Numbered from the stretch's first letter, positions 1 to 64,000 are shown. The stretch is DNA of 64,000 bases from Candidatus Poribacteria bacterium (GCA_963665235.2 CAXXLX010000001.1:3328001-3392000); one strand, 5' to 3'. Translations and numbers: made by a program. Notes: generated from the letters alone by a model not told the origin.

Positions 1-5
1 GAGAT

Positions 6-259
6 TAGAAGCAGATGTTTCGACAACCCCTAGTCCCGTAGGGACGATATATTTATAGAAGTAGATGTTTCGACAACCCCTAGTCCCGTAGGGACGATAT
101 ATTTATAGAAGCAGATGTTTCGACAACCCCTAGTCCCGTAGGGACGATATATTTATAGAAGCAGATGTTTCGACAACCCCTAGTCCCGTAGGGACGATAT
201 ATTTATAGAAGCAGATGTTTCGACAACCCCTAGTCCCGTAGGGACGATATATTTATAGA
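6..259. repeat. Tandem array, 5 x 50 bp, each unit with a GTCCC-GTA-GGGAC REP-like hairpin
   Basis: Unit TAGAAGCAGATGTTTCGACAACCCCTAGTCCCGTAGGGACGATATATTTA recurs at 6, 56, 106, 156 and 206, with one C>T change in copy 2. Confidence 0.95.
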
Positions 260-401
260 GAAAACGGACATTTATTTTCAAACTCACGTTTAAGTACAAA
301 AATTTTACACACCCATCAAAAATTCAAAAATGGCAGAAGCATTTAGTTTTCGGGCCTTCCATCCTTCTAATACCATTTCTAATTGAAAATGTCTCTTTGT
401 A

Positions 402-550
402 GTAGCATAAACTTCCAGTTTGTGCGTTTTATCGTAGCATAAACTTCCAGTTTGTGCGTTTTATCGTAGCATAAACTTCCAGTTTGTGCGTTTTATCGTA
501 GCATAAACTTCCAGTTTGTGCGTTTTATCGTAGCATAAACTTCCAGTTTG
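402..550 (+). repeat. Tandem array of about 4.7 x 32 bp GTAG-REP-like palindromes
   Basis: GTAGCATAAACTTCCAGTTTGTGCGTTTTATC starts at 402, 434, 466, 498 and 530 (partial). GTAG is followed by a GCATAAAC/GTTTGTGC stem. Confidence 0.95.
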
Positions 551-606
551 GGTCTTCCGTTCTCCGTTTCATTTCTAACAACCGGTAATGATAGAATAAT
601 TAATAA

Positions 607-1140
607 AAATGGTATTACAAAGAAAACAGTGGGGACTACGCAAGTTCAGAAGATGAGTACCCTGAGCATCTCCAGACAGATGATGAAGAGGCAAGAATTA
701 CACGTCTTGGTATGGACGATTTTTTCTGTGAAAATATCAAACGGAAACTTGCCGCCCGATTTAGACGGCTAGATATCAACCACCCGCAATTCCCAGAAAA
801 GTACAGAAACCTGTTTACCGAAACGCGGAAAGCATATCTCAACAAAGGCAACCCTGACACCTTGCAACACAAGCAAAACGCCCTCTGGGAAGCAGAGATT
901 CTATACAACTGTGTGAAAAAACGCATCTTTAAGGAACGGGATATGACGCTAATCCCCTTAGCACATCAACTCCTCAAAACCATCATCGCTTTGCATCTTT
1001 TGGACGAACCGGGGGAAATCCTCGACATTACACCCGAAAACGGAAAGCAACTCCCGAATATGCAGAAAGCTATAACCGATACCACCAAAAGCGATATCCC
1101 AAACACGGACAATCACGTGCAGACCGATAAATCGCTTTAA
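607..1140 (+). pseudogene. 5'-truncated paralog of the downstream gene (DUF2280-like); ORF 712..1140
   Basis: Shares LAxRFRRLDINHxxFPxKYRxLF and LAHQxLKxI with 1220..1843. The frame is open upstream to stops at 601-606 but lacks the N-terminal segment of the paralog. Confidence 0.55.
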
Positions 1141-1219
1141 CACAAGAAACATTTCGCGCTTCTTTTCAAAAAGACGTGAAAAACTCAAGCGTTCCAGACA
1201 TAACTAAGGAGATATACCC

Positions 1220-1843
1220 ATGAAGCTACAAGAACGCCACAAACAATTTGTCATTAGAGGATACGCACAATTCATGAACCTATCCCAAATAATCGACGAA
1301 TTCCTACACACATTTCCTGACGATATCGAAGCACTTTGCGGCATACCTTATGTCGACAAACACCGATTCGTTGACGAATACATTGCCAGAGAACAAGAAC
1401 TTGGTCTGAAGAAAGGGGAACTGGAAGACTACTATGACCTTCTCTGGGACGCAGAAGACGAATACGCCGAAAAAATCGAACCGCAAATCGAGGAAATACG
1501 GAAAATACTCGCATCCCGGTTCCGAAGATTGGATATCAATCACAAACGATTCCCGCGAAAATATCGAGCCCTCTTTGACCAAGTACAGAGAGAACACTTT
1601 CAAAACCTCCACACAGGCAGCCTTGAGAACCCTAAAAACGCTATAGAGGAATTGGAAACGCTCTACAACCTCGTCAGAGAAAACATCTTTGAACACCAGG
1701 ACCTGACACAAGTGCGTTTGGCACATCAGATACTAAAATCAATTGTCACATCTAAAAACCTCCTGGAAAAAAAGGGAGCGTTAAATGTCAAACCGCAATC
1801 CGAAACCCCGCAACAGGAAACCCTAAACGTTTTGAGCGATTAA
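1220..1843 (+). CDS. Hypothetical protein, DUF2280-like
   Basis: AAGGAG RBS and 207-aa ORF. MKLQERHKQFVIRGYAQF..SQIID and KYRALFDQVQREH..LEN resemble the DUF2280 pattern, judged by eye. Confidence 0.7.
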   Translation: MKLQERHKQFVIRGYAQFMNLSQIIDEFLHTFPDDIEALCGIPYVDKHRFVDEYIAREQELGLKKGELEDYYDLLWDAEDEYAEKIEPQIEEIRKILASRFRRLDINHKRFPRKYRALFDQVQREHFQNLHTGSLENPKNAIEELETLYNLVRENIFEHQDLTQVRLAHQILKSIVTSKNLLEKKGALNVKPQSETPQQETLNVLSD

Positions 1844-1980
1844 CCCCAAACCCAGCGAGAGGCGTGCTTGAAACGCACACCTCTCCTGCTATAGTGATAG
1901 CACCCACTTGCCTAATGAGGATTAATTTTTAAATTCGGTAATTTCGGAAAGGGCGATAAATCACCCTACTACATTGGTTT

Positions 1981-2100
1981 ATGGAAACTTATGGAAACCT
2001 ATAGCAAGAGAAATAGGTCTCTGACGCGCTTCAGATATGTTCTTAGAATCACAAACCTCTTGCTAATTGCCAATTGCTAATTGCTAATCGCCAATCGCCA
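1981..2100 (-). repeat. Dispersed GCAAGAG..GATTCTAA..CTCTTGC element, copy A, with heptamer microsatellite
   Basis: The reverse complement aligns with copies at 17798, 23281 and 28334. Confidence 0.8.
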
Positions 2101-2167
2101 AGGAGTAGTAGGGGAAGCATTCATTGCCCGCCGATTATCGAAATATTTTTTAAACTTCATAAAATGT

Positions 2168-2196
2168 TTGACATTTCCGAAGTTTTTAGATATTAT
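2168..2196 (+). promoter_or_regulatory. sigma70-type promoter for the giant TPR gene
   Basis: TTGACA-17 nt-TATTAT. Confidence 0.7.
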
Positions 2197-2323
2197 ATTT
2201 GTATAGAAACCGAAAAAACAGCACATGGACAAATTCCGTTAGCGTCCTGCTATTGGTTTCTCTATCACTTTGAAGTTTTAGCACCATTTTCCGAGACCCT
2301 ATATTTCTCAAGGAGAATTCTTG

Positions 2324-5300
2324 ATGTTTAGTCGTGAAAAGTCCCCAATCATTGTGTGTCTTCTGTTTCTTATAGTCTGCCCGTTCTGTTTCTTATCCAT
2401 TGCACACGCCCAAGATGAAACGAGCGACGCAAAAGTCATTGAACGTTACAAACTGATGCTGAATCGTAAACCGAAAGAGGGGAGTACATTCGACCGGGTC
2501 TATCAGTTTTATCTCGAAGGTGCCGGGCTGGATGCAATGCTCAGCGATTATCAGACAGAGGCGCTAGCCAACCCGAACAATTTTAACGTTCAACTTATCT
2601 TAGGGCATCTATACAAACGACTCGGCAAAGATGCTGAAGCGGTCGCTGCATATCAACACGCTGTCCAACTCGCGCCTGACAGCTATTATCCGCATTTTGC
2701 CTTGGGACAGATGCAGGCGGCCTTACGTCAACATGAGGAAGCAATCGGCGAGCTAACAAAAGCAGCTACACTGTCCGAACAGGCACAGAACGTGTCCCTC
2801 GAAGAATTAACCGCAATATACAAAGCACTCGGACACGCCTATTTCCGAAGAGACAACGTCGAAGACGCAATTCAGGCGTGGCAAAAAATATCTGAACTGA
2901 ACCCGCAGGACATCTTCGCACGGATTGAACTGGCAGATCTCTTCCGAGAACAGGAACTCTACGAGCAAGCAATATCGCAACACGAAACAATAATTCAGCA
3001 GAAACAGGATGACCCGTATCGGGTGTGCCTGAGCCATCGGGAAATTGGGAATATTCACCAGGCGAAAGGCGATTATCGGGCTGCCGTTCAAAGCTATGAT
3101 GCCGCACTTGCCCTAACCGCCCCCGGCAACTGGCTCCGCAAAGACCTACAACACCGTATCATCGGCATCTATGCAGCGGACAGTAATTGGGAAGGCTTAA
3201 TCAAGTACTATCAAGGCAAACTTGAAGCAACGCCAAACGAACCGGAACTCCTCGGTTTGTTAGCAGCCGCGTCCATTGAAAACCAGCAGCTTGAAGAAGG
3301 CATCAGCACATATCGAAAAGGATTGGAACTTGCACCAACCGACACGAACCTACGTTTAAACCTTATCGCCTCGCTCCGAAACGCAGAGAAATTTGAGGAC
3401 GCAGCAGCGGAATACGAAAAGCTCAGCGAACAGGCACCTGACGACTTCGGTATCTATCGCGAACTAGGCGAACTCTATCTGCAGCTCGGAAATAGGGACA
3501 AAGCTAAGGCAGTATATCAAAAAATGATTGAGCGGGCCCCAAACAGTGCGGGCACTCACCTTATCCTCGCAGAAATTTACGCCGGACACGAATGGCTCGA
3601 CGATGCCATCGCCCAATATGAGAAAGCGAGCTCGCTTGAACCGAACAATCTCGATTACATAGAATATTTCGGAGAGTTCTATTTTCGTCAAGGCAATCGT
3701 GAGAAAGCACTTGACACGTGGAATCGGATGGTCGCCGGCGATAAGAACACCGCTGAGAATCACGCGCAACTTGCACAGCTACTCAACGCGAAAAATTTCA
3801 AAACTGAGGCGGTCGCAGCAATCCGAAAAGCCGTTGCACTAATGCCAGATGAATACCGCTATCGTGAAACGTTGGCAAACCAGCTCATGGAGCACAAGGA
3901 ATACGATGAAGCACTCACCGAATACACAGCGGCGATGAAACTTGCACCCAACCCGTTCTTTGCCGAAAAGATGGATGACCAAAGAATTGAACTCTACCGC
4001 AGACAAGGGACACTCCTAGAAAAAATTGAACTTCTCGAAGCGGAGCTTGAAAAACCGGGCTTAAGTGATACCGAACAGTTCACAAATTACAAACAGCTCA
4101 CCAAAATGTCCCTCAAATTAACCAACATCACTTATGCCCTTGAAGTGCTTTTGAAAGCTAAAGCACTTCAACCCGATGATGTTGTCGTCAACCGGTGGCT
4201 CGCGGACATCTACACACGGCAAGGCAGACGCAACGAGGCAAATGCTATCTATACGCACCTAATCGCAATAGACACCGCAAACGCCCGTGAATACCATGCA
4301 AACATCGCAAAGTCCTACCTGAACGTGATGGATTTTGAAGCAGCAACAACGGCAGCTAAACAGGTAATAGCCCATAGTCCACGGAATCCAGAGGGACATC
4401 AACTGCTTGCACAAATTGCCAAGCAATCCAAAAACTATGATACCGCCATAGACAGCCTAAAACAGGCAATTCGGCTACGGCCAGAAGCAATTGACACACG
4501 CGCTGAGCTAGCTGATATTTATAAACTTTCTGGAAATCTTCATCAAGCCCTATCACAGTACTGGCGGTGTTGGGACTTAAGCGGTAGTGTTAGCGATAAA
4601 CTCACCTTTGTCAAACCGCTCTCTGAAATATATTATGACCTCGGTAGACGCGGCGAATTTGAAGAAAAGCTAAAACAATTGGCGAAATCTAATACTACCG
4701 GGGTCGGCCCTGTCTTGGCACTTGCTGAACTTTACCGCATGGAAGGCGACCTGCCGAGTGCACGTTTCCAACTAGCGCAGGCTTTGAACAAGCAACGTGA
4801 AAATCCGGAACTCTTGAGCCACCTCGTCCAAATCAGCATAGCACTTGGGAATGTCCAGGACGCGCTTACGTATCAGCAGCGACTTGTCAAAGCCAATCCT
4901 GACGCTACTAACCAACAAAGACTTGGCGAATTGCTGTTTGACGCAGGACGGGAACAGGAAGCGATTCAGGCGTGGACAAAATTACTTCACGCGAAAAACC
5001 GGACACTTGAAGCTGAAATCAAACTCGCCGCTTTATTACTCCGGCACGGGTTATCAGAGGAGGCGTTTTTTGTGCTTGACCGGGCAGCAGAGAAAATTGC
5101 GGGGACCGATGCACACATCCCACTTTATCGATTGGGAGCTATGTTAGTCGGAATGAATGAACCGGAACGCGCTCGCACCTATTTCCAACGCATTCTTGAG
5201 ATGCCCGAGCCGACTATAGATGCTAAAAATCAGAAAACCACAAAACCGACTATCTACACCGCTTCTACCATACCAGGCGTTGACATTAACAAATTTGAAA

Positions 5301-8300
5301 TCGCCCGCGGAAACATCAGCAGGATTCAGAGTAAACCCACTTTCACGGGGGGCGGTACGGCATGGATACCGAAAACTTTTGAAGAGACCCAAGCCGCCGC
5401 GCTCGTACATTTGACTACAATTGCACAGCGGCAGGGAAAACTTCCTCAACTCGTTCAACATTTTGAGGCAAATGCTGAAGCGAATCCGACTGACATCAAA
5501 GCACTTGAAACCTTAGTGCAGCTCTATACCCTAGTCCAGTACAACGACAAGGCTGAAAAAACGATTGATAGGTTAATCGAAATCTCACCCAATGATGCGG
5601 CATACCAACCGCTACGAGTGCATCGCGCAGTGCGGGAAAACCTCAATTATGAAACGTTCAAAAAATCACTCGACGAGATACCCGGCTTAGTCCCCGAAGC
5701 ACGGCTCCGATATACCGCAGAGTATGCGCAACTCCTGTCCCGTTCAGATAAAAAAGATGACGCAATAAAACTCATGCAGGAAATTGAGGATGTAAACGTC
5801 ACTGACATCAGCACCGGTTTTATGTTAGTTGAAGCTTTTCTGATGATGGATAAGACAGATAGCGCGGAGAAAATCCTTCTTAATCTACCTATACCTCCTC
5901 AGAAACAGCAGCAGCAATATCAACGATTGTTTGAAAGACTCACAGACGCTTACATCGACCAAGGCGAGCTGGATAAAACTGCTGCGCTTTTCTGGGTCTT
6001 CTGTGAACGTACAAAACCCAACACTATAAATTCGAGACGCGTTGCTGCACTTCCACAGAGCTCCTATTATTATGGCGGTTATAGGCCAATTCAGACCAGT
6101 TATCCCACAACCACAGTCTACTTCAATCGAAGTCGTCTGAATTATCTCCAATCTATCTTCCGTGAGTTTTGGATGCGGGAACAGCAGGAAACCTTATATA
6201 CAAAATTCCGAACAGAATTAGACGCGGCAAAAGGGAGAGACCGTATCTATCCTAGTCTGGCACTCAGCTACTGCTATTGGTGGGCTGAAAAACGCGATAA
6301 AGCACAAAAGGTGCTGTCAACCTTACAACAGGAATTTCCTGATGACCTGACGCTTAAACTCAACACCGCTTTTGTCTCTATTCAGAACGGAAAACATGGA
6401 GAGGCTTTAAAAATGATTACCGACCTGGCTGAAATAGAACCGAGAAATCGGCAGCAATATCGTAATTTATTACTACAGCTTGCCATTCGTACGGGTGATT
6501 CTGTTAGTTTGCGTGCACTGATTACAAAATTGTTAAATTCGGCAGTCGGCGCGCAGGAGCTTTATCAGCTCTCACAGACACTCCAAAACGCTGGGTTCAC
6601 ACAGTACGCAATTTCGGCTGGAAAAAAAGCGATGACATTAGCAATGGCACAACGAAACCCGAACTTTCTGATAGACCTAGCGGAACATCTCGGACGACTC
6701 GGTAGGGGGCAGGATGCTGCACGTCTTGCAGAACGCGCCTTACGGTTCGCCAGTCAAACCGACCGATACGGACGGACGATGTATTCATGGAATATGCGAC
6801 AGGCTGTTAGTTTGACGAGTCACTCAAAAAACATGCAGGAACGCGAAAAACGGTTCATAGCAGAGGCCCAAAAAAATCCGGAAGCATTCCAAGCACAACT
6901 TAAACTCGCCATGTTTTATGAGAACACCAATCAGATTGAAAAAGCCTCCCAGGGGTTCAAGAAGGCATTGGAATTGCAACCCAAAGACAGCATAACTCGC
7001 CTTAGATACGTCCGAATGCTGGAGCGTGCAGGGAAAGCTATGGAGGCTCTGCCGGAATATACAACCCTTTTGAAAAATGATTCAACCGCACTCGGGTATG
7101 ACTACGAAAAAGCAATTGATGCGTTTGTCGCCGCTGGCGAAATTGACGCGCTGATTTCACTCACAAAAGAGCTGATTCTCCCTGTCGGACAATACGCTGG
7201 CAACGATTTCACACAAAAGGTTGCCCGGCGATGTCTCACAGAAAACAGACCTGACGCTGCTATAGAAATATTCGAAAAAATCCTTCAGGTCCATCCGAGC
7301 TGGGACTATATCCATCGGGAATTAGCAGCGGCATATCTTACAGCCGGCAACTCTGAAAAAGCAATTCAGTACTTAACAGAAAAATATGAGCTCGGGAAGA
7401 CATCCTTGTCCGAAACAGAGTTTCAATTGAAAATAGCGGAATTCCATGAAGCCGCCGGTGGACGAGAAAGCGCAATTCAATTTTTACGAGAACAAACCGA
7501 AACAGGTGGCGAATCGACCGTTGTTTTCAAACTTGCCGAATACTATGAGGTGAGCGGTGAATTAGAAAATTTCATAGCAGAATATGAAGCAAAACTCGCT
7601 GAAAATCCTTCAGCAACAAAATTGCTCTATATTTTAACCACTCTGAAGATAAAAGCGGATGATATTGAGGGGGCAACCGCACACGTCACTACATTGATTG
7701 ACAACGCGCTTATGTCCATTAATACGCAGTGGCTCTATAATCTTGCCGATGCATCTGACAAAGCTAATGCACACCCCCTTCAATTCCGCCTCCTCGAAGC
7801 CGCAGCGGAGAAGCTTGAACGCCAGAATTCGTGGAAACTTGCAGATTGTTACGAGAAATTAGGTGAGGCTTATGCCAAAAGAGGCGAGCAGGAGAAAGCA
7901 CAAAACGCATTACGTAAAATGGGCACCCTCCAAACTATGGAGGATAGCAGCCAGAGTGTATATGAAAAAAGAGGACTCGCCTCAACCTATATGCGACACG
8001 AAATGTGGGACGACGCTGAAAAGCTCCTAACCGAAATCATTAACGACCTCTCCGCCTCCTCGTACGAACGGGAACGTGCACAAGAGCAGTTTATGCAAAT
8101 AAAACAGAATAGGGACAAGCACGCAACCGCAAAAGAACTTGCCAAGAAAACAGAGGACCTGGATATAGGCATGCAACGGGCTATGGCAAAAGAGTTCATG
8201 CAGCAGAACCAGCTGGAGGAGGCAGTAGAAATTTTTGAACGAATTACGGAAACGATGCCTGAAGACCTGGAATCTCGCGCACAACTTGCAACGCTCTATT

Positions 8301-11300
8301 CCCGCCTCAATCAGCACGAAAAAGCCTCTCAAGTGTGGACAGCACTCCTCGAGGCCGACCCAGAAAATACAAGGTATCAGGATGGGCTCGTCAACAGTCT
8401 GCAAAATGCTGGTAAACTGAACGAGGCATTTGAACTCGCGCAGAAATACATTCAAACTGAACCGGAGGTCGGTGTCCATTACGTACGACTTGCAAAACTC
8501 TATGCAGCTGATGATAAGGTAGACGAAGCTATTGCCACCTATGAAAAAGCACTCGAATTTTCACCCGGAGACCGTCAAATTTATCTGAAGTTAGGGGACC
8601 TTTATCTTCTCAATGATGACATGGCGGCTGCTGAAAACGCATTCAGGAACGCCATTCAATTTACCGCATCAGAATGGGAACGGCAACGGACTGAACGGAA
8701 ATTGATAGGACTCTATCGCTCCCAGGGAAAGTTAGCAGCGATGCTACAGAAGGCTGAAGCTGAAGGCACACTCACTTATGAGATGCAAAAGGAATATGCC
8801 AAGCACTATCAGAATGTAGGCAATCTCGAAAAGGCGGCTGATGCCTACAAAAAAGTCCTCGACATGACAACGCAAAACTACCAACGACAGGACGTTATCT
8901 CCACGTTAATTGACATATATGCCAAACTTAACAAGAACGACGCAGCACTACAACTCTACGAAGCTGAAGTCCTCGCGAATCCCGGGTCGGCAACTAGGTC
9001 AACGAGTTATGGTCAGTCCGGTATTACAATTAACTTCACTAACGATGAAATACGCAAGGCTTTAGTTAAAACGTATAAAGAGCAAGGAAAATTAGACTCA
9101 TTGAAAACTATCTTTGAGGATAGACAGGAGAAAGAACCGGGGAACGTTCCTGTAATTGAGATGCTTGCTGAGATTTACCGCAATGCAGACAACCACCAAA
9201 AGGCAGCCGAAGCCTACCAGAAACTTTCCAAAGTGCTATCCGGCCCTAAGAAAGTCCACACTGCTTACGATGCCGCTATCGCACTTCATAAAAGCGGACA
9301 ACCCGAATTGGCGAAGGCACAACTTAAGAAAGCCGAAGCCGCGCTTCAAGTCAGCAGTCGAAAACAGGACGACTCATTTCTCGCCGCGCTCGCTACCTTA
9401 TGTCTTAAGAATCAGATGTACGACAGTGCTATTGAACTCGCTGACGCAGCAGTCACTGAAATGCAACGTTCCGGGGACACCTGGGTACAGGAATATTTTT
9501 ACGAGCTGCTTGGGAAAAGCTACCTCGGTGCCAAACGTTATGAGGAGGCTTTTGCAGCATATCGGCAGATGGCAAATAGTGCTGACGATAGCTACACACG
9601 AGATAGGGCGGAAACGGAAATGGATAAAATCGCCAAAGCGCACAACCTCTATGAAAAATGGATACCTGAACAACTTAAGCAGGTTCAGGAGAACCCTGAC
9701 GATGTCAACGCACGGTTGGAACTTGCTGAAAGTTACGAATACACCAAAAAAATCAAAGAAACCGTTGAGCAGTACGAAAAACTTGCCGAACTGCAACCTG
9801 ATAACGTACAGTGGTACAAAAAATTAGCAGACCTTTATCAAAAGCCAGAGAGCCTCGAGACAGGCGAAGTCATTGAAGGCACTGCCCTTACGCTCGACGG
9901 AAATCGGAGTTTCGTCGAAATCGGTGATAGCGAGTCTTTAAACAACATTACGGAACAGTTGACGGTATCTGCCTGGATTAAACCTGTGAGTTTCCCACAA
10001 AGATATGTCCCCATAATTTATAAAGGAGACAAGCGAACCCCAGATATTACCAATCGCAGCTTCACACTCTGGCTGCGGGATGACAAGAGAATTCAATTCT
10101 CTACCTCTCCGGGGGGGCAAGCAGAAAAATACATTTTTTCGCCATCAGGGACAATCCAGCTAAACAGATGGTATCACGTAGCAGGGATCATTGACCCTAA
10201 AAGAGATGTCATCAAACTATTTATAGATGGAATTGAGGTCGCAAGGACAAATGTTAACGGCAAGGAAAGTATCCATAAAAGCGAACACCCACTTCGGATT
10301 GGCGGTTCACACGAAGAAGAGGTAACTACCCACGCCTCCTTTGCCGGACAAATTGATGAGGTGCGTGTCTGGAACATTGCACGCACTGAAGACCAAATCC
10401 GCGCCGATATGAACAGACAACTCAACGGCGACGAACCCGGCCTAGTCGGATATTGGAAATTTGACGCGGAAACGGAAGACGTTATTACCGACCACTCCCC
10501 TAACGAAAACAGTGGTAAACGCATTGGAGAGACCGAACTTGAGCCTTATACCCGCCCAGTTTTCGAGGTCTTAAAAAATGAGAAATTACCACACATAGAC
10601 AATGCTTATGAAAAGGCGATTGAACTTGAACCCACCTCATACCAACTTTACGATGGATGGGCAAAGTTCTATGTCAAAACGAACGACACAGCAAGTGCAG
10701 AAGCGGTATATCGCCAGGCATTGGAGGTTTCGCTAACACAGAGTGAACACGATTCAGCAATTCAGGGTATTGTCGGCCTCTATCCCGGCGAGGAACAAAA
10801 GGATAAGCGCATCGCCATTCTTGAAGAGCTCAAACCGAAAATGAAAAAAAGTGCTGTCCTGCACGAACTTCTGGGGGCCCTCTACGAAAAAATAGGCGAT
10901 TCTGAAAAAGCAAATATCGCCTACGACCGATGGGTGAAAATGCGGGAAAGGGAGTTGAACCGTGGAGATAGTGCATCAAGCTACCGTAGTTTTGCGAATA
11001 CACTCATGGAGAAAGACCGCTATCCAGAAATGGCACTCAAATTCGCAAAACGCGCATCACAAAGATATACCGGTTCCAGCCAATACCAATACCTTGCAAC
11101 ACTTGGACAGGCTTATATTGCTAATGAACTTTATGATACCGCCCTAAAACATTTCAAACAGGCACTAAATACTATATCCTCCGAGTATGCATCGGACCAA
11201 TTTTGGAGACAGGTCGCTAACGCAAACAAGAACGTTAAGGACAAAGAACGTTATCTTCAAATGCTTGAAACGTTGATAAATACTACGCCATTGGAAAACG

Positions 11301-12520
11301 CAAGTAGTCGGGCAAATGTTTACCGTGTCCTCGCTCAATTCTATAGTGAAAACGATACACCTGAGAACGTGGAAAGCTACCTCTTAGCAAAAACAGGTTT
11401 TGTCCCTGAAACCCGTTGGCTAACGCTCGGACCGTTCAAAAACATAGACTCGCACGGCGTTTTGTATGCTTACATCCCTGAAGAGACTACACGCATCGAT
11501 ACAACAGCGAAATATTATGGGGAAGATGGCCTCATCAGTTGGAAAAAATCGAAAGATGAGTTATTAGATGGTCATTACGTTTTTTCCTATGATGACGATT
11601 GGAGCGCGGCCTATGTATGGGCAATTCTTATCTCACCCGATGAACGCGACATTGTCATGCGATTTGATAGCGACGACCAGGGAACAGTCTGGTTAAACGG
11701 AAAACAGGTTTTTAGGCATGATAGAACAAGTGGAACAAGAATTGACCGATACACCATTCCTGTCTCCTTGAAGCAGGGAGAAAATACTATCCTTATCAAG
11801 GTTTGCAATGCAAGAATGACCTGGGATTTTTATATGCGCCTTACGGATGCCGATGGCATCCCGTTTAGCGACCTGAAATTCAAAACTGCGGATGAATTGC
11901 TAAACGCACCGCCGCCTGAACCAACATTCCACGTAAATGCTGTCCTCGGCCTGGCTGAATACTACAGTAAAAACAACATGCCCGACAAGGCAATGGAACA
12001 GATGCTACAAACTGGCATCATTCATGAAGATGCGTGGTTGATCCTCGGCCCCTTTGACAATTCCGGCGGAGTTGGGCACAATACCGCTTATATTCCGGAA
12101 GACACAGCACAAATTGACGTAACCGCCGAATATGAGGGGGTAGCAGGCCAGATTCGTTGGAACAAATCAACCGATAACGTTTTCGACGGTTTTATCGATC
12201 TGGGCAAGGATGTCAATTGGTCTGTCTCTTATGCATGGGCAACCGTAACCTCGCCCGACGAACGGGAAGTGCAATTCAGATTTGGTAGCGATGATCAGGG
12301 AAAAATATGGTTAAATGGCAAAGAGGTATTCGCCAACCCAGAGGGTGGATGGGCAGTCCTTGATAGAGACGTTATCCCAGTGACACTTAAGGCAGGCAAA
12401 AACAGTGTCCTTGTCAAAGTCTGCAACGGAGAATTGAGCTGGGGATTCTTCTTCCGAATTACGGACACGGATGGCAACCCCTTTGAAGATTTGAAAATCA
12501 ACGACCCGCAAGACAATTAA
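2324..12520 (+). CDS. Giant secreted tetratricopeptide-repeat protein with a LamG domain and two C-terminal PA14/jelly-roll-like modules
   Basis: AGGAG RBS and signal peptide (..AHA|QD). Many TPR motifs (AxxxYxxAxxLxP). LamG signature TVSAWIKP..WYHVAG..LFIDG..FAGQIDEVRVWN at about 9880-10560. Two W...GPF..SDDQGxxWLNG..LKxGxNxxLxKVCN modules. Confidence 0.92.
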   Translation: MFSREKSPIIVCLLFLIVCPFCFLSIAHAQDETSDAKVIERYKLMLNRKPKEGSTFDRVYQFYLEGAGLDAMLSDYQTEALANPNNFNVQLILGHLYKRLGKDAEAVAAYQHAVQLAPDSYYPHFALGQMQAALRQHEEAIGELTKAATLSEQAQNVSLEELTAIYKALGHAYFRRDNVEDAIQAWQKISELNPQDIFARIELADLFREQELYEQAISQHETIIQQKQDDPYRVCLSHREIGNIHQAKGDYRAAVQSYDAALALTAPGNWLRKDLQHRIIGIYAADSNWEGLIKYYQGKLEATPNEPELLGLLAAASIENQQLEEGISTYRKGLELAPTDTNLRLNLIASLRNAEKFEDAAAEYEKLSEQAPDDFGIYRELGELYLQLGNRDKAKAVYQKMIERAPNSAGTHLILAEIYAGHEWLDDAIAQYEKASSLEPNNLDYIEYFGEFYFRQGNREKALDTWNRMVAGDKNTAENHAQLAQLLNAKNFKTEAVAAIRKAVALMPDEYRYRETLANQLMEHKEYDEALTEYTAAMKLAPNPFFAEKMDDQRIELYRRQGTLLEKIELLEAELEKPGLSDTEQFTNYKQLTKMSLKLTNITYALEVLLKAKALQPDDVVVNRWLADIYTRQGRRNEANAIYTHLIAIDTANAREYHANIAKSYLNVMDFEAATTAAKQVIAHSPRNPEGHQLLAQIAKQSKNYDTAIDSLKQAIRLRPEAIDTRAELADIYKLSGNLHQALSQYWRCWDLSGSVSDKLTFVKPLSEIYYDLGRRGEFEEKLKQLAKSNTTGVGPVLALAELYRMEGDLPSARFQLAQALNKQRENPELLSHLVQISIALGNVQDALTYQQRLVKANPDATNQQRLGELLFDAGREQEAIQAWTKLLHAKNRTLEAEIKLAALLLRHGLSEEAFFVLDRAAEKIAGTDAHIPLYRLGAMLVGMNEPERARTYFQRILEMPEPTIDAKNQKTTKPTIYTASTIPGVDINKFEIARGNISRIQSKPTFTGGGTAWIPKTFEETQAAALVHLTTIAQRQGKLPQLVQHFEANAEANPTDIKALETLVQLYTLVQYNDKAEKTIDRLIEISPNDAAYQPLRVHRAVRENLNYETFKKSLDEIPGLVPEARLRYTAEYAQLLSRSDKKDDAIKLMQEIEDVNVTDISTGFMLVEAFLMMDKTDSAEKILLNLPIPPQKQQQQYQRLFERLTDAYIDQGELDKTAALFWVFCERTKPNTINSRRVAALPQSSYYYGGYRPIQTSYPTTTVYFNRSRLNYLQSIFREFWMREQQETLYTKFRTELDAAKGRDRIYPSLALSYCYWWAEKRDKAQKVLSTLQQEFPDDLTLKLNTAFVSIQNGKHGEALKMITDLAEIEPRNRQQYRNLLLQLAIRTGDSVSLRALITKLLNSAVGAQELYQLSQTLQNAGFTQYAISAGKKAMTLAMAQRNPNFLIDLAEHLGRLGRGQDAARLAERALRFASQTDRYGRTMYSWNMRQAVSLTSHSKNMQEREKRFIAEAQKNPEAFQAQLKLAMFYENTNQIEKASQGFKKALELQPKDSITRLRYVRMLERAGKAMEALPEYTTLLKNDSTALGYDYEKAIDAFVAAGEIDALISLTKELILPVGQYAGNDFTQKVARRCLTENRPDAAIEIFEKILQVHPSWDYIHRELAAAYLTAGNSEKAIQYLTEKYELGKTSLSETEFQLKIAEFHEAAGGRESAIQFLREQTETGGESTVVFKLAEYYEVSGELENFIAEYEAKLAENPSATKLLYILTTLKIKADDIEGATAHVTTLIDNALMSINTQWLYNLADASDKANAHPLQFRLLEAAAEKLERQNSWKLADCYEKLGEAYAKRGEQEKAQNALRKMGTLQTMEDSSQSVYEKRGLASTYMRHEMWDDAEKLLTEIINDLSASSYERERAQEQFMQIKQNRDKHATAKELAKKTEDLDIGMQRAMAKEFMQQNQLEEAVEIFERITETMPEDLESRAQLATLYSRLNQHEKASQVWTALLEADPENTRYQDGLVNSLQNAGKLNEAFELAQKYIQTEPEVGVHYVRLAKLYAADDKVDEAIATYEKALEFSPGDRQIYLKLGDLYLLNDDMAAAENAFRNAIQFTASEWERQRTERKLIGLYRSQGKLAAMLQKAEAEGTLTYEMQKEYAKHYQNVGNLEKAADAYKKVLDMTTQNYQRQDVISTLIDIYAKLNKNDAALQLYEAEVLANPGSATRSTSYGQSGITINFTNDEIRKALVKTYKEQGKLDSLKTIFEDRQEKEPGNVPVIEMLAEIYRNADNHQKAAEAYQKLSKVLSGPKKVHTAYDAAIALHKSGQPELAKAQLKKAEAALQVSSRKQDDSFLAALATLCLKNQMYDSAIELADAAVTEMQRSGDTWVQEYFYELLGKSYLGAKRYEEAFAAYRQMANSADDSYTRDRAETEMDKIAKAHNLYEKWIPEQLKQVQENPDDVNARLELAESYEYTKKIKETVEQYEKLAELQPDNVQWYKKLADLYQKPESLETGEVIEGTALTLDGNRSFVEIGDSESLNNITEQLTVSAWIKPVSFPQRYVPIIYKGDKRTPDITNRSFTLWLRDDKRIQFSTSPGGQAEKYIFSPSGTIQLNRWYHVAGIIDPKRDVIKLFIDGIEVARTNVNGKESIHKSEHPLRIGGSHEEEVTTHASFAGQIDEVRVWNIARTEDQIRADMNRQLNGDEPGLVGYWKFDAETEDVITDHSPNENSGKRIGETELEPYTRPVFEVLKNEKLPHIDNAYEKAIELEPTSYQLYDGWAKFYVKTNDTASAEAVYRQALEVSLTQSEHDSAIQGIVGLYPGEEQKDKRIAILEELKPKMKKSAVLHELLGALYEKIGDSEKANIAYDRWVKMRERELNRGDSASSYRSFANTLMEKDRYPEMALKFAKRASQRYTGSSQYQYLATLGQAYIANELYDTALKHFKQALNTISSEYASDQFWRQVANANKNVKDKERYLQMLETLINTTPLENASSRANVYRVLAQFYSENDTPENVESYLLAKTGFVPETRWLTLGPFKNIDSHGVLYAYIPEETTRIDTTAKYYGEDGLISWKKSKDELLDGHYVFSYDDDWSAAYVWAILISPDERDIVMRFDSDDQGTVWLNGKQVFRHDRTSGTRIDRYTIPVSLKQGENTILIKVCNARMTWDFYMRLTDADGIPFSDLKFKTADELLNAPPPEPTFHVNAVLGLAEYYSKNNMPDKAMEQMLQTGIIHEDAWLILGPFDNSGGVGHNTAYIPEDTAQIDVTAEYEGVAGQIRWNKSTDNVFDGFIDLGKDVNWSVSYAWATVTSPDEREVQFRFGSDDQGKIWLNGKEVFANPEGGWAVLDRDVIPVTLKAGKNSVLVKVCNGELSWGFFFRITDTDGNPFEDLKINDPQDN

Positions 12521-12547
12521 AGAGGCGGACCTATCAATTTTTAAAAG

Positions 12548-12576
12548 TTGCATTAAAAACAGTTGTTTGATACACT
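12548..12576 (+). promoter_or_regulatory. sigma70-type promoter ahead of a long structured leader
   Basis: TTGCAT-17 nt-TACACT with an extended TG. Confidence 0.5.
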
Positions 12577-12664
12577 ATACCGAACAGGCAGTCCATTTCA
12601 ATTTGTGCCCATTCCAGAAAACTATTTTCTTGACTGATGGCGCGAAATTTTTGAATCGACTTTA

Positions 12665-12936
12665 AATTGCATGGGGGGACCCGACAGTGAGAAACACATC
12701 GCTTTTCAGAAATGAACAGATCCGATATTTGTCGTTCGTTCCAGGATGTTTTGGGCCTGTCCCTACCGGATGTGTTTTAACTAATAGTTTACCCCCCCCC
12801 ATTTATAATTTTACATTTGTTAGATTTATACCACGAGGTAGTGTCGCAGGATTTACAAACTCAAACTGCGATACCTTTACACCCGCACGTGCACACTTCG
12901 CTTTTTTATCGAGTGTTCAGTGCGGTTTTTTGTTTG
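12665..12936 (+). ncRNA. Candidate structured RNA or attenuator leader (family not recognised)
   Basis: Long stem ATGGGGGG/CCCCCCAT plus AAACACATC/GATGTGTTT, internal hairpins, a GTGTCGCAG/CTGCGATAC hairpin, and CCGCAC/GTGCGG followed by a T-tract. Confidence 0.4.
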
Positions 12937-13088
12937 CATTGCGGACATTTGCAATGCTTCGCTCTCTCATTGAGAGAAAAATCCGAGCAGGCGCGGCACG
13001 AAATCCGCCTCCTGCAACGTTCATCCCATGCATTTGTAATGGGAACTGATAAAATACCATTACTAAAAGTAATAGGAGGTACATACCA

Positions 13089-13877
13089 ATGGTACGTTCG
13101 ATAATGTTTTCGCTCTTAGTAATACTCATGTTAATCACGGTTAGCACCATCACGGCAGGACTTCAAGATGGCATCGTGGTCTACTTCACGTTTGACGACG
13201 TTAGTGGTAAGACAATTCGGGATAGTTCTGGTAACGGTCTCGATGCGAACATCGTCGCGAATACTGAGATTGTCAAAGGCAAAAATGGCAATGCCATCAA
13301 GATTACTGCTGCAGGTGCCGATTGTGTGAACGTCCCCGCCGATGAAAAATTGAAAATCAGCGGAGAAATCACAATGGCAGCCTGGGTCTATCACGGCGCA
13401 TGGAATAAAGATGTCCAGTGGTTTGACAAAAACTGCCACAACGGCGGTGAGCATACATCCTACGGCATCGGTGTTTTCGGCGACGGTAATAATTTCAATA
13501 TGTTCTTAGGTTCAGACCAAAATCGGCAAACCTTGAACAAACCGCACGCGCTGAAAACAGACACGTGGCATTATGTCGTTGGCACCTACGATGGTGACGC
13601 GATGAAAATCTACGTCGATGGTAAGCTCGCTGTAGAAGAGGCTAAGAAGTTTAACTTTACTGGCACCAACGACCAAGATTTACGCATCGGTTGTTCAAAA
13701 GATCGAGCAAACTATACGTTTGAGAACGGTATGGTTGACGACGCTGCTATTTGGAGCCGCGCCCTCAGCGAAGCCGAAATCAATGAGGCGATGAACGGCG
13801 GTCTCCTCGACGTTTCACCCCAAAATAAGGCCGCCACAACGTGGGGCAGTATTAAGCAAAGAGCTGACGTGCATTAA
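13089..13877 (+). CDS. Secreted LamG (concanavalin A-like jelly-roll) domain protein
   Basis: GGAGG RBS, signal peptide, YFTFDD..DSSGNG, ITMAAWV, WHYVVGTYDG..IYVDG, and a C-terminal VSPQNKAATTWGSIK tail. Confidence 0.92.
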   Translation: MVRSIMFSLLVILMLITVSTITAGLQDGIVVYFTFDDVSGKTIRDSSGNGLDANIVANTEIVKGKNGNAIKITAAGADCVNVPADEKLKISGEITMAAWVYHGAWNKDVQWFDKNCHNGGEHTSYGIGVFGDGNNFNMFLGSDQNRQTLNKPHALKTDTWHYVVGTYDGDAMKIYVDGKLAVEEAKKFNFTGTNDQDLRIGCSKDRANYTFENGMVDDAAIWSRALSEAEINEAMNGGLLDVSPQNKAATTWGSIKQRADVH

Positions 13878-13897
13878 CCCTTTACTTTCACCTAATT

Positions 13898-13937
13898 AAA
13901 CGGCACAGGGTTCTAAAATCCGTGTGCCGTTTTTTTT
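13898..13937 (+). terminator. Intrinsic terminator
   Basis: AAACGGCACA/TGTGCCGTTT stem followed by a T-run, just after the LamG stop. Confidence 0.8.
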
Positions 13938-13994
13938 CGTAATTCTCCCCCCGTTTTGATATGCTGCGATAGTTTCCCCTATTCCATAGAGCCT

Positions 13995-14403
13995 CTTACT
14001 ATAGACTTTCTTGACATACTCTCCCAGCTAAAGCAAGGGAGATTCTTTTAAAAAGTTCCGCTACGCGTTAGCTATTGGATTGTGGTTTTCAGACGTGTGA
14101 ACGTCCGAGGTCCCACCGAGGACATCCTCAACGGAGATGCTTGGGCTGTTCCAAGTCTTACTGCCCCTAACTCAAAGGACAAGGTTTCCCTGCCCTCGTG
14201 CTTCGCACCTTCTTTATGCTTGTGAATCAGTGCTTTGGTATCCAATGCAGCATGACCCGTCTTTTGGATACCGAAAGCAAAGCACAAAAATGTGGATATT
14301 GACTGGGTATCGCCAGAACATCAGCACACAACCCTACCATAGGTTGAGGTTCGGAACTTCAACATTGGTGGCGTTGAAGGTGGTAATCCGAACCACTGAT
14401 GAT
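13995..14403 (-). ncRNA. Putative ~390-nt structured RNA plus flank-derived guide (stand-alone omegaRNA-like)
   Basis: Lies downstream of the promoter at 14410-14438, has many stems, and reads through the right end into the flank GAAAGTCTATAGTAAG. Confidence 0.55.
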
Positions 14404-14510
14404 ATATATATTATACCACATTTTAATGCAAAAGTCAAATTAAAAACATAAGCTTATGTTCCTACTACATCCCCCAGCTAAAGCACGGGGGTTTTGTAGC
14501 GGGAGACTTG
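14011..14510 (-). mobile_element. Non-autonomous IS200/IS605-family element (PATE-like), with no tnpA or tnpB
   Basis: Minus strand: left end TTTAT|CAAG..AAAA-CCCCCGTGCTTTAGCTGGGGG and right end GAAT-CTCCCTTGCTTTAGCTGGGAG-AGTATGTCAA|. The guide/cleavage tetranucleotides AAAA/TTAT and GAAT/TCAA fit the IS608 pairing rule. Confidence 0.85.
14410..14438 (-). promoter_or_regulatory. Near-consensus sigma70 promoter inside the IS605-like element
   Basis: Minus strand TTGACT-17 nt-TATAAT with TG-n extension. Confidence 0.8.
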
Positions 14511-14545
14511 ATAAACCAACAGTTTCCATAAGTCAGCAACTATTA

Positions 14546-14574
14546 TTGCATCATCCGATAAAACGTTGTATAAT
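14546..14574 (+). promoter_or_regulatory. sigma70-type promoter of rtcB
   Basis: TTGCAT-17 nt-TATAAT. Confidence 0.65.
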
Positions 14575-14632
14575 AAACATATCAGGAAAAACATAACCTT
14601 TCAAAAAATTGACAAATATAGAGGAGCATATC

Positions 14633-16084
14633 ATGGCAAACATAACACTTCAAAAAATTGACGAATATCGTTGGCGCATTCCAAAAAGTTATATGAAAGG
14701 CATGCGTGTAGATGGGATTGTCTATGCCAACGACAAGCTTCTGCAACAAGCAAAAAGCGATGAAGCGTTGCAACAGGTCGCAAACGTCGCGCATCTGCCC
14801 GGTATTGTCAAGCATTCGCTTGCAATGCCAGATTTGCACTGGGGTTACGGTTTCGTTATCGGTGGTGTTGCCGCAACCGACCCGAAGGCGGACGGCGTTG
14901 TTTCGCCCGGCGGCATCGGATACGACATCAACTGTGGCGTTCGCCTCATCCGGACCAATCTTGACATCTCACAACTAGAGGGTAAAAGGAAAGCACTCGT
15001 TGACAAGTTGTTCGACAATGTCCCGTGTGGCGTTGGCTCCAGTGGAAAAATTCGGCTCACTGTCCAAGAGGAGCGACAGATGTTAGAAAAGGGGGCATTG
15101 TGGGCAATTGAACGTGAATACGGTCACCCAGACGACCTCAACTTCACGGAGGCTACTGGCACCCTACACCATGCAAACGCCGATGCGGCAAGTCAACGCG
15201 CCTTAGAGCGTGGCAAAAATCAGCTCGGTACCCTCGGGTCGGGCAACCATTTCCTTGAGGTACAGGCAGTGGACCGCATTTTTCACCGTGAAGCCGCCGA
15301 TGCGATGGGGTTAAGTGAAGGCAATATCTGTGTCATGATTCACACCGGCTCACGTGGTTTCGGCTACCAAATTTGTGATGAACACGTCAAGAGCTGGGTC
15401 AAAGTTGCCGAAAGATACGGCATCAACCTCCCTGACCGGCAGCTTGCATCCGCACCGATTAATTCACCGGAGGGGCAGGATTACATCACCGCAATGGCAT
15501 GCAGTGCAAACTATGCATGGAACAATCGGCAATGTATCATGCACCTCGTTCGCCAGACCTTCATGCAGTTTTTTGACACAACAGAAGATGAACTCGGTTT
15601 AGAGCTGGTCTACGACGTAGCGCATAACATCGGGAAGTTTGAAAAACACACCGTTGATGGCGAAGAACGTGAATTGTTTATCCATCGCAAAGGGGCAACC
15701 CGTGCCTTCCCGGCGGGACATCCAGAAATTCCTGAAAAATATCAGAAAGTCGGGCAGCCTGTACTGATTCCCGGCGATATGGGAACGGCCTCTTACGTGC
15801 TAGTCGGTAATCCCGGTGCAATGGCAGAGACATGGGGGACAACCTGCCACGGTGCCGGTAGAGTCTTATCGCGTCGGAAGGCAGTTGCCTTAACAAAAGA
15901 TAGGTCTATCCAAGCGGACCTTGAAGCGAAAGGCATCTTCGTTCGTGCGGAAGGCAAGCGCACCCTCCAAGAAGAGGTCCCCGAGGCTTACAAGGATGTA
16001 GATGAAGTTGTCCGTGTCGTTGATGAGGCAGGGCTCTCACGCCGTGTGGCCCGGCTGCGTCCGATAGGTGTTGTGAAGGGTTGA
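14633..16084 (+). CDS. rtcB: RNA-splicing/repair ligase RtcB
   Basis: MPDLHWGYGF, GYDINCGVR, GTLGSGNHFLE, IHTGSRG, YDVAHN, HRKGATRAF, PGDMG, CHGAGR, EAYKD; GAGGAG RBS. Confidence 0.97.
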   Translation: MANITLQKIDEYRWRIPKSYMKGMRVDGIVYANDKLLQQAKSDEALQQVANVAHLPGIVKHSLAMPDLHWGYGFVIGGVAATDPKADGVVSPGGIGYDINCGVRLIRTNLDISQLEGKRKALVDKLFDNVPCGVGSSGKIRLTVQEERQMLEKGALWAIEREYGHPDDLNFTEATGTLHHANADAASQRALERGKNQLGTLGSGNHFLEVQAVDRIFHREAADAMGLSEGNICVMIHTGSRGFGYQICDEHVKSWVKVAERYGINLPDRQLASAPINSPEGQDYITAMACSANYAWNNRQCIMHLVRQTFMQFFDTTEDELGLELVYDVAHNIGKFEKHTVDGEERELFIHRKGATRAFPAGHPEIPEKYQKVGQPVLIPGDMGTASYVLVGNPGAMAETWGTTCHGAGRVLSRRKAVALTKDRSIQADLEAKGIFVRAEGKRTLQEEVPEAYKDVDEVVRVVDEAGLSRRVARLRPIGVVKG

Positions 16085-16107
16085 AGCTTCACGACATGGA
16101 GGGAAAA

Positions 16108-17758
16108 ATGAGAAGTTTTAGCACTCAGGGTTGTGTGTATCCTGAAGAGAATTATGTTGTCCCGCGCACGGTGGAGGTTGCCGATTTCATCCGCCGTGTC
16201 AAAGCGGGCAAGTATATTGTGCTCTTTGCACCACGCCAGACCGGTAAGACCACCTTTTTCCGATTAGCACTCTCCGCACTCACAGCAGAAGAGCCATCCT
16301 ATTTCCCGATAGAGTTGGATTTTCAAGACTTGTGCGTATGTTCTCACCTGACACGTTTTACGCGGAGCTTTTCTACAGGATTCGGACCGGCAAATTGCGG
16401 AGGTCTTTCAAAAACACGGTGGCACGCCTTCCGAAGCTCTAACGCAGTTTTTGGACAACACAACGCTAACCGACCATCTTTCTATGATGAGGTTCTTTGA
16501 AGACCTCATGGGTTTTTTGGACAGCGATGCCCATGTGGGGGTATCTGCTTTCAAACGGGTTGTGCTGCTGATTGACGAGTTTGATGGCATTCCTCGGACC
16601 GTCATAAGTCCTTTTCTATACGCGCTCCGCTCTATTTACCTCTCTGATAGGCATCGATGTCCCTACAGCGTTGGGTTTGCGGGAATCAAGGACATTATGG
16701 AACTTGGTTTCGACCCATCTGTTTCACCGTTCAATATTCAGGATGAGTTCAAGTTGCCGAACTTCACCGTTGAACAGGTGGATGCGCTGTTTTCGCAGTA
16801 TACCCATGAAGTTGGACAAACGTTTGACCCGGAGGTCATTGAAATCCTCCATAAGCAGACTGCTGGGCACCCCTTCTTAGTGAATAGAATAGCACAAATA
16901 CTTACTGAAGAATTGGAGATCCCGAAAACGGAGACAATCACCCTATCCCATTTTGGGAAAGCACACGCGTTGCTTATTCAGGAGGACAACACGAACTTCA
17001 CACAACTGATAACCAATATCCGCAGAGACCCCCGTTTTGAGCGCCTCTTGATGAGAGTTGTCTCTTACGATATGGGCGTACGTTTTACGCATTATGATGA
17101 GATTATCAGTGAACTTGCTAAGTATGGCATCATTGGTGGAAGTGCCGATGGCATGTGTGAGATTATCAATCCGATTTATCAGCAATATATCATGCAGGCG
17201 TTCCAACCCTCTTTCAACGGTTTAGAGGACGAGTACTTCGGAAAAAATAGCGATGTGGGTTTTATCGATTACCTCACGCCAAGTGGGACACTTGATATGT
17301 GTCCACTCCTTGATAACTTCAAGGATTTTATTGCGCGCGCAGGAGTTCGCATCCTACAGGTGCCGGAGACCCTCCAGAAGTTTGTTGGGCAATACCTTCT
17401 TTCCGCCTATCTAGGGCAATTTGTCCGGAGTGTAGGGGCTGTGATGTTCTTCGAAGTGCAAACGGGACGGGGAAGGATGGACCTGCTTATTAGCCATAAC
17501 CAGCGTAAGTATATTGTTGAGACCAAGATTTGGGAGGGGCTACCCCGGTATCAAGCAGGTAAAAAGCGGCTCGCTGCCTATCTTCAGTTGGAAAACGCAA
17601 CGGAGGGGTACTATATTGTTTTCGATCATCGTGAATCCACCGAGCCGCGTATAGAGACAGAGACGATTGATGGCGTATCTATTCGGAGTTATGTCATACC
17701 CGTAATACAACAACGACCCTCGAACGGACACCTACAAACAGAATTGGCTATTGGCTAA
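16108..17758 (+). pseudogene. AAA-like ATPase with a C-terminal PD-(D/E)XK-like domain, frameshifted
   Basis: Walker A APRQTGKT is in ORF 16081..16500. Walker B LLIDEFD and GRGRMDLL..IVETK are in ORF 16451..17758. Removing two 2-nt insertions near 16333 and 16386 joins the frames. Confidence 0.8.
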
Positions 17759-17797
17759 TGACTTCATTGGCTAATAGCTGTTGGTTTATGGCTGTTG

Positions 17798-17908
17798 GCA
17801 AGAGTTTCAGATTCTAAGCAAGTTCCTGTTGTGCGTCAAAACCCTCTTCCTCTTTGTTTTCTTTCTCTTGCTAATTGCTAAATGCCAATTGCCAATTGCT
17901 AAATGCTA
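17798..17908 (+). repeat. Dispersed GATTCTAA-core element, copy B, with heptamer repeats
   Basis: GCAAGAG..GATTCTAA..GCGTCA..CTTTCTCTTGC, then (T/C)AATTGC-type repeats. Confidence 0.7.
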
Positions 17909-18060
17909 CTATTGACATTTCTAACGTCCATAATGTAAAATTGTTTTTAATGTAACCCAAATTACGATAAAAAACGTTAACATCTATAGTTACGAAGTTT
18001 CGAATCCAAAAACAGGCGACTAAAAAATCTGTTTTCACGTCACACAGAGAGTAAAAAGAA

Positions 18061-19848
18061 ATGCATGAATCTAATCAACCCGAAGACTACCTATATCGGC
18101 TCCGCCATTCCACAGCACATATTATGGCGTATGCTGTGCAGCAGCTGTTCCCTGAGGGGGAACACACTGTGAAATTAGCAATTGGGCCGCCGATTGAGAA
18201 TGAGTTCTATTACGATATGGAGGTCCCGCGCCCCATCACCCCGGACGATTTTCCTGAAATTGAGAGGCACATGGCAGCGATGATTAAAGCGAACGTGCCT
18301 TTTGAACAGGAAACATGGAGCTATGACGAAGCACGCGCCTGGTTCAGCGAACGCGACCAGAAATTTAAACTTGAATTAATAGATGGAATTTCCGACCGCG
18401 AAGTTAGCGCAGCGGATGAAGGCGTAGCAGCCGAGGGCGTTTCTATTTATCACAACGGTGATTTCACCGATCTTTGCAAGGGGCCCCATGTGGAAACGAC
18501 AGGGGAGTGTAGACATTTCAAACTGCTCCGCGTTTCGGGAGCTTACTGGCGCGGCGATAGCAATCGGGAGCAGTTGCAACGTATCTACGGCACCGCATGG
18601 GAGAATAAAGCTGACCTTAAAGCATACTTGACACAACGGGAAGAAGCCGCTAAACGCGACCATCGTAAATTAGGGCGCGAACTAGAACTTTTTCAGATGC
18701 ATCCAGAATCGCCGGGCAGTCCTTTTTGGCTTCCAAAAGGCGCACTCATCTATAACATTCTATCCGAAAAGATCAGAAAACTCTATCTCAGTGAAGGCTA
18801 TCAGGAGGTCCGGACACCCCTCATCTACAATAGTAGTCTCTGGAAAACCTCCGGCCATTGGGAGCACTATAAGGAAGATATGTTCCTCATCGGAAGCGAA
18901 GATAGTGAACAAACGAGCGCGCTCAAACCGATGAACTGTCCGGCACACATGCTAATTTACAAAAGCACTCGTCACAGCTACCGTGATTTGCCGTACCGTC
19001 TACATGACCAGGGGATATTGCATCGGAACGAAGCGACCGGCACCTTGACCGGCTTGTCGCGTGTTCGTCAAATGTGCCAGGACGATGCCCATAACTTTAT
19101 CACCGAAGCCCAAATCGCTGACGAATATGAACGCATTCTTGAGCTCTTTCAACGTATCTATAGTAAGTTCGATCTGCCGTTTCGCTGCAATTTAAGCACA
19201 CGCAATCCGGACAAGTTCATGGGCGATGTTGAGGTCTGGAATCGAGCTGAAGTGATGCTTGAAGACGTGCTAAAAAACAATCAGATAGCATACACCGTTG
19301 AGCCAGGGGAGGCAGCGTTCTACGGACCGAAGCTCGATTTTCAGGTGAAGGACTCGCTCAACCGGGACGTACAATGTGCCACCGTTCAGCTAGATTTTCA
19401 ACTTCCTGAGCGTTTCGAATTAATCTATGTCGCGCAAGATGGCAGTGAAAAACGCCCGGTTGTTATCCATCGGGCGTTGTGTGGCAGTTTTGAACGATTC
19501 ATCGCGATGCTGATTGAGCATTACGCAGGGGCATTTCCGACCTGGCTCTCGCCTGTGCAGTGTGTTGTGATGACGATTAGCCAACGTTTCGTTGACTACG
19601 GCAGTGAGGTGCAGCAATTGCTGTTGCAAAAGGGATGCCGTGTTGTATTAGATAATAGTGATGACAAAATTGGGGCAAAAATCCGACAAGCTCGTCTACA
19701 GCGGGTGCCGTACATGGCAATTATTGGCGGACGCGAACAGGAAAACCGCACTGTCAGTGTCCGAAGCCGGGATGAAGGCGATATCGGCGCAATGCCCCTT
19801 GATACCTTCGTTGACAAAATTGTTGATGAAGCCGATTTGGATTTCTAA
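18061..19848 (+). CDS. thrS: Threonine--tRNA ligase (short form without the TGS domain)
   Basis: LRHSTAH, DLCKGPH, GAYWRGD, RDHRKLG, KPMNCP, FYGPKLD, HRA..GSFERF. Confidence 0.98.
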   Translation: MHESNQPEDYLYRLRHSTAHIMAYAVQQLFPEGEHTVKLAIGPPIENEFYYDMEVPRPITPDDFPEIERHMAAMIKANVPFEQETWSYDEARAWFSERDQKFKLELIDGISDREVSAADEGVAAEGVSIYHNGDFTDLCKGPHVETTGECRHFKLLRVSGAYWRGDSNREQLQRIYGTAWENKADLKAYLTQREEAAKRDHRKLGRELELFQMHPESPGSPFWLPKGALIYNILSEKIRKLYLSEGYQEVRTPLIYNSSLWKTSGHWEHYKEDMFLIGSEDSEQTSALKPMNCPAHMLIYKSTRHSYRDLPYRLHDQGILHRNEATGTLTGLSRVRQMCQDDAHNFITEAQIADEYERILELFQRIYSKFDLPFRCNLSTRNPDKFMGDVEVWNRAEVMLEDVLKNNQIAYTVEPGEAAFYGPKLDFQVKDSLNRDVQCATVQLDFQLPERFELIYVAQDGSEKRPVVIHRALCGSFERFIAMLIEHYAGAFPTWLSPVQCVVMTISQRFVDYGSEVQQLLLQKGCRVVLDNSDDKIGAKIRQARLQRVPYMAIIGGREQENRTVSVRSRDEGDIGAMPLDTFVDKIVDEADLDF

Positions 19849-19857
19849 TATATCCTT

Positions 19858-19922
19858 GTAGCGGCAGAGCCCTCGGCTTGCCGCCTTGTAAAATTAGCTA
19901 CGGCACAGACCACCGTGTCTGT
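19858..19922. repeat. GTAG-REP-like palindromes
   Basis: GTAGCGGCAGAGCCCTCGGCTTGCCG followed by a CACAGAC/GTCTGTG hairpin. Confidence 0.55.
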
Positions 19923-19951
19923 GAATCTATAAACCCAAAAGGAGTGAGATC

Positions 19952-20554
19952 ATGTACAGAATTTTCGCATGTCAATTACTTATCGGACTTATGGTTTTTA
20001 TCGGGTGTGGCCCGTCTAAACAGATTACGCGCGTTGATAGTGGGACCACAATTGACCTTTCCGGGCGTTGGAACGATACGGATTCCCGCCTCGTTGCCGA
20101 GCAGATGATTACCGACTGTTTAAGCCACGTCTGGATTACTAACCACACAACTGCTAAATCAGCAAACCCTGTTGTCATTGTCGGCGGTATCCGAAACAAA
20201 AGTATGGAACATATCGCCACACAAACGTTCATTACCGATATTGAACAGGCCTTTGTCAATTCTGGGAAGGTACGCACCGTTTCCAGCCAAAGCGAACGTG
20301 ACGAAATCCGCGCCGAACGTGCAGAGCAAGGCGAATTTGCCGCTATTGAAACCATCAAACGGATGGGGAGAGAACTCGGTGCCGATTATATGATGACCGG
20401 CGAAATCAACACAATTGAAGACCGCGAAGGCGGAAAACTGGTACTATTCTATCAGACAGATCTGACGTTGACAAATATCGAGACGAACGAGAAGGTCTGG
20501 ATTGGTCAGAGAGAAATTAAAAAGTACATCGCGCGTAAAAAATTTAAAATGTAG
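19952..20554 (+). CDS. LpoB/YcfM-like lipoprotein (penicillin-binding protein activator family)
   Basis: Lipobox FIGC; DLSGRWNDTD, IRNKSMEHI, GRELGADYMMTGEI. Confidence 0.85.
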   Translation: MYRIFACQLLIGLMVFIGCGPSKQITRVDSGTTIDLSGRWNDTDSRLVAEQMITDCLSHVWITNHTTAKSANPVVIVGGIRNKSMEHIATQTFITDIEQAFVNSGKVRTVSSQSERDEIRAERAEQGEFAAIETIKRMGRELGADYMMTGEINTIEDREGGKLVLFYQTDLTLTNIETNEKVWIGQREIKKYIARKKFKM

Positions 20555-20641
20555 GAGCAGCGTTACAGCATGCAATCCTACAATGTAGATGCAAAATTAA
20601 CGATGGCGCGCTTGTCCAGCGCGCCTACAACTTCAAAACTT

Positions 20642-22006
20642 ATGATAAAAATAGCAGCTTTTCCCATTCTCCTTCTCCTACTCATAGGATGCGGCGGCTA
20701 TAACATGCAAGAGGTTCGAATCGCGCTAGAGAGAGGACAGGTCGATACCGCCTATAAACATCTCGAGAAAAAAGGACCGAAAGAACCAAATATCCCGCAT
20801 CAATTTGAATTGGGATTGATCGCACATTACGCGGACCTATTTGTGGAAAGCAACAAGGCATTTGGGCTAGCAGAAAATATCGCTGAGGAGCGATACACCA
20901 AAAGCCTCTCAAAAGAGGCACTTTCGCTTGTTACCACCGACAAAATCCGCCCTTACCCCGGCACCCGGTATGAACGACTTTTCGGGCACTATTATCACAC
21001 CCTAAACTATATCTATCTGAATCAGTTAGATGAGGCGTTAGTAGAATGCCGCCGTGCCACCGGACTAATTAATTACTTCAGAGGTGAAGATGAGAAATAT
21101 GATGCCTTTGGGGCCGGATTTCTTGCATATCTTACTGGCACAGTATATGAAGCTGTAGGCGAATGGAACAATGCCCTAATTTCTTACAAACAGGCAGCGG
21201 CATACTACCAAGCCGCTGCCAAAAAAACGGGGGTTCCGATGCCGCCCGATGTAGGGCATGCCGTAGTGCGTCTAGCGCAGATGCTCAATTTCACAGATGA
21301 TTTTGAGCGGTATCGCAAGCAGTACGGTGAACCGCCAACGCGCCCCAAAAACTATGGCGAGCTGATACTCTTTTATGAAACAGGTTATGTCCCGCGAAAG
21401 CGGCAGCAGACCTTGACGTTTCCTATCCTCACAACCGATTTTGGCGATGATGATGACGACGATGACGATAAAAAGAAAACCGAAAGGTTTATTCCCACCC
21501 TCCTTGCACGCGAAGGCATGGAGGTTGACGATATAGAACTAGAATACCTTTTACATGTAGCAATGCCGACGATTCGGTCAGAACGTCCCCGCTTCGCAGG
21601 CATTCAGGTCTCAGTAGGTGAGGAAAAGGCACACGGTGTGTTGATAGAGGACATAGAACGGGTGGCAATTGAAACCCTTAAGGCGGAACGGCCTGTAACC
21701 CTCCTCCGTACGTTAGGGCGCGCCTTACTGAAATACTTAACCTTCCGGAAAGCAGATAAGAAAAATGAAATCTTAGGGGCCCTTGTGAATATTGCTGCAG
21801 TGGTCACTGAAAAGGCGGATACACGTTCCTGGCAAACGCTGCCGAATCAAATCTTTATGGTACGGATGCCTCTTCCTGCAGGCACCCATAAACTTCAGTT
21901 CTCCTTTCTGGATGCAAACGGGCAGGGCGGTCGAGATGAGCCCGGCCCGGGGGTTGAAATCCAGTCAAATCGGATAACTTTTTGGAATCACCGAAGCTAT
22001 GAGTAA
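20642..22006 (+). CDS. COG3014-family lipoprotein
   Basis: Lipobox LIGC; PYPGxxYE, EALVECRR, EKADTRSWQTLP. This family commonly neighbours LpoB-like genes. The alternative start at 20570 lies in REP sequence. Confidence 0.8.
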   Translation: MIKIAAFPILLLLLIGCGGYNMQEVRIALERGQVDTAYKHLEKKGPKEPNIPHQFELGLIAHYADLFVESNKAFGLAENIAEERYTKSLSKEALSLVTTDKIRPYPGTRYERLFGHYYHTLNYIYLNQLDEALVECRRATGLINYFRGEDEKYDAFGAGFLAYLTGTVYEAVGEWNNALISYKQAAAYYQAAAKKTGVPMPPDVGHAVVRLAQMLNFTDDFERYRKQYGEPPTRPKNYGELILFYETGYVPRKRQQTLTFPILTTDFGDDDDDDDDKKKTERFIPTLLAREGMEVDDIELEYLLHVAMPTIRSERPRFAGIQVSVGEEKAHGVLIEDIERVAIETLKAERPVTLLRTLGRALLKYLTFRKADKKNEILGALVNIAAVVTEKADTRSWQTLPNQIFMVRMPLPAGTHKLQFSFLDANGQGGRDEPGPGVEIQSNRITFWNHRSYE

Positions 22007-23195
22007 AAACATGCAACAGTATTCAGGCAAGCGGCCCGCTCCAATCTATCTCGATTACAACGCCACAACACCGCTCCGTCCCGAAGTCCGGGACGCAATA
22101 ATGCCGTATCTGACCGAGGCATTCGGCAACGGCTCCAGCATTCACGCTTACGGCCGTGAAGCACGCAACGCTATTGACACTGCACGCGAACAGGTTGCTG
22201 AACTCATCGGCGCGAAAAGCCCTAGTGAGATTGTGTTTACCGGCAGCGGAACCGAAGCGGATAACCACGCTATCAAAGGACTAACAGAATTACAAAAAAG
22301 CCGAGGCGAGGGAAACCATATCATCACCTCGGCTGTAGAGCATCACGCCGTTTTGCATACCTGTCACTACCTTGAAAAACGCGGTTTTGATGTGACGTAT
22401 CTGCCGGTGGACCGATACGGAAGGGTTGATACAGAGCAGCTCCGTTCCGCCATTCGTGAAACGACAATACTCATTTCCATCATGCATGTCAACAACGAAA
22501 ACGGCACTATCCAACCGCTTGAGGAAATTTGTCAGATTGCACAGGAACACGATATCCCTTTCCACACCGATGCCGTGCAATCGATAGGTAAGTTAGACAT
22601 TGGCGTTCAGGAGTTCGGTGTCAATCTGCTAACCCTTTCTGGACATAAGATTTACGCGCCTAAGGGCATTGGCGTTCTCTACATCCGCCGTGGCACACGC
22701 TTGGCGAACCTTGTCCATGGCGGGGCGCATGAACGTAATCGGCGTGCAGGTTCAGAAAATGTCCCCGCAATCGTTGGGCTTGGCGTTGCCGCTGAATTGG
22801 CGAATCAGGAACGGGAGGCTTATGCACAACACCTCGAAACATTAACCTGCCGCCTGCGAGATGGTCTTGATGCACACATCGACCGATTGCACTACAATGG
22901 GCACCCTGACCACTGTGCACCTGGCACCCTTAATGTCTCTTTTGAAGCAGTGGAGGGCGAAAGCCTTATTTTGCGGTTAGACATGGAGGGCATCTGTGTC
23001 TCAACCGGCTCCGCGTGCACCTCCGGCTCTATGGAGCCGTCCCATGTGCTCGCAGCCCTTGGGTTGCCCCCAAGATTAGCGCAAGGCACAGTCCGGTTTT
23101 CCCTCGGCAGAAACACAACTGAAGAAGAAATTGACACAGTAATTGCCAAATTGCCTAAGGTCATCCAGCAGATGCGAACGTTGTATAGGGGTTAG
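21999..23195 (+). CDS. iscS: Cysteine desulfurase (IscS/NifS)
   Basis: YLDYNATTP, HTDAVQ, SGHKIYAPKG (PLP lysine), STGSACTSG. Confidence 0.95.
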   Translation: MSKNMQQYSGKRPAPIYLDYNATTPLRPEVRDAIMPYLTEAFGNGSSIHAYGREARNAIDTAREQVAELIGAKSPSEIVFTGSGTEADNHAIKGLTELQKSRGEGNHIITSAVEHHAVLHTCHYLEKRGFDVTYLPVDRYGRVDTEQLRSAIRETTILISIMHVNNENGTIQPLEEICQIAQEHDIPFHTDAVQSIGKLDIGVQEFGVNLLTLSGHKIYAPKGIGVLYIRRGTRLANLVHGGAHERNRRAGSENVPAIVGLGVAAELANQEREAYAQHLETLTCRLRDGLDAHIDRLHYNGHPDHCAPGTLNVSFEAVEGESLILRLDMEGICVSTGSACTSGSMEPSHVLAALGLPPRLAQGTVRFSLGRNTTEEEIDTVIAKLPKVIQQMRTLYRG

Positions 23196-23197
23196 GT

Positions 23198-23363
23198 GGC
23201 AATTAGCAATTGGCAATTGGCTCTCTTATGTAGGAGCGAGCTGTGCTCGCGATATTAAGTTAGGTGGCGATTAGCAATTGGCAAGAGATGTTGTGATTCT
23301 AATTAGGTTTATGACGTGCGTCATAAACCTCTTTCTCTTGCTATAGGTTTCCAATAGCCAATT
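23198..23363 (+). repeat. Heptamer repeats, a GTAG-REP (23230-23253) and GATTCTAA-core element copy C (23281-23341)
   Basis: Read directly; lies between the convergent iscS and YibE/F genes. Confidence 0.8.
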
Positions 23364-25989
23364 ACACCTGCCGATTCTTCGGGTTCCAGAACGCGCAAAT
23401 TATAGCCGTAATCGGAATGGCTAAGACCAGTCCGAGTGTACCCGCGAGCAGCCGCACAATCTCCGCAGACACAACACCGATGCTCAATAATTGCACCGCG
23501 GGCAATTTAAAGAAATCAAAATTTGGGGCTGTAATTGAAATTACTAATAACAACTCCGCGCCGAGATAGGCAAATACCAACGTATTTACCATCGTACCGA
23601 GGATATCCGTACCGACGTTCAACCCTGAAGCAATTAACCGCCAGGTTGGCATGTTAGGGTTCGCCCGGCGAATTTCCTCCATACTTGATGCCACCTCAAT
23701 TGCCCCGTCGACAGCTACCCCTAAGACCCCCATTAACATGCCTGCCAACAGAACTTGCGCGAAATCGAAGGGGGGGGTGCGTGTCGCTTCAACAATATCT
23801 GCCGCAATCGCGTCCTCTAATCCAGAAAAATGGAGATGTTTTTGGGCAAAGAGCACAATCAATCCGGCAACAAGAATACCGCCCATCGTGCCGAGCACAG
23901 CTGAAAACGTCTTTCGACTTGGGCCTATGACAAACACCAAAGACACGAACGCTACTATACCCGAAGTCAACGTCACAACCAACACAGCATTCATCCCTTG
24001 TGAAATTAACGGTAGCATGAAAAAGTAGATAACAGCGGCAGAAATCAGCATCGCCCCGGCGGTACGTACCCCTTCCATCCGGCCGACAACGATGATGAGC
24101 AGCAACATCCCACCCACTGTCCAGACGATAAAACCGTCGCGCGCGTATCCCTGAATAATATTTAGGAGCGTAATTTGTTCTAAATCGTCCCCGACGCGAC
24201 AAAGCACAACGTCACCCGGCTCCGCAGGAATACTCAACAGCGGCATATTATGATTGACAACATTCCGAAATATGGAACGTTTTCCTTTATACATACCGCT
24301 TAGAATCTCAACTTCAAGGATATGATGTTCCTCTTTTGTTCTGTACACATTGAGATTACCGGCTTCATCGTCCATGGCGCGGATGCTGTAGGTTTGCTCG
24401 TAGTCTCTATCAGAAAGCAACCATCGGCTGTCCTTCCACGGTTTGATAAAGACTCCAATATCATTAGAGAAAGAGATGTCTTGGGCAGCAAATGCCTTTC
24501 GCAAATCGGGCGGAACCACGCGATTGTTCAGGTCCGTTTCGGTGCTCCTGTCAATAGTAAACAGAAACTCGCCGCTTGATTCAAGCAATTGGAGCACTCT
24601 ACCTTTCGCATATTCTGACTTACTAATGGGTTGCTGCTGTTCATCATATTGCTCGAAGACTGTTGCAGAAAGGGTGTGTGTACGATAATAGAAGAACGTT
24701 GTACCGACCAGCACCAGCACCATAGCGATTGGCACCACAATCCTGCTGGAGAAAATCCGAGACTTACCGTGCCCAGCCTCCGGCCCGAATAATTCCTCTA
24801 ATTCCGCCTCTGTAGGCAGGTCCTCGTGAATTGCTGTTCTGTCAACTTTGGTGTATTTTGTGAGAAACCCAGCAATCATCGCTGCAATCGGGACTGTTAA
24901 GACCAACCCAATCGTTCCAATGACAGCTTGGATAATGGCGACGGCTGTCGCTTCATCGTTGACGAGACGTAGAAATGGGTATAGGACACCCGCTTCAGGA
25001 AAATGGATACGGGGCAGCAACATCGTAATCATTTGAGCGCCGAGGTACGCGAAGATAAGCGTATCTGCCATCGTCCCCATAATGTCCCGACCGACATTTA
25101 ACCCCGCCCGAATCGCTTGCCGAACGCTGATGTTCGGATTCACCTGCTTCACTTCGTTTACACTTGAGGAGATGGACATACTCACATCCATCATAGCACC
25201 AACTGCCCCTAAGATGATGCCAGCAGACAGGATGCCTGTAAAATTCCAATGGTGTGACTTCGGATATTTCCAGAGATTAATACCGAGCTCCAAAAAACCG
25301 AACTCTTGTGCTAACCCGGTCAGTGCCATCACGTGTTGACTCAGCACAGATAGAAAACCGACAGCGGCTAAACCACCGAGCGTCGCAAGCACTCCAGAAA
25401 TAACCTTAAAACTGAACCCGGTAATCAAGACAAACGTCACTAATGTAAGTGCTGCAGCAATTAATAGTGCAACCGCAATCGGGTTGTAACCGCTGACCGT
25501 GAGCGGCACGAGCAGATAAAGTACCGCAAATGCTGTTACAAACAGTGTCAAAATCGAGCGGACACCCTTCATCCCAGCAATGAGAACCATTAAAACGCCT
25601 AACGCACCGGCGAGATACAGCAGGAACGGCGTACGGAAGTATTGCCCCATGGACACAGAGTCAATTTCGGGATTCATCGGATTTCGAATCGGAATCTCAA
25701 GAAACAGGACATCCCCTTTGTGCAACACTCGGTCACTGAAAGAACGCCCAATCCAAATGTTATTCACCTCTACTGTCTCGCCGCGAAACTGCCCGGATAG
25801 AACGCGGAAGGACAGAATCTGGTCCGCCTCTTCACTTGTATCTATAGAAACAACGCGTCCTAAACAGACCACTATCTGCAAAGCCCCATCGTGGATAATC
25901 TCTGAAAACCGATAGAGCTTCACGTGCAACACCGCAACGCTGAGTAGTATGAGCAAAATACCGATGATTTTGATGTTTTTTTGTAGCAT
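23362..25989 (-). CDS. Tandem double YibE/F family membrane protein
   Basis: Two copies of G..LGA.MD..I.S..E...NP.......GLNVGxDIxGTMxxTLxFAYLG and many TM helices. Start is uncertain (25989 or 26019). Confidence 0.9.
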   Translation of the reverse strand: MLQKNIKIIGILLILLSVAVLHVKLYRFSEIIHDGALQIVVCLGRVVSIDTSEEADQILSFRVLSGQFRGETVEVNNIWIGRSFSDRVLHKGDVLFLEIPIRNPMNPEIDSVSMGQYFRTPFLLYLAGALGVLMVLIAGMKGVRSILTLFVTAFAVLYLLVPLTVSGYNPIAVALLIAAALTLVTFVLITGFSFKVISGVLATLGGLAAVGFLSVLSQHVMALTGLAQEFGFLELGINLWKYPKSHHWNFTGILSAGIILGAVGAMMDVSMSISSSVNEVKQVNPNISVRQAIRAGLNVGRDIMGTMADTLIFAYLGAQMITMLLPRIHFPEAGVLYPFLRLVNDEATAVAIIQAVIGTIGLVLTVPIAAMIAGFLTKYTKVDRTAIHEDLPTEAELEELFGPEAGHGKSRIFSSRIVVPIAMVLVLVGTTFFYYRTHTLSATVFEQYDEQQQPISKSEYAKGRVLQLLESSGEFLFTIDRSTETDLNNRVVPPDLRKAFAAQDISFSNDIGVFIKPWKDSRWLLSDRDYEQTYSIRAMDDEAGNLNVYRTKEEHHILEVEILSGMYKGKRSIFRNVVNHNMPLLSIPAEPGDVVLCRVGDDLEQITLLNIIQGYARDGFIVWTVGGMLLLIIVVGRMEGVRTAGAMLISAAVIYFFMLPLISQGMNAVLVVTLTSGIVAFVSLVFVIGPSRKTFSAVLGTMGGILVAGLIVLFAQKHLHFSGLEDAIAADIVEATRTPPFDFAQVLLAGMLMGVLGVAVDGAIEVASSMEEIRRANPNMPTWRLIASGLNVGTDILGTMVNTLVFAYLGAELLLVISITAPNFDFFKLPAVQLLSIGVVSAEIVRLLAGTLGLVLAIPITAIICAFWNPKNRQV

Positions 25990-26097
25990 GTTGGTAATTG
26001 GTGCGTTAGCATAAGGCAACTAAAAGTCAATCGCCAGTCGCCAATATCGTGAAACCTAATATGTCTATTGCCTATTGTCAGTAAACCTTAACTACTA

Positions 26098-26114
26098 TGC
26101 AAATACTATGCCAA
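26098..26114 (-). promoter_or_regulatory. sigma54 (-24/-12) promoter upstream of the YibE/F gene
   Basis: Minus strand TTGGCATAGTATTTGCA = GG-N10-GC. Confidence 0.65.
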
Positions 26115-26288
26115 TATTGAAACCGCTTCCTACGCTAAAACGCTTTTTTGGGCTGCACGATATGGGGCACTCCTCCCATTAAAATGGACAAATTGGGGCA
26201 GAATTGCAAATGGCCTCCCCAAGGGTTATCAGCTGTAAGAGAGGTTTGATGCATTGTCTGTTTCTTAACTGAAAACTGATTGCTATTC

Positions 26289-28169
26289 CTAGAGATGCTT
26301 TCGGATGTTCTCAGCAACCCGCCGCGGAATCCCTTTTACAGAGAGGAGCTCATCTAAAGTCGCGTGCCGAATTGCGTCAACGGAGCCAAATTTCTGTAGC
26401 AATGCCTGTTTTCGTTTCGGTCCGATGTTCGGAATTTCGTCAAGCACGGATGCACTCAGTGATTTCTTTCGGAGCTGCCGGTGGTAGGTAATTGCGAACC
26501 GATGTGCCTCATCTCGCAAACGTTGAATCATGTGCAGAGTCGGGTTATCCTCTCGTAGGACAATCGGGTCCGATTTCCCTGGGACGAAAATTTCCTCGAC
26601 TCGCTTTGCCAATGCAATAAGCGGAATCTCTGTTGGCACCGGTTTCAAATTCGCTTCGGCAAATGTTTTTAGGGCATCCATCGCTGCATGCAGTTGTCCC
26701 TTTCCGCCATCAATCAGAATCAGGTCTGGCAATTTGCTAAATTTTGCATCTTGTGCAACTGCCCGTTGAAATCTACGCGTCAAGACTTCGGTCATCATTG
26801 CGAAATCGTTTTGCCCATCAACCGTGCGAATTTTAAAACGGCGGTATTCCGATGAGGTGGGTTGTCCCTCTTCCAAAACTACCATCGACCCGACAGCGAA
26901 CCTATCGCCGAGATTAGATATATCATAAGCTTCAATACGTCTTAGCGGGTGTGGCAACTGCAGCAGTTCTTGGAGCTCAACGAGGGCGGGATGCACATCG
27001 CTGCTATAAACGACGTTCTGTTCCCGCTGTGTTAGGAGAATTTCAGCGTTCTTCGTTGCCAACTTATGCAATTTTCTGAGCCTGCCAGCCTTCGGTACAT
27101 GCAATACCACACGGCTCCCCCGTTTCTCGCTTAACCACTCCTCAAGCAGCTCCCCCGACTCAATTGACGTTGGCAAAACAATCGTCTTCGGAACAAAAAC
27201 CGCATTCTGATAATACTGTGAAATGAAAGCACTTAACGCAGGGGACAGTGATTCAGAGTGGACATCGTTCAGATAATAATGTTCACGTTCAAGCAGCTTG
27301 CCATCCCTCACCCGCAATACCTGTACACAAGCGATATCTCCCAGCCGGGCTTGTAGGTTTTCATGTTGAGAAGCCATTGCAATTCCGATGATATCCTCAT
27401 CCGCAGCGGAAACACTATCCAAACTCTGCTTTGCAATGGCTTGTTGGACATCGTTTAGCGTATCCCGATATCGTGCTGCAGCCTCAAAATCGAGTGCTTC
27501 TGCCGCTGCTGTCATCTGCTCTGTTAGTTCTTCAACGACAGTGTCTGTATTTCCACTCAAGCACTGACAAACTTTCTGAACGATTGCGTTATAATCTTGA
27601 ACGTCAATTTTATCAGCACAGGGGCCGGCACATCGTCCGATGTGATAATCTAAGCAGACTCGGTAGGGGTTACCTGTCTCCTCAAGCGGCAGGTTGCAGG
27701 TCCGGATAGGAAACAATTTGGTGAGCTGTTTCAGGGTCTGCCGTGTTGAACGGACGTGAACAAAGGGGCCGAAGTACCGTGTGCCATCATTTTCCGCGTT
27801 GCGCGTAATGTGAATTCGGGGGAACGGTTCATTCACCGTTATCCGTAGATAAGGGTACCGTTTGTCATCCTTCAGTTTCACATTATAGCGTGGCTGATGT
27901 GCTTTAATCAGGTTATTCTCTAAAATCAGTGCCTCTATTTCTGTATCTGTTACGATATAATCGATATCTGTCACATATCGCATCATCTGGACTGTCAGTG
28001 CATTTGATGCCTTTTCCCGAAAATAGGAGCGGACACGACTCCGTAACCGCACCGCCTTGCCGACATAGATAATCGCGCCATCGGAGGCTTTCATAAGGTA
28101 AACCCCCGGCGTATCCGGCAGAGATTGCCACAGTTCAGGAATATCCTTATCACGGGGTTTTGTCTTCAT
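26289..28169 (-). CDS. uvrC: Excinuclease ABC subunit C
   Basis: GIY-YIG PGVYLM..IYVGKA, IEAYDISN, PDLILIDGGKGQ, RDEAHRFA, C-terminal HhH. Confidence 0.98.
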   Translation of the reverse strand: MKTKPRDKDIPELWQSLPDTPGVYLMKASDGAIIYVGKAVRLRSRVRSYFREKASNALTVQMMRYVTDIDYIVTDTEIEALILENNLIKAHQPRYNVKLKDDKRYPYLRITVNEPFPRIHITRNAENDGTRYFGPFVHVRSTRQTLKQLTKLFPIRTCNLPLEETGNPYRVCLDYHIGRCAGPCADKIDVQDYNAIVQKVCQCLSGNTDTVVEELTEQMTAAAEALDFEAAARYRDTLNDVQQAIAKQSLDSVSAADEDIIGIAMASQHENLQARLGDIACVQVLRVRDGKLLEREHYYLNDVHSESLSPALSAFISQYYQNAVFVPKTIVLPTSIESGELLEEWLSEKRGSRVVLHVPKAGRLRKLHKLATKNAEILLTQREQNVVYSSDVHPALVELQELLQLPHPLRRIEAYDISNLGDRFAVGSMVVLEEGQPTSSEYRRFKIRTVDGQNDFAMMTEVLTRRFQRAVAQDAKFSKLPDLILIDGGKGQLHAAMDALKTFAEANLKPVPTEIPLIALAKRVEEIFVPGKSDPIVLREDNPTLHMIQRLRDEAHRFAITYHRQLRKKSLSASVLDEIPNIGPKRKQALLQKFGSVDAIRHATLDELLSVKGIPRRVAENIRKHL

Positions 28170-28301
28170 CGTTCCTGCCTCTTTGTCGGTTGGCGGGACG
28201 CATTAGGGTTGCAGCTCCTAGATGTCGGATATCTCGTTTGTTCAAGCCTGACCTACGAGAATCGAACCTTTGCATAAATTGCCTGCACAGATAATTCGAG
28301 A

Positions 28302-28414
28302 ATTGGCAATTAGCAATTAGCAATTAGCGATTAGCAAGAGGTTTATGATTCTAATACACGTTTTGACGCACATCAGAACTCTCTTTCTCTTGACAACGGT
28401 TTCCAATAGCCAAT
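28302..28414 (+). repeat. Heptamer repeats and GATTCTAA-core element copy D (28334-28392)
   Basis: (TAGCAAT)n, then GCAAGAG..GATTCTAA..TGACGCACATCA..CTTTCTCTTG..GGTTTCCAATAGCCAAT. Confidence 0.8.
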
Positions 28415-28422
28415 CTATCTTG

Positions 28423-29124
28423 CTATATTTTCTCATATACTGCCCGGTAGATGTCTCGACCTTCCGAGCGATATTTCATCTCAAAATTAGTGGCAATATG
28501 CTCATAACCACTACTTAAATTCAGCGGAACGGGCTGTAACGGTGTCAACTGTGAAAGTCGCTCGCGGATTTCGCTGAAATATTCTGCATAATCTGTAGCG
28601 ATATAAAGCTTTCCGCTGTCTGGGGTGAGCGTTCGCGTCACCGCTGCGAGAAAATCCTGATTCCGAAATATTCTCCGTTTTCGCTGACGTTTCTTGGGCC
28701 ACGGGTCGGGAAAATAGATATGATAGGCTTGCACAGATTCGATAGGCACATATCGGGTCAAAAAATAGTTCGCATCTGTCCAGGCGAGTCGGACGTTGGT
28801 GAATGTGCCTGATGCCTTGTCCACAGAAAAATGCCGGATATATTTCTCAAACCGTTCCTGTGTGAACATCACGTACTTCTGTGCACGTTCCACGCCGATA
28901 TAGTTAACCGTTGGATGCTGTACTGCAGCTTCAAGCAGGAATTTGCCCTTGCCCGAGCCGATTTCGATTTCCACCGGATGCGGATTGCCGAAGAACGTTT
29001 CCCAGTCAATCGGCGCGTGAAACTCACGCAGCGCAATTTCGCTCCCTCGAACAATGTCAATTATCTGAGAATGCCTCGTTGTATTCTGATAGTAGATGTC
29101 GTTGTAACGTGGTTCTTCGTTCAT
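28423..29124 (-). CDS. trmB: tRNA (guanine-N7)-methyltransferase
   Basis: EIEIGSGKG, YFPDPWPKKR, ATD, TNFE. Confidence 0.95.
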   Translation of the reverse strand: MNEEPRYNDIYYQNTTRHSQIIDIVRGSEIALREFHAPIDWETFFGNPHPVEIEIGSGKGKFLLEAAVQHPTVNYIGVERAQKYVMFTQERFEKYIRHFSVDKASGTFTNVRLAWTDANYFLTRYVPIESVQAYHIYFPDPWPKKRQRKRRIFRNQDFLAAVTRTLTPDSGKLYIATDYAEYFSEIRERLSQLTPLQPVPLNLSSGYEHIATNFEMKYRSEGRDIYRAVYEKI

Positions 29125-29882
29125 AGCTCGCCACTTAAAAATTTATGCTGATGTGTCTTAACGAGGTTATCTTGCGGCTTATACCCTAATACCTCAACCG
29201 CGCCGCTTATATCCAGATAACTCTGCTGATACCCATCCGTATTTGCGGAACGTCCGTAAGTGATTAGGTATTTGACGGGCCCCTCGTAATCTACCGCGCA
29301 CTGAAAAAGTTGGACGCAATCTCGTGGTGTCAACAAGGTGCTACAGTGTCGAAGGCTATTCGGCTCTGAAGTGCCGTTGAAACTGCCAATTCGGATGCTA
29401 ATGAACCGCATATCGTGTGCATCAACTAGATAGCGTCCAGCAATTTCCGCCATGCCCTTCATCGCACCGTACCAGCCATCCGGACGAAACTGTGCACCAG
29501 TAGAAAAACGGGGTGGCGAACTTAACCGCTCGTTCCATCCAGAGACGTGATTCGTGCTTGCGTATACAATCTTCTGAACCCCCGCCTCTTGTGCCGCCTC
29601 AAACAACGTCATTGACGCGCCGATGTCGCTCACTTCCCCGGGAACCTTCCCGAGTGAATTTTGGCGTATGTAAGCGAGATGCACCAAAACATCTTGGTCG
29701 TTACACAATTCCCGCATGACAGCATAGTCCCGAATATCTGCTTGTACCACGTGAGATACGGCACCAACAATCGGGTCAATATCCATCAACGTTAGCGTAT
29801 AGATGCCTTGTTCTTCCCAAGCTTTCCATAGGGCAGTGCCAACTGTTCCCGCTGCCCCTGTGATGAGCACACGCTTCTTCAT
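29121..29882 (-). CDS. NAD-dependent epimerase/dehydratase (uronate dehydrogenase-like)
   Basis: LITGAAGTVG, YASTNH, YGAMKG, IRIGS. Confidence 0.9.
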   Translation of the reverse strand: MKKRVLITGAAGTVGTALWKAWEEQGIYTLTLMDIDPIVGAVSHVVQADIRDYAVMRELCNDQDVLVHLAYIRQNSLGKVPGEVSDIGASMTLFEAAQEAGVQKIVYASTNHVSGWNERLSSPPRFSTGAQFRPDGWYGAMKGMAEIAGRYLVDAHDMRFISIRIGSFNGTSEPNSLRHCSTLLTPRDCVQLFQCAVDYEGPVKYLITYGRSANTDGYQQSYLDISGAVEVLGYKPQDNLVKTHQHKFLSGEL

Positions 29883-29883
29883 G

Positions 29884-32598
29884 CTACTGCTCCGCCATAT
29901 TCAACGCCTCTAGAATTTGTGCACGCATTACCTGCGGTTCCGCAATGGGTTGAACGTAGAACCGGTCAACCGCTTGTCCGCCTAAGACAGAGCATTTGCA
30001 CATCTCAACGTTCAACTCCAATTTCGCCAGAATTCCACTGAAATAGTGTAGAAACCCTATCCGTTCCTCACCCTTGACGACAATTTCTGCATAGTTTCGT
30101 GTCATCTCCACGGTAACGTCGTCAACGCGCCAGGTGCCCCCTGGCGTGACATAGTGTTTCTCAAAAACCTGCTCAAGCGTTACCTCTTGGGCCATCAGAC
30201 TACGTATGTCAAAATCAAGGTTCCGTTTCAATTCTTCGTCAAGTGGCATGGATTCACCGCTGCTATGTGGGGGTTGATGCTCTAATCGATAAATTTCCAA
30301 CTCTACGTTGGTATCCTGTTTTGTGTAGATACGTGCATCCTGTACATCAATATTGTTTGCAAAAAATAGTCCACTCACTGTGTGTAGCTTGCCAATTCGG
30401 CTCCGACTACAAAGATGCAACTCGGTAAACCCTGGCTTATCGACAAATTGGATAATAGCTGCATCGGCTGTTGTTTCCGTGGCCCCGGGAGCTCCCCCTT
30501 CTACCTGTGTAGTCATCTTAATATGCATTGCAATTTCTTCAGGGGCAACGCCAATACGGTAAGAGACCGGCATCTGTTGCAGAAATTGCTGAAATTCTTC
30601 TTGCGATGCATAGAGCCCCCACTGTGATTCTTCCTGTCCCACAAAACGTGTTCGGGCAACTTCATACAATCTTTTCAGGTTATGTTTAACTAAATTGCTG
30701 AAGTTTTGCGAACCGTTCGCTTTTGAATCACAATACGTTAGTAGGTAAAGGGCTGTCAACCGTTCCAACGAATTAACTTTTTGGCAAAACTCAGAGATAG
30801 TGCTTTCATCCCATTGATGATATCTCGCCAAATTAATCATCGTAAGATGTTCCCGAATCAGAAAACAGATGTCATCTGTCTGTTGCGGTCTAAATCCAAA
30901 CTCCGGGGCAATACGTTCCGCTTTCTTCGCACCTGTTTCGGGATGACTCGGATCGGGTTTATCAATATCGTGTAGGAAAAGTGCCATGTAGAGCGGGGCA
31001 GCATCGGAAAGGGAACGGAAGGCGGTGTTTAGTTCCTCTAACTCCGAACCTGGAGATGACGACACCGGCAGTGTTGGACGCATACCACCGAACGGACTAC
31101 TTGACTCTGTTTGACGAATTTCATCAAGATAGGCAATCGCGGTGAGGGTGTGTTTTCCCACGGTATAAGGATCAAGACTTCGTTCACTCCGCGTCAGCAT
31201 CGCTTTTTCAAAACGCTCCCCCCCTTCCCCAAGCCGAGACAGAATGCCGAGCCGGTGCAGACGCGTTAAACTCTTTGCGACATCCCCAGGCGTTCTCATA
31301 AGTTCTGCCATCCGGCTCCGGAAACTTTCCCAGTCAAACGCATCGACATAAGCGAAAATAAAGGTTGCCAGCGAGGCATCAATTTCAAAATCATACTGCT
31401 GAAAGTAGCTAAACAGCTTAAAGAGCTCACCGGTGTCAAGTTCTCCGAAGTTATTATCAATACAGTAAAGCAGGTCTCTCCTGACCCCTAGCACATCGGA
31501 GACAGGTATGCCGTTTGCAAGAAATTTCCGAATTAGGAGCTCCGCCTTGAAATGCAGGTATTTCGCCTTAGCATAGTAATCCGCCATAAATTGGTAACGG
31601 CACTCCCCATTTTCACCCGGATACTCCAATGCGGCGGCGATTTGCGACTGTAGCTCATCCCCCTGCTCCGGATGATAGGTAAGTTCATCATGCGGGGAAT
31701 CCGCTAAAACATGAAGCAGATTGCGTACCTTGAACACAAAATCGAGAGAGGGCATCAATTGCTCGTCATCATACCGCACATAAAGGTCCGGAATTGAGGT
31801 AAAATCCGCGAGTCCACACATCCATAACGCATACTGAAGTGTTCGTAATCCGCCTCGGCCCGTTTTCACATCCGGTTGGTTTAGGTAGATAGTATCCTCG
31901 GCTGCTGCAAAGGAGTCCGCTTTTGATTTAAGCAGGTCTAGCACAAGCGAAATATCCGATTTTTCGGATCGAACCGCTTTCCGAAACTGCTCTGTCAGCC
32001 CAGAATCACCAGCGATAAACCGCATATCGATGAGAGCTGTCATGTCCTGATAGTTCCACTGTGCTATATCTCCCATCGGCCGGTAGATAAAACTAAATTC
32101 GAACCCCGGCACAGCCGCATGAAGACTATCAAAAAAATCGTAGAACCAACGGATAAGCTCAAGCGTACCTTCATCGTAAACCTCCTCAAGGTCCACCGAG
32201 GAGGTGTAGACAACATCCACATCTGAATAATAGCAGAGCTCATTTCTGCCGTAGCTCCCCACAGCATAGACTGCTATATCTGGTGCCCATGTATCTGGAA
32301 GGTTTTCAAGCAGGCCACTCTCCGCTATCTCTTCTATCTTGCGCAGCTCCGACAACTGTTTGGCATGTTCATCCTGAATCTGATAGGCGGCAACATCGTA
32401 AACCTTCTGGATGACAGCATCCCATATCTGTGTATGGCTATAACAAACAGCGAAACCCCCCTCTCCCGCTAAGATACGGGATTTGAGCTGTTCCCGCTCC
32501 GAGCGGATAAAGGCACCTAATCCCTCTCGCAACTCTTCAAGAGAAATAGCCAAGTCCGGAATATATTGATTGAGTCGATTTTCTATTTGTGCAGTCAT
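29884..32598 (-). CDS. glnD: [Protein-PII] uridylyltransferase / uridylyl-removing enzyme
   Basis: AVGSYGR.EL...SDVDV NTase motif, PDVKTGRGGLR, HD domain (HTL..LHDIDK), C-terminal ACT-like domains. Confidence 0.85.
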   Translation of the reverse strand: MTAQIENRLNQYIPDLAISLEELREGLGAFIRSEREQLKSRILAGEGGFAVCYSHTQIWDAVIQKVYDVAAYQIQDEHAKQLSELRKIEEIAESGLLENLPDTWAPDIAVYAVGSYGRNELCYYSDVDVVYTSSVDLEEVYDEGTLELIRWFYDFFDSLHAAVPGFEFSFIYRPMGDIAQWNYQDMTALIDMRFIAGDSGLTEQFRKAVRSEKSDISLVLDLLKSKADSFAAAEDTIYLNQPDVKTGRGGLRTLQYALWMCGLADFTSIPDLYVRYDDEQLMPSLDFVFKVRNLLHVLADSPHDELTYHPEQGDELQSQIAAALEYPGENGECRYQFMADYYAKAKYLHFKAELLIRKFLANGIPVSDVLGVRRDLLYCIDNNFGELDTGELFKLFSYFQQYDFEIDASLATFIFAYVDAFDWESFRSRMAELMRTPGDVAKSLTRLHRLGILSRLGEGGERFEKAMLTRSERSLDPYTVGKHTLTAIAYLDEIRQTESSSPFGGMRPTLPVSSSPGSELEELNTAFRSLSDAAPLYMALFLHDIDKPDPSHPETGAKKAERIAPEFGFRPQQTDDICFLIREHLTMINLARYHQWDESTISEFCQKVNSLERLTALYLLTYCDSKANGSQNFSNLVKHNLKRLYEVARTRFVGQEESQWGLYASQEEFQQFLQQMPVSYRIGVAPEEIAMHIKMTTQVEGGAPGATETTADAAIIQFVDKPGFTELHLCSRSRIGKLHTVSGLFFANNIDVQDARIYTKQDTNVELEIYRLEHQPPHSSGESMPLDEELKRNLDFDIRSLMAQEVTLEQVFEKHYVTPGGTWRVDDVTVEMTRNYAEIVVKGEERIGFLHYFSGILAKLELNVEMCKCSVLGGQAVDRFYVQPIAEPQVMRAQILEALNMAEQ

Positions 32599-32813
32599 GA
32601 GTTCCAAGATAATTTTGGCGGTGTAAACAACTTTCGTGATACCTAAAAATTCCTGCCAAATGCATTATATACCGAATCGAATTAAAAAACAAGTCTTTTT
32701 TTATTTCTTGGAAATTTTTGTTTGACATTAACACCAAAATTACGCTACAATAGAATAGAATAGAATACTGAAATCCTTGGACGCTAATTATCCCAGACTA
32801 TGGAAAGGAGTAC

Positions 32814-32925
32814 AGGACTTACGCAAATTTAGCAGAAACCTCGTAGGGGCGGGGTCCCCCCGCCCGCTATGCCTCCATCTCGATCCCACTAGCATAGGGG
32901 TTTATCAACGTGCTGCGTAAGTCCT
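32814..32925. mobile_element. MITE with 12-bp TIRs, an internal REP-like hairpin and a 7-bp target-site duplication
   Basis: AGGACTTACGCA...TGCGTAAGTCCT with GGAGTAC on both sides. Confidence 0.85.
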
Positions 32926-32937
32926 GGAGTACATATA

Positions 32938-33537
32938 ATGTCACCAATTTGGTCTACAGTGATATTGCCTATTATTACATCCCTTGCCGCAACAGGACTG
33001 GTAATTTTGGCGGTCTGGCTCTTCGATCGCAAACGGAGAGGGGATGCGCACGCTAACCAAATTTCTCATATCCTGAATGAAATTAGCGACATCAGGAATA
33101 AAATGGAGAACGTTTTGGGGCGCATATTCCTTGAGACCGCAAAGAATGAAAAATTTAGGGATGACATCAAGGAAGACCTTCAAACGCTACGGGAAGAATT
33201 TGGAACGCTACAAGTCGACTACCAAACGCTACGGGAAGAATTTGGAACGCTACGGGAAGAGTTTAAGTACGATATTCGGAAAATAGATGAGCAGGTCTCC
33301 GAAAATAGGGACATGATTGCACAACTGCAGGAACAGGTCTCCGAAAATAGGACTATGATTGCACAACTACAGGGGCAGGTCTCCGAAAATAGGGACATGA
33401 TTGCACAACTGCAGGAACAGGTCTCCGAAAATAGGGACATGATTTACAAACTCATAAATGTTACTGAAAATCTCCAAGGTATAGTCGAAAATCTCCAGAA
33501 CATAGTACGGGATAATCTTCAGAGAGAATCACAATGA
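32938..33537 (+). CDS. Membrane-anchored coiled-coil protein with internal tandem repeats
   Basis: N-terminal TM helix; QTLREEFGTL and QVSENRDMIAQLQE repeats. Promoter TTGACA-18-TACAAT at 32722-32751. Confidence 0.8.
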   Translation: MSPIWSTVILPIITSLAATGLVILAVWLFDRKRRGDAHANQISHILNEISDIRNKMENVLGRIFLETAKNEKFRDDIKEDLQTLREEFGTLQVDYQTLREEFGTLREEFKYDIRKIDEQVSENRDMIAQLQEQVSENRTMIAQLQGQVSENRDMIAQLQEQVSENRDMIYKLINVTENLQGIVENLQNIVRDNLQRESQ

Positions 33538-33580
33538 TACGCTTTGAACGCGCTATCTGTTAGGGCTATGTCGTTTTCCA

Positions 33581-34810
33581 CTACGTTGTCGTGCGCAGGT
33601 CAAAGACGGTTTTGACTGTGGCGGTTTTTCCTGTGTTAAGAGCAGTCTGCAGCGCGCGTTTGTAGTCTTGAAGCAGAAATGGAGTACCGACTAATGATAA
33701 CAACTGCGTTCCGTGTTCCTGTAAAAGTCGCAAGCCGAGTTGAAATGTGTGAATCTCTTCCCCTTTATAGGTTTCAAGCCCGTACGTGTAAGCCCCCTTT
33801 ACACGTAATTGTTTATACCAGATAGATGTCCAATCGATATTTTTCGGTATTCCTGGCATACCGAGTAAAATCACCTCACCGTCTGCCCGCGTAAAACGTA
33901 GCGCGTCGTCTATCGAAGTGCTGGAGCCCACACAATCGAACGTAACATCTACACCGCCCAATAAGACCTGTTGTCCGAGTTCAGGTTGATACGGTTCAGC
34001 ATCGGTCAATTCGCAAAAGGCGGCGTATCGACCACTATTTGCTGGTATCACTACGTCCGCACCGAACTCGCGTGCGAATTCCTGTTGGTGTGGATGTTTT
34101 GCCAAGATAAGAATTCGCTTTCGATAGTCGAGCATCCGTAATGCGGCCACGGTGAGCAATCCGATTGTCCCCCCCCCAATCACACAGATATCGTCTGTCT
34201 CCTGAATTTCAGCCTGCAACACACCGTGTATTGCACAGGCGAACGGTTCAAGCAGAACAGCCAATTCATCTGAAATTTCATCGGGGACCGGGTGAAGTTG
34301 TGATTGATGCGCTAAGAGATATTGACTCCATCCACCGCCTGTATCTCGGCAATAGCCTGTTTGAACGCCTTCGGAGATGCTCCCTCTTGTGATGTTTTCA
34401 CAGTGGGTGAAACGTGCGTTTTGACACTGATAACACGGCGGGTCAATTTCTCGCACACGACACGGGAGTGCCGGTTCAATGACGACTCTTTCTCCTAGAG
34501 ATACGCCTTCGATGGCATCCCCGAGCTCCGCAACTTCACCTACGATTTCGTGTCCAAACACAAAAGGGGTTGATGTGAACGGTGAAAAATAGGGGCTGCC
34601 CTTTGCAGTAATCGTTGCCAAATCGGAGCCGCAGATGCCACTGAGACGCGTCCTAATTTTGACCCATTGTGGGGTTGGCAGTTGCGGCTCCGGCACATCC
34701 ACGAGGCGCGTGCATGAGATAGGGGACGTATACAGGCTCCGCCAACTTTTACCGAGGTAACGCATTGCGAGATAACGGGGGATGCTTTTGATATATTGAA
34801 TTGCTTGCAT
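33581..34810 (-). CDS. Zinc-binding (MDR) alcohol dehydrogenase
   Basis: GICGSD, GHEIVG, LLEPFACA, IGGGTIG. Confidence 0.92.
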   Translation of the reverse strand: MQAIQYIKSIPRYLAMRYLGKSWRSLYTSPISCTRLVDVPEPQLPTPQWVKIRTRLSGICGSDLATITAKGSPYFSPFTSTPFVFGHEIVGEVAELGDAIEGVSLGERVVIEPALPCRVREIDPPCYQCQNARFTHCENITRGSISEGVQTGYCRDTGGGWSQYLLAHQSQLHPVPDEISDELAVLLEPFACAIHGVLQAEIQETDDICVIGGGTIGLLTVAALRMLDYRKRILILAKHPHQQEFAREFGADVVIPANSGRYAAFCELTDAEPYQPELGQQVLLGGVDVTFDCVGSSTSIDDALRFTRADGEVILLGMPGIPKNIDWTSIWYKQLRVKGAYTYGLETYKGEEIHTFQLGLRLLQEHGTQLLSLVGTPFLLQDYKRALQTALNTGKTATVKTVFDLRTTT

Positions 34811-34814
34811 TGTG

Positions 34815-35169
34815 GTATCTCCAAAGAGCTCACGGTTTTATCAGATACGTCCTCACTGCTGCATAGCGTTAGGTGAAAGTCTACCAATTTTCACAATCTC
34901 GCCGCGGATCAAGTTCATTGTAAACATCCATGGCCGGATCATCCCATCCAACACTGAGTCCAACTTTAACGAGCAGAGCCCGCTGTTCTTCAATAGCGAG
35001 TGGATTTGTGTTGTAGAGGACATCTTGGACCTGATCGAATATGTTAGCAGGTAACACAACGTACTCTGAACCTAAGTTTCTGCGTATCGCCACAAGTCGG
35101 TTCAAGACGTACAGGCTGCCCATTAGCCTCCTGAACTGCTTGTTGGAGTTTTTTAGTCAGCACAATCAT
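34815..35169 (-). pseudogene. Degraded small antitoxin-like gene plus a possible PemK/MazF toxin remnant
   Basis: GGAGG RBS and MIVLTKKLQQAVQEANGQPVRL, then frame disruption, then SEYVVLP..GWDDPAMDVYNELDPRR. An overlapping frame reads RGEIV/KIGRLSPNAMQQ. Confidence 0.5.
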
Positions 35170-35218
35170 AATGCTTTCCTCCTAGAACTTGTTATTAAGA
35201 CATGAGTTCTGATGACTA

Positions 35219-36510
35219 TTATACCACTGCATCCGCCTCAGTTTGGTAATACGCCATCAAAATCTCCGCTTTACTTCTGAGTTTGATAAGGGTCTTGAGA
35301 TTTCTGGGGGTCAGGTAATATCTGCTCAACCTGCGGCAAGAATTTCCCGTAACTTCGTTCCTGAAATCTGTGAAATAATCGTCGTCACCGTGGGGGCAGT
35401 TACGTGCCATGACGATTTCATTGCACTCAAAAATCTTGTCTACCGGAAACATATTATTGGCGCATTCACTGTTGCTGATTGCACCACATTGTCCAATCCC
35501 CAATTTCGTCGATGCAAGATGCCGATTTTCAGAGCGTCTTCGGGAATTTCATCGAAGATGTCTTGTGCATCAAACGGCTCGTAATAGCTGCCAGCCCCCG
35601 CATGGTCCACGGCCGACGATGAAATGCGATGCACCACAATTCTGACGGAAAACGGCATGCAACAATGCCTCCCGCGGACCGGCGTAGAGCATATCAAATC
35701 CGTAGCCGGTAATAGAGACGGTATTTTCAGGAAAATAGTGTTTTACCATACCATCGCACGGATAGCGGCATCCCGCACGGCGGCAGGAATATCGCCCGAC
35801 TTGAGCTTGCCGAGGAGCATGTGAATTAAAACGCCATCAGCACTGACCTCTCTTTGTGCTATCTTACACAGTGCTTCGTGAGCACGGTGCATCGGGTTTC
35901 GCGTCTGGAAGGCGACAACGGTGTTCCATCCACGCGCCGCAATATCCTCCCGAATTTCGACAGCTGTGCGGAACGTGTCGGGAAAATCTTCAGGAAAGTA
36001 GGAGTAGTTCAACACGTCTATGGTGCCAGAGAGGAGGTTATCTCCGGCATTAGCGAAAGCGGGAACACCCGGATGTTCAAGGTCGGTTGTTCCAAAGGTC
36101 TTTTCAATGATAAGGTGTTTCTGTTCTGATGAGAGCACTTCAATTGCCGAAACCTTCATAACGGCGAGTGGCGGGTTGCCTTCAACGTTCGGGTCACGTA
36201 GAGCGATGCGGTCCGCGTTCTTCACTGTATCGGTCAGCTGTTCCGTCGGGATGAGATTCATCACCGGGACAGGCCAGAAGAGGCCGTTTGGGAGCTGCAT
36301 ATCGGAGGCGACACACATTGCCTCAGCGATGTTCATGTATCCCGTAAGCGGTGTGAAGTAGCCGGATGCAAGCATAACGGCTGATGCAGCGGCCCCTGAG
36401 GATATCAGGACAGATGGCAGTTGTTCCGCCTCCTGTGTCAGTTCGGCGCGGCGTGCATCATCCGAAACGTAAAGCGGTGTTAAGGTTTCGGCTCCGTGTG
36501 GTTTAATCAT
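35219..36510 (-). pseudogene. sat: Sulfate adenylyltransferase with multiple frameshifts
   Basis: MIKPHG, VAFQTRNPMHRAHE and GKLKSGDIP, then in other frames [41 protein letters not shown] and AEILMAYY. Confidence 0.9.
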
Positions 36511-36549
36511 TAAGGAGGGCTCCTTTAAAATCTAAAAGGGAAAATCGGG

Positions 36550-38709
36550 TTATTCTTCATCGGCAGCGAGTTGTTCAACGACACATCCGTTCCAAATCCA
36601 GTGCCCGTGTTCTTTAGCCGTTGGCACCCGTTTTTTGGGTGTATAAATTACCAGGGCGAGATAACCGGTTTTCACCTCAACCGTGGCTTCCGTTTCAACC
36701 CGTTCATTGTGGGGCGGTACAATCAGTTTTTTTATGATAGACTGTCCGTTTGCAAGCATATTAACTTGGTGGGTTGCGGCTTCGCTTGACTGAAAGACGT
36801 TGGTAATGCGATATGTGCCGTTGGGCAGGTCAACTCTGAAAGCCGCATCCTCTACGCCATAGACAGCGTCTTTGCTGAGCGGGCTTGACTCCGCTGAGAT
36901 TACACCTGCTTCCCGGGGTATGAGTCGCCAGTTTGTGGTATTATTATTATCTTTCGGATTCCACTCCGTATCCCATCCAAATTTGCCATCTTGATACATT
37001 GTTTTCGGAGCGACGCCGTGGTGGTTCGCTTCGATTTCGGCACCGTCGGGTTGCATATCAAAGCGGATAATCAAATTGCCCGCCGCTGTCTTATCCCAAA
37101 TGTCAAGTGTCGGTTGCGATGGGGTCTTTCTTTTAAACAGCCTTAGATGTTTCGTTTCATGGATAATGTCATAATTGGGTTTAAGGTCTTCAAACGTTTC
37201 GGTTTCTGGATATTGCCAAGCGATAACATAATCTGCGCGAATATAACCTAATCCGACGCTATCCTTGTTATTGCGGTTCACCGGAAAATAGTTATAGTTG
37301 GCTTCATAGTTTGCCATGTGAACGACATCATCGGCATACACGCCATAGAAAGCGGTGGAATGGACAAAGGGTGTAACATATTTAATTGTATTCTGCATCT
37401 CCATCTTTTTCTCCGCTTTATTGTAATGTCCGAACTGGTGGACAGATTTATGCCAGCCGCCTGTCCGGTGGGTAAACGTTGAATGCGGCTCTATCAGCTT
37501 TGCGCCCGATACAAGTTCTGTAATTTCAGACGAGATGCGTCCGTGGTCGTAGGCCGTTCTACCGCAGTGGAGCAAGGTGAAAGCAATTAGGAACATAATA
37601 ATACCGTTGCGAATATATTTATGCATATCCACGACTAACCACGGTGCCAACATCAGGAGGATATAGATATGAATACGGTCGTTAATCCACCCGCCCGGGC
37701 CATATCCCCACGGGGCTTTGATAAACATGTAGGTGAATAGGAGTGCGATTACCAAGAACACATCGGTTCGTCTCAGCTGTGACTTCCGATAAATTCGGTA
37801 ACCGACAGAGAGCACGATAGCAATACCTAACACAACCAGCAAGAAGTAGTTGACATGAACATGCCAATCGGTAAAATAGACTATTGATTTGACACCTAAA
37901 AAGTAGTCCCAAATCCACTCCATACCTCTATGGTGTCCTGTTCGATGCTGTTTGAGGCTCTGTAGGTAGTATTCCATCAACACAAAATAGATTGGCACCA
38001 TGTAAAGTAGAAAACGGAAAAGCGGTTTGATTGTGAGTGTGAACTGTTTGAACACATCAGCGGCACGCTGCTTCCGAACACGCCAAGCTTCCACAATCGA
38101 TTCGCTGCCCCATATAAACCCAGCAGCAACGGAAATGCCTAACACGACCAATCCGTAAGAGGCGATGTGCGATAGATAGGTGAGCAGCAACAACAGATAG
38201 AGTATACTGAGATGTTTTATCTGCATGTTGTCTTTGTGTTTCCACCAGTAGCCGAAACTGAAGAAGAAAAACGAGATGCTGAGCTCGAAGTTGTAAAACC
38301 CCATGTAGAGCAGGTAGTTGTAAGCAAACGGGAAACCGAGCCACGCGAACAGAAATCTATCTTTTCTACCTGTATGGACAGCGTTAAGGAAATAGAAGAA
38401 CGCAATCGGTATCATCCCTACGGCAATTGTGAGAAAAACCTTCTCAGCCATTACAGGCGGAAACACGTATAGGAGTGCAGCCAACATAATATGGGACAAC
38501 CAATTCGGAAAGATGGTAATATTGAGTTGCCATGCATCCCGCATTTTATAGTTTTCATGCTGCCCATACTCCTTCAGCACCAATCCGTTGTAAACGTGAC
38601 TAGCACCGTCTTGAGAGGGGAAGTAAGAAAAAATCCAAATCGGCAGGAGGTGTAATATCAACAGCACAGCAAATAGATGTTTCCACGATAAATTTCTCCA
38701 ATTCAACAT
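36550..38709 (-). CDS. Polytopic membrane protein, GT-C-like, with a C-terminal galactose-binding-like domain
   Basis: About 12 TM helices with PSQDGASH, PNW and MGFYNF. Soluble C-terminus RFDMQP..FGW..FRVDLPNGTYRIT. Confidence 0.65.
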   Translation of the reverse strand: MLNWRNLSWKHLFAVLLILHLLPIWIFSYFPSQDGASHVYNGLVLKEYGQHENYKMRDAWQLNITIFPNWLSHIMLAALLYVFPPVMAEKVFLTIAVGMIPIAFFYFLNAVHTGRKDRFLFAWLGFPFAYNYLLYMGFYNFELSISFFFFSFGYWWKHKDNMQIKHLSILYLLLLLTYLSHIASYGLVVLGISVAAGFIWGSESIVEAWRVRKQRAADVFKQFTLTIKPLFRFLLYMVPIYFVLMEYYLQSLKQHRTGHHRGMEWIWDYFLGVKSIVYFTDWHVHVNYFLLVVLGIAIVLSVGYRIYRKSQLRRTDVFLVIALLFTYMFIKAPWGYGPGGWINDRIHIYILLMLAPWLVVDMHKYIRNGIIMFLIAFTLLHCGRTAYDHGRISSEITELVSGAKLIEPHSTFTHRTGGWHKSVHQFGHYNKAEKKMEMQNTIKYVTPFVHSTAFYGVYADDVVHMANYEANYNYFPVNRNNKDSVGLGYIRADYVIAWQYPETETFEDLKPNYDIIHETKHLRLFKRKTPSQPTLDIWDKTAAGNLIIRFDMQPDGAEIEANHHGVAPKTMYQDGKFGWDTEWNPKDNNNTTNWRLIPREAGVISAESSPLSKDAVYGVEDAAFRVDLPNGTYRITNVFQSSEAATHQVNMLANGQSIIKKLIVPPHNERVETEATVEVKTGYLALVIYTPKKRVPTAKEHGHWIWNGCVVEQLAADEE

Positions 38710-38780
38710 ATTTTCTCTCCCAGTCCTTCCTTAAAAGTAGTAGGCACAAGCCGTTGTGCCATCAAAAAAACTTAGATGTC

Positions 38781-38894
38781 AGGATGGACGCAAATTTAGG
38801 ACTAAACCTCGTAGGGGCGAGGTCCCCTCGCCCGCTAGGTTTCCTCCTATGCTCCCATTATCTATGGACTTTATCAACGCGCTGCGTCCGTCCT
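38781..38894. mobile_element. Second copy of the MITE family, next to a GTAG-REP (38737-38760)
   Basis: AGGATGGACGCA...TGCGTCCGTCCT. Internal AAATTTAG..AAACCTCGTAGGGGCG..CGCCCGCTA..TTTATCAACG is shared with the 32814 copy. Confidence 0.8.
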
Positions 38895-38909
38895 GGCCGT
38901 GTCCCATTC

Positions 38910-39578
38910 CTAGGTTTGTGAATTTTCCTCATAGTAAAGACAGTGCTGTGTCAACGGACACTGTCCACACAAAGGTTTTCGGGCATTACATATTTGCCTA
39001 CCGAAGTAGATAAGATTCATGTGAAACGGATATGCCTTACCCTCAGGTATAATCAGAGGCAACTCGGTGTGTGCCTTCTCCGCGCTGCAATTCGCCGGAA
39101 TCAACCCCAGCCGTTTTGAGATACGCAGGATATGTGTGTCAACAGGAAAAACCTCTCTACCGCATGCGAAAGAGAGTGTAACAGAAGCGGTTTTGATGCC
39201 GATGCCTTTATGCTGGCAGAGCAATTCTAAGGCGGCTTCTGTCTCCATGTCGTGGATGAACGCTAGCGATAACTCACCGTATTCCGCTTTGAGCCACGTG
39301 AGAAAATTCTTAATAGTGTGGCTTTTCTGTTTTCCCAAACCGACGATTCTTATCGTTGTCTCAATTGCCTCCGTGTCCGCTTGTAAGACATCTTCCCATG
39401 TTGGAAAACGTTCTTTGAGCTGAACGTAGCCTTTATCGCGGCTAACATCTGTCGTATTTTGTGACAGGATTGTTAAGATGAGGCATTCCAAGACATCTCT
39501 TGCCCCTTTGCGGGTTGGTACGCCGAGCAATTTCTCAAGTGTATCCGATACGATTTTTGCTTTCTGTTTCAGTTCCAA
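38910..39578 (-). CDS. nth: Endonuclease III (HhH-GPD, 4Fe-4S)
   Basis: ILSQNTTD, GIGIKTA, PVDTHILR, C-x6-C-x2-C-x5-C. Confidence 0.93.
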   Translation of the reverse strand: MELKQKAKIVSDTLEKLLGVPTRKGARDVLECLILTILSQNTTDVSRDKGYVQLKERFPTWEDVLQADTEAIETTIRIVGLGKQKSHTIKNFLTWLKAEYGELSLAFIHDMETEAALELLCQHKGIGIKTASVTLSFACGREVFPVDTHILRISKRLGLIPANCSAEKAHTELPLIIPEGKAYPFHMNLIYFGRQICNARKPLCGQCPLTQHCLYYEENSQT

Positions 39579-39675
39579 TTTATTCTCCCGTGCCTCTCGT
39601 TTTCTATTACATTATACCATAAAAAGAAAAATAGCAACGTTTTTTGTGACCGAAGCAGCAGGTGTCATCCCCTCT

Positions 39676-39885
39676 CTTCTGTAGGAGCGTGCTGTGCACG
39701 CGACCCTTCTGTAGGAGCGTGCTGTGCACGCGACCCTTCTGTAGGAGCGTGCTGTGCACGCGACCCTTCTGTAGGAGCGTGCTGTGCACGCGACCCTTCT
39801 GTAGGAGCGTGCTGTGCACGCGACCCTTCTGTAGGAGCGTGCTGTGCACGCGACCCTTCTGTAGGAGCGTGCTGTGCACGCGACC
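39676..39885 (+). repeat. Perfect tandem array, 7 x 30 bp GTAG-REP
   Basis: GTAGGAGCGTGCTGTGCACGCGACCCTTCT at 39681, 39711, 39741, 39771, 39801, 39831 and 39861. Confidence 0.97.
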
Positions 39886-39937
39886 TCAATGCAAAAATGT
39901 CGAAAACGAAATAGCCCTATTTTTTTGTGACCGAAGT

Positions 39938-41824
39938 TTAGAATAGAAACCGGTACATCGGCCGCTCGAGGGCTACAGCTAATAGGCTCCAGAACGCACC
40001 AATTACAAATTCCCCCAGAACGATGCCGAGGAAAAACGGAATCGCTTTCCGATGTAAACGGATACCACCATATTTGAGGACAAGCCATTTTAGCAACCAA
40101 CCGACAAAGATTGAACCTATCATCGGATTGATTGCCCAGCTGCCTGAGATAGCATATCCCACCGGGTGTAAATTCCACCAGAGAAATCGCATCCGCATTG
40201 CGGAGAGGAGCAGTGTCGCCCCAAATCCGAACGCTGCGAAACCGATTGCTGGTATATCGGGTGGCGCAGCATAAGTTAACCACGTCTCTAAGCGTCCAAA
40301 GGCTTCTCTACCGAAACCCCCGCCTCTCCCTTCCGCGTAATACATGGAAAGGAATGCCCAAAATGAACCGAGCGCGCCTAGGGCAGAAGCTAGTATCATC
40401 AGAAACGCGAACCTTCGCAGCGGAATGTTCGCACCTTCGGCTAATTTGAACCCTTCAAGTTGATGCGGCATCGCGTGAGAACGGTGGGCACGATTTAGGA
40501 AGTAGAGGTAGGCGAAACCTGTTAAATTTACCGCTCCCAAACGGCGAATGCCGACCAAACGCGGCAGCATCTCATCCGGACCGATAAAGTGCAAATCATG
40601 CACAGGTGAACCGAGTTCTGCGCGCAGCCGCGTAATCGCTATTGCAATTGCAAACCAGATTGCGAAATAGATAACGATTACCCAGAAGCTCATGCCCATC
40701 TTCAGGCAAAAACCGACGATGAAGACAGCCGCCCCTAGAAGCGCGATGAGAGTTAACCGATGTGAAATAGGCTCCTCGGGGCGTGGTGATAGAATTTGAC
40801 GCGCGAACTGTTTCAAATAGCGGCGACTCATCCAGATAGCAACCATACAAAGCCCTAGATACGCGCCGTGCGATTGCTCCGCTTCGTAAGGAAAACGTGG
40901 TAAACCGCGCCACCCCGCAATAACGCCTAATAACCGTTCTGCACGCCAGATTAACCAAAACGCCCAACAGGAAAAGGACAGGTCAAGGGGTATAAAGAAG
41001 GAGAGCCCAACACCGAATGGAAAAACACCGATAGGGCTCCAGCCAATCCCGTTCCAGGGGTTTTCTGTGAAAATTCGGCGGAGGTCATACAATTTACCAC
41101 CCAGGCTCGGCACAGCTGGAAACAGATAGTTTAATCCGTTGATAATGTCAATTGACATACCGATTGCCAGCCCCATCCACATCCACGGTGAACGGAAAAA
41201 TCTACCACCGGGCGTTGTCATCTCAAACGGCAGCTGGATAATCGGATAACTGAGCCGCTCCGATTCAACCCACTGCTTCCGAAAAATTAGACTCAAACAG
41301 AGCATGACGAGATGAATCGCTACAATGAATAGTGTCCACCAAAAGACTGCTGGCAGCCATGCTGTGAGATTAGAGACATCATAGATGCTTGCAGAGCCCT
41401 GATAATATCCCTCAAGCACACGTTTGTCGCTGACAATTAGCCACTCCGGAATGTGCAAGTGAAATAGGTTTATCCAATCGTTTTCCGGGGTTGCAAACCA
41501 ATGTGCATGACTGATAAGCGGCATCAGGACGAGAAATCTATCAACGCCTGCAAGCCCTGCACCTATGGAGATACAGGTGTAGATAACAAGCAACTCTGCG
41601 CGATTGAACGCCAGGGCACGGTTTAGCTGTCGTAAAAGCAAACCGAGTCCCAGTAGGATTAAAATAGTGATAACGGCATTGAAAAACAGGGAGACCTGTG
41701 TCGGACTGCCCCCGCCACGTAGAATGGAAGCGGCTACCCACCAACAGTTCAATGGCACTAGCACACAGAGCAGAAAGATAGCAAATGGCCGAATGTTGAG
41801 CGTTTTCGTTGGAACGGTGTTCAC
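39938..41824 (-). CDS. Integral membrane protein (DUF6785/DUF6784-like putative transporter)
   Basis: Many TM helices; RKQWVESERLSYPI, WWNLHPVGY, KYGG....KAIPFFLG..LGE. Confidence 0.75.
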   Translation of the reverse strand: MNTVPTKTLNIRPFAIFLLCVLVPLNCWWVAASILRGGGSPTQVSLFFNAVITILILLGLGLLLRQLNRALAFNRAELLVIYTCISIGAGLAGVDRFLVLMPLISHAHWFATPENDWINLFHLHIPEWLIVSDKRVLEGYYQGSASIYDVSNLTAWLPAVFWWTLFIVAIHLVMLCLSLIFRKQWVESERLSYPIIQLPFEMTTPGGRFFRSPWMWMGLAIGMSIDIINGLNYLFPAVPSLGGKLYDLRRIFTENPWNGIGWSPIGVFPFGVGLSFFIPLDLSFSCWAFWLIWRAERLLGVIAGWRGLPRFPYEAEQSHGAYLGLCMVAIWMSRRYLKQFARQILSPRPEEPISHRLTLIALLGAAVFIVGFCLKMGMSFWVIVIYFAIWFAIAIAITRLRAELGSPVHDLHFIGPDEMLPRLVGIRRLGAVNLTGFAYLYFLNRAHRSHAMPHQLEGFKLAEGANIPLRRFAFLMILASALGALGSFWAFLSMYYAEGRGGGFGREAFGRLETWLTYAAPPDIPAIGFAAFGFGATLLLSAMRMRFLWWNLHPVGYAISGSWAINPMIGSIFVGWLLKWLVLKYGGIRLHRKAIPFFLGIVLGEFVIGAFWSLLAVALERPMYRFLF

Positions 41825-41982
41825 CTTCTTTCGGGAGTTGACATGCCCATTCTATCCAATTTTCAATTTTGAGGCAACATGTTTTTTGGGATGGGTGTGT
41901 GTAAATATTTTGTCCTTATGTCTCAATAATGCGGAAAGAACGCTAAACCTCCAATCACAAAACTTTGATTGTTCTGTAGCTT

Positions 41983-42131
41983 AAAATCCGTGTAATCCGT
42001 ATAATCCGCGATTTGCGGCGTACTCGCCCAAATGCGACGTGCATTCTGACAACACCCGCCAAATCCCCTCTTCCCCTCTTCCATCCTTCCCCTTTTCCAC
42101 TCTTCCACCCTTCCACCCTTCCACCCTTCCC
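41983..42131. repeat. Short tandem repeats: 9-mer AATCCG(T/C)RW and 8-mer CCCTTCCA
   Basis: Read directly in the divergent intergenic region. Confidence 0.75.
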
Positions 42132-42282
42132 GCTATCATAGTCCCAAAACTTTACACCCCCTTGAGATTGTCCTACAGCTTAACCTCCCACTTTTTTTCT
42201 TGCTTACCGATGCGAAAATATGCTATAATCAAAAAAACAGAGAAAAAGCTTGATGTCAACAGCCGCGCATGGAAAAATTGTT

Positions 42283-43911
42283 ATGCGAATACCGAGAAAA
42301 AAAATCATCGTCATCGGTTTACTTATATTTATTGGGGTTATCGTTTTGCTATCCGTCATCTATCACCAGACCGCACTTTGGGAACCTGAACAGAGTTTTA
42401 TCACACTACTTCCAGAATCGCCAATCGGTTATGTAACACTCAAGGAATTGGAGGGGTTTATTCAGACCTTCACCCGCAGTGAGCTGGGAAAACAGGCTGC
42501 ACAGATGCCTATCCTCGCTCACATCAAGGAGCAGCTCTGGTGGAAACAGCTGGTATATCAGAAGCTGCTGTGGGAATACGAGATGGGTGGAAAACTGGAT
42601 ATGAAGGCGGTTAAAGGGCACTTCGGCGAGGAGGCAATTTTTGCCTTGTACCAACGCGAAGGCGAACTTGCATTTCTGCTTATCTCCGCAGTCGGCGGAA
42701 CGGAGAAACTCGGCATCGAAGCCATTACCGCCACCGATGCGATTAATCCGCGCTATAAACGCATCCAAACCGAATACAGCGGGTTTACAATTAACACAAT
42801 TACGGGGTACCCCCTCGATTTTAGTTATACGTTCATCGGGAAGGTTGGCGTGTTAAGCCTGAACCCCTTGCTAGTCGCCGAGGTGCTCGACATCTATGCA
42901 GGAAAAAAGCAGGGTTTTCTTGCACAGCATCCGATACGGGAAAAGATTCAGGACGGTTATACCCAGAACAAAAGCACCGGATATCTCGATGTGGAGCGGC
43001 TTGCTACCGTGTTGGGCGGACCAAAATCGCGGTACCGTCCGCTTATTGAGCTAATTCATCCGCTATTCGGGGGGGCAGAATTGTGGACGTTTGGCAATCG
43101 TTATGAAGAGGGTGTGATTATCTCACAGCACCGTTTCGGAAACCCTAAAAACACTGTCTCAACTGCAACTGAGGCACGGCACACCCCACCGTTTCTCCCA
43201 GCACAAACGGCGTTCGTCACCATCGATCCGAATTATGACTGGGGTGCACTCTACCAGTGGCTGAAATCTAATTTGGCAATCGGGGTTCAATCTGAGGGAA
43301 TTGCGTTATCCCAGCATTTGAATAAGGAGATGACAGTCGCATTGGTTACACATGGCGAAGGGCAGGGGGCGCGCATGCCCTCGCTAGTTCTGCACGCGCC
43401 GATTCAGGCGAAGAATGCATTCGCAGCAGATTTGGAAACGCTAAGAGACACCAAAATTTCTGTAGCAGGCAAACCGCTTGAATTTCTTGAACTGCAAGCA
43501 TATAACGGTATTAACGTGCAAGCTGTCCGACTACGTCTCAATTTTCTATTGGCATTTGTAGGCGGATATGCAATTGTCGATGACCATTTTTTCTTCAGCA
43601 CAACGCTACCGGGCTTAAAGGCGGTGCTTGATACATACCTGGGAAATGCCCCAACTCTAACGGATGTTACGTTTTCTGATGATAGTGTGCAGACATTCAT
43701 TCAACCGAACCTGTTGGTCCCCGAATTGAAAAGGTTTCTCCCGATAGCGGCTCTAATCGCTTCGCTTTCGGGACAGGAGGTGGATGCAACACTCACGCAG
43801 CATATTACAAATAATATATTTCCGCTGGCGGCTCTCGGTCCAATTACGGCTGATGTGCATGTTGAGGAAGCGGGGGTAGATGCAGAAGTTCAGATCGTTT
43901 TGGAGGAGTAA
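42283..43911 (+). CDS. Membrane-anchored hypothetical protein (DUF3352-like)
   Basis: N-terminal TM, LLPESP.GY, YAIVDDHFFFSTT. Start is uncertain (42250, 42253 or 42283). Confidence 0.7.
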   Translation: MRIPRKKIIVIGLLIFIGVIVLLSVIYHQTALWEPEQSFITLLPESPIGYVTLKELEGFIQTFTRSELGKQAAQMPILAHIKEQLWWKQLVYQKLLWEYEMGGKLDMKAVKGHFGEEAIFALYQREGELAFLLISAVGGTEKLGIEAITATDAINPRYKRIQTEYSGFTINTITGYPLDFSYTFIGKVGVLSLNPLLVAEVLDIYAGKKQGFLAQHPIREKIQDGYTQNKSTGYLDVERLATVLGGPKSRYRPLIELIHPLFGGAELWTFGNRYEEGVIISQHRFGNPKNTVSTATEARHTPPFLPAQTAFVTIDPNYDWGALYQWLKSNLAIGVQSEGIALSQHLNKEMTVALVTHGEGQGARMPSLVLHAPIQAKNAFAADLETLRDTKISVAGKPLEFLELQAYNGINVQAVRLRLNFLLAFVGGYAIVDDHFFFSTTLPGLKAVLDTYLGNAPTLTDVTFSDDSVQTFIQPNLLVPELKRFLPIAALIASLSGQEVDATLTQHITNNIFPLAALGPITADVHVEEAGVDAEVQIVLEE

Positions 43912-43941
43912 TTCACAGCAACAAACAGGGAGGTTTTTACG

Positions 43942-44286
43942 ATGGAAACAGCAACGCTTGAAACTGTCATTGACCGCTTAGATAGATTGGAAAAGATGGT
44001 TGTGGATATGGCGCAGCAACTTGCTTTAATCGCTACGCAGCTCGACCCACAACCCACTGACACTCACAAACCTGATACACAGAGACAAAAATTTAGCATG
44101 GAAAGCGACAAGCGCGACGCTCACATTGCCAAGAAAATTCTTACGGAGATATATGAAAAAATGGGGATTCCTCCTGACTTTGAACTTAGACCCCTTGAAG
44201 AGCTTCGCGAGAGTATGCGGCAGAACGGCATTCGTGCTGAAGATAACGAGTTTAGCCGCGCAATTATTGAGGAACGTGAGAAATAA
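43942..44286 (+). CDS. Putative antitoxin
   Basis: GGAGG RBS, 114 aa, C-terminal SRAIIEERE, directly upstream of a PIN gene. Confidence 0.7.
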   Translation: METATLETVIDRLDRLEKMVVDMAQQLALIATQLDPQPTDTHKPDTQRQKFSMESDKRDAHIAKKILTEIYEKMGIPPDFELRPLEELRESMRQNGIRAEDNEFSRAIIEEREK

Positions 44287-44288
44287 CT

Positions 44289-44792
44289 GTGGACTATTTC
44301 TATTTTGATGCCAGCGCATTGATTAAACGGTATACTGATGAAATAGGAAGCGATGAAGTTGATTTCCTTTTTGCCAATATTCCGTTGGAACGGATGCTGT
44401 GCTTAATGCTTGGCGCATTAGAAACCCTTTGGATCTGTGTTCGTAAAAGGAACGACGGTCGCATAACCGCTAGTCAGTTTGCTCAGGCCACCGCGTACTT
44501 AGAACATGAAGTAATTAATTCGAATTCAGACTTCAAAACGATTTCTACCCCGGATTCGCTTATTTTGAACTCAATGTCTCTGATTGGAACTCACTCGCTC
44601 AATAGCGTTGATGCAATAGTGCTACGTTCAGCCCTAGACTACGCTGTAGAACTCCGAAATACGGGGCATACATTAGTACTCGTTGCCGCCGATCGACGGC
44701 TGCTCAGGGCCGCACACGCTGAAGGATTGCCGGTCTTTAATCCAGAACTTGATTCACAACAGACACTTATGGAATGGATAACTCCCACATGA
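44289..44792 (+). CDS. vapC: VapC-family PIN-domain toxin
   Basis: YFDASALIKRY..E.GS, LNSVDAIVL.SA, LVAADRRLLRAA..EGL. Confidence 0.9.
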   Translation: MDYFYFDASALIKRYTDEIGSDEVDFLFANIPLERMLCLMLGALETLWICVRKRNDGRITASQFAQATAYLEHEVINSNSDFKTISTPDSLILNSMSLIGTHSLNSVDAIVLRSALDYAVELRNTGHTLVLVAADRRLLRAAHAEGLPVFNPELDSQQTLMEWITPT

Positions 44793-45841
44793 ATACAAAA
44801 ATTGGTATCGGTATAATAAGTTTCGCACATGGACATGCAAACGCTTATTGCAACAGGATGCAGACGTTTGACGATGTTAACCTCATCGCCTGCTGGGATG
44901 ATAACGTTGAACGCGGTGAAGCTGCCGCCGCACAATTCGGTATGAAATTCTCACCGCACCTTGAAGACGTTGTTAAGCATCCCGAGATCGATGCCGTTAT
45001 CATAACGTGCGAAACAAATCGGCACGCGGACATGGTGACAGCAGCCGCATCGGAAGGTAAGCATATCCTTTGCCAAAAACCGATGGCACTCACCTTGGCA
45101 GATTGTGATAAAATTGCTGAAGCGGTGGAAAAGTCCGATGTGAAATTCATGATGGCACATCAGATGCGGCGTGACCCGGCGAACATCGCAATGAAAGAAC
45201 TTATTGCAAGTGGTGTCCTAGGCAAAATCGGCATGCTACGACGGCGGCACTGTATCAACGTGCTTTTCAGTGAAGCCTTTGTGACGGGGCCAAGCCGCTG
45301 GCACATCGATCCTGTGAAGAATATGGGCATGTTTATGGACGATGCATCTCATGCAACCGATTTTATCTACTGGATGCTCGGTAAACCGATAAGCGTCATT
45401 GCCGAAATAGATAACGTTTTGACTGACGTGGCACCCGACGATACGGGAGTGGCCGTCTACCGGTTTGCGGATGGAGCGATGGCTATTCTGCTAAACACCT
45501 CTGTGACGCTCGCCGGTGAAAACACAACCGAAATCTACGGGGATGCAGGCGTTGTCATTCAGAACTACGGCGATGGCCCTTCGTGTAACATGCCTCGACC
45601 CGATGACGCTGTCGCGTTGAAACTCTATACCCGCGATAAACCGTTGTGGACGGACCTGGATATTGAAATTCCCGACAGCCACGGGGAACGCATTGCAGCA
45701 GTACCGCGTCCGTTTATTGATTGCCTGAAAAACGGGACGGCACCGGATGTGACAGTAGAGGATGGGCGGGTTTCCGTAGAGATGGTGTTAGGAGCGTATC
45801 GTTCTGCCCAGGAGGGGCGGCGCGTTTCGTTTCCATTATGA
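44789..45841 (+). CDS. Gfo/Idh/MocA oxidoreductase
   Basis: IGIISFAHGH, GKHILCQKPMA, GMFMDDASH; ATGA overlap with the vapC stop. Confidence 0.92.
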   Translation: MNTKIGIGIISFAHGHANAYCNRMQTFDDVNLIACWDDNVERGEAAAAQFGMKFSPHLEDVVKHPEIDAVIITCETNRHADMVTAAASEGKHILCQKPMALTLADCDKIAEAVEKSDVKFMMAHQMRRDPANIAMKELIASGVLGKIGMLRRRHCINVLFSEAFVTGPSRWHIDPVKNMGMFMDDASHATDFIYWMLGKPISVIAEIDNVLTDVAPDDTGVAVYRFADGAMAILLNTSVTLAGENTTEIYGDAGVVIQNYGDGPSCNMPRPDDAVALKLYTRDKPLWTDLDIEIPDSHGERIAAVPRPFIDCLKNGTAPDVTVEDGRVSVEMVLGAYRSAQEGRRVSFPL

Positions 45842-46279
45842 CGGGTTTTTCAAATTAAAATTTACGTGAATTTGGAAAAAGTTTTCCTCTAGGATGAGGA
45901 GCGGGCTGCTTGCCCGAATACTGCTTCAAAACGTCTTGCCAACTGCCAATAACAAAACGGACATTTATTATCAAACTCACGTTATCTATTCGTTTGACAG
46001 CAGTAGCGGTCGCGAGCGAAGCTCGCTCCTACAGAAGAGAATGTTGCAATATACTACATTATTGCATTTTACAACATAGCCTGCTGAAACCCTTTATATT
46101 CAACGCTCCCGCCTATATACACCACCGAAATAGTTATATTTTGCAACACCTGTCTAAAAATACCTATCGGTCATTTTCTTATATTCCCAGATTACAATTG
46201 TTATGTCCCCCCCGATACAGCCTTGACAAACAAGGTTTTCCGTGAGGCGCGATATCGAAGCATAAGACCGGTTTCCCTA

Positions 46280-46295
46280 TTGGCAAGGTTTTTGC
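46280..46295 (+). promoter_or_regulatory. sigma54 (-24/-12) promoter-like site
   Basis: TTGGCAAGGTTTTTGC = GG-N10-GC. Confidence 0.55.
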
Positions 46296-46357
46296 CTATA
46301 TTCATACTATACCTTAACTTGTACGAAAACCTTACACACTTTAATTTTCATTTTAAT

Positions 46358-46386
46358 TTGACAACTTGTTTTTTTTGTCGTATAAT
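46358..46386 (+). promoter_or_regulatory. Perfect consensus sigma70 promoter
   Basis: TTGACA-17 nt-TATAAT. Confidence 0.85.
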
Positions 46387-46533
46387 TTATAGACAAGTGT
46401 TGCAAAACACAACAATTTTGTAGCAGATATAGGGCGAGAGCGTTGAGTATAAAGGGTTCCAGGGTTATGTTGTAAAATGCAACGGCATAGCGGATTACAG
46501 CATTTCGGTTTATGGTAAACTGGGGGGAAACTA

Positions 46534-47125
46534 GACGGTGTTGTCAACATCATTGACCTTGGTTGCTTCAAACTTCGGTAAGACAGGAGAGAACGCTGCG
46601 GATGTCAATGGTGATGGCGTTGTCAATATCATTGACCTAACACTTGTTGCAGCAGCATTTGGAAATACGACTGAGGCCGCACCTGCAATATGAAGCAGGA
46701 ATTCTAATGATATACTGACACGTGCAACAGTTGAAAAGTGTTTACAACAAGCACGGCAGCTCAACTTAACCGATTCTGTTTTTCAGCGCGGTATCCTTAT
46801 GTTAGAAAATTTTTTGAAGGTGTTGACACCGAAAAAGACAGCACTCTTGCCCAACTATCCGAACCCGTTCAACCCGGAGACGTGGATACCATACCAATTA
46901 GCAGCCCCCGCAGATGTCCCAGTGACAATCTATGCGGTTGATGGCACATTGGTGCGAACCTTATCGTTAGGACATAAACCTATCGGTATCTATCAGAATA
47001 GGACACGTGCGGCATATTGGGACGGTAAAAACCGACTCGGTGAACCGGTCGCCAGTGGTGTGTATTTCTACACACTCACCGCAGGCGATTTCAACGCAAC
47101 GCGCAAGATGCTGATACGCAAGTAA
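46534..47125 (+). pseudogene. 3' remnant of a secreted protein gene: dockerin-like repeat plus FlgD/T9SS-CTD-like tail
   Basis: DGVVNIIDL..ADVNGDGVVNIIDLTLVA, in-frame TGA at 46691, then LLPNYPNPFNPETWIPYQL..ATRKMLIRK. No 5' part is present. Confidence 0.8.
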
Positions 47126-47197
47126 CGCATATCGGACAAACGCGGAAGGATAGAGCGTTATATTCTATCCTCCCTCACTTTGAAATAAGGAGTTTTT

Positions 47198-47896
47198 ATG
47201 TATCTACGAAGTAGGAAGGCGGACACCAATAGCATTTTTGTAATGCTCACTGTTTTTCTTTCAATTTGCGGGCTCACAACTAACGTTTTAGCCATCACCG
47301 CGCAGGAAGTGATGGAGAATACGTTGGAAGTGTATGAAGATATTGATAATTACAAAGCGGTCGTTCAAACCTACGAGGCAGCATCGATGAATGTTTCACG
47401 GAGTATTTTTGAAACCCAAGCTCCGATCATATCCTTTAATCTCTTTTTTCGGAAGCCGAATGAGCATGCGGTTCAACAGATCGGCAAGTCTCGTTATGGG
47501 GTATTCCGGGTTGAGTTGCTCAGTGCTCTTGAGCGTTTGAAAGACATTGAATTGAATTTGAAAAAGAGTGAGCTGGTACGCGGACAGAATTGTTATGTAC
47601 TGGAATGCACATCTGCTGAAGAACAGGATGCAGTTATGAAGCTCTACATATCTCGCAAGGATTGGACTGTTCAACAACTCACACTTATCATAGAGTCTTT
47701 GACTTTGGCAACAACGCAGTTTACGTATCCGAAGGATGGTAATAGAACGACACGCTTTCTACCTGTAGAAACACGGAGTTTTTTCCCATTGTCCAAAAAG
47801 GTGCTGATCAATAGGATTACGAATTATCAGGTGAATACAATTCTCCCCCAAGAGATTTTTGAGAAACGAAATAGTAGGGAACAATCCGAGAAATAG
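47198..47896 (+). CDS. Exported LolA-like / lipoprotein-sorting-fold protein
   Basis: AAGGAG RBS, signal peptide, ITAQEVM, FRKPN, G.NCYVLE, KLYISRKDW, ITNYQVNT.LP.EIF. Confidence 0.6.
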   Translation: MYLRSRKADTNSIFVMLTVFLSICGLTTNVLAITAQEVMENTLEVYEDIDNYKAVVQTYEAASMNVSRSIFETQAPIISFNLFFRKPNEHAVQQIGKSRYGVFRVELLSALERLKDIELNLKKSELVRGQNCYVLECTSAEEQDAVMKLYISRKDWTVQQLTLIIESLTLATTQFTYPKDGNRTTRFLPVETRSFFPLSKKVLINRITNYQVNTILPQEIFEKRNSREQSEK

Positions 47897-47909
47897 ATGA
47901 GGGGAACAA

Positions 47910-50900
47910 ATGCGCAATATAAAAACTACGGTATTCATTCTTTTTGTTTTACAGTTGTTATTTACTTTTGAGTTTGTTGGGCACACGGAACAGGTTACGC
48001 GTCCGGTAACTTATGGGGTTGAGTTTAAGCCCCTAGGTGATGGAATTGATTGGGAAGGCAAAGTTCCTGAAGATTTTGACGCTGTTCACCTGCTTTTTAC
48101 TTTTAGGGTTGATCCTGGGACAGTGTCTGCAGAAATAAACGGCAATATTGAGTTCGATCAGGATAATCGGACGTTGGGAGTACATCCTCGTTTTGTCAAG
48201 GATGATGAGGGCAAATTGTATGTTGGCAAGTTATCGTATTCTGGCGGTGTGATTCTGTCGGGTGAAATCGTGTTTGATTTTGTTCTACCGATACCTTTTT
48301 TCCCAGATATTCCGATAGACTATACGCACCCGATTCCCAGTTTTCCTCAGATAAACAAGAGCTGGGCAAATGAAACTGCTTTTAACTCTTTTCTGCTTGG
48401 GGAAGATGATTCTGTTCAAGTCACGGGTGGTATTCGTAAGCTCTTGTCCGTAGATATTACCGTCGTTGAAATAGCTGAAATTCTGGCTATTGTGCTATCA
48501 CAAGGAACACTGCCACAGAAAATCGCAGACAAAGCAGGGAAAATTATCAAGAAGTATTTAGGTGATGGAGGTATTAAACTTAATGGTGGACTTGAAAACC
48601 GATTTAGATTATCTGGAATAGGTATAATCGTTGATGGGCAACTCATTCGGAGTGTTGATCAGACTGTTTCAACGCCTGGACTAGATCCCAATCTCAGTTC
48701 TTATTCTATACAGAGTAGCTACGATGAAAAGTTCTCTGCCGGACTGGATTTTGTTATTACGAGTGATATTTTCTTTAATTTTGCTCCTTTTGGTATTGAA
48801 GTGTGGAGTTATGAAAAGGAGATTTTTGAATTTCCGATACCTATTGTGCCCGACATAGAGGTAGATGTTTTGGATTTCGCAACGACCCCTGAAATAATCA
48901 CATTCCCGGTAAGTCCAAATGATAGTACGCCAGCAAACCGTGCCCCCGAAGCATCAGGCACTATCTCACCACAAACCGTTCGCATCAATGATGCCCACAC
49001 CACAATAGACATATCGGATAAGTTCACGGACCCAGATAACGATACCCTTAGTTATACTATAGCTATAAGTAACCCTTCGGTGCTTACGACGCAAACAGTT
49101 GCAAATCAGGTAACACTATTGCCCTGGTCCGCTGGCAGCGCGATAGTAACAATCACCGCCGCAGACCCTGACGGTTTAACAGCTACACAGACCTTCTCTG
49201 TCACTGTGCTGCCATCCACCACAGTAAATCGTGCGCCGATCGCTATTGGTACTATTAGCACAAAATCGTTGTACGTAGGTGGATTTTCTTCAACGATAGA
49301 CATATTACAGTATTTCAGTGACCCTGATGGTGATAGTTTGACCTACACAGCAATATCTGCTAATACACATGTTGTGAGCACCGAAGTGTTGACAGGTTCA
49401 AGGATAAGGGTTACACCTGAAGGGAACGGCAGCGCGACGGTGACAGTAACAGCAAGCGACGGCTCGCTTACTGCAATACAGACTTTCTCTGTTAACGTGT
49501 CTACGTTGTTAATTATAGGGAACCGTGCACCTATTGCACAAGGGACGATAAACGCACGGACGATGACGGTCGGTGATGCTTCAACCACGATTAACGTATC
49601 CGGTTATTTTAGTGATCCGGATGGGGACACGCTCACATACACAGTCACATCTAATGATGAAAATGTGGTGAGTGTGCAAAGAACAGGAAGTTCAAGTATA
49701 AGGCTTACACCTGCAAGTGATGGTAGTGCGACGGTGACAGTGACGGCAAGCGATAGCAGCTTGTCGGCCACGCAAAACTTTTCTGTTACTGTTGAGGAAG
49801 CACCTAATGACATTTCTGATTCGCCAGATGTCGTTGTTGAAAACATTTCTGCAGATTATGTAAATAATTATCCTGGGGAAAGATACACGGTGTCTGCTAC
49901 TGTTCGGAATGCGGGAGGAGGTAGAGCATCTCACATTAGACTACGTTACTACCTCTCAGATGATGCAACATATTCAACAGATGATGAAGAATATGAAGGG
50001 CTTGACGATGCTACTGGTGTTTTAGGCAGCGGTGAGGAAAGCCGTGAGAGTGTAGCTTTAGACGCACTCAGCGAGCAAGGATCCTACTATATTATTGCGC
50101 GCGTAGCAAGAGTGCCGGATGAACGGAACACCAGCAATAACTATGCGTCCATCAAAATAACTGTCTTACCACCTAAGGTGCCCGACTTAGTTGTATCACT
50201 TTCCGCGAACAAATATCTTGTAGACGCTAATGATTATTTCAAATTAATAGGTATCGTCCGAAACGTAGGTAAAGAAGATGCTTCTAGTGGAACAACCTTA
50301 CGTTTCTATGCCTCTACAGATGCAACCCTCTCATCAGATGATGAAGAAATAGGCACAGAATACATAAAGGAAAAACAAATCGAAGAGGGGGAATCAGAAG
50401 ACGAGTATTTTGGTCTCCGTGCCCCGCAAAAGCCAGGGGCATACTATTATTTTGCTCGTGTAGACAGCGTGGACAATGAACGTGAGACAGATAATAACTT
50501 TTCCAATGTTGTCATAATCAATGTTCGAGGGCCAGATTTGGTTATAGACTCGGTTTCCGTGGATTATTTTCCCCGAAAACATACCACCGTAAATCCCAAT
50601 GGACATTTTGAACTACAGGCAACCGTTCGAAACCAAGGAACAGATTACAGTTCTTCAACGTACTTGCATTACTACGTTTCCTCAGACGCAACCCTATCGG
50701 ACGATGATACCGAAATCGATACAGCAGACTGGGTTCATTCCTTAGATCCCGGTGAGACAGAGGTCGAAGCGACTAACTATCCAATCCGTACAAATTATGT
50801 GTCAGGATTTTTCTACTGTTTTGTGTGCATAGATGAAGTAGAAGATGAAATTGATACAGACAATAACTGCTCCGATCCTATCAAAATAAAGGTCCGAAAT

Positions 50901-53900
50901 GTAGCTCCACGGGCGAATGGACAGATTCCAGCGCAGACGTTGAATGTAGGAACACCAAGGACTCTGGATATCTCCGATTACTTTACAGATGAAAATAAAG
51001 ATCCTCTTACCTATACCGCAAATTCCAGTGACACCAATATTGCAACGGCTAGCGTGTCCAATGCCCAAGTGCTAATCACACCAATGAATCTGGGCAATAC
51101 GACAATCACCGTAACTGCAAACGATGGTGCCCTTACAGGAACACAGACAATTTCTGTTTCTGTAGCTGCTACCGTATCTGAAGAGACGTGGATGCCAGAC
51201 GCGAATTTACGTGCAGCAACACGCTCGGCTCTTGGACTAAATGCAGGCGATCCGCTCACAAAGCAGAAGATGACTGAATTAACTTCGTTAGAGGCCGATT
51301 CCAGGCAGATAATTAATCTCACAGGATTGGAATATGCGACAAACCTAACGCGCTTAATTGTTCCGCGGAATGAGATAAGGGATCTCACACCCCTACAAAA
51401 CTTAACAACCCTAACGTACATAGACCTGCATTATAATCCAATCAGCGATCTCACACCCCTACAAAACTTGATTGCTCTCACGGTCTTACATATCGGGGCG
51501 AATCAAATGACTAACATCACACCACTCGGAAACCTTACAGCACTGACAGAATTATGGCTCCCATATAACGATCAAATCAGTGACTTCACACCCCTAAGAA
51601 ATCTTACCGCTCTCACGAAATTAATCCTATATCAAACTCAAATGCGGGATCTCACACCGCTCGAAAATCTTACAGGACTTACAGAATTATGGCTGTATGA
51701 TAATGGAATCAGTGACATAGAACCTCTAAAAAGTCTCACTGCTCTCACGTTCTTACAGATCCAGAATAATCAAATCAGTGATGTTTCTTCTCTTGAAGGC
51801 TTAACAGCATTAAGAACTCTACGTCTTTCAGGAAATCCGATCGCAGATTACACACCGCTTCGTAGCCTTAAGGACAAAAATCCGAATCTGTCCACGGATA
51901 TAACGATTCCCACACCTAACCGCGCCCCCGTAGCAGTCGGCACGATTTCGGCACAGTCTTTGACAGTTGGAGGTTCGTCTGTGGCAGTAGATGTCTCTGG
52001 CAACTTCAGTGATGCGGATAACGACACCCTCACCTATACAGCGAGTTCCAGCGACACGAGTGTAGCAACGGTGAGCATGTCTAATGCCCAAATTACAATC
52101 ACACCTATTGCTGCTGGCAGTGCGACAATCACTATAACCGCGAGTGATGGCAGTTTGACAGCAACACAGACGATTGCGGTCAATGTGGCCCCCGTGACAA
52201 ATCGTGCACCTATTGCTGTTGGGACGATTTCAGCACAATCTTTGATAGTTGGGGGTTTGTCCGTGTCTGTGGATGTTTCTGACAACTTCAGTGATGCGGA
52301 TAACGACACCCTCACCTATACGGCAAACTCCAGCAACGCGAGTGTAGCAACGGTGAACGTGTCCGGGGCCCAAGTTACAATCACACCCGTGGCTACAGGC
52401 AGCGCAACAATAACCGTGACAGCGAATGATGGCAGTTTGACAGCAACACAGACGATTGCGGTCAATGTGGCCCCCGTGACAAATCGTGCACCTATTGCTG
52501 TTGGGACGATTTCAGCACAATCTTTGATAGTTGGGGGTTTGTCCGTGTCTGTGGATGTTTCTGACAACTTCAGTGATGCGGATAACGACACCCTCACCTA
52601 TACGGCAAACTCCAGTAACACAAGTGTGGCAACGGTAACCGTGTCCGGTGCCCAAGTTACAATCACACCTGTGACTACAGGGAGTGCGACAATCACTATA
52701 ACCGCCGATGATGGGAGTTTGACAGCAACACAGACTATTGCTGTCACTGTGAATACTGCGCTTGTTGGAAACCGCGCGCCTATTGCTGTCGGCACGATTT
52801 TAGCACAGTCTTTAATAGTTGGGGGTTCATCGGTGTCGGTGGATGTTTCTGGCAACTTCAGTGATGCGGATAATGACACCCTCACCTATACGGCAAGTTC
52901 CAGCAACACAAGTATAGCAACGGTAAGCATATCTAATGCCCAAGTTACAATCACACCCGTGGCTGCAGGGAGCGCAACAATCACTGTAACAGCGAATGAT
53001 GGCGAGTTGACAGCAACACAGACTATCTCGGTTACTGTCACTACCTCCACATCTGAGGAAACATGGATGCCGGATGCCGTTTTACGCGCGAAGGTGCGCG
53101 CCGCACTTGGACTACAAGCAGGCGAGGAACTTACGCAGCAAGCCATGACACAATTAACATCATTATCACTATCAAGCCAACCTGAACAACCAGGCATCCT
53201 CAATCCTACCGGATTGGAACATGCAACGCAACTCAGGACTTTATTCCTTTCAAGTTATTTCGTCAGTGGCAACAGACTCAGCGACATTACACCACTCCAA
53301 AATTTGACAAACCTCACAGACTTGAATCTTGGGTCTAATAATATTAGTGACATTACACCACTCCGAAATTTAACAAACCTCACTCGCTTAATCCTACAAT
53401 ATAATCGAATCAGCGACATTACGCCACTCCAAAATTTAACAAGTCTTTCGCATTTAAGCCTAATTGGCAATCAAATTAACGATGTCACACCGCTTGAAAA
53501 TTTGACATCACTAACGACTTTATACCTTGGAGGAAATTCTATTTCAGATTTGGATCCGCTCCGTAGACTCAAGCAGCAGAATCTGCTTTTGACCATAGAT
53601 ATTGATATCGGTCCTTTAACGCCCAACAGGGCACCGGTAACAGTTGGCACAATTTCAGCACGAACCCTTACAGCTGGAGCGTCCTCCGTTGTTGTGGATG
53701 TTTCGGCGAACTTCAGCGATCCAGATAATGACACCCTTACCTATACAGCGAGTTCCAGTAACACCGGTGTTGCCACAGCGAGCGTGTCCGGTACTCAAGT
53801 TACTATCACCCCCGTGGCAGCAGGCAGCACAACAATCACAGTAACCGCAAGCGATGGCACATTAGCTGCTACGCAAACTACCTCAGTTACGGTAACAGCT

Positions 53901-56900
53901 GCGCCTGTGGCAAATCGCGCACCTATTACTGTGGGAGCAATTGCTAATCAAACGCTGATAGTAGGAAATCCATCAGTAGCGATAGATGTTTCCGGTTACT
54001 TCAGTGATCCGGATAATAACACGCTTACCTATACGGCAAGTTCCAGCGGCACAAGTATCGCAACGGTGACCGTGTCCAGTGCCCAAGTTACAATCACACC
54101 CGTGGCTGCAGGCAATGCTACAATCACTGTAACAGCAAGTGATGGTAGCTTGACAGCAGCACAGACTATCGCTGTTTCTGTTACAGCTACCGTATCTGAG
54201 GAAACATGGATGCCGGATGCCGTTTTACGCGCTGCTGTTCGCGCCACACTTCAACTACAACAAGGTGAAGCGCTCACTCAGCAGGCAATGACAGGATTGA
54301 CAGGAGTAGGTGCGAATGGTAAGCAAATTAGTGATCTCACAGGTTTAGAGCATGCAACAAATATAACATCTTTGCGACTTGATAGTAACCAAATAAGCGA
54401 TCTGACACCCCTACAAAACTTGACAGAGATTACGTATATATCACTTTATAGCAATCCAATCAACAGCATCACGCCCCTACAAAATCTTACAAAACTTACA
54501 AGTCTAACTTTTGGTAATAACCTATCTTCCAATTACAGTCCAGTTCCAATCGGTGATATTACCCCCCTACAAAATCTTACGAAACTCACAAGTCTAACTC
54601 TCAAAAGATGTCAAATTAGTGATATTACCCCCTTGCAAAACCTAACGAACCTTACACAATTAAATTTAGCCGGTAATTCTATTAGTAATCTCACGCCCCT
54701 ACAGAACCTCACGAAACTTACGAGCTTAGAACTGTACAACAATTCAATCAGTAACCTCACCCCTTTGCAAAACCTTACAAACCTTACGAATTTAATACTT
54801 CGCCATAATTCAATCACTGACATTACTGCCCTACAGAACCTTACGAAACTTACGAGCTTATGGATTCGTGGAAATCAGGTCAGCAACATTACCGCCCTAC
54901 AAAACCTTACAGAACTCACATCTTTATATGCTGAGGGATGTTCAATTAGTGACATTACCCCCCTTGCAAAACTTACAAAATTGAAAGTTTTACATATCAG
55001 CTCTAATCAAGTTAGCGACATTACTACTCTGCAAAACTTAACTCAACTTATTCAGTTAGATCTCAGATCCAATCAGATTAGCAATGTTACATCACTGGAA
55101 GGTTTAACGACGCTCAAAACCTTGTATATCTCCGGAAATCAGATTTCGGATTACGCGCCGCTTCGCAGACTCAAAGCAAAGAATTTGGATATGGGAATAG
55201 ATATTACAATTCCGCCAGCACCTGCCCCAAACAATGCGCCTGTAGCAGTTGGCACGATTTCGGCACAATCTTTAACAGCTGGGGGTTCGTCTGTGTCGGT
55301 GGGTGTTTCTGGCAACTTCAGTGATGCGGATAACGACACCCTCACCTATACGGCAAGTTCCAGCAGCACAAGTATCGCAACGGTGAGCGTGTCTAATGCA
55401 CAAGTTACGATCACACCCGTGGCTGCAGGGAGCGCAACAATCACCGTAACGGCAAGTGATGGCAGTTTGACAGCAACACAGACAATCGCTGTCACTGTGG
55501 CAGCTGCTGTGACGAATCGTGCGCCCGTGGCAGTAGGGACGATTTCCGCACAATCCTTGACAGTAGGGGGTTCATCGGCGGCGGTGGATGTCTCTAGCAA
55601 TTTCAGTGATGCGGATAACGACACACTCACCTATACGGCAAGTTCCAGCAGCACGAGTATCGCAACGGTCAGTGTGTCTAGTGCTCAAGTTACAATCACA
55701 CCCGTGGCTGTCGGCAGCGCGACAATTACAGTAACAGCGAGTGATGGCAGTTTGACAGCAACACAGACAATCGCTGTCACTGTGGCAGCTGCACCTGGGA
55801 CAAATCGTGCGCCCGTGGCAGTAGGGACGATTTCCGCACAATCCTTAACAGCTGGTGGTTCATCGGCGGCGGTGGATGTCTCTAGCAATTTCAGTGATGC
55901 GGATAACGACACACTCACCTATACGGCAAGTTCCAGCAGCACGAGTATCGCAACGGTCAGTATGTCTAATGCCCAAGTTACAATCACGCCAGTCGCTGCA
56001 GGAAGTTCAACAATCACCGTAACGGCAAGTGATGGCAGTTTGACAGCAACACAGACAATCGCTGTAACAGTTTCTTCCCCTACTCCGATCTCAATACCTG
56101 ATACGAAGTTAGCAGCGGCTGTCCGAAGTGCCCTCGGTTTGGGAACAAACGGTGTGATTACTCAGGTGAACATTCTCAGATTAACCTACTTGGATGCTCA
56201 GGCCAAGAGCATAGCAAACCTTACCGGACTGGAACATGCAACAAATCTAACGTTTTTACTTCTCAGTGGGAATGCTATAAGCGATGTCGACCCCCTAAAA
56301 AGCTTGACAAAACTAACAAACTTATGGCTCAATGAGAATAATATAAGTGATGTCGACCCCCTAAAAAGCTTGACAAAACTAACGACGTTACTGCTTGATC
56401 GGAATGCTATAAGCGATGTCGACCCCCTAAAAAGCTTGACAAAACTAACAAACTTATCTCTCTGGAAGAATGACATAAGCGATGTCGACCCCCTAAAAAG
56501 CTTGACAAATCTGACGACTTTAAGTCTCAACTATAATGATATAAGCGATGTCACACCCCTCAAAAACTTAACAAACTTACATCATTTATATCTATATTCT
56601 ATTGGCATGAGTGATGTCACACCCCTCAAAGACTTCACAAGCCTGATAGAGTTAAATCTCGGTGAGAATGCTATAAGCGATGTCGACCCCCTAAAAAGCT
56701 TAACAAACCTAACAGGCTTACTTATGGAGAAGAATGATATAAGCGATATCACCCCCCTAAAAAGCTTGACAAACCTAAAATATTTAGCGCTTAATGATAA
56801 TGACATAACCGCTCTACCTACAGGTTTTTTTAAGGGTTTCTCCAATCTCAATGGGACTAATTTGAGAGAAAACCCTGGGACCCCCTTCACCTTAACACTG

Positions 56901-57521
56901 CAACTCGCGCGTACTGACAACACGGATCTTACAGCAGCAAGTCCTGCCACCGTGAAGGTTAAACTCGCCGAAGGCACTCCATTTGACATGAGCGTCACCC
57001 TCTCCGTTACAGGCGGAACACTCTCATCAACTACAGCAACGATTGCAAAGGGCAGTACCGAGAGCAGTGCTATTACGGTGACACAGAGCGGTGCCGGCGC
57101 AACTACTGTCACCCTTGGGACAGCGCCTACAGTTCCATCAAGTTATAGAGGCATCCAGACTGCCGTTGGGAGTTCGCTTGTTCTGTTTAGTTCAGGTGCG
57201 GGGCCGTCTGCCGTAATGGAACAACCCAGCGCAACAACCCTCTTACCAAACTACCCAAATCCGTTCAACCCGGAAACGTGGATACCGTATCAGTTATCAA
57301 AATCCGCGAAGGTCACGTTGACAATCTACAACATAAGAGGAGTTGTCGTTAGGCAATTGGCATTGGGGCATAAGCCTGCCGGTGTCTACTATACCCGAAC
57401 CCGGGCAGCGTATTGGGACGGTAGGAATAATCTCGGTGAGAAAGTCGGAGCAGGACTATATTTTGTCAAATTCAGTGCGGGAAACTATACTGCTGTCCGG
57501 AAGATGGTAATAAAAAAGTAA
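47910..57521 (+). CDS. Giant surface protein: 13 cadherin/Ig-like repeats, 3 CARDB domains, 4 internalin-type LRR blocks and a CTD-like tail
   Basis: NRAP..FSD.D.DTLTYTA..TQTI.V.V repeats, PDL.V..DNN.S CARDB motifs, 22-aa ISDITPLQNLTxLxxLxLxxN LRRs with PDxxLR caps, and a C-terminal LLPNYPNPFNPETWIPYQL. Confidence 0.93.
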   Translation: MRNIKTTVFILFVLQLLFTFEFVGHTEQVTRPVTYGVEFKPLGDGIDWEGKVPEDFDAVHLLFTFRVDPGTVSAEINGNIEFDQDNRTLGVHPRFVKDDEGKLYVGKLSYSGGVILSGEIVFDFVLPIPFFPDIPIDYTHPIPSFPQINKSWANETAFNSFLLGEDDSVQVTGGIRKLLSVDITVVEIAEILAIVLSQGTLPQKIADKAGKIIKKYLGDGGIKLNGGLENRFRLSGIGIIVDGQLIRSVDQTVSTPGLDPNLSSYSIQSSYDEKFSAGLDFVITSDIFFNFAPFGIEVWSYEKEIFEFPIPIVPDIEVDVLDFATTPEIITFPVSPNDSTPANRAPEASGTISPQTVRINDAHTTIDISDKFTDPDNDTLSYTIAISNPSVLTTQTVANQVTLLPWSAGSAIVTITAADPDGLTATQTFSVTVLPSTTVNRAPIAIGTISTKSLYVGGFSSTIDILQYFSDPDGDSLTYTAISANTHVVSTEVLTGSRIRVTPEGNGSATVTVTASDGSLTAIQTFSVNVSTLLIIGNRAPIAQGTINARTMTVGDASTTINVSGYFSDPDGDTLTYTVTSNDENVVSVQRTGSSSIRLTPASDGSATVTVTASDSSLSATQNFSVTVEEAPNDISDSPDVVVENISADYVNNYPGERYTVSATVRNAGGGRASHIRLRYYLSDDATYSTDDEEYEGLDDATGVLGSGEESRESVALDALSEQGSYYIIARVARVPDERNTSNNYASIKITVLPPKVPDLVVSLSANKYLVDANDYFKLIGIVRNVGKEDASSGTTLRFYASTDATLSSDDEEIGTEYIKEKQIEEGESEDEYFGLRAPQKPGAYYYFARVDSVDNERETDNNFSNVVIINVRGPDLVIDSVSVDYFPRKHTTVNPNGHFELQATVRNQGTDYSSSTYLHYYVSSDATLSDDDTEIDTADWVHSLDPGETEVEATNYPIRTNYVSGFFYCFVCIDEVEDEIDTDNNCSDPIKIKVRNVAPRANGQIPAQTLNVGTPRTLDISDYFTDENKDPLTYTANSSDTNIATASVSNAQVLITPMNLGNTTITVTANDGALTGTQTISVSVAATVSEETWMPDANLRAATRSALGLNAGDPLTKQKMTELTSLEADSRQIINLTGLEYATNLTRLIVPRNEIRDLTPLQNLTTLTYIDLHYNPISDLTPLQNLIALTVLHIGANQMTNITPLGNLTALTELWLPYNDQISDFTPLRNLTALTKLILYQTQMRDLTPLENLTGLTELWLYDNGISDIEPLKSLTALTFLQIQNNQISDVSSLEGLTALRTLRLSGNPIADYTPLRSLKDKNPNLSTDITIPTPNRAPVAVGTISAQSLTVGGSSVAVDVSGNFSDADNDTLTYTASSSDTSVATVSMSNAQITITPIAAGSATITITASDGSLTATQTIAVNVAPVTNRAPIAVGTISAQSLIVGGLSVSVDVSDNFSDADNDTLTYTANSSNASVATVNVSGAQVTITPVATGSATITVTANDGSLTATQTIAVNVAPVTNRAPIAVGTISAQSLIVGGLSVSVDVSDNFSDADNDTLTYTANSSNTSVATVTVSGAQVTITPVTTGSATITITADDGSLTATQTIAVTVNTALVGNRAPIAVGTILAQSLIVGGSSVSVDVSGNFSDADNDTLTYTASSSNTSIATVSISNAQVTITPVAAGSATITVTANDGELTATQTISVTVTTSTSEETWMPDAVLRAKVRAALGLQAGEELTQQAMTQLTSLSLSSQPEQPGILNPTGLEHATQLRTLFLSSYFVSGNRLSDITPLQNLTNLTDLNLGSNNISDITPLRNLTNLTRLILQYNRISDITPLQNLTSLSHLSLIGNQINDVTPLENLTSLTTLYLGGNSISDLDPLRRLKQQNLLLTIDIDIGPLTPNRAPVTVGTISARTLTAGASSVVVDVSANFSDPDNDTLTYTASSSNTGVATASVSGTQVTITPVAAGSTTITVTASDGTLAATQTTSVTVTAAPVANRAPITVGAIANQTLIVGNPSVAIDVSGYFSDPDNNTLTYTASSSGTSIATVTVSSAQVTITPVAAGNATITVTASDGSLTAAQTIAVSVTATVSEETWMPDAVLRAAVRATLQLQQGEALTQQAMTGLTGVGANGKQISDLTGLEHATNITSLRLDSNQISDLTPLQNLTEITYISLYSNPINSITPLQNLTKLTSLTFGNNLSSNYSPVPIGDITPLQNLTKLTSLTLKRCQISDITPLQNLTNLTQLNLAGNSISNLTPLQNLTKLTSLELYNNSISNLTPLQNLTNLTNLILRHNSITDITALQNLTKLTSLWIRGNQVSNITALQNLTELTSLYAEGCSISDITPLAKLTKLKVLHISSNQVSDITTLQNLTQLIQLDLRSNQISNVTSLEGLTTLKTLYISGNQISDYAPLRRLKAKNLDMGIDITIPPAPAPNNAPVAVGTISAQSLTAGGSSVSVGVSGNFSDADNDTLTYTASSSSTSIATVSVSNAQVTITPVAAGSATITVTASDGSLTATQTIAVTVAAAVTNRAPVAVGTISAQSLTVGGSSAAVDVSSNFSDADNDTLTYTASSSSTSIATVSVSSAQVTITPVAVGSATITVTASDGSLTATQTIAVTVAAAPGTNRAPVAVGTISAQSLTAGGSSAAVDVSSNFSDADNDTLTYTASSSSTSIATVSMSNAQVTITPVAAGSSTITVTASDGSLTATQTIAVTVSSPTPISIPDTKLAAAVRSALGLGTNGVITQVNILRLTYLDAQAKSIANLTGLEHATNLTFLLLSGNAISDVDPLKSLTKLTNLWLNENNISDVDPLKSLTKLTTLLLDRNAISDVDPLKSLTKLTNLSLWKNDISDVDPLKSLTNLTTLSLNYNDISDVTPLKNLTNLHHLYLYSIGMSDVTPLKDFTSLIELNLGENAISDVDPLKSLTNLTGLLMEKNDISDITPLKSLTNLKYLALNDNDITALPTGFFKGFSNLNGTNLRENPGTPFTLTLQLARTDNTDLTAASPATVKVKLAEGTPFDMSVTLSVTGGTLSSTTATIAKGSTESSAITVTQSGAGATTVTLGTAPTVPSSYRGIQTAVGSSLVLFSSGAGPSAVMEQPSATTLLPNYPNPFNPETWIPYQLSKSAKVTLTIYNIRGVVVRQLALGHKPAGVYYTRTRAAYWDGRNNLGEKVGAGLYFVKFSAGNYTAVRKMVIKK

Positions 57522-57531
57522 GGAGTAAAAA

Positions 57532-60144
57532 ATGATAAAAAGATTACTGATTATATGTTGTCTGTTTACGGGTGTCATCGCTATCAACCGATACGCTTAT
57601 GCACAAGAGGTGTCAATACCCGACCCGAATTTGGCATCCGCAATACTGAAAACTTTTAATCTGCCACAAACGGCACCGATTACACAAGACTTGATGCAGG
57701 AATTAACAAAACTGACTGCACAACGGGCACAAATTAGCGATTTAACAGGGTTAGAGCATGCAACAAATTTGACCAATTTAAATCTAAATTCTAATCAAAT
57801 CAGGGACATTAACGCGCTCTCAAAATTGACGCAATTAAAGGTCTTGGCACTTGGGTCTAATCAAATAACCGATATTAGTCCCCTTGCAGGACTGACAGAA
57901 TTGCAGACTTTGTGGCTCAGCTCAAATCAAATACAAGGTATCAGTGCACTAATAGGGTTGACGCAATTAGAAAACCTATTCCTTGGATCCAATCGGATTA
58001 GTGACATCAGTCCTCTAATGGACTTAACTAAACTGGAGTATTTATCTCTCTTTTCAAACCAAATAAAGGATGTCAGTCCGCTCTCAGAATTGACACAATT
58101 AGAGGTATTATCCCTCATATCTAATGAAATCAGCGATCTCAGCTCACTTACAAGCTTAACGAATTTGTCGGAGTTGTATCTCAATAACAATAAAATTAGC
58201 GATCTTACACCGCTTGCCGGATTGACACAATTGAATAGTTTATGGCTTGGATTTAATCAAATTAGTGCGCTAAAACCACTTCGGGAGTTGACACAATTGG
58301 TGGAATTAGACCTTGAATCTAATCAAATTCGCTTCGTCAGCGCGCTAAGAGGATTGACAGAATTGGAAAGTTTATCACTTAGCTCCAATCAAATAAACAG
58401 CGTAATCTCGCTCCAAGCATTACCGAATTTAGAGGAATTATATATAGCGGACAACCCGATTTCAGATATTTTTCAAATCCATCAACTGATTGCTGCAGGA
58501 GTTGAGGTTGATTTTGAGACTTCAGTGCCGCACGAATCGCAAGTCGCGCTAACACGGATGGTATTCAATGAGATACGCAACGCCTCGGACGATAAAAACG
58601 ACTGGATAGAACTCAAAAATATCAGCAATCGAAACATTTCCCTCGCCGAATGGGATCTGAGCATTCTTACACGTCAAGGAACAGAGGTTGAGCCAGAGGT
58701 GTCTGTCGTAGAATTTCCTGATTATACACTGCCAGCAGGTCAAATTTTGTTGGTAGCGAACACCGAGCCGAGGGAGAACACACTGCTGCGGGGACAAAAC
58801 ATCGGAACGCCAAATATCAGAGACGGTGCACGACATCAATACCTTGTCGCTGAAAGACTCAAAATACCGAACACACAATATATGTTAATCTTGCGAAGCG
58901 AACAGGATAAAAACGACACACAAGAAGCAATTGAAGATGTCGCCGGAACGTATTTCTTTGACAAGCTCACAGCAGACCAACCCTTAGCACAGGGAACAGC
59001 GTGGCAGCGTGCAACAGTCCAGCATGTAGGCTATGCTGTTGAGGCGTGGCGTGAAAGTGGGTATCAAGGTGGGGTTGGTTATCAGCCGAAAGCACCTGAA
59101 GCAACAAGCCCCGGCACCCCCGGTTACCCCAATAGTCTGCTACTGAATCAAAAATACACCGGGCAGATAAGCATCAGCGAGGTCATGTTCACTAACACAA
59201 TCGGTAACCGAACGGTACCCCAATGGATAGAACTTTACAACAACTCCACAACGGAGACAGTGAATCTCAGTGACTGGAAGATAACAATTGAGACCCGAGA
59301 AGGGAAAAGACATCGAAATGCAATTCTCACATTTAAGGATTTGAGAATCTTGCCGAATCAGACAGTGCTTTTAGTATCAGGAACAGCTGCAAAATCTAGC
59401 AATTTACCAGAGGGACGAATCTACAATCTTATTGTTCGACATCCTGCGGAAATTGTGTTTACGTTCGGGGGTAATAATGTGTTGAGTCCGGACGGTTTTT
59501 TCTTGGAGCTGTCAACACCGGATGGGAATGTGGTTGATACGGTTGGAAATCTTGACGGTGATAGCGAAACGCAGGACACTCCCTTATGGGAATTACCTTC
59601 TGGAGCAACGGAGAATGGGGCGCGCAGTTCTATACTGAGACGTTATAATCGCGAAACACGGATACCACTTATAGGTACAGAGGCGGCAAGTTGGCGGAGC
59701 GCGACAGAGGCCAAACTCGGTAAATCTACTTACTACGGAAATCAGACAGATATAGGCAGCCCTGGTTATACACCGGGCGGTGTGTTACCTGTTACCCTAT
59801 CCTCTTTCAACGTAGAACGGACAGATGGAGGGGTTGTCATCAAATGGACAACCGAATCCGAGATTGAAAACGCAGGATTCAATATCCTACGCAGTGAAAC
59901 AACAAACGGCAAATTCAAGGTTATCAATCCTACGATGATTCAGGGGGCTGGCACAACGGGGGAACGGAATGATTATAGATGGACAGATACCACCGCTAAA
60001 CTGAATGTCGTTTACTATTATCGGATAGAAGATGTATCATATTCGGGTGTTCATAAGCAGTTAGCAACCGTTCGGCTGAGAGGACTTGTGTCTGCCAAAG
60101 GTAAACTCACAACCCATTGGGCAAAAATGAAAATCCACGACTAA
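57532..60144 (+). CDS. Secreted LRR protein with two lamin-tail domains
   Basis: Signal peptide, internalin LRRs, FNEIRN..WIELKN and ISEVMF..QWIELYN with (T/S)PG motifs, LPVTLSSF module, and a VSAKGKLTTHWAKMK tail. Confidence 0.9.
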   Translation: MIKRLLIICCLFTGVIAINRYAYAQEVSIPDPNLASAILKTFNLPQTAPITQDLMQELTKLTAQRAQISDLTGLEHATNLTNLNLNSNQIRDINALSKLTQLKVLALGSNQITDISPLAGLTELQTLWLSSNQIQGISALIGLTQLENLFLGSNRISDISPLMDLTKLEYLSLFSNQIKDVSPLSELTQLEVLSLISNEISDLSSLTSLTNLSELYLNNNKISDLTPLAGLTQLNSLWLGFNQISALKPLRELTQLVELDLESNQIRFVSALRGLTELESLSLSSNQINSVISLQALPNLEELYIADNPISDIFQIHQLIAAGVEVDFETSVPHESQVALTRMVFNEIRNASDDKNDWIELKNISNRNISLAEWDLSILTRQGTEVEPEVSVVEFPDYTLPAGQILLVANTEPRENTLLRGQNIGTPNIRDGARHQYLVAERLKIPNTQYMLILRSEQDKNDTQEAIEDVAGTYFFDKLTADQPLAQGTAWQRATVQHVGYAVEAWRESGYQGGVGYQPKAPEATSPGTPGYPNSLLLNQKYTGQISISEVMFTNTIGNRTVPQWIELYNNSTTETVNLSDWKITIETREGKRHRNAILTFKDLRILPNQTVLLVSGTAAKSSNLPEGRIYNLIVRHPAEIVFTFGGNNVLSPDGFFLELSTPDGNVVDTVGNLDGDSETQDTPLWELPSGATENGARSSILRRYNRETRIPLIGTEAASWRSATEAKLGKSTYYGNQTDIGSPGYTPGGVLPVTLSSFNVERTDGGVVIKWTTESEIENAGFNILRSETTNGKFKVINPTMIQGAGTTGERNDYRWTDTTAKLNVVYYYRIEDVSYSGVHKQLATVRLRGLVSAKGKLTTHWAKMKIHD

Positions 60145-60165
60145 ATTCCAATTTTTCCCGCATCT

Positions 60166-60900
60166 TCACGGACTATTCCGGCGCATGATGCTCAGAATTT
60201 GCCCCGTCATCCCGCTGGCGGGAGGTTGCGTAGCGAGGAAAAGTGCCGAGGCCACAACCTGCTCCGGCTCCTTCCACGGGTCGCTTTTTGCCCTAAAATT
60301 ACCGGTATTTTCCCAAGCAGGTTTAGAGAGCTCCGTTTTGACAGGCCCGGGTATCAGCACATTAGCAATAATACCGTCCTGCCACACCTCCTCCGCAATC
60401 GCTTGCGTCAATCCGTGCAAAGCTGCCTTTGACGCACAGTAGATGCTGAGGTTCGCATGCCCCACCTGTCCCATCCCGGAACCGATGTTGATGATATTTC
60501 CGCTGCCCTGCTCCTGCATTATAGGCAGAACTGCTCGACAACAGTAGACAACCCCCATAACATTAACCTGCCATCCCTGTTCCCACTCTTCATCGGTTGT
60601 GTCTAAAAACAGGCCTCTCGGATTGATGCCCGCGTTATTGACGAGAATATCTATCTGTCCGAACCTGTCCACCGTTGTTTGGACAAGATGTTCCACTTCA
60701 GAACGTATTCGCAAATCGGTTTTCACTGCAAGAGCTTCGCCACCCTGCTCAGCGATTGCTGTAGCAACCGCGTCGAGTTGCTCAATACTGCGGGCAGCAA
60801 TAACGACCTTCGCGCCTTCCGCAGCGTAAGCAGTTGCGATAGCTTTACCGATACCGCGTCCCCCGCCTGTGATAATAGCCACTTTATCTTTAAGTTGCAT
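60166..60900 (-). CDS. Short-chain dehydrogenase/reductase
   Basis: TGGGRGIG, NNAG, YCASK. Confidence 0.95.
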   Translation of the reverse strand: MQLKDKVAIITGGGRGIGKAIATAYAAEGAKVVIAARSIEQLDAVATAIAEQGGEALAVKTDLRIRSEVEHLVQTTVDRFGQIDILVNNAGINPRGLFLDTTDEEWEQGWQVNVMGVVYCCRAVLPIMQEQGSGNIINIGSGMGQVGHANLSIYCASKAALHGLTQAIAEEVWQDGIIANVLIPGPVKTELSKPAWENTGNFRAKSDPWKEPEQVVASALFLATQPPASGMTGQILSIMRRNSP

Positions 60901-60933
60901 AGTTAATTCTTTCCGATTTCATTGAAGAATATG

Positions 60934-61758
60934 TTATGAACGTTTTGGGCGGTTCCACATATTCATCAGCCGTGTTAGCTGGGCTTGCCCCGACCTGACT
61001 TTTCGTTCCAAATTTTTAGCGAGATGCGTTAGCAGGTCGACCCCGTTTGTCTTTGCATCCTCTACCTGTTGTTTAAGTTGATAGGTACGTCCCGACTTGA
61101 GCCGGCTTATCTCTAGACGCAATTCACTTGCTGCGCGGTTTAGGTTTCGCAGTTCAACCTGTAGTTTTGCATATTTTTCGGTACCCGTTTCGTCCGGCGA
61201 CATTGCGGCGACAGCTTCTCCGATGCTTAACCGCTCTAGAATTTGAATATCCTGTTCCTGATATGCGCGATTGATGAGCGGCATCAGCTCTTCTCGCCTT
61301 TGCTGCTCATCCGTATCCGCACTTTTATCTGGGTGGTATCGCTTGGCGAGCTTTCGGTAGAGCGTTTGCAAATATTTTGCCTTTTCCTCCGGAAGTTCGG
61401 GCTCTTCAGGTTTTGGGGCTTCCTCCGCCTTTTCTTCATAAGCTGCGAGGCGGGCACGATTTACTCGGAAACAAGATTCCACGCGCGCCTCTATCTCCGC
61501 CTCATTCACCGCCTCTCGGCGCAGTTGTAATCGGAGCTGGTACTCCTTAGTTTCAAGTTCAACCTTATCCAATTCCTTGTAATAGTGTCCGATATGTGCA
61601 TTGTAGCGGTGCTGAAACAGGTCAACTTCCGCCTTGAGATGCTCCCTGGTCACGGTGAGCTCTTCCACCTGTCCCCGTTTTGCTTCAATAGCCTCCACTA
61701 GCAGGCGTGTCTCTTTTTCATTGTTGCTATTGATATAAACTAAGGTCTCAGGTTTCAT
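60934..61758 (-). CDS. Coiled-coil J-domain (DnaJ class C) protein
   Basis: LYRKLAKRYHPDK...INRAY flanked by coiled coils. Confidence 0.88.
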   Translation of the reverse strand: MKPETLVYINSNNEKETRLLVEAIEAKRGQVEELTVTREHLKAEVDLFQHRYNAHIGHYYKELDKVELETKEYQLRLQLRREAVNEAEIEARVESCFRVNRARLAAYEEKAEEAPKPEEPELPEEKAKYLQTLYRKLAKRYHPDKSADTDEQQRREELMPLINRAYQEQDIQILERLSIGEAVAAMSPDETGTEKYAKLQVELRNLNRAASELRLEISRLKSGRTYQLKQQVEDAKTNGVDLLTHLAKNLERKVRSGQAQLTRLMNMWNRPKRS

Positions 61759-61877
61759 CAGTTTTTCTCATGTCTATCTGCACCCTCTAGTGACGGACTG
61801 AGCTTAACGGTTCAACGGAGGTATCGATTCAACGGAATAGCGCGCGGTGTGCGCGCCGACCGTCTCTAAAGGTGCTA

Positions 61878-62258
61878 TCACCTATCTTTACGGGAATACA
61901 CTACCCAGGTAATCCGGCCCCGTGTTAGGTCATAGGGGGATAGTTCCACGTGTACCTTATCGCCCGGCAACACTCTGATGAAAAACTTTCGGAGTCTACC
62001 GGAGATATGCGCGAGAATCAGATGCTTATTTTCCAGCTCTACGCGGAACATTGCGTTCGGCAAGGGCTCAACGACGATTCCCTCGACGACAATTTTATCG
62101 CCTTTAGAGGGGGCACGTGGCGATTCTGACGTTTCGGCATCATTATTGTTATCGAGATTTTCCTGTCGATCTTTCGGTCGTGAATTCCGTTTTGAGCGAT
62201 TTGGGTTATTCTGTCGCTTCCGCGACTTTCGGTTATTTCCTGAGGGTCTGCGATTCAA
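61878..62258 (-). CDS. infA: Translation initiation factor IF-1 with a long N-terminal extension
   Basis: [39 protein letters not shown]; AAGGAG RBS before a TTG start. Confidence 0.93.
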
Positions 62259-62331
62259 AATAGAGTCTCCTTTGTTAAAGGTTACAGTTTTGTAGAGGCG
62301 GCTTATACGTGCTAAGCTGCGCGTCTACCTG

Positions 62332-63126
62332 CTAAGTTTGTGCTTCTGCACTAAAATATTTCCCGGCACTGACAACAAGTTCACCGAAATAATCGGTTGC
62401 AAGTTTCAACTCCTTTTCCGCATCCGCTTTATCGGCACTTGTTGAAACCAGGTCAACGGGCATTGTGTTTTTCTCCGCATCGCGAAGGGAAACATAAGCC
62501 TTTAAATAAACGTTTGGATGGCGTTCCATCACCTTCTGCATCAGAGGTGAAACCTCCGCCTCAAACATACTCACATAAACACGCACAGTGATAATTTCTG
62601 CGCGATACCGTTCGGCAATCAAAGGTTGAATATGTGTTTCAAAGATTGCCTTCATTTCACGCGGGGGGCCCGGCATTAACATGAGTGTAGATTGTTTATA
62701 AGCAACACTAATGCAAGGTGCCCACCCTGCTGGATTCTGAAGTACTTCCGCTGTTTCTGGCACGGTAGCCATTTTGGTGAGTGCTTCATTGAGCACGTCG
62801 TTATCGGACATATCGCGGCGTTTCCGAAATTCCGCGATAGTCTCTTCGCTTACAACCGGTTTTTTCCCGATAAGCGATGCGACAACCGCCACGGTCATGT
62901 CGTCCGGTGTCGGCCCGAGGCCGCCTGTTGTGAGGATAAGCGACGTTTCCCGCGCAATTGCGGACTGCAACGCCTCATGCATCTCCTCAAAATCGTCGCG
63001 CAGCATGGTTACCCGCCGCAATTCCCCGCCGTGCTGAAGAATTTGTTGTGCTATCCAATGGGCATTGGTATCCTGAATCTGCCCAAGGACTAACTCGGTT
63101 CCGATTGAAAATAGTTCAATTGCCAC
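62332..63126 (-). CDS. CinA-like molybdopterin-binding-domain protein (N-terminal CinA domain only)
   Basis: IGTELVLGQIQDTNA, TTGGLGPTPDDMT, MPGPPREM; AAGGAG RBS before GTG at 63126. Confidence 0.88.
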   Translation of the reverse strand: MAIELFSIGTELVLGQIQDTNAHWIAQQILQHGGELRRVTMLRDDFEEMHEALQSAIARETSLILTTGGLGPTPDDMTVAVVASLIGKKPVVSEETIAEFRKRRDMSDNDVLNEALTKMATVPETAEVLQNPAGWAPCISVAYKQSTLMLMPGPPREMKAIFETHIQPLIAERYRAEIITVRVYVSMFEAEVSPLMQKVMERHPNVYLKAYVSLRDAEKNTMPVDLVSTSADKADAEKELKLATDYFGELVVSAGKYFSAEAQT

Positions 63127-63139
63127 TATCGTCTCCTTC

Positions 63140-64000
63140 TTACAAAACCCGCTTGAGGAATTGAAACGCACCAACCCCGTGAAAACGGTGGTCTGCGTCA
63201 AACGCCTCAAATCCTAATTTATCATCAGCACCGAAAACCTTAAAAATTGCTTTCGCTTGGTCCACTGCGAATCGGGTCGCTTCAATCGGGAAGATAGTAT
63301 CCTCGGTACCGGACTCAACAAACAGGGCGCGCGGGGCAATCAGCCCGGCGATATCGTACATCTCCGCATATTTTAACACATTCGGTATGTAATTGTCTAT
63401 ACAGTGGCTAATACTCAGGATGCTATCTCTGAATGTGTTGAAATAGCCGCTGACAACAGCCGCTTTGACGCGTCTATCGGTGGCTGCGGTGAAAAACGTT
63501 GTTGTGCCACCGCCAGAAATTCCCATGACCGCAAGTCGGTTCATATCAATCTCTGGGCGCGTTGCCAAATAGTCCAGGGCACGCATTGCATCGTAAACCC
63601 GCCACCCGACCATCGTGTGCCCGAGGAGTAGGGCTGCCCCTGCGCTCGGTTGACATGAGGAGCTCCCCGCGCCTCTCTGGCATGCCAAGGTATCGCGCCG
63701 ATGTCCAAACCCGAACTGTTCAATAGCAAGCACAGCGTATCCGTGTTCCAGGCATTGCAGCGCGAAATCGTTCTGATACCCGCCGAATTCCGACCGCATC
63801 GACCCATCTTCCGCAATACCGACAATATCATCTACCCCCCTACCGTGTCCTGCTAAACAGAGCACCGCTGGGCTCGGCACTGCGGCATCAAAACCCTTCG
63901 GAAAGAGTAGATAGCCAAAGACCGACATAGATGGACGGCTCTGAAACTGCACCGTTTCACGGATATAGGTCCGAAACTCGTCGGACGCTAACACCTGCGG
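63140..64000 (-). CDS. Alpha/beta hydrolase (dienelactone hydrolase/acetyl xylan esterase-like), 5' partial
   Basis: GISGGG nucleophile elbow, RALDYL, IAPRALFVESGTED, H; the ORF runs off the window edge. Confidence 0.88.
   Translation of the reverse strand, partial: PQVLASDEFRTYIRETVQFQSRPSMSVFGYLLFPKGFDAAVPSPAVLCLAGHGRGVDDIVGIAEDGSMRSEFGGYQNDFALQCLEHGYAVLAIEQFGFGHRRDTLACQRGAGSSSCQPSAGAALLLGHTMVGWRVYDAMRALDYLATRPEIDMNRLAVMGISGGGTTTFFTAATDRRVKAAVVSGYFNTFRDSILSISHCIDNYIPNVLKYAEMYDIAGLIAPRALFVESGTEDTIFPIEATRFAVDQAKAIFKVFGADDKLGFEAFDADHRFHGVGAFQFLKRVL

Follow-up and report, generated by a model that had tools for sequence, protein, structure and literature searches.

The window analysed here, a 64,000-nt stretch of DNA of Candidatus Poribacteria, a sponge symbiont (G000:C1:3328001-3392000), contains on its minus strand a protein-free element of the IS200/IS605 type, which is 500 bp long and occupies positions 14510..14011. 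We consider it to be a non-autonomous derivative of such transposons (PATE type) with a stand-alone omegaRNA gene, and we assign this reading, including the mechanism proposed below, a probability of roughly 0.7. What it adds to published systems is an exact empty site together with a strongly covarying 5' RNA domain, which is restricted to one Poribacteria family among the genomes sampled and is common to several guide-only families.

Ends and boundaries of the element

Read on the minus strand, the junctions of the element are TTTAT/CAAGTCT...GTATGTCAA/GAAAGTC... The hairpins, which were identified by direct reading of the sequence, are imperfect palindromes located subterminally at both ends, without terminal inverted repeats, and they are kept in all copies. 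In IS608, tetranucleotides positioned 5' of the hairpins pair with the cleavage sites. The equivalent pairs at the ends of the present element are AAAA with TTAT and GAAT with TCAA, and related elements carry GAAG together with TCAC, as the IS608 rule predicts (by eye). An earlier sequence-only reading had described a 500-bp minus-strand element with both hairpins intact, TTTAT ahead of the left end and TCAA at the right end, whose guide and cleavage tetranucleotides follow the IS608 rule. All of this was seen as described, and the GAAG/TCAC pair of the relatives agrees with it. The features of the element are listed in Table 1.

Table 1. Features of the element and its flanks (window positions)
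Feature	Position	Strand	Evidence or remark
Target site and presumed TAM, TTTAT (core TTAT, 14514-14511)	14511..14515	-	Abuts the left end on its 5' side
Whole element, 500 bp	14011..14510	-	Nine full copies; exactly these bases are missing from contigs of runs X1 and X4
Left-end subterminal hairpin (14491-14471) with AAAA guide tetranucleotide (14495-14492)	14471..14495	-	Same in the left ends of TnpA+TnpB and tnpB-only elements
Sigma-70 promoter TTGACT-17-TATAAT with TG extended -10; predicted start near 14403	14410..14438	-	11/12 matches
5' leader domain	14319..14401	-	Covariation (alignments A1 and A3), match to model R1
Long middle hairpin of the A family	14231..14279	-	Predicted fold and divergent copy
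OmegaRNA scaffold homologue: stem 1, TTGAGTTAGG and GTAAGAC motifs, hairpin, CCACAATCC, right-end hairpin	14011..14195	-	nhmmer
24-nt hairpin insertion within the scaffold	14106..14129	-	Comparison of nine copies
Right end: GAAT guide (14045-14042), hairpin (14041-14021), TCAA cleavage site (14014-14011)	14011..14045	-	All copies close with GTATGTCAA
16-nt flank, would-be guide of the omegaRNA	13995..14010	-	Placed by the known layout of TnpB omegaRNAs

Genomic copies and an exact empty site

The genome holds nine full-length copies of the element (84-100% identity, nhmmer E 1e-159 to 1e-184), and the profile search recovered one truncated copy and one divergent variant in addition. All nine full copies start directly after TTAT, seven of them after TTTAT, and terminate in GTATGTCAA, their flanks being otherwise unrelated. 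Since copies c2 and c6 have common flanks, eight independent sites are represented. Insertion takes place 3' of a fixed TTAT without target duplication, and the cleavage site at the right end is fixed as TCAA.

DNA contigs of four public runs were compared over positions 13500-15000 of the window. In both X1 and X4, one contig passes from 14010 straight to 14511 with exactly 500 bases missing, and the empty site consists of TTTAT followed by the right flank. The depth of these contigs was 24.5 (X1) and 21 (X4), compared to about 26 and 21-32 in the flanks, and their flanking pieces show no differences from the window. Contigs of X2 cross both element junctions, which corresponds to an occupied site, and in X5, which belongs to a second study, the element interior is present and the window flanks are absent. 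The depth of the interior was about 206 compared to about 26 for the flank, which fits 8-9 copies per genome. Because the same site is empty and occupied in samples of one study, the boundaries are fixed and a recent insertion or excision is indicated. The window's copy moved recently, and the element is evidently still mobile. The earlier proposal of a still-mobilisable mini-element was thereby confirmed for the copy number, the TTAT...TCAA edges and the empty site, which was found at flank depth in X1 and X4 and occupied in X2. The site provides natural evidence for a guide-only element that is moving now in an uncultured sponge symbiont.

Promoter, coding content and predicted transcript

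In the promoter scan, the promoter was found to begin 72 nt inside the left end on the minus strand, in agreement with the distance of about 70 bp noted before, with 11 of 12 positions matching and a TG in front of the -10 hexamer. The extended consensus also precedes rpsU-, rpoZ- and tRNA-type loci of related genomes, and the promoter is therefore regarded as the strong housekeeping promoter of the lineage. When the interior of the A family, to which the window's element belongs, was compared by BLAST with 40 relatives, none of them of the same genus, only the ends and the promoter were found. The promoter matches in relatives were rejected as copies of the element, since they represent this housekeeping consensus.

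The longest open frames in the element comprise 104 aa (antisense) and 71 aa, and neither has a Pfam match at E<=1. Since the 104-aa frame is truncated or shifted in three of the nine copies (c6, c8 and c9), a small antisense protein was rejected. A blastx comparison of the element with the 42 TnpB-like frames of the genome gave a best E of 0.46, with only 18 C-terminal TnpB residues that overlap the right end recurring (E 1.6-1.8), and decayed tnpB coding sequence was rejected on this basis. The absence of tnpA and tnpB from the element, as first described, is thus supported by short open frames without Pfam matches and by the lack of a tnpB signal in blastx, and the search for an interior that aligns as decayed tnpB came out negative.

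The predicted transcript of 409 nt folds at -138.5 kcal/mol, compared to -114.1 +/- 6.8 kcal/mol for 100 shuffled sequences (z -3.57), none of which folded as well. A search of positions 12000-17000 of the window with the Rfam 15 covariance models gave no match at E<=1. For 11 related loci, only six chance-level rows for microRNAs and HgcC were obtained, far under the gathering scores, and for eight further loci there was no match at E<=0.1. The Rfam comparison recommended at the outset thus matched no curated RNA family, the models including those for group I introns, HDV-like and other ribozymes, riboswitches, HEARO and IS605-associated motifs. With ARAGORN, no tRNA or tmRNA gene was detected between 13800 and 14700. 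The sequence-only reading had described one structured RNA of about 390 nt as an omegaRNA-like cassette. The strong predicted fold agrees with this description; its extension to the whole RNA does not hold, since only the 3' part is omegaRNA-like and the 5'-terminal 85 nt or so form a separate, conserved domain with a pseudoknot.

An omegaRNA scaffold shared with co-resident TnpB elements

The omegaRNA of TnpB has a scaffold that overlaps the 3' end of tnpB and the right end of the element, and its guide lies in the flank. In the window's element, the last ~158 nt (profile positions 316-473; window about 14195-14011) match the last ~158 nt of ten tnpB elements of the genome (nhmmer E 3e-12 to 2e-11), and the match begins directly after the Zn-ribbon coding part of tnpB. 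This homology supports the earlier assumption of an omegaRNA for a TnpB encoded elsewhere. Both kinds of element have the motifs TTGGNTTAG, GTNAGAC and CCACAA in common, and the predicted stems of the short element follow each other in the order that was also obtained for the T400, T444 and T414 scaffolds. Of 14 predicted pairs in stem 1 and the right-end hairpin, 5 show compensatory changes. Identity to the T400 scaffold was found for about 111 of the final 150 nt, a level that may or may not be compatible with its TnpB.

Within this region, a 24-nt insertion is present in three of the nine copies (the window copy and two siblings), occurs as a variant in a fourth and is missing in the other five. 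This hairpin insertion is not part of the ancestral element, and the hairpin recurs, as a stretch of 28-31 nt with 100% identity, at 16 other genome sites in unrelated contexts. With this insertion and an altered stem-1 loop, the window copy may guide less well than its siblings. The middle hairpin upstream of the scaffold is kept in the divergent copy (G000:C1:1298508-1298882) through one compensatory and one wobble change (by eye).

The ten tnpB elements encode no transposase and are about 1.41-1.44 kb in length. They have the same left end, about 110 nt including the promoter, and the same right end as the short element, and nine of the ten contain an open frame of 400/401 aa. The 400-aa protein is a TnpB according to Pfam (PF07282 and PF01385) and to the structures 8EXA/8BF8 (E 1.2e-34). 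As an example of these IS1341-type elements, G000:C1:4359062-4360478, whose 400-aa TnpB is encoded at G000:C1:4359255-4360454, agrees with the short element in the left end, the right end, TCAA, TTAT and the homologous last ~158 nt. The tnpB-only elements encode the 400-aa TnpB and have neither leader nor middle hairpin, whereas the short element is without detectable tnpB-derived coding sequence. For the TnpB Zn-ribbon domain, 44 matches were found in the genome, and for Y1_Tnp 13, of which 12 are above the cut-off. Among the 80 TnpB relatives listed, all but two were in records of Candidatus Poribacteria, and these two were labelled 'uncultured bacterium'.

A Y1 transposase is encoded at G000:C1:3153209-3153562 (127.8 bits), and the TnpA+TnpB element that starts from G000:C1:3153020 has a near-identical left end after TTTAT. 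The right ends of the autonomous TnpA+TnpB elements have the same hairpin, with GAAG...TCAC in place of GAAT...TCAA. Since TnpA elements and elements with an intact TnpB have ends matching those of the short element, a transposase and a nuclease able to act in trans are both present. The tnpA and tnpB loci with the same ends that the first reading had recommended looking for thus exist as the ten tnpB-only elements and the TnpA element.

The same reading had also allowed for a nuclease-dead TnpB derivative as partner, and a corresponding explanation is that the copies form a guide repertoire with which a dead, TldR-like TnpB regulates host genes. A few TnpB-like frames indeed lack a catalytic residue in the alignment. 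Of 36 frames of at least 300 aa, 27 keep D-E-D at the three RuvC columns, six have P at the E column, one has S at the last D, and two are truncated. The 27 include all nine open 400/401-aa frames, and the frames that come with the element's own ends and scaffold all retain D-E-D, so that nothing points to a dead TnpB. Moreover, the copy is polymorphic like a transposon and not fixed like a regulator, and the guides match only their own insertion flanks. For the window guide, the sole other genomic site has two mismatches and is without TTAT. When 11 guides were searched against the whole genome with up to two mismatches, none had a second site preceded by TTAT, and the 20-nt flank of the window copy had no exact match among viral contigs, which was also the outcome of the suggested check against phages. 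The dispersed guide repertoire that had been proposed is only the normal consequence of guides derived from flanks, and regulation by a dead TnpB appears extremely unlikely. Guides that match only their own flanks would fit homing and give no support to a targeting repertoire. The likely partner of the RNA is a nuclease-competent TnpB, and we infer that the two are compatible.

The presumed partner protein resembles that of the ISDra2 TnpB-omegaRNA complex (8EXA, 8H1J), to which it is homologous (E 1.2e-34) and with which it aligns at three RuvC motifs. The layout of the guide RNA, with a scaffold over the tnpB 3' end and right end and the guide in the flank, is as in ISDra2. Unlike in ISDra2, which uses a different target pentanucleotide, the target is TTAT and the omegaRNA is separate from the gene for its protein.

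A covarying pseudoknotted domain at the predicted 5' end

The leader is predicted to fold over about 85 nt into a three-way junction closed by P1 (14401-14396 with 14324-14319, minus strand). One arm consists of P2 (14394-14387 with 14355-14348) and the P3 hairpin (14379-14357), P3 having 7 bp and a variable loop, and P2 and P3 are separated by a bulge of 7 nt. The second arm, the P5 hairpin (14346-14342 with 14333-14329), pairs through its loop with this bulge (14386-14380 with 14340-14334) and so forms a pseudoknot of 7 bp.

In alignment A1, which contains 12 sequences of four families, the four nested helices and the pseudoknot were paired in 93.2% of cases compared to 33-46% with slid partners. 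In alignment A3, which contains 42 sequences, 96.4% of 1488 cells were paired compared to 36.5-49.7% with partners slid, the figures for the nested helices leaning toward the aligning model R1, which covers the nested part only. Changes on both sides were observed in 30 of the 36 pairs, and none of 500 shuffles reached the observed values. The pseudoknot and P5 are absent from R1; in the 42 sequences, 96.6% of the pseudoknot cells were paired, with five of its seven pairs doubly changed, and P5 was paired in 89.2%. The leader appears to be a well-supported new RNA fold without a match in Rfam and seems not to have been described previously. Readings as an HDV-like, hammerhead or tRNA-like RNA were dropped, since the required conserved nucleotides or loops are missing from the alignment.

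The fold might also act at the level of DNA, in the excised single-stranded circle or at the replication fork, for example by aiding TnpA or strand handling. IS200/IS605 elements such as IS608 move as single-stranded top-strand DNA. As this mobile strand has the polarity of the predicted RNA, the covariation fits either molecule, and G-T wobbles do not distinguish an RNA fold from a single-stranded-DNA fold here. Two observations speak against the DNA: transposition of the elements that encode tnpB and have these ends takes place without the fold, TnpA being known to need only the subterminal hairpins, and in nearly all 42 leaders the -10 hexamer lies a few bases ahead of P1. The latter points to the 5' end of a transcript, and the leader is accordingly predicted to form the very 5' end of the RNA. 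We regard a role of the fold in DNA as very unlikely.

Distribution of the leader among protein-free families

Model R1 matches positions 14414-14299 of the window with 73.7 bits and has 20 matches in the genome, all of them within short elements. In the order, 49 of 121 genomes were matched, 46 of the 73 in the same family among them, and the only outside matches were two weak ones (E 2e-4 and 4.5e-4). At E<=1e-5, 55 of the 99 genomes sampled from one Poribacteria family contained the leader, compared to 0 of 51 in the eight other families of the phylum. Some genomes carry more than 25-31 copies.

No open frame of more than 155 aa was present within -120..+520 of the leader at any of 30 loci, and at the loci examined it occurs only in protein-free elements. 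Twelve loci were inspected by eye. The leader was always inside an element of 430-600 bp with the order left-end hairpin, promoter, leader, small hairpin, long hairpin, omegaRNA-like 3' part and right-end hairpin, and it was combined with at least five types of right end. In the genome of the window, the ~100 nt past the promoter recur in other short protein-free elements, which have different 3' parts and ends. The 3' end of family C shows 91-95% identity over 117 nt with elements that encode a 388-aa TnpB, and the 3' end of family B shows 78-81% identity with the sequence that follows a 370-aa TnpB. In a further protein-free family that shares the ends (G000:C1:490753-491347), the 5' region is different, which indicates that the leader is not obligatory. 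In at least four protein-free families of the genome, a strong promoter is coupled to a scaffold that belongs to a different TnpB family in each case, which gives a picture of hyperparasitism.

The distribution bears on the simpler view that the element is an inert remnant, i.e., an internally deleted tnpB element that is still moved by TnpA and whose RNA-like parts are functionless leftovers. The ends and the 3' region, which are common to tnpB elements, and the insertions in the scaffold of the window copy agree with such an origin. However, the interior contains about 200 nt without detectable tnpB ancestry (profile positions ~200-316 are unmatched outside the short copies, nhmmer), and the leader shows heavy compensatory change in 42 sequences from many genomes. 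It is also always joined to the consensus promoter and combined with the various right ends, a pattern of a selected module rather than of debris. An inert remnant is therefore improbable.

The RNA as a whole, or the leader with the middle part, might instead be cargo that acts as a regulatory RNA, as a ribozyme or as a sponge for proteins, serves the element or the host independently of TnpB, and has the omegaRNA part only as a secondary component. A compact, conserved and pseudoknotted fold without Rfam match, which occurs in several families with different scaffolds and exceeds in complexity what a 5' stabiliser needs, is in line with this idea. Yet none of the 20 genome matches and 30 loci placed the leader outside protein-free elements of the IS200/IS605 type, and at the 12 loci inspected by eye an omegaRNA-like 3' end always followed downstream at the right end. 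Since the hairpin loops of the leader vary, no conserved antisense target is apparent either. We thus consider cargo of this kind unlikely, and favour the stand-alone omegaRNA gene on a non-autonomous element.

Proposed mechanism and relation to known systems

For this guide-only element, the following mechanism is proposed. The Y1 transposase (TnpA) of co-resident autonomous elements would recognise the same hairpins, excise the top strand and paste it 3' of TTAT. The promoter would give rise to an RNA of about 400 nt that reads through the right end into the flank, and the 400-aa TnpB from the 1.4-kb elements would bind and probably trim its 3' part. After excision, the TnpB-RNA complex would cut the rejoined TTAT and flank, and recombination with a sister copy would restore the element, as in the homing model of Meers et al. 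(2023). The element would in this way parasitise both TnpA and TnpB. The knotted 5' end may shield the RNA from decay that depends on the 5' end, or may define its maturation, and could thereby help a gene-less element to compete for TnpB. That the leader protects or matures the guide RNA in this competition is the step of least certainty.

The core idea is not new, since stand-alone omegaRNAs and omegaRNA-bearing PATEs are in print (PMC10691335; Meers et al., 2023). Stand-alone omegaRNAs without effector or transposase are described there as mobilised and working in trans, with a biological role that is unknown (Altae-Tran et al., 2023, PNAS, PMC10691335, citing their own work of 2021), and PATEs as often encoding omegaRNAs on which TnpB must act in trans (Meers et al., 2023). 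Like these, the present element is protein-free, has IS200/IS605 ends, is evidently mobilised, has effector loci in the same genome and carries its scaffold at the right end, beyond which the guide is located, so that action in trans with a compatible TnpB is expected. In contrast to the stand-alone omegaRNAs described there, the RNA is provided with a consensus promoter of its own and, upstream of the scaffold, with a conserved domain of about 85 nt with a pseudoknot, which is common to families with different scaffolds and ends. No mention of a 5' domain of stand-alone omegaRNAs was found in the open-access main texts, and supplements may show the anatomy of PATEs. Among papers outside subscription, none was found that joins Poribacteria and TnpB.

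A further resemblance exists to IStrons, which as IS605/IS607 elements have a large structured RNA on the left and an omegaRNA on the right and of which ORF-less derivatives exist, an ORF-less PATE with IStron ends having been shown (Zedaveinyte et al., 2023). The element differs from them by its own promoter in place of splicing from host transcripts, by a small three-way junction with pseudoknot and by the lack of a group I intron signal in Rfam. An assignment as an IStron or group I intron was dropped because of the missing Rfam signal and the promoter.

A more far-reaching proposal is that the leader represents a new class of functional RNA domain, acquired and exchanged among guide-only transposons of Poribacteria, which matures or shields the omegaRNA or loads it onto TnpB, so that gene-less elements would out-compete those encoding tnpB. 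We put this forward tentatively and regard it as doubtful, though possible. An active leader would offer a portable 5' module of natural origin for the expression of guide RNAs, whereas with an inert leader the finding would amount to an ordinary PATE. The leader could join the libraries of RNA families and is a candidate module for stabilising or processing TnpB guide RNAs.

With 5' stabiliser hairpins, exonuclease-resistant RNAs and RNAs of HDV-like topology, the leader has in common that it is folded compactly and located at the extreme 5' end, although none of these families gave a match in Rfam. The order of its strands (P2, bulge, P3, P3', P2', ..., bulge partner) resembles a nested pseudoknot. 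Membership among the HDV-like RNAs is not indicated, since P3 has 7 bp and a variable loop, and neither a P1.1-type pairing nor conserved nucleotides of catalytic type are apparent. A simple 5' hairpin would suffice for protection of an RNA, and the elaborate, conserved leader may have another role.

Protein-Free Element Families and Associated Repeats

The genome contains at least four more families of promoter-bearing, protein-free elements of the IS200/IS605 type besides the family of the window, and all of them together amount to about 25 elements. In the same genome, the Zn-ribbon domain of TnpB is matched 44 times. In families B and C, the 3′ end matches an omegaRNA region that belongs in each case to another TnpB family.

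A 24-nt hairpin insertion was found in three of the nine element copies, among them that of the window, and a variant of it in one more. The 28–31-nt core of this insertion occurs with 100% identity at 16 further sites of the genome in unrelated contexts, which include the scaffolds (3′ omegaRNA-homologous parts) of other short elements, another repeat family and a probable coding region. The 24-nt hairpin behaves like a tiny dispersed insertion in its own right. Within a short element of family B, about 17 units of 18 nt form a tandem array, and the unit derives from the hairpin sequence inserted in the window copy. Separately, a unit of about 32 nt is tandemly arrayed within or adjoining short elements; every unit of these arrays contains TTTAT, the target motif of the family.

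Features discussed in the text (G000, the genome under study; C1–C3, its contigs; L-numbers, related loci)
Feature	Locus	Position	Strand
Family B members	L041, L042, L046, L079, L045		
Family C members	L043, L044, L081, L082		
Family D member	L083		
Additional family, 5′ region different	L014, L025, L085		
24-nt hairpin insertion		window 14106-14129	-
Hairpin core sites (examples among others)		G000:C1:121372, 727684, 893119, 1403183, 1653888, 2373737, 2521014	
18-nt array	L080 (G000:C1:892300-893300)	about 540-840	
~32-nt array	L082 (G000:C1:101900-102900)	about 170-460	
~32-nt array	L012	G000:C1:469800-470430	
~32-nt array		G000:C2:317360-317500	
Laminin_G_3-domain gene		window 13089-13877	+
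rtcB		window 14609-16084	+
3399-aa open frame		window 2321-12520	+
Element copies with shared flanks		G000:C1:1018303-1018816; G000:C3:14403-14891	

Variant Copies and Genomic Neighborhood

In contigs from two public DNA sequencing runs (X2 and X4), a stretch of 36 other letters connects the left end with the promoter to the right end, of which the final 36 nt are present. These joins, at window positions 14046 and 14413, imply that a mini-form of about 170 bp with the same ends as the element exists somewhere in both samples.

The window copy is flanked by a Laminin_G_3-domain gene on one side and by rtcB, encoding an RNA ligase (583 bits), on the other. The RNA predicted from the element would be transcribed antisense to the Laminin_G_3-domain gene, in the direction of that gene's 3′ end. 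RtcB is reported to make circular omegaRNA isoforms in archaea (PMC12558985); the adjacency to rtcB concerns one element copy only and is probably due to chance. The end of a single open frame of 3399 amino acids lies about 1.5 kb away from the element.

Two element copies, located on C1 and C3, have identical flanks and differ in the element sequences themselves. Either duplication of the region or the retention of a strain variant as a separate contig may account for the shared flanks.
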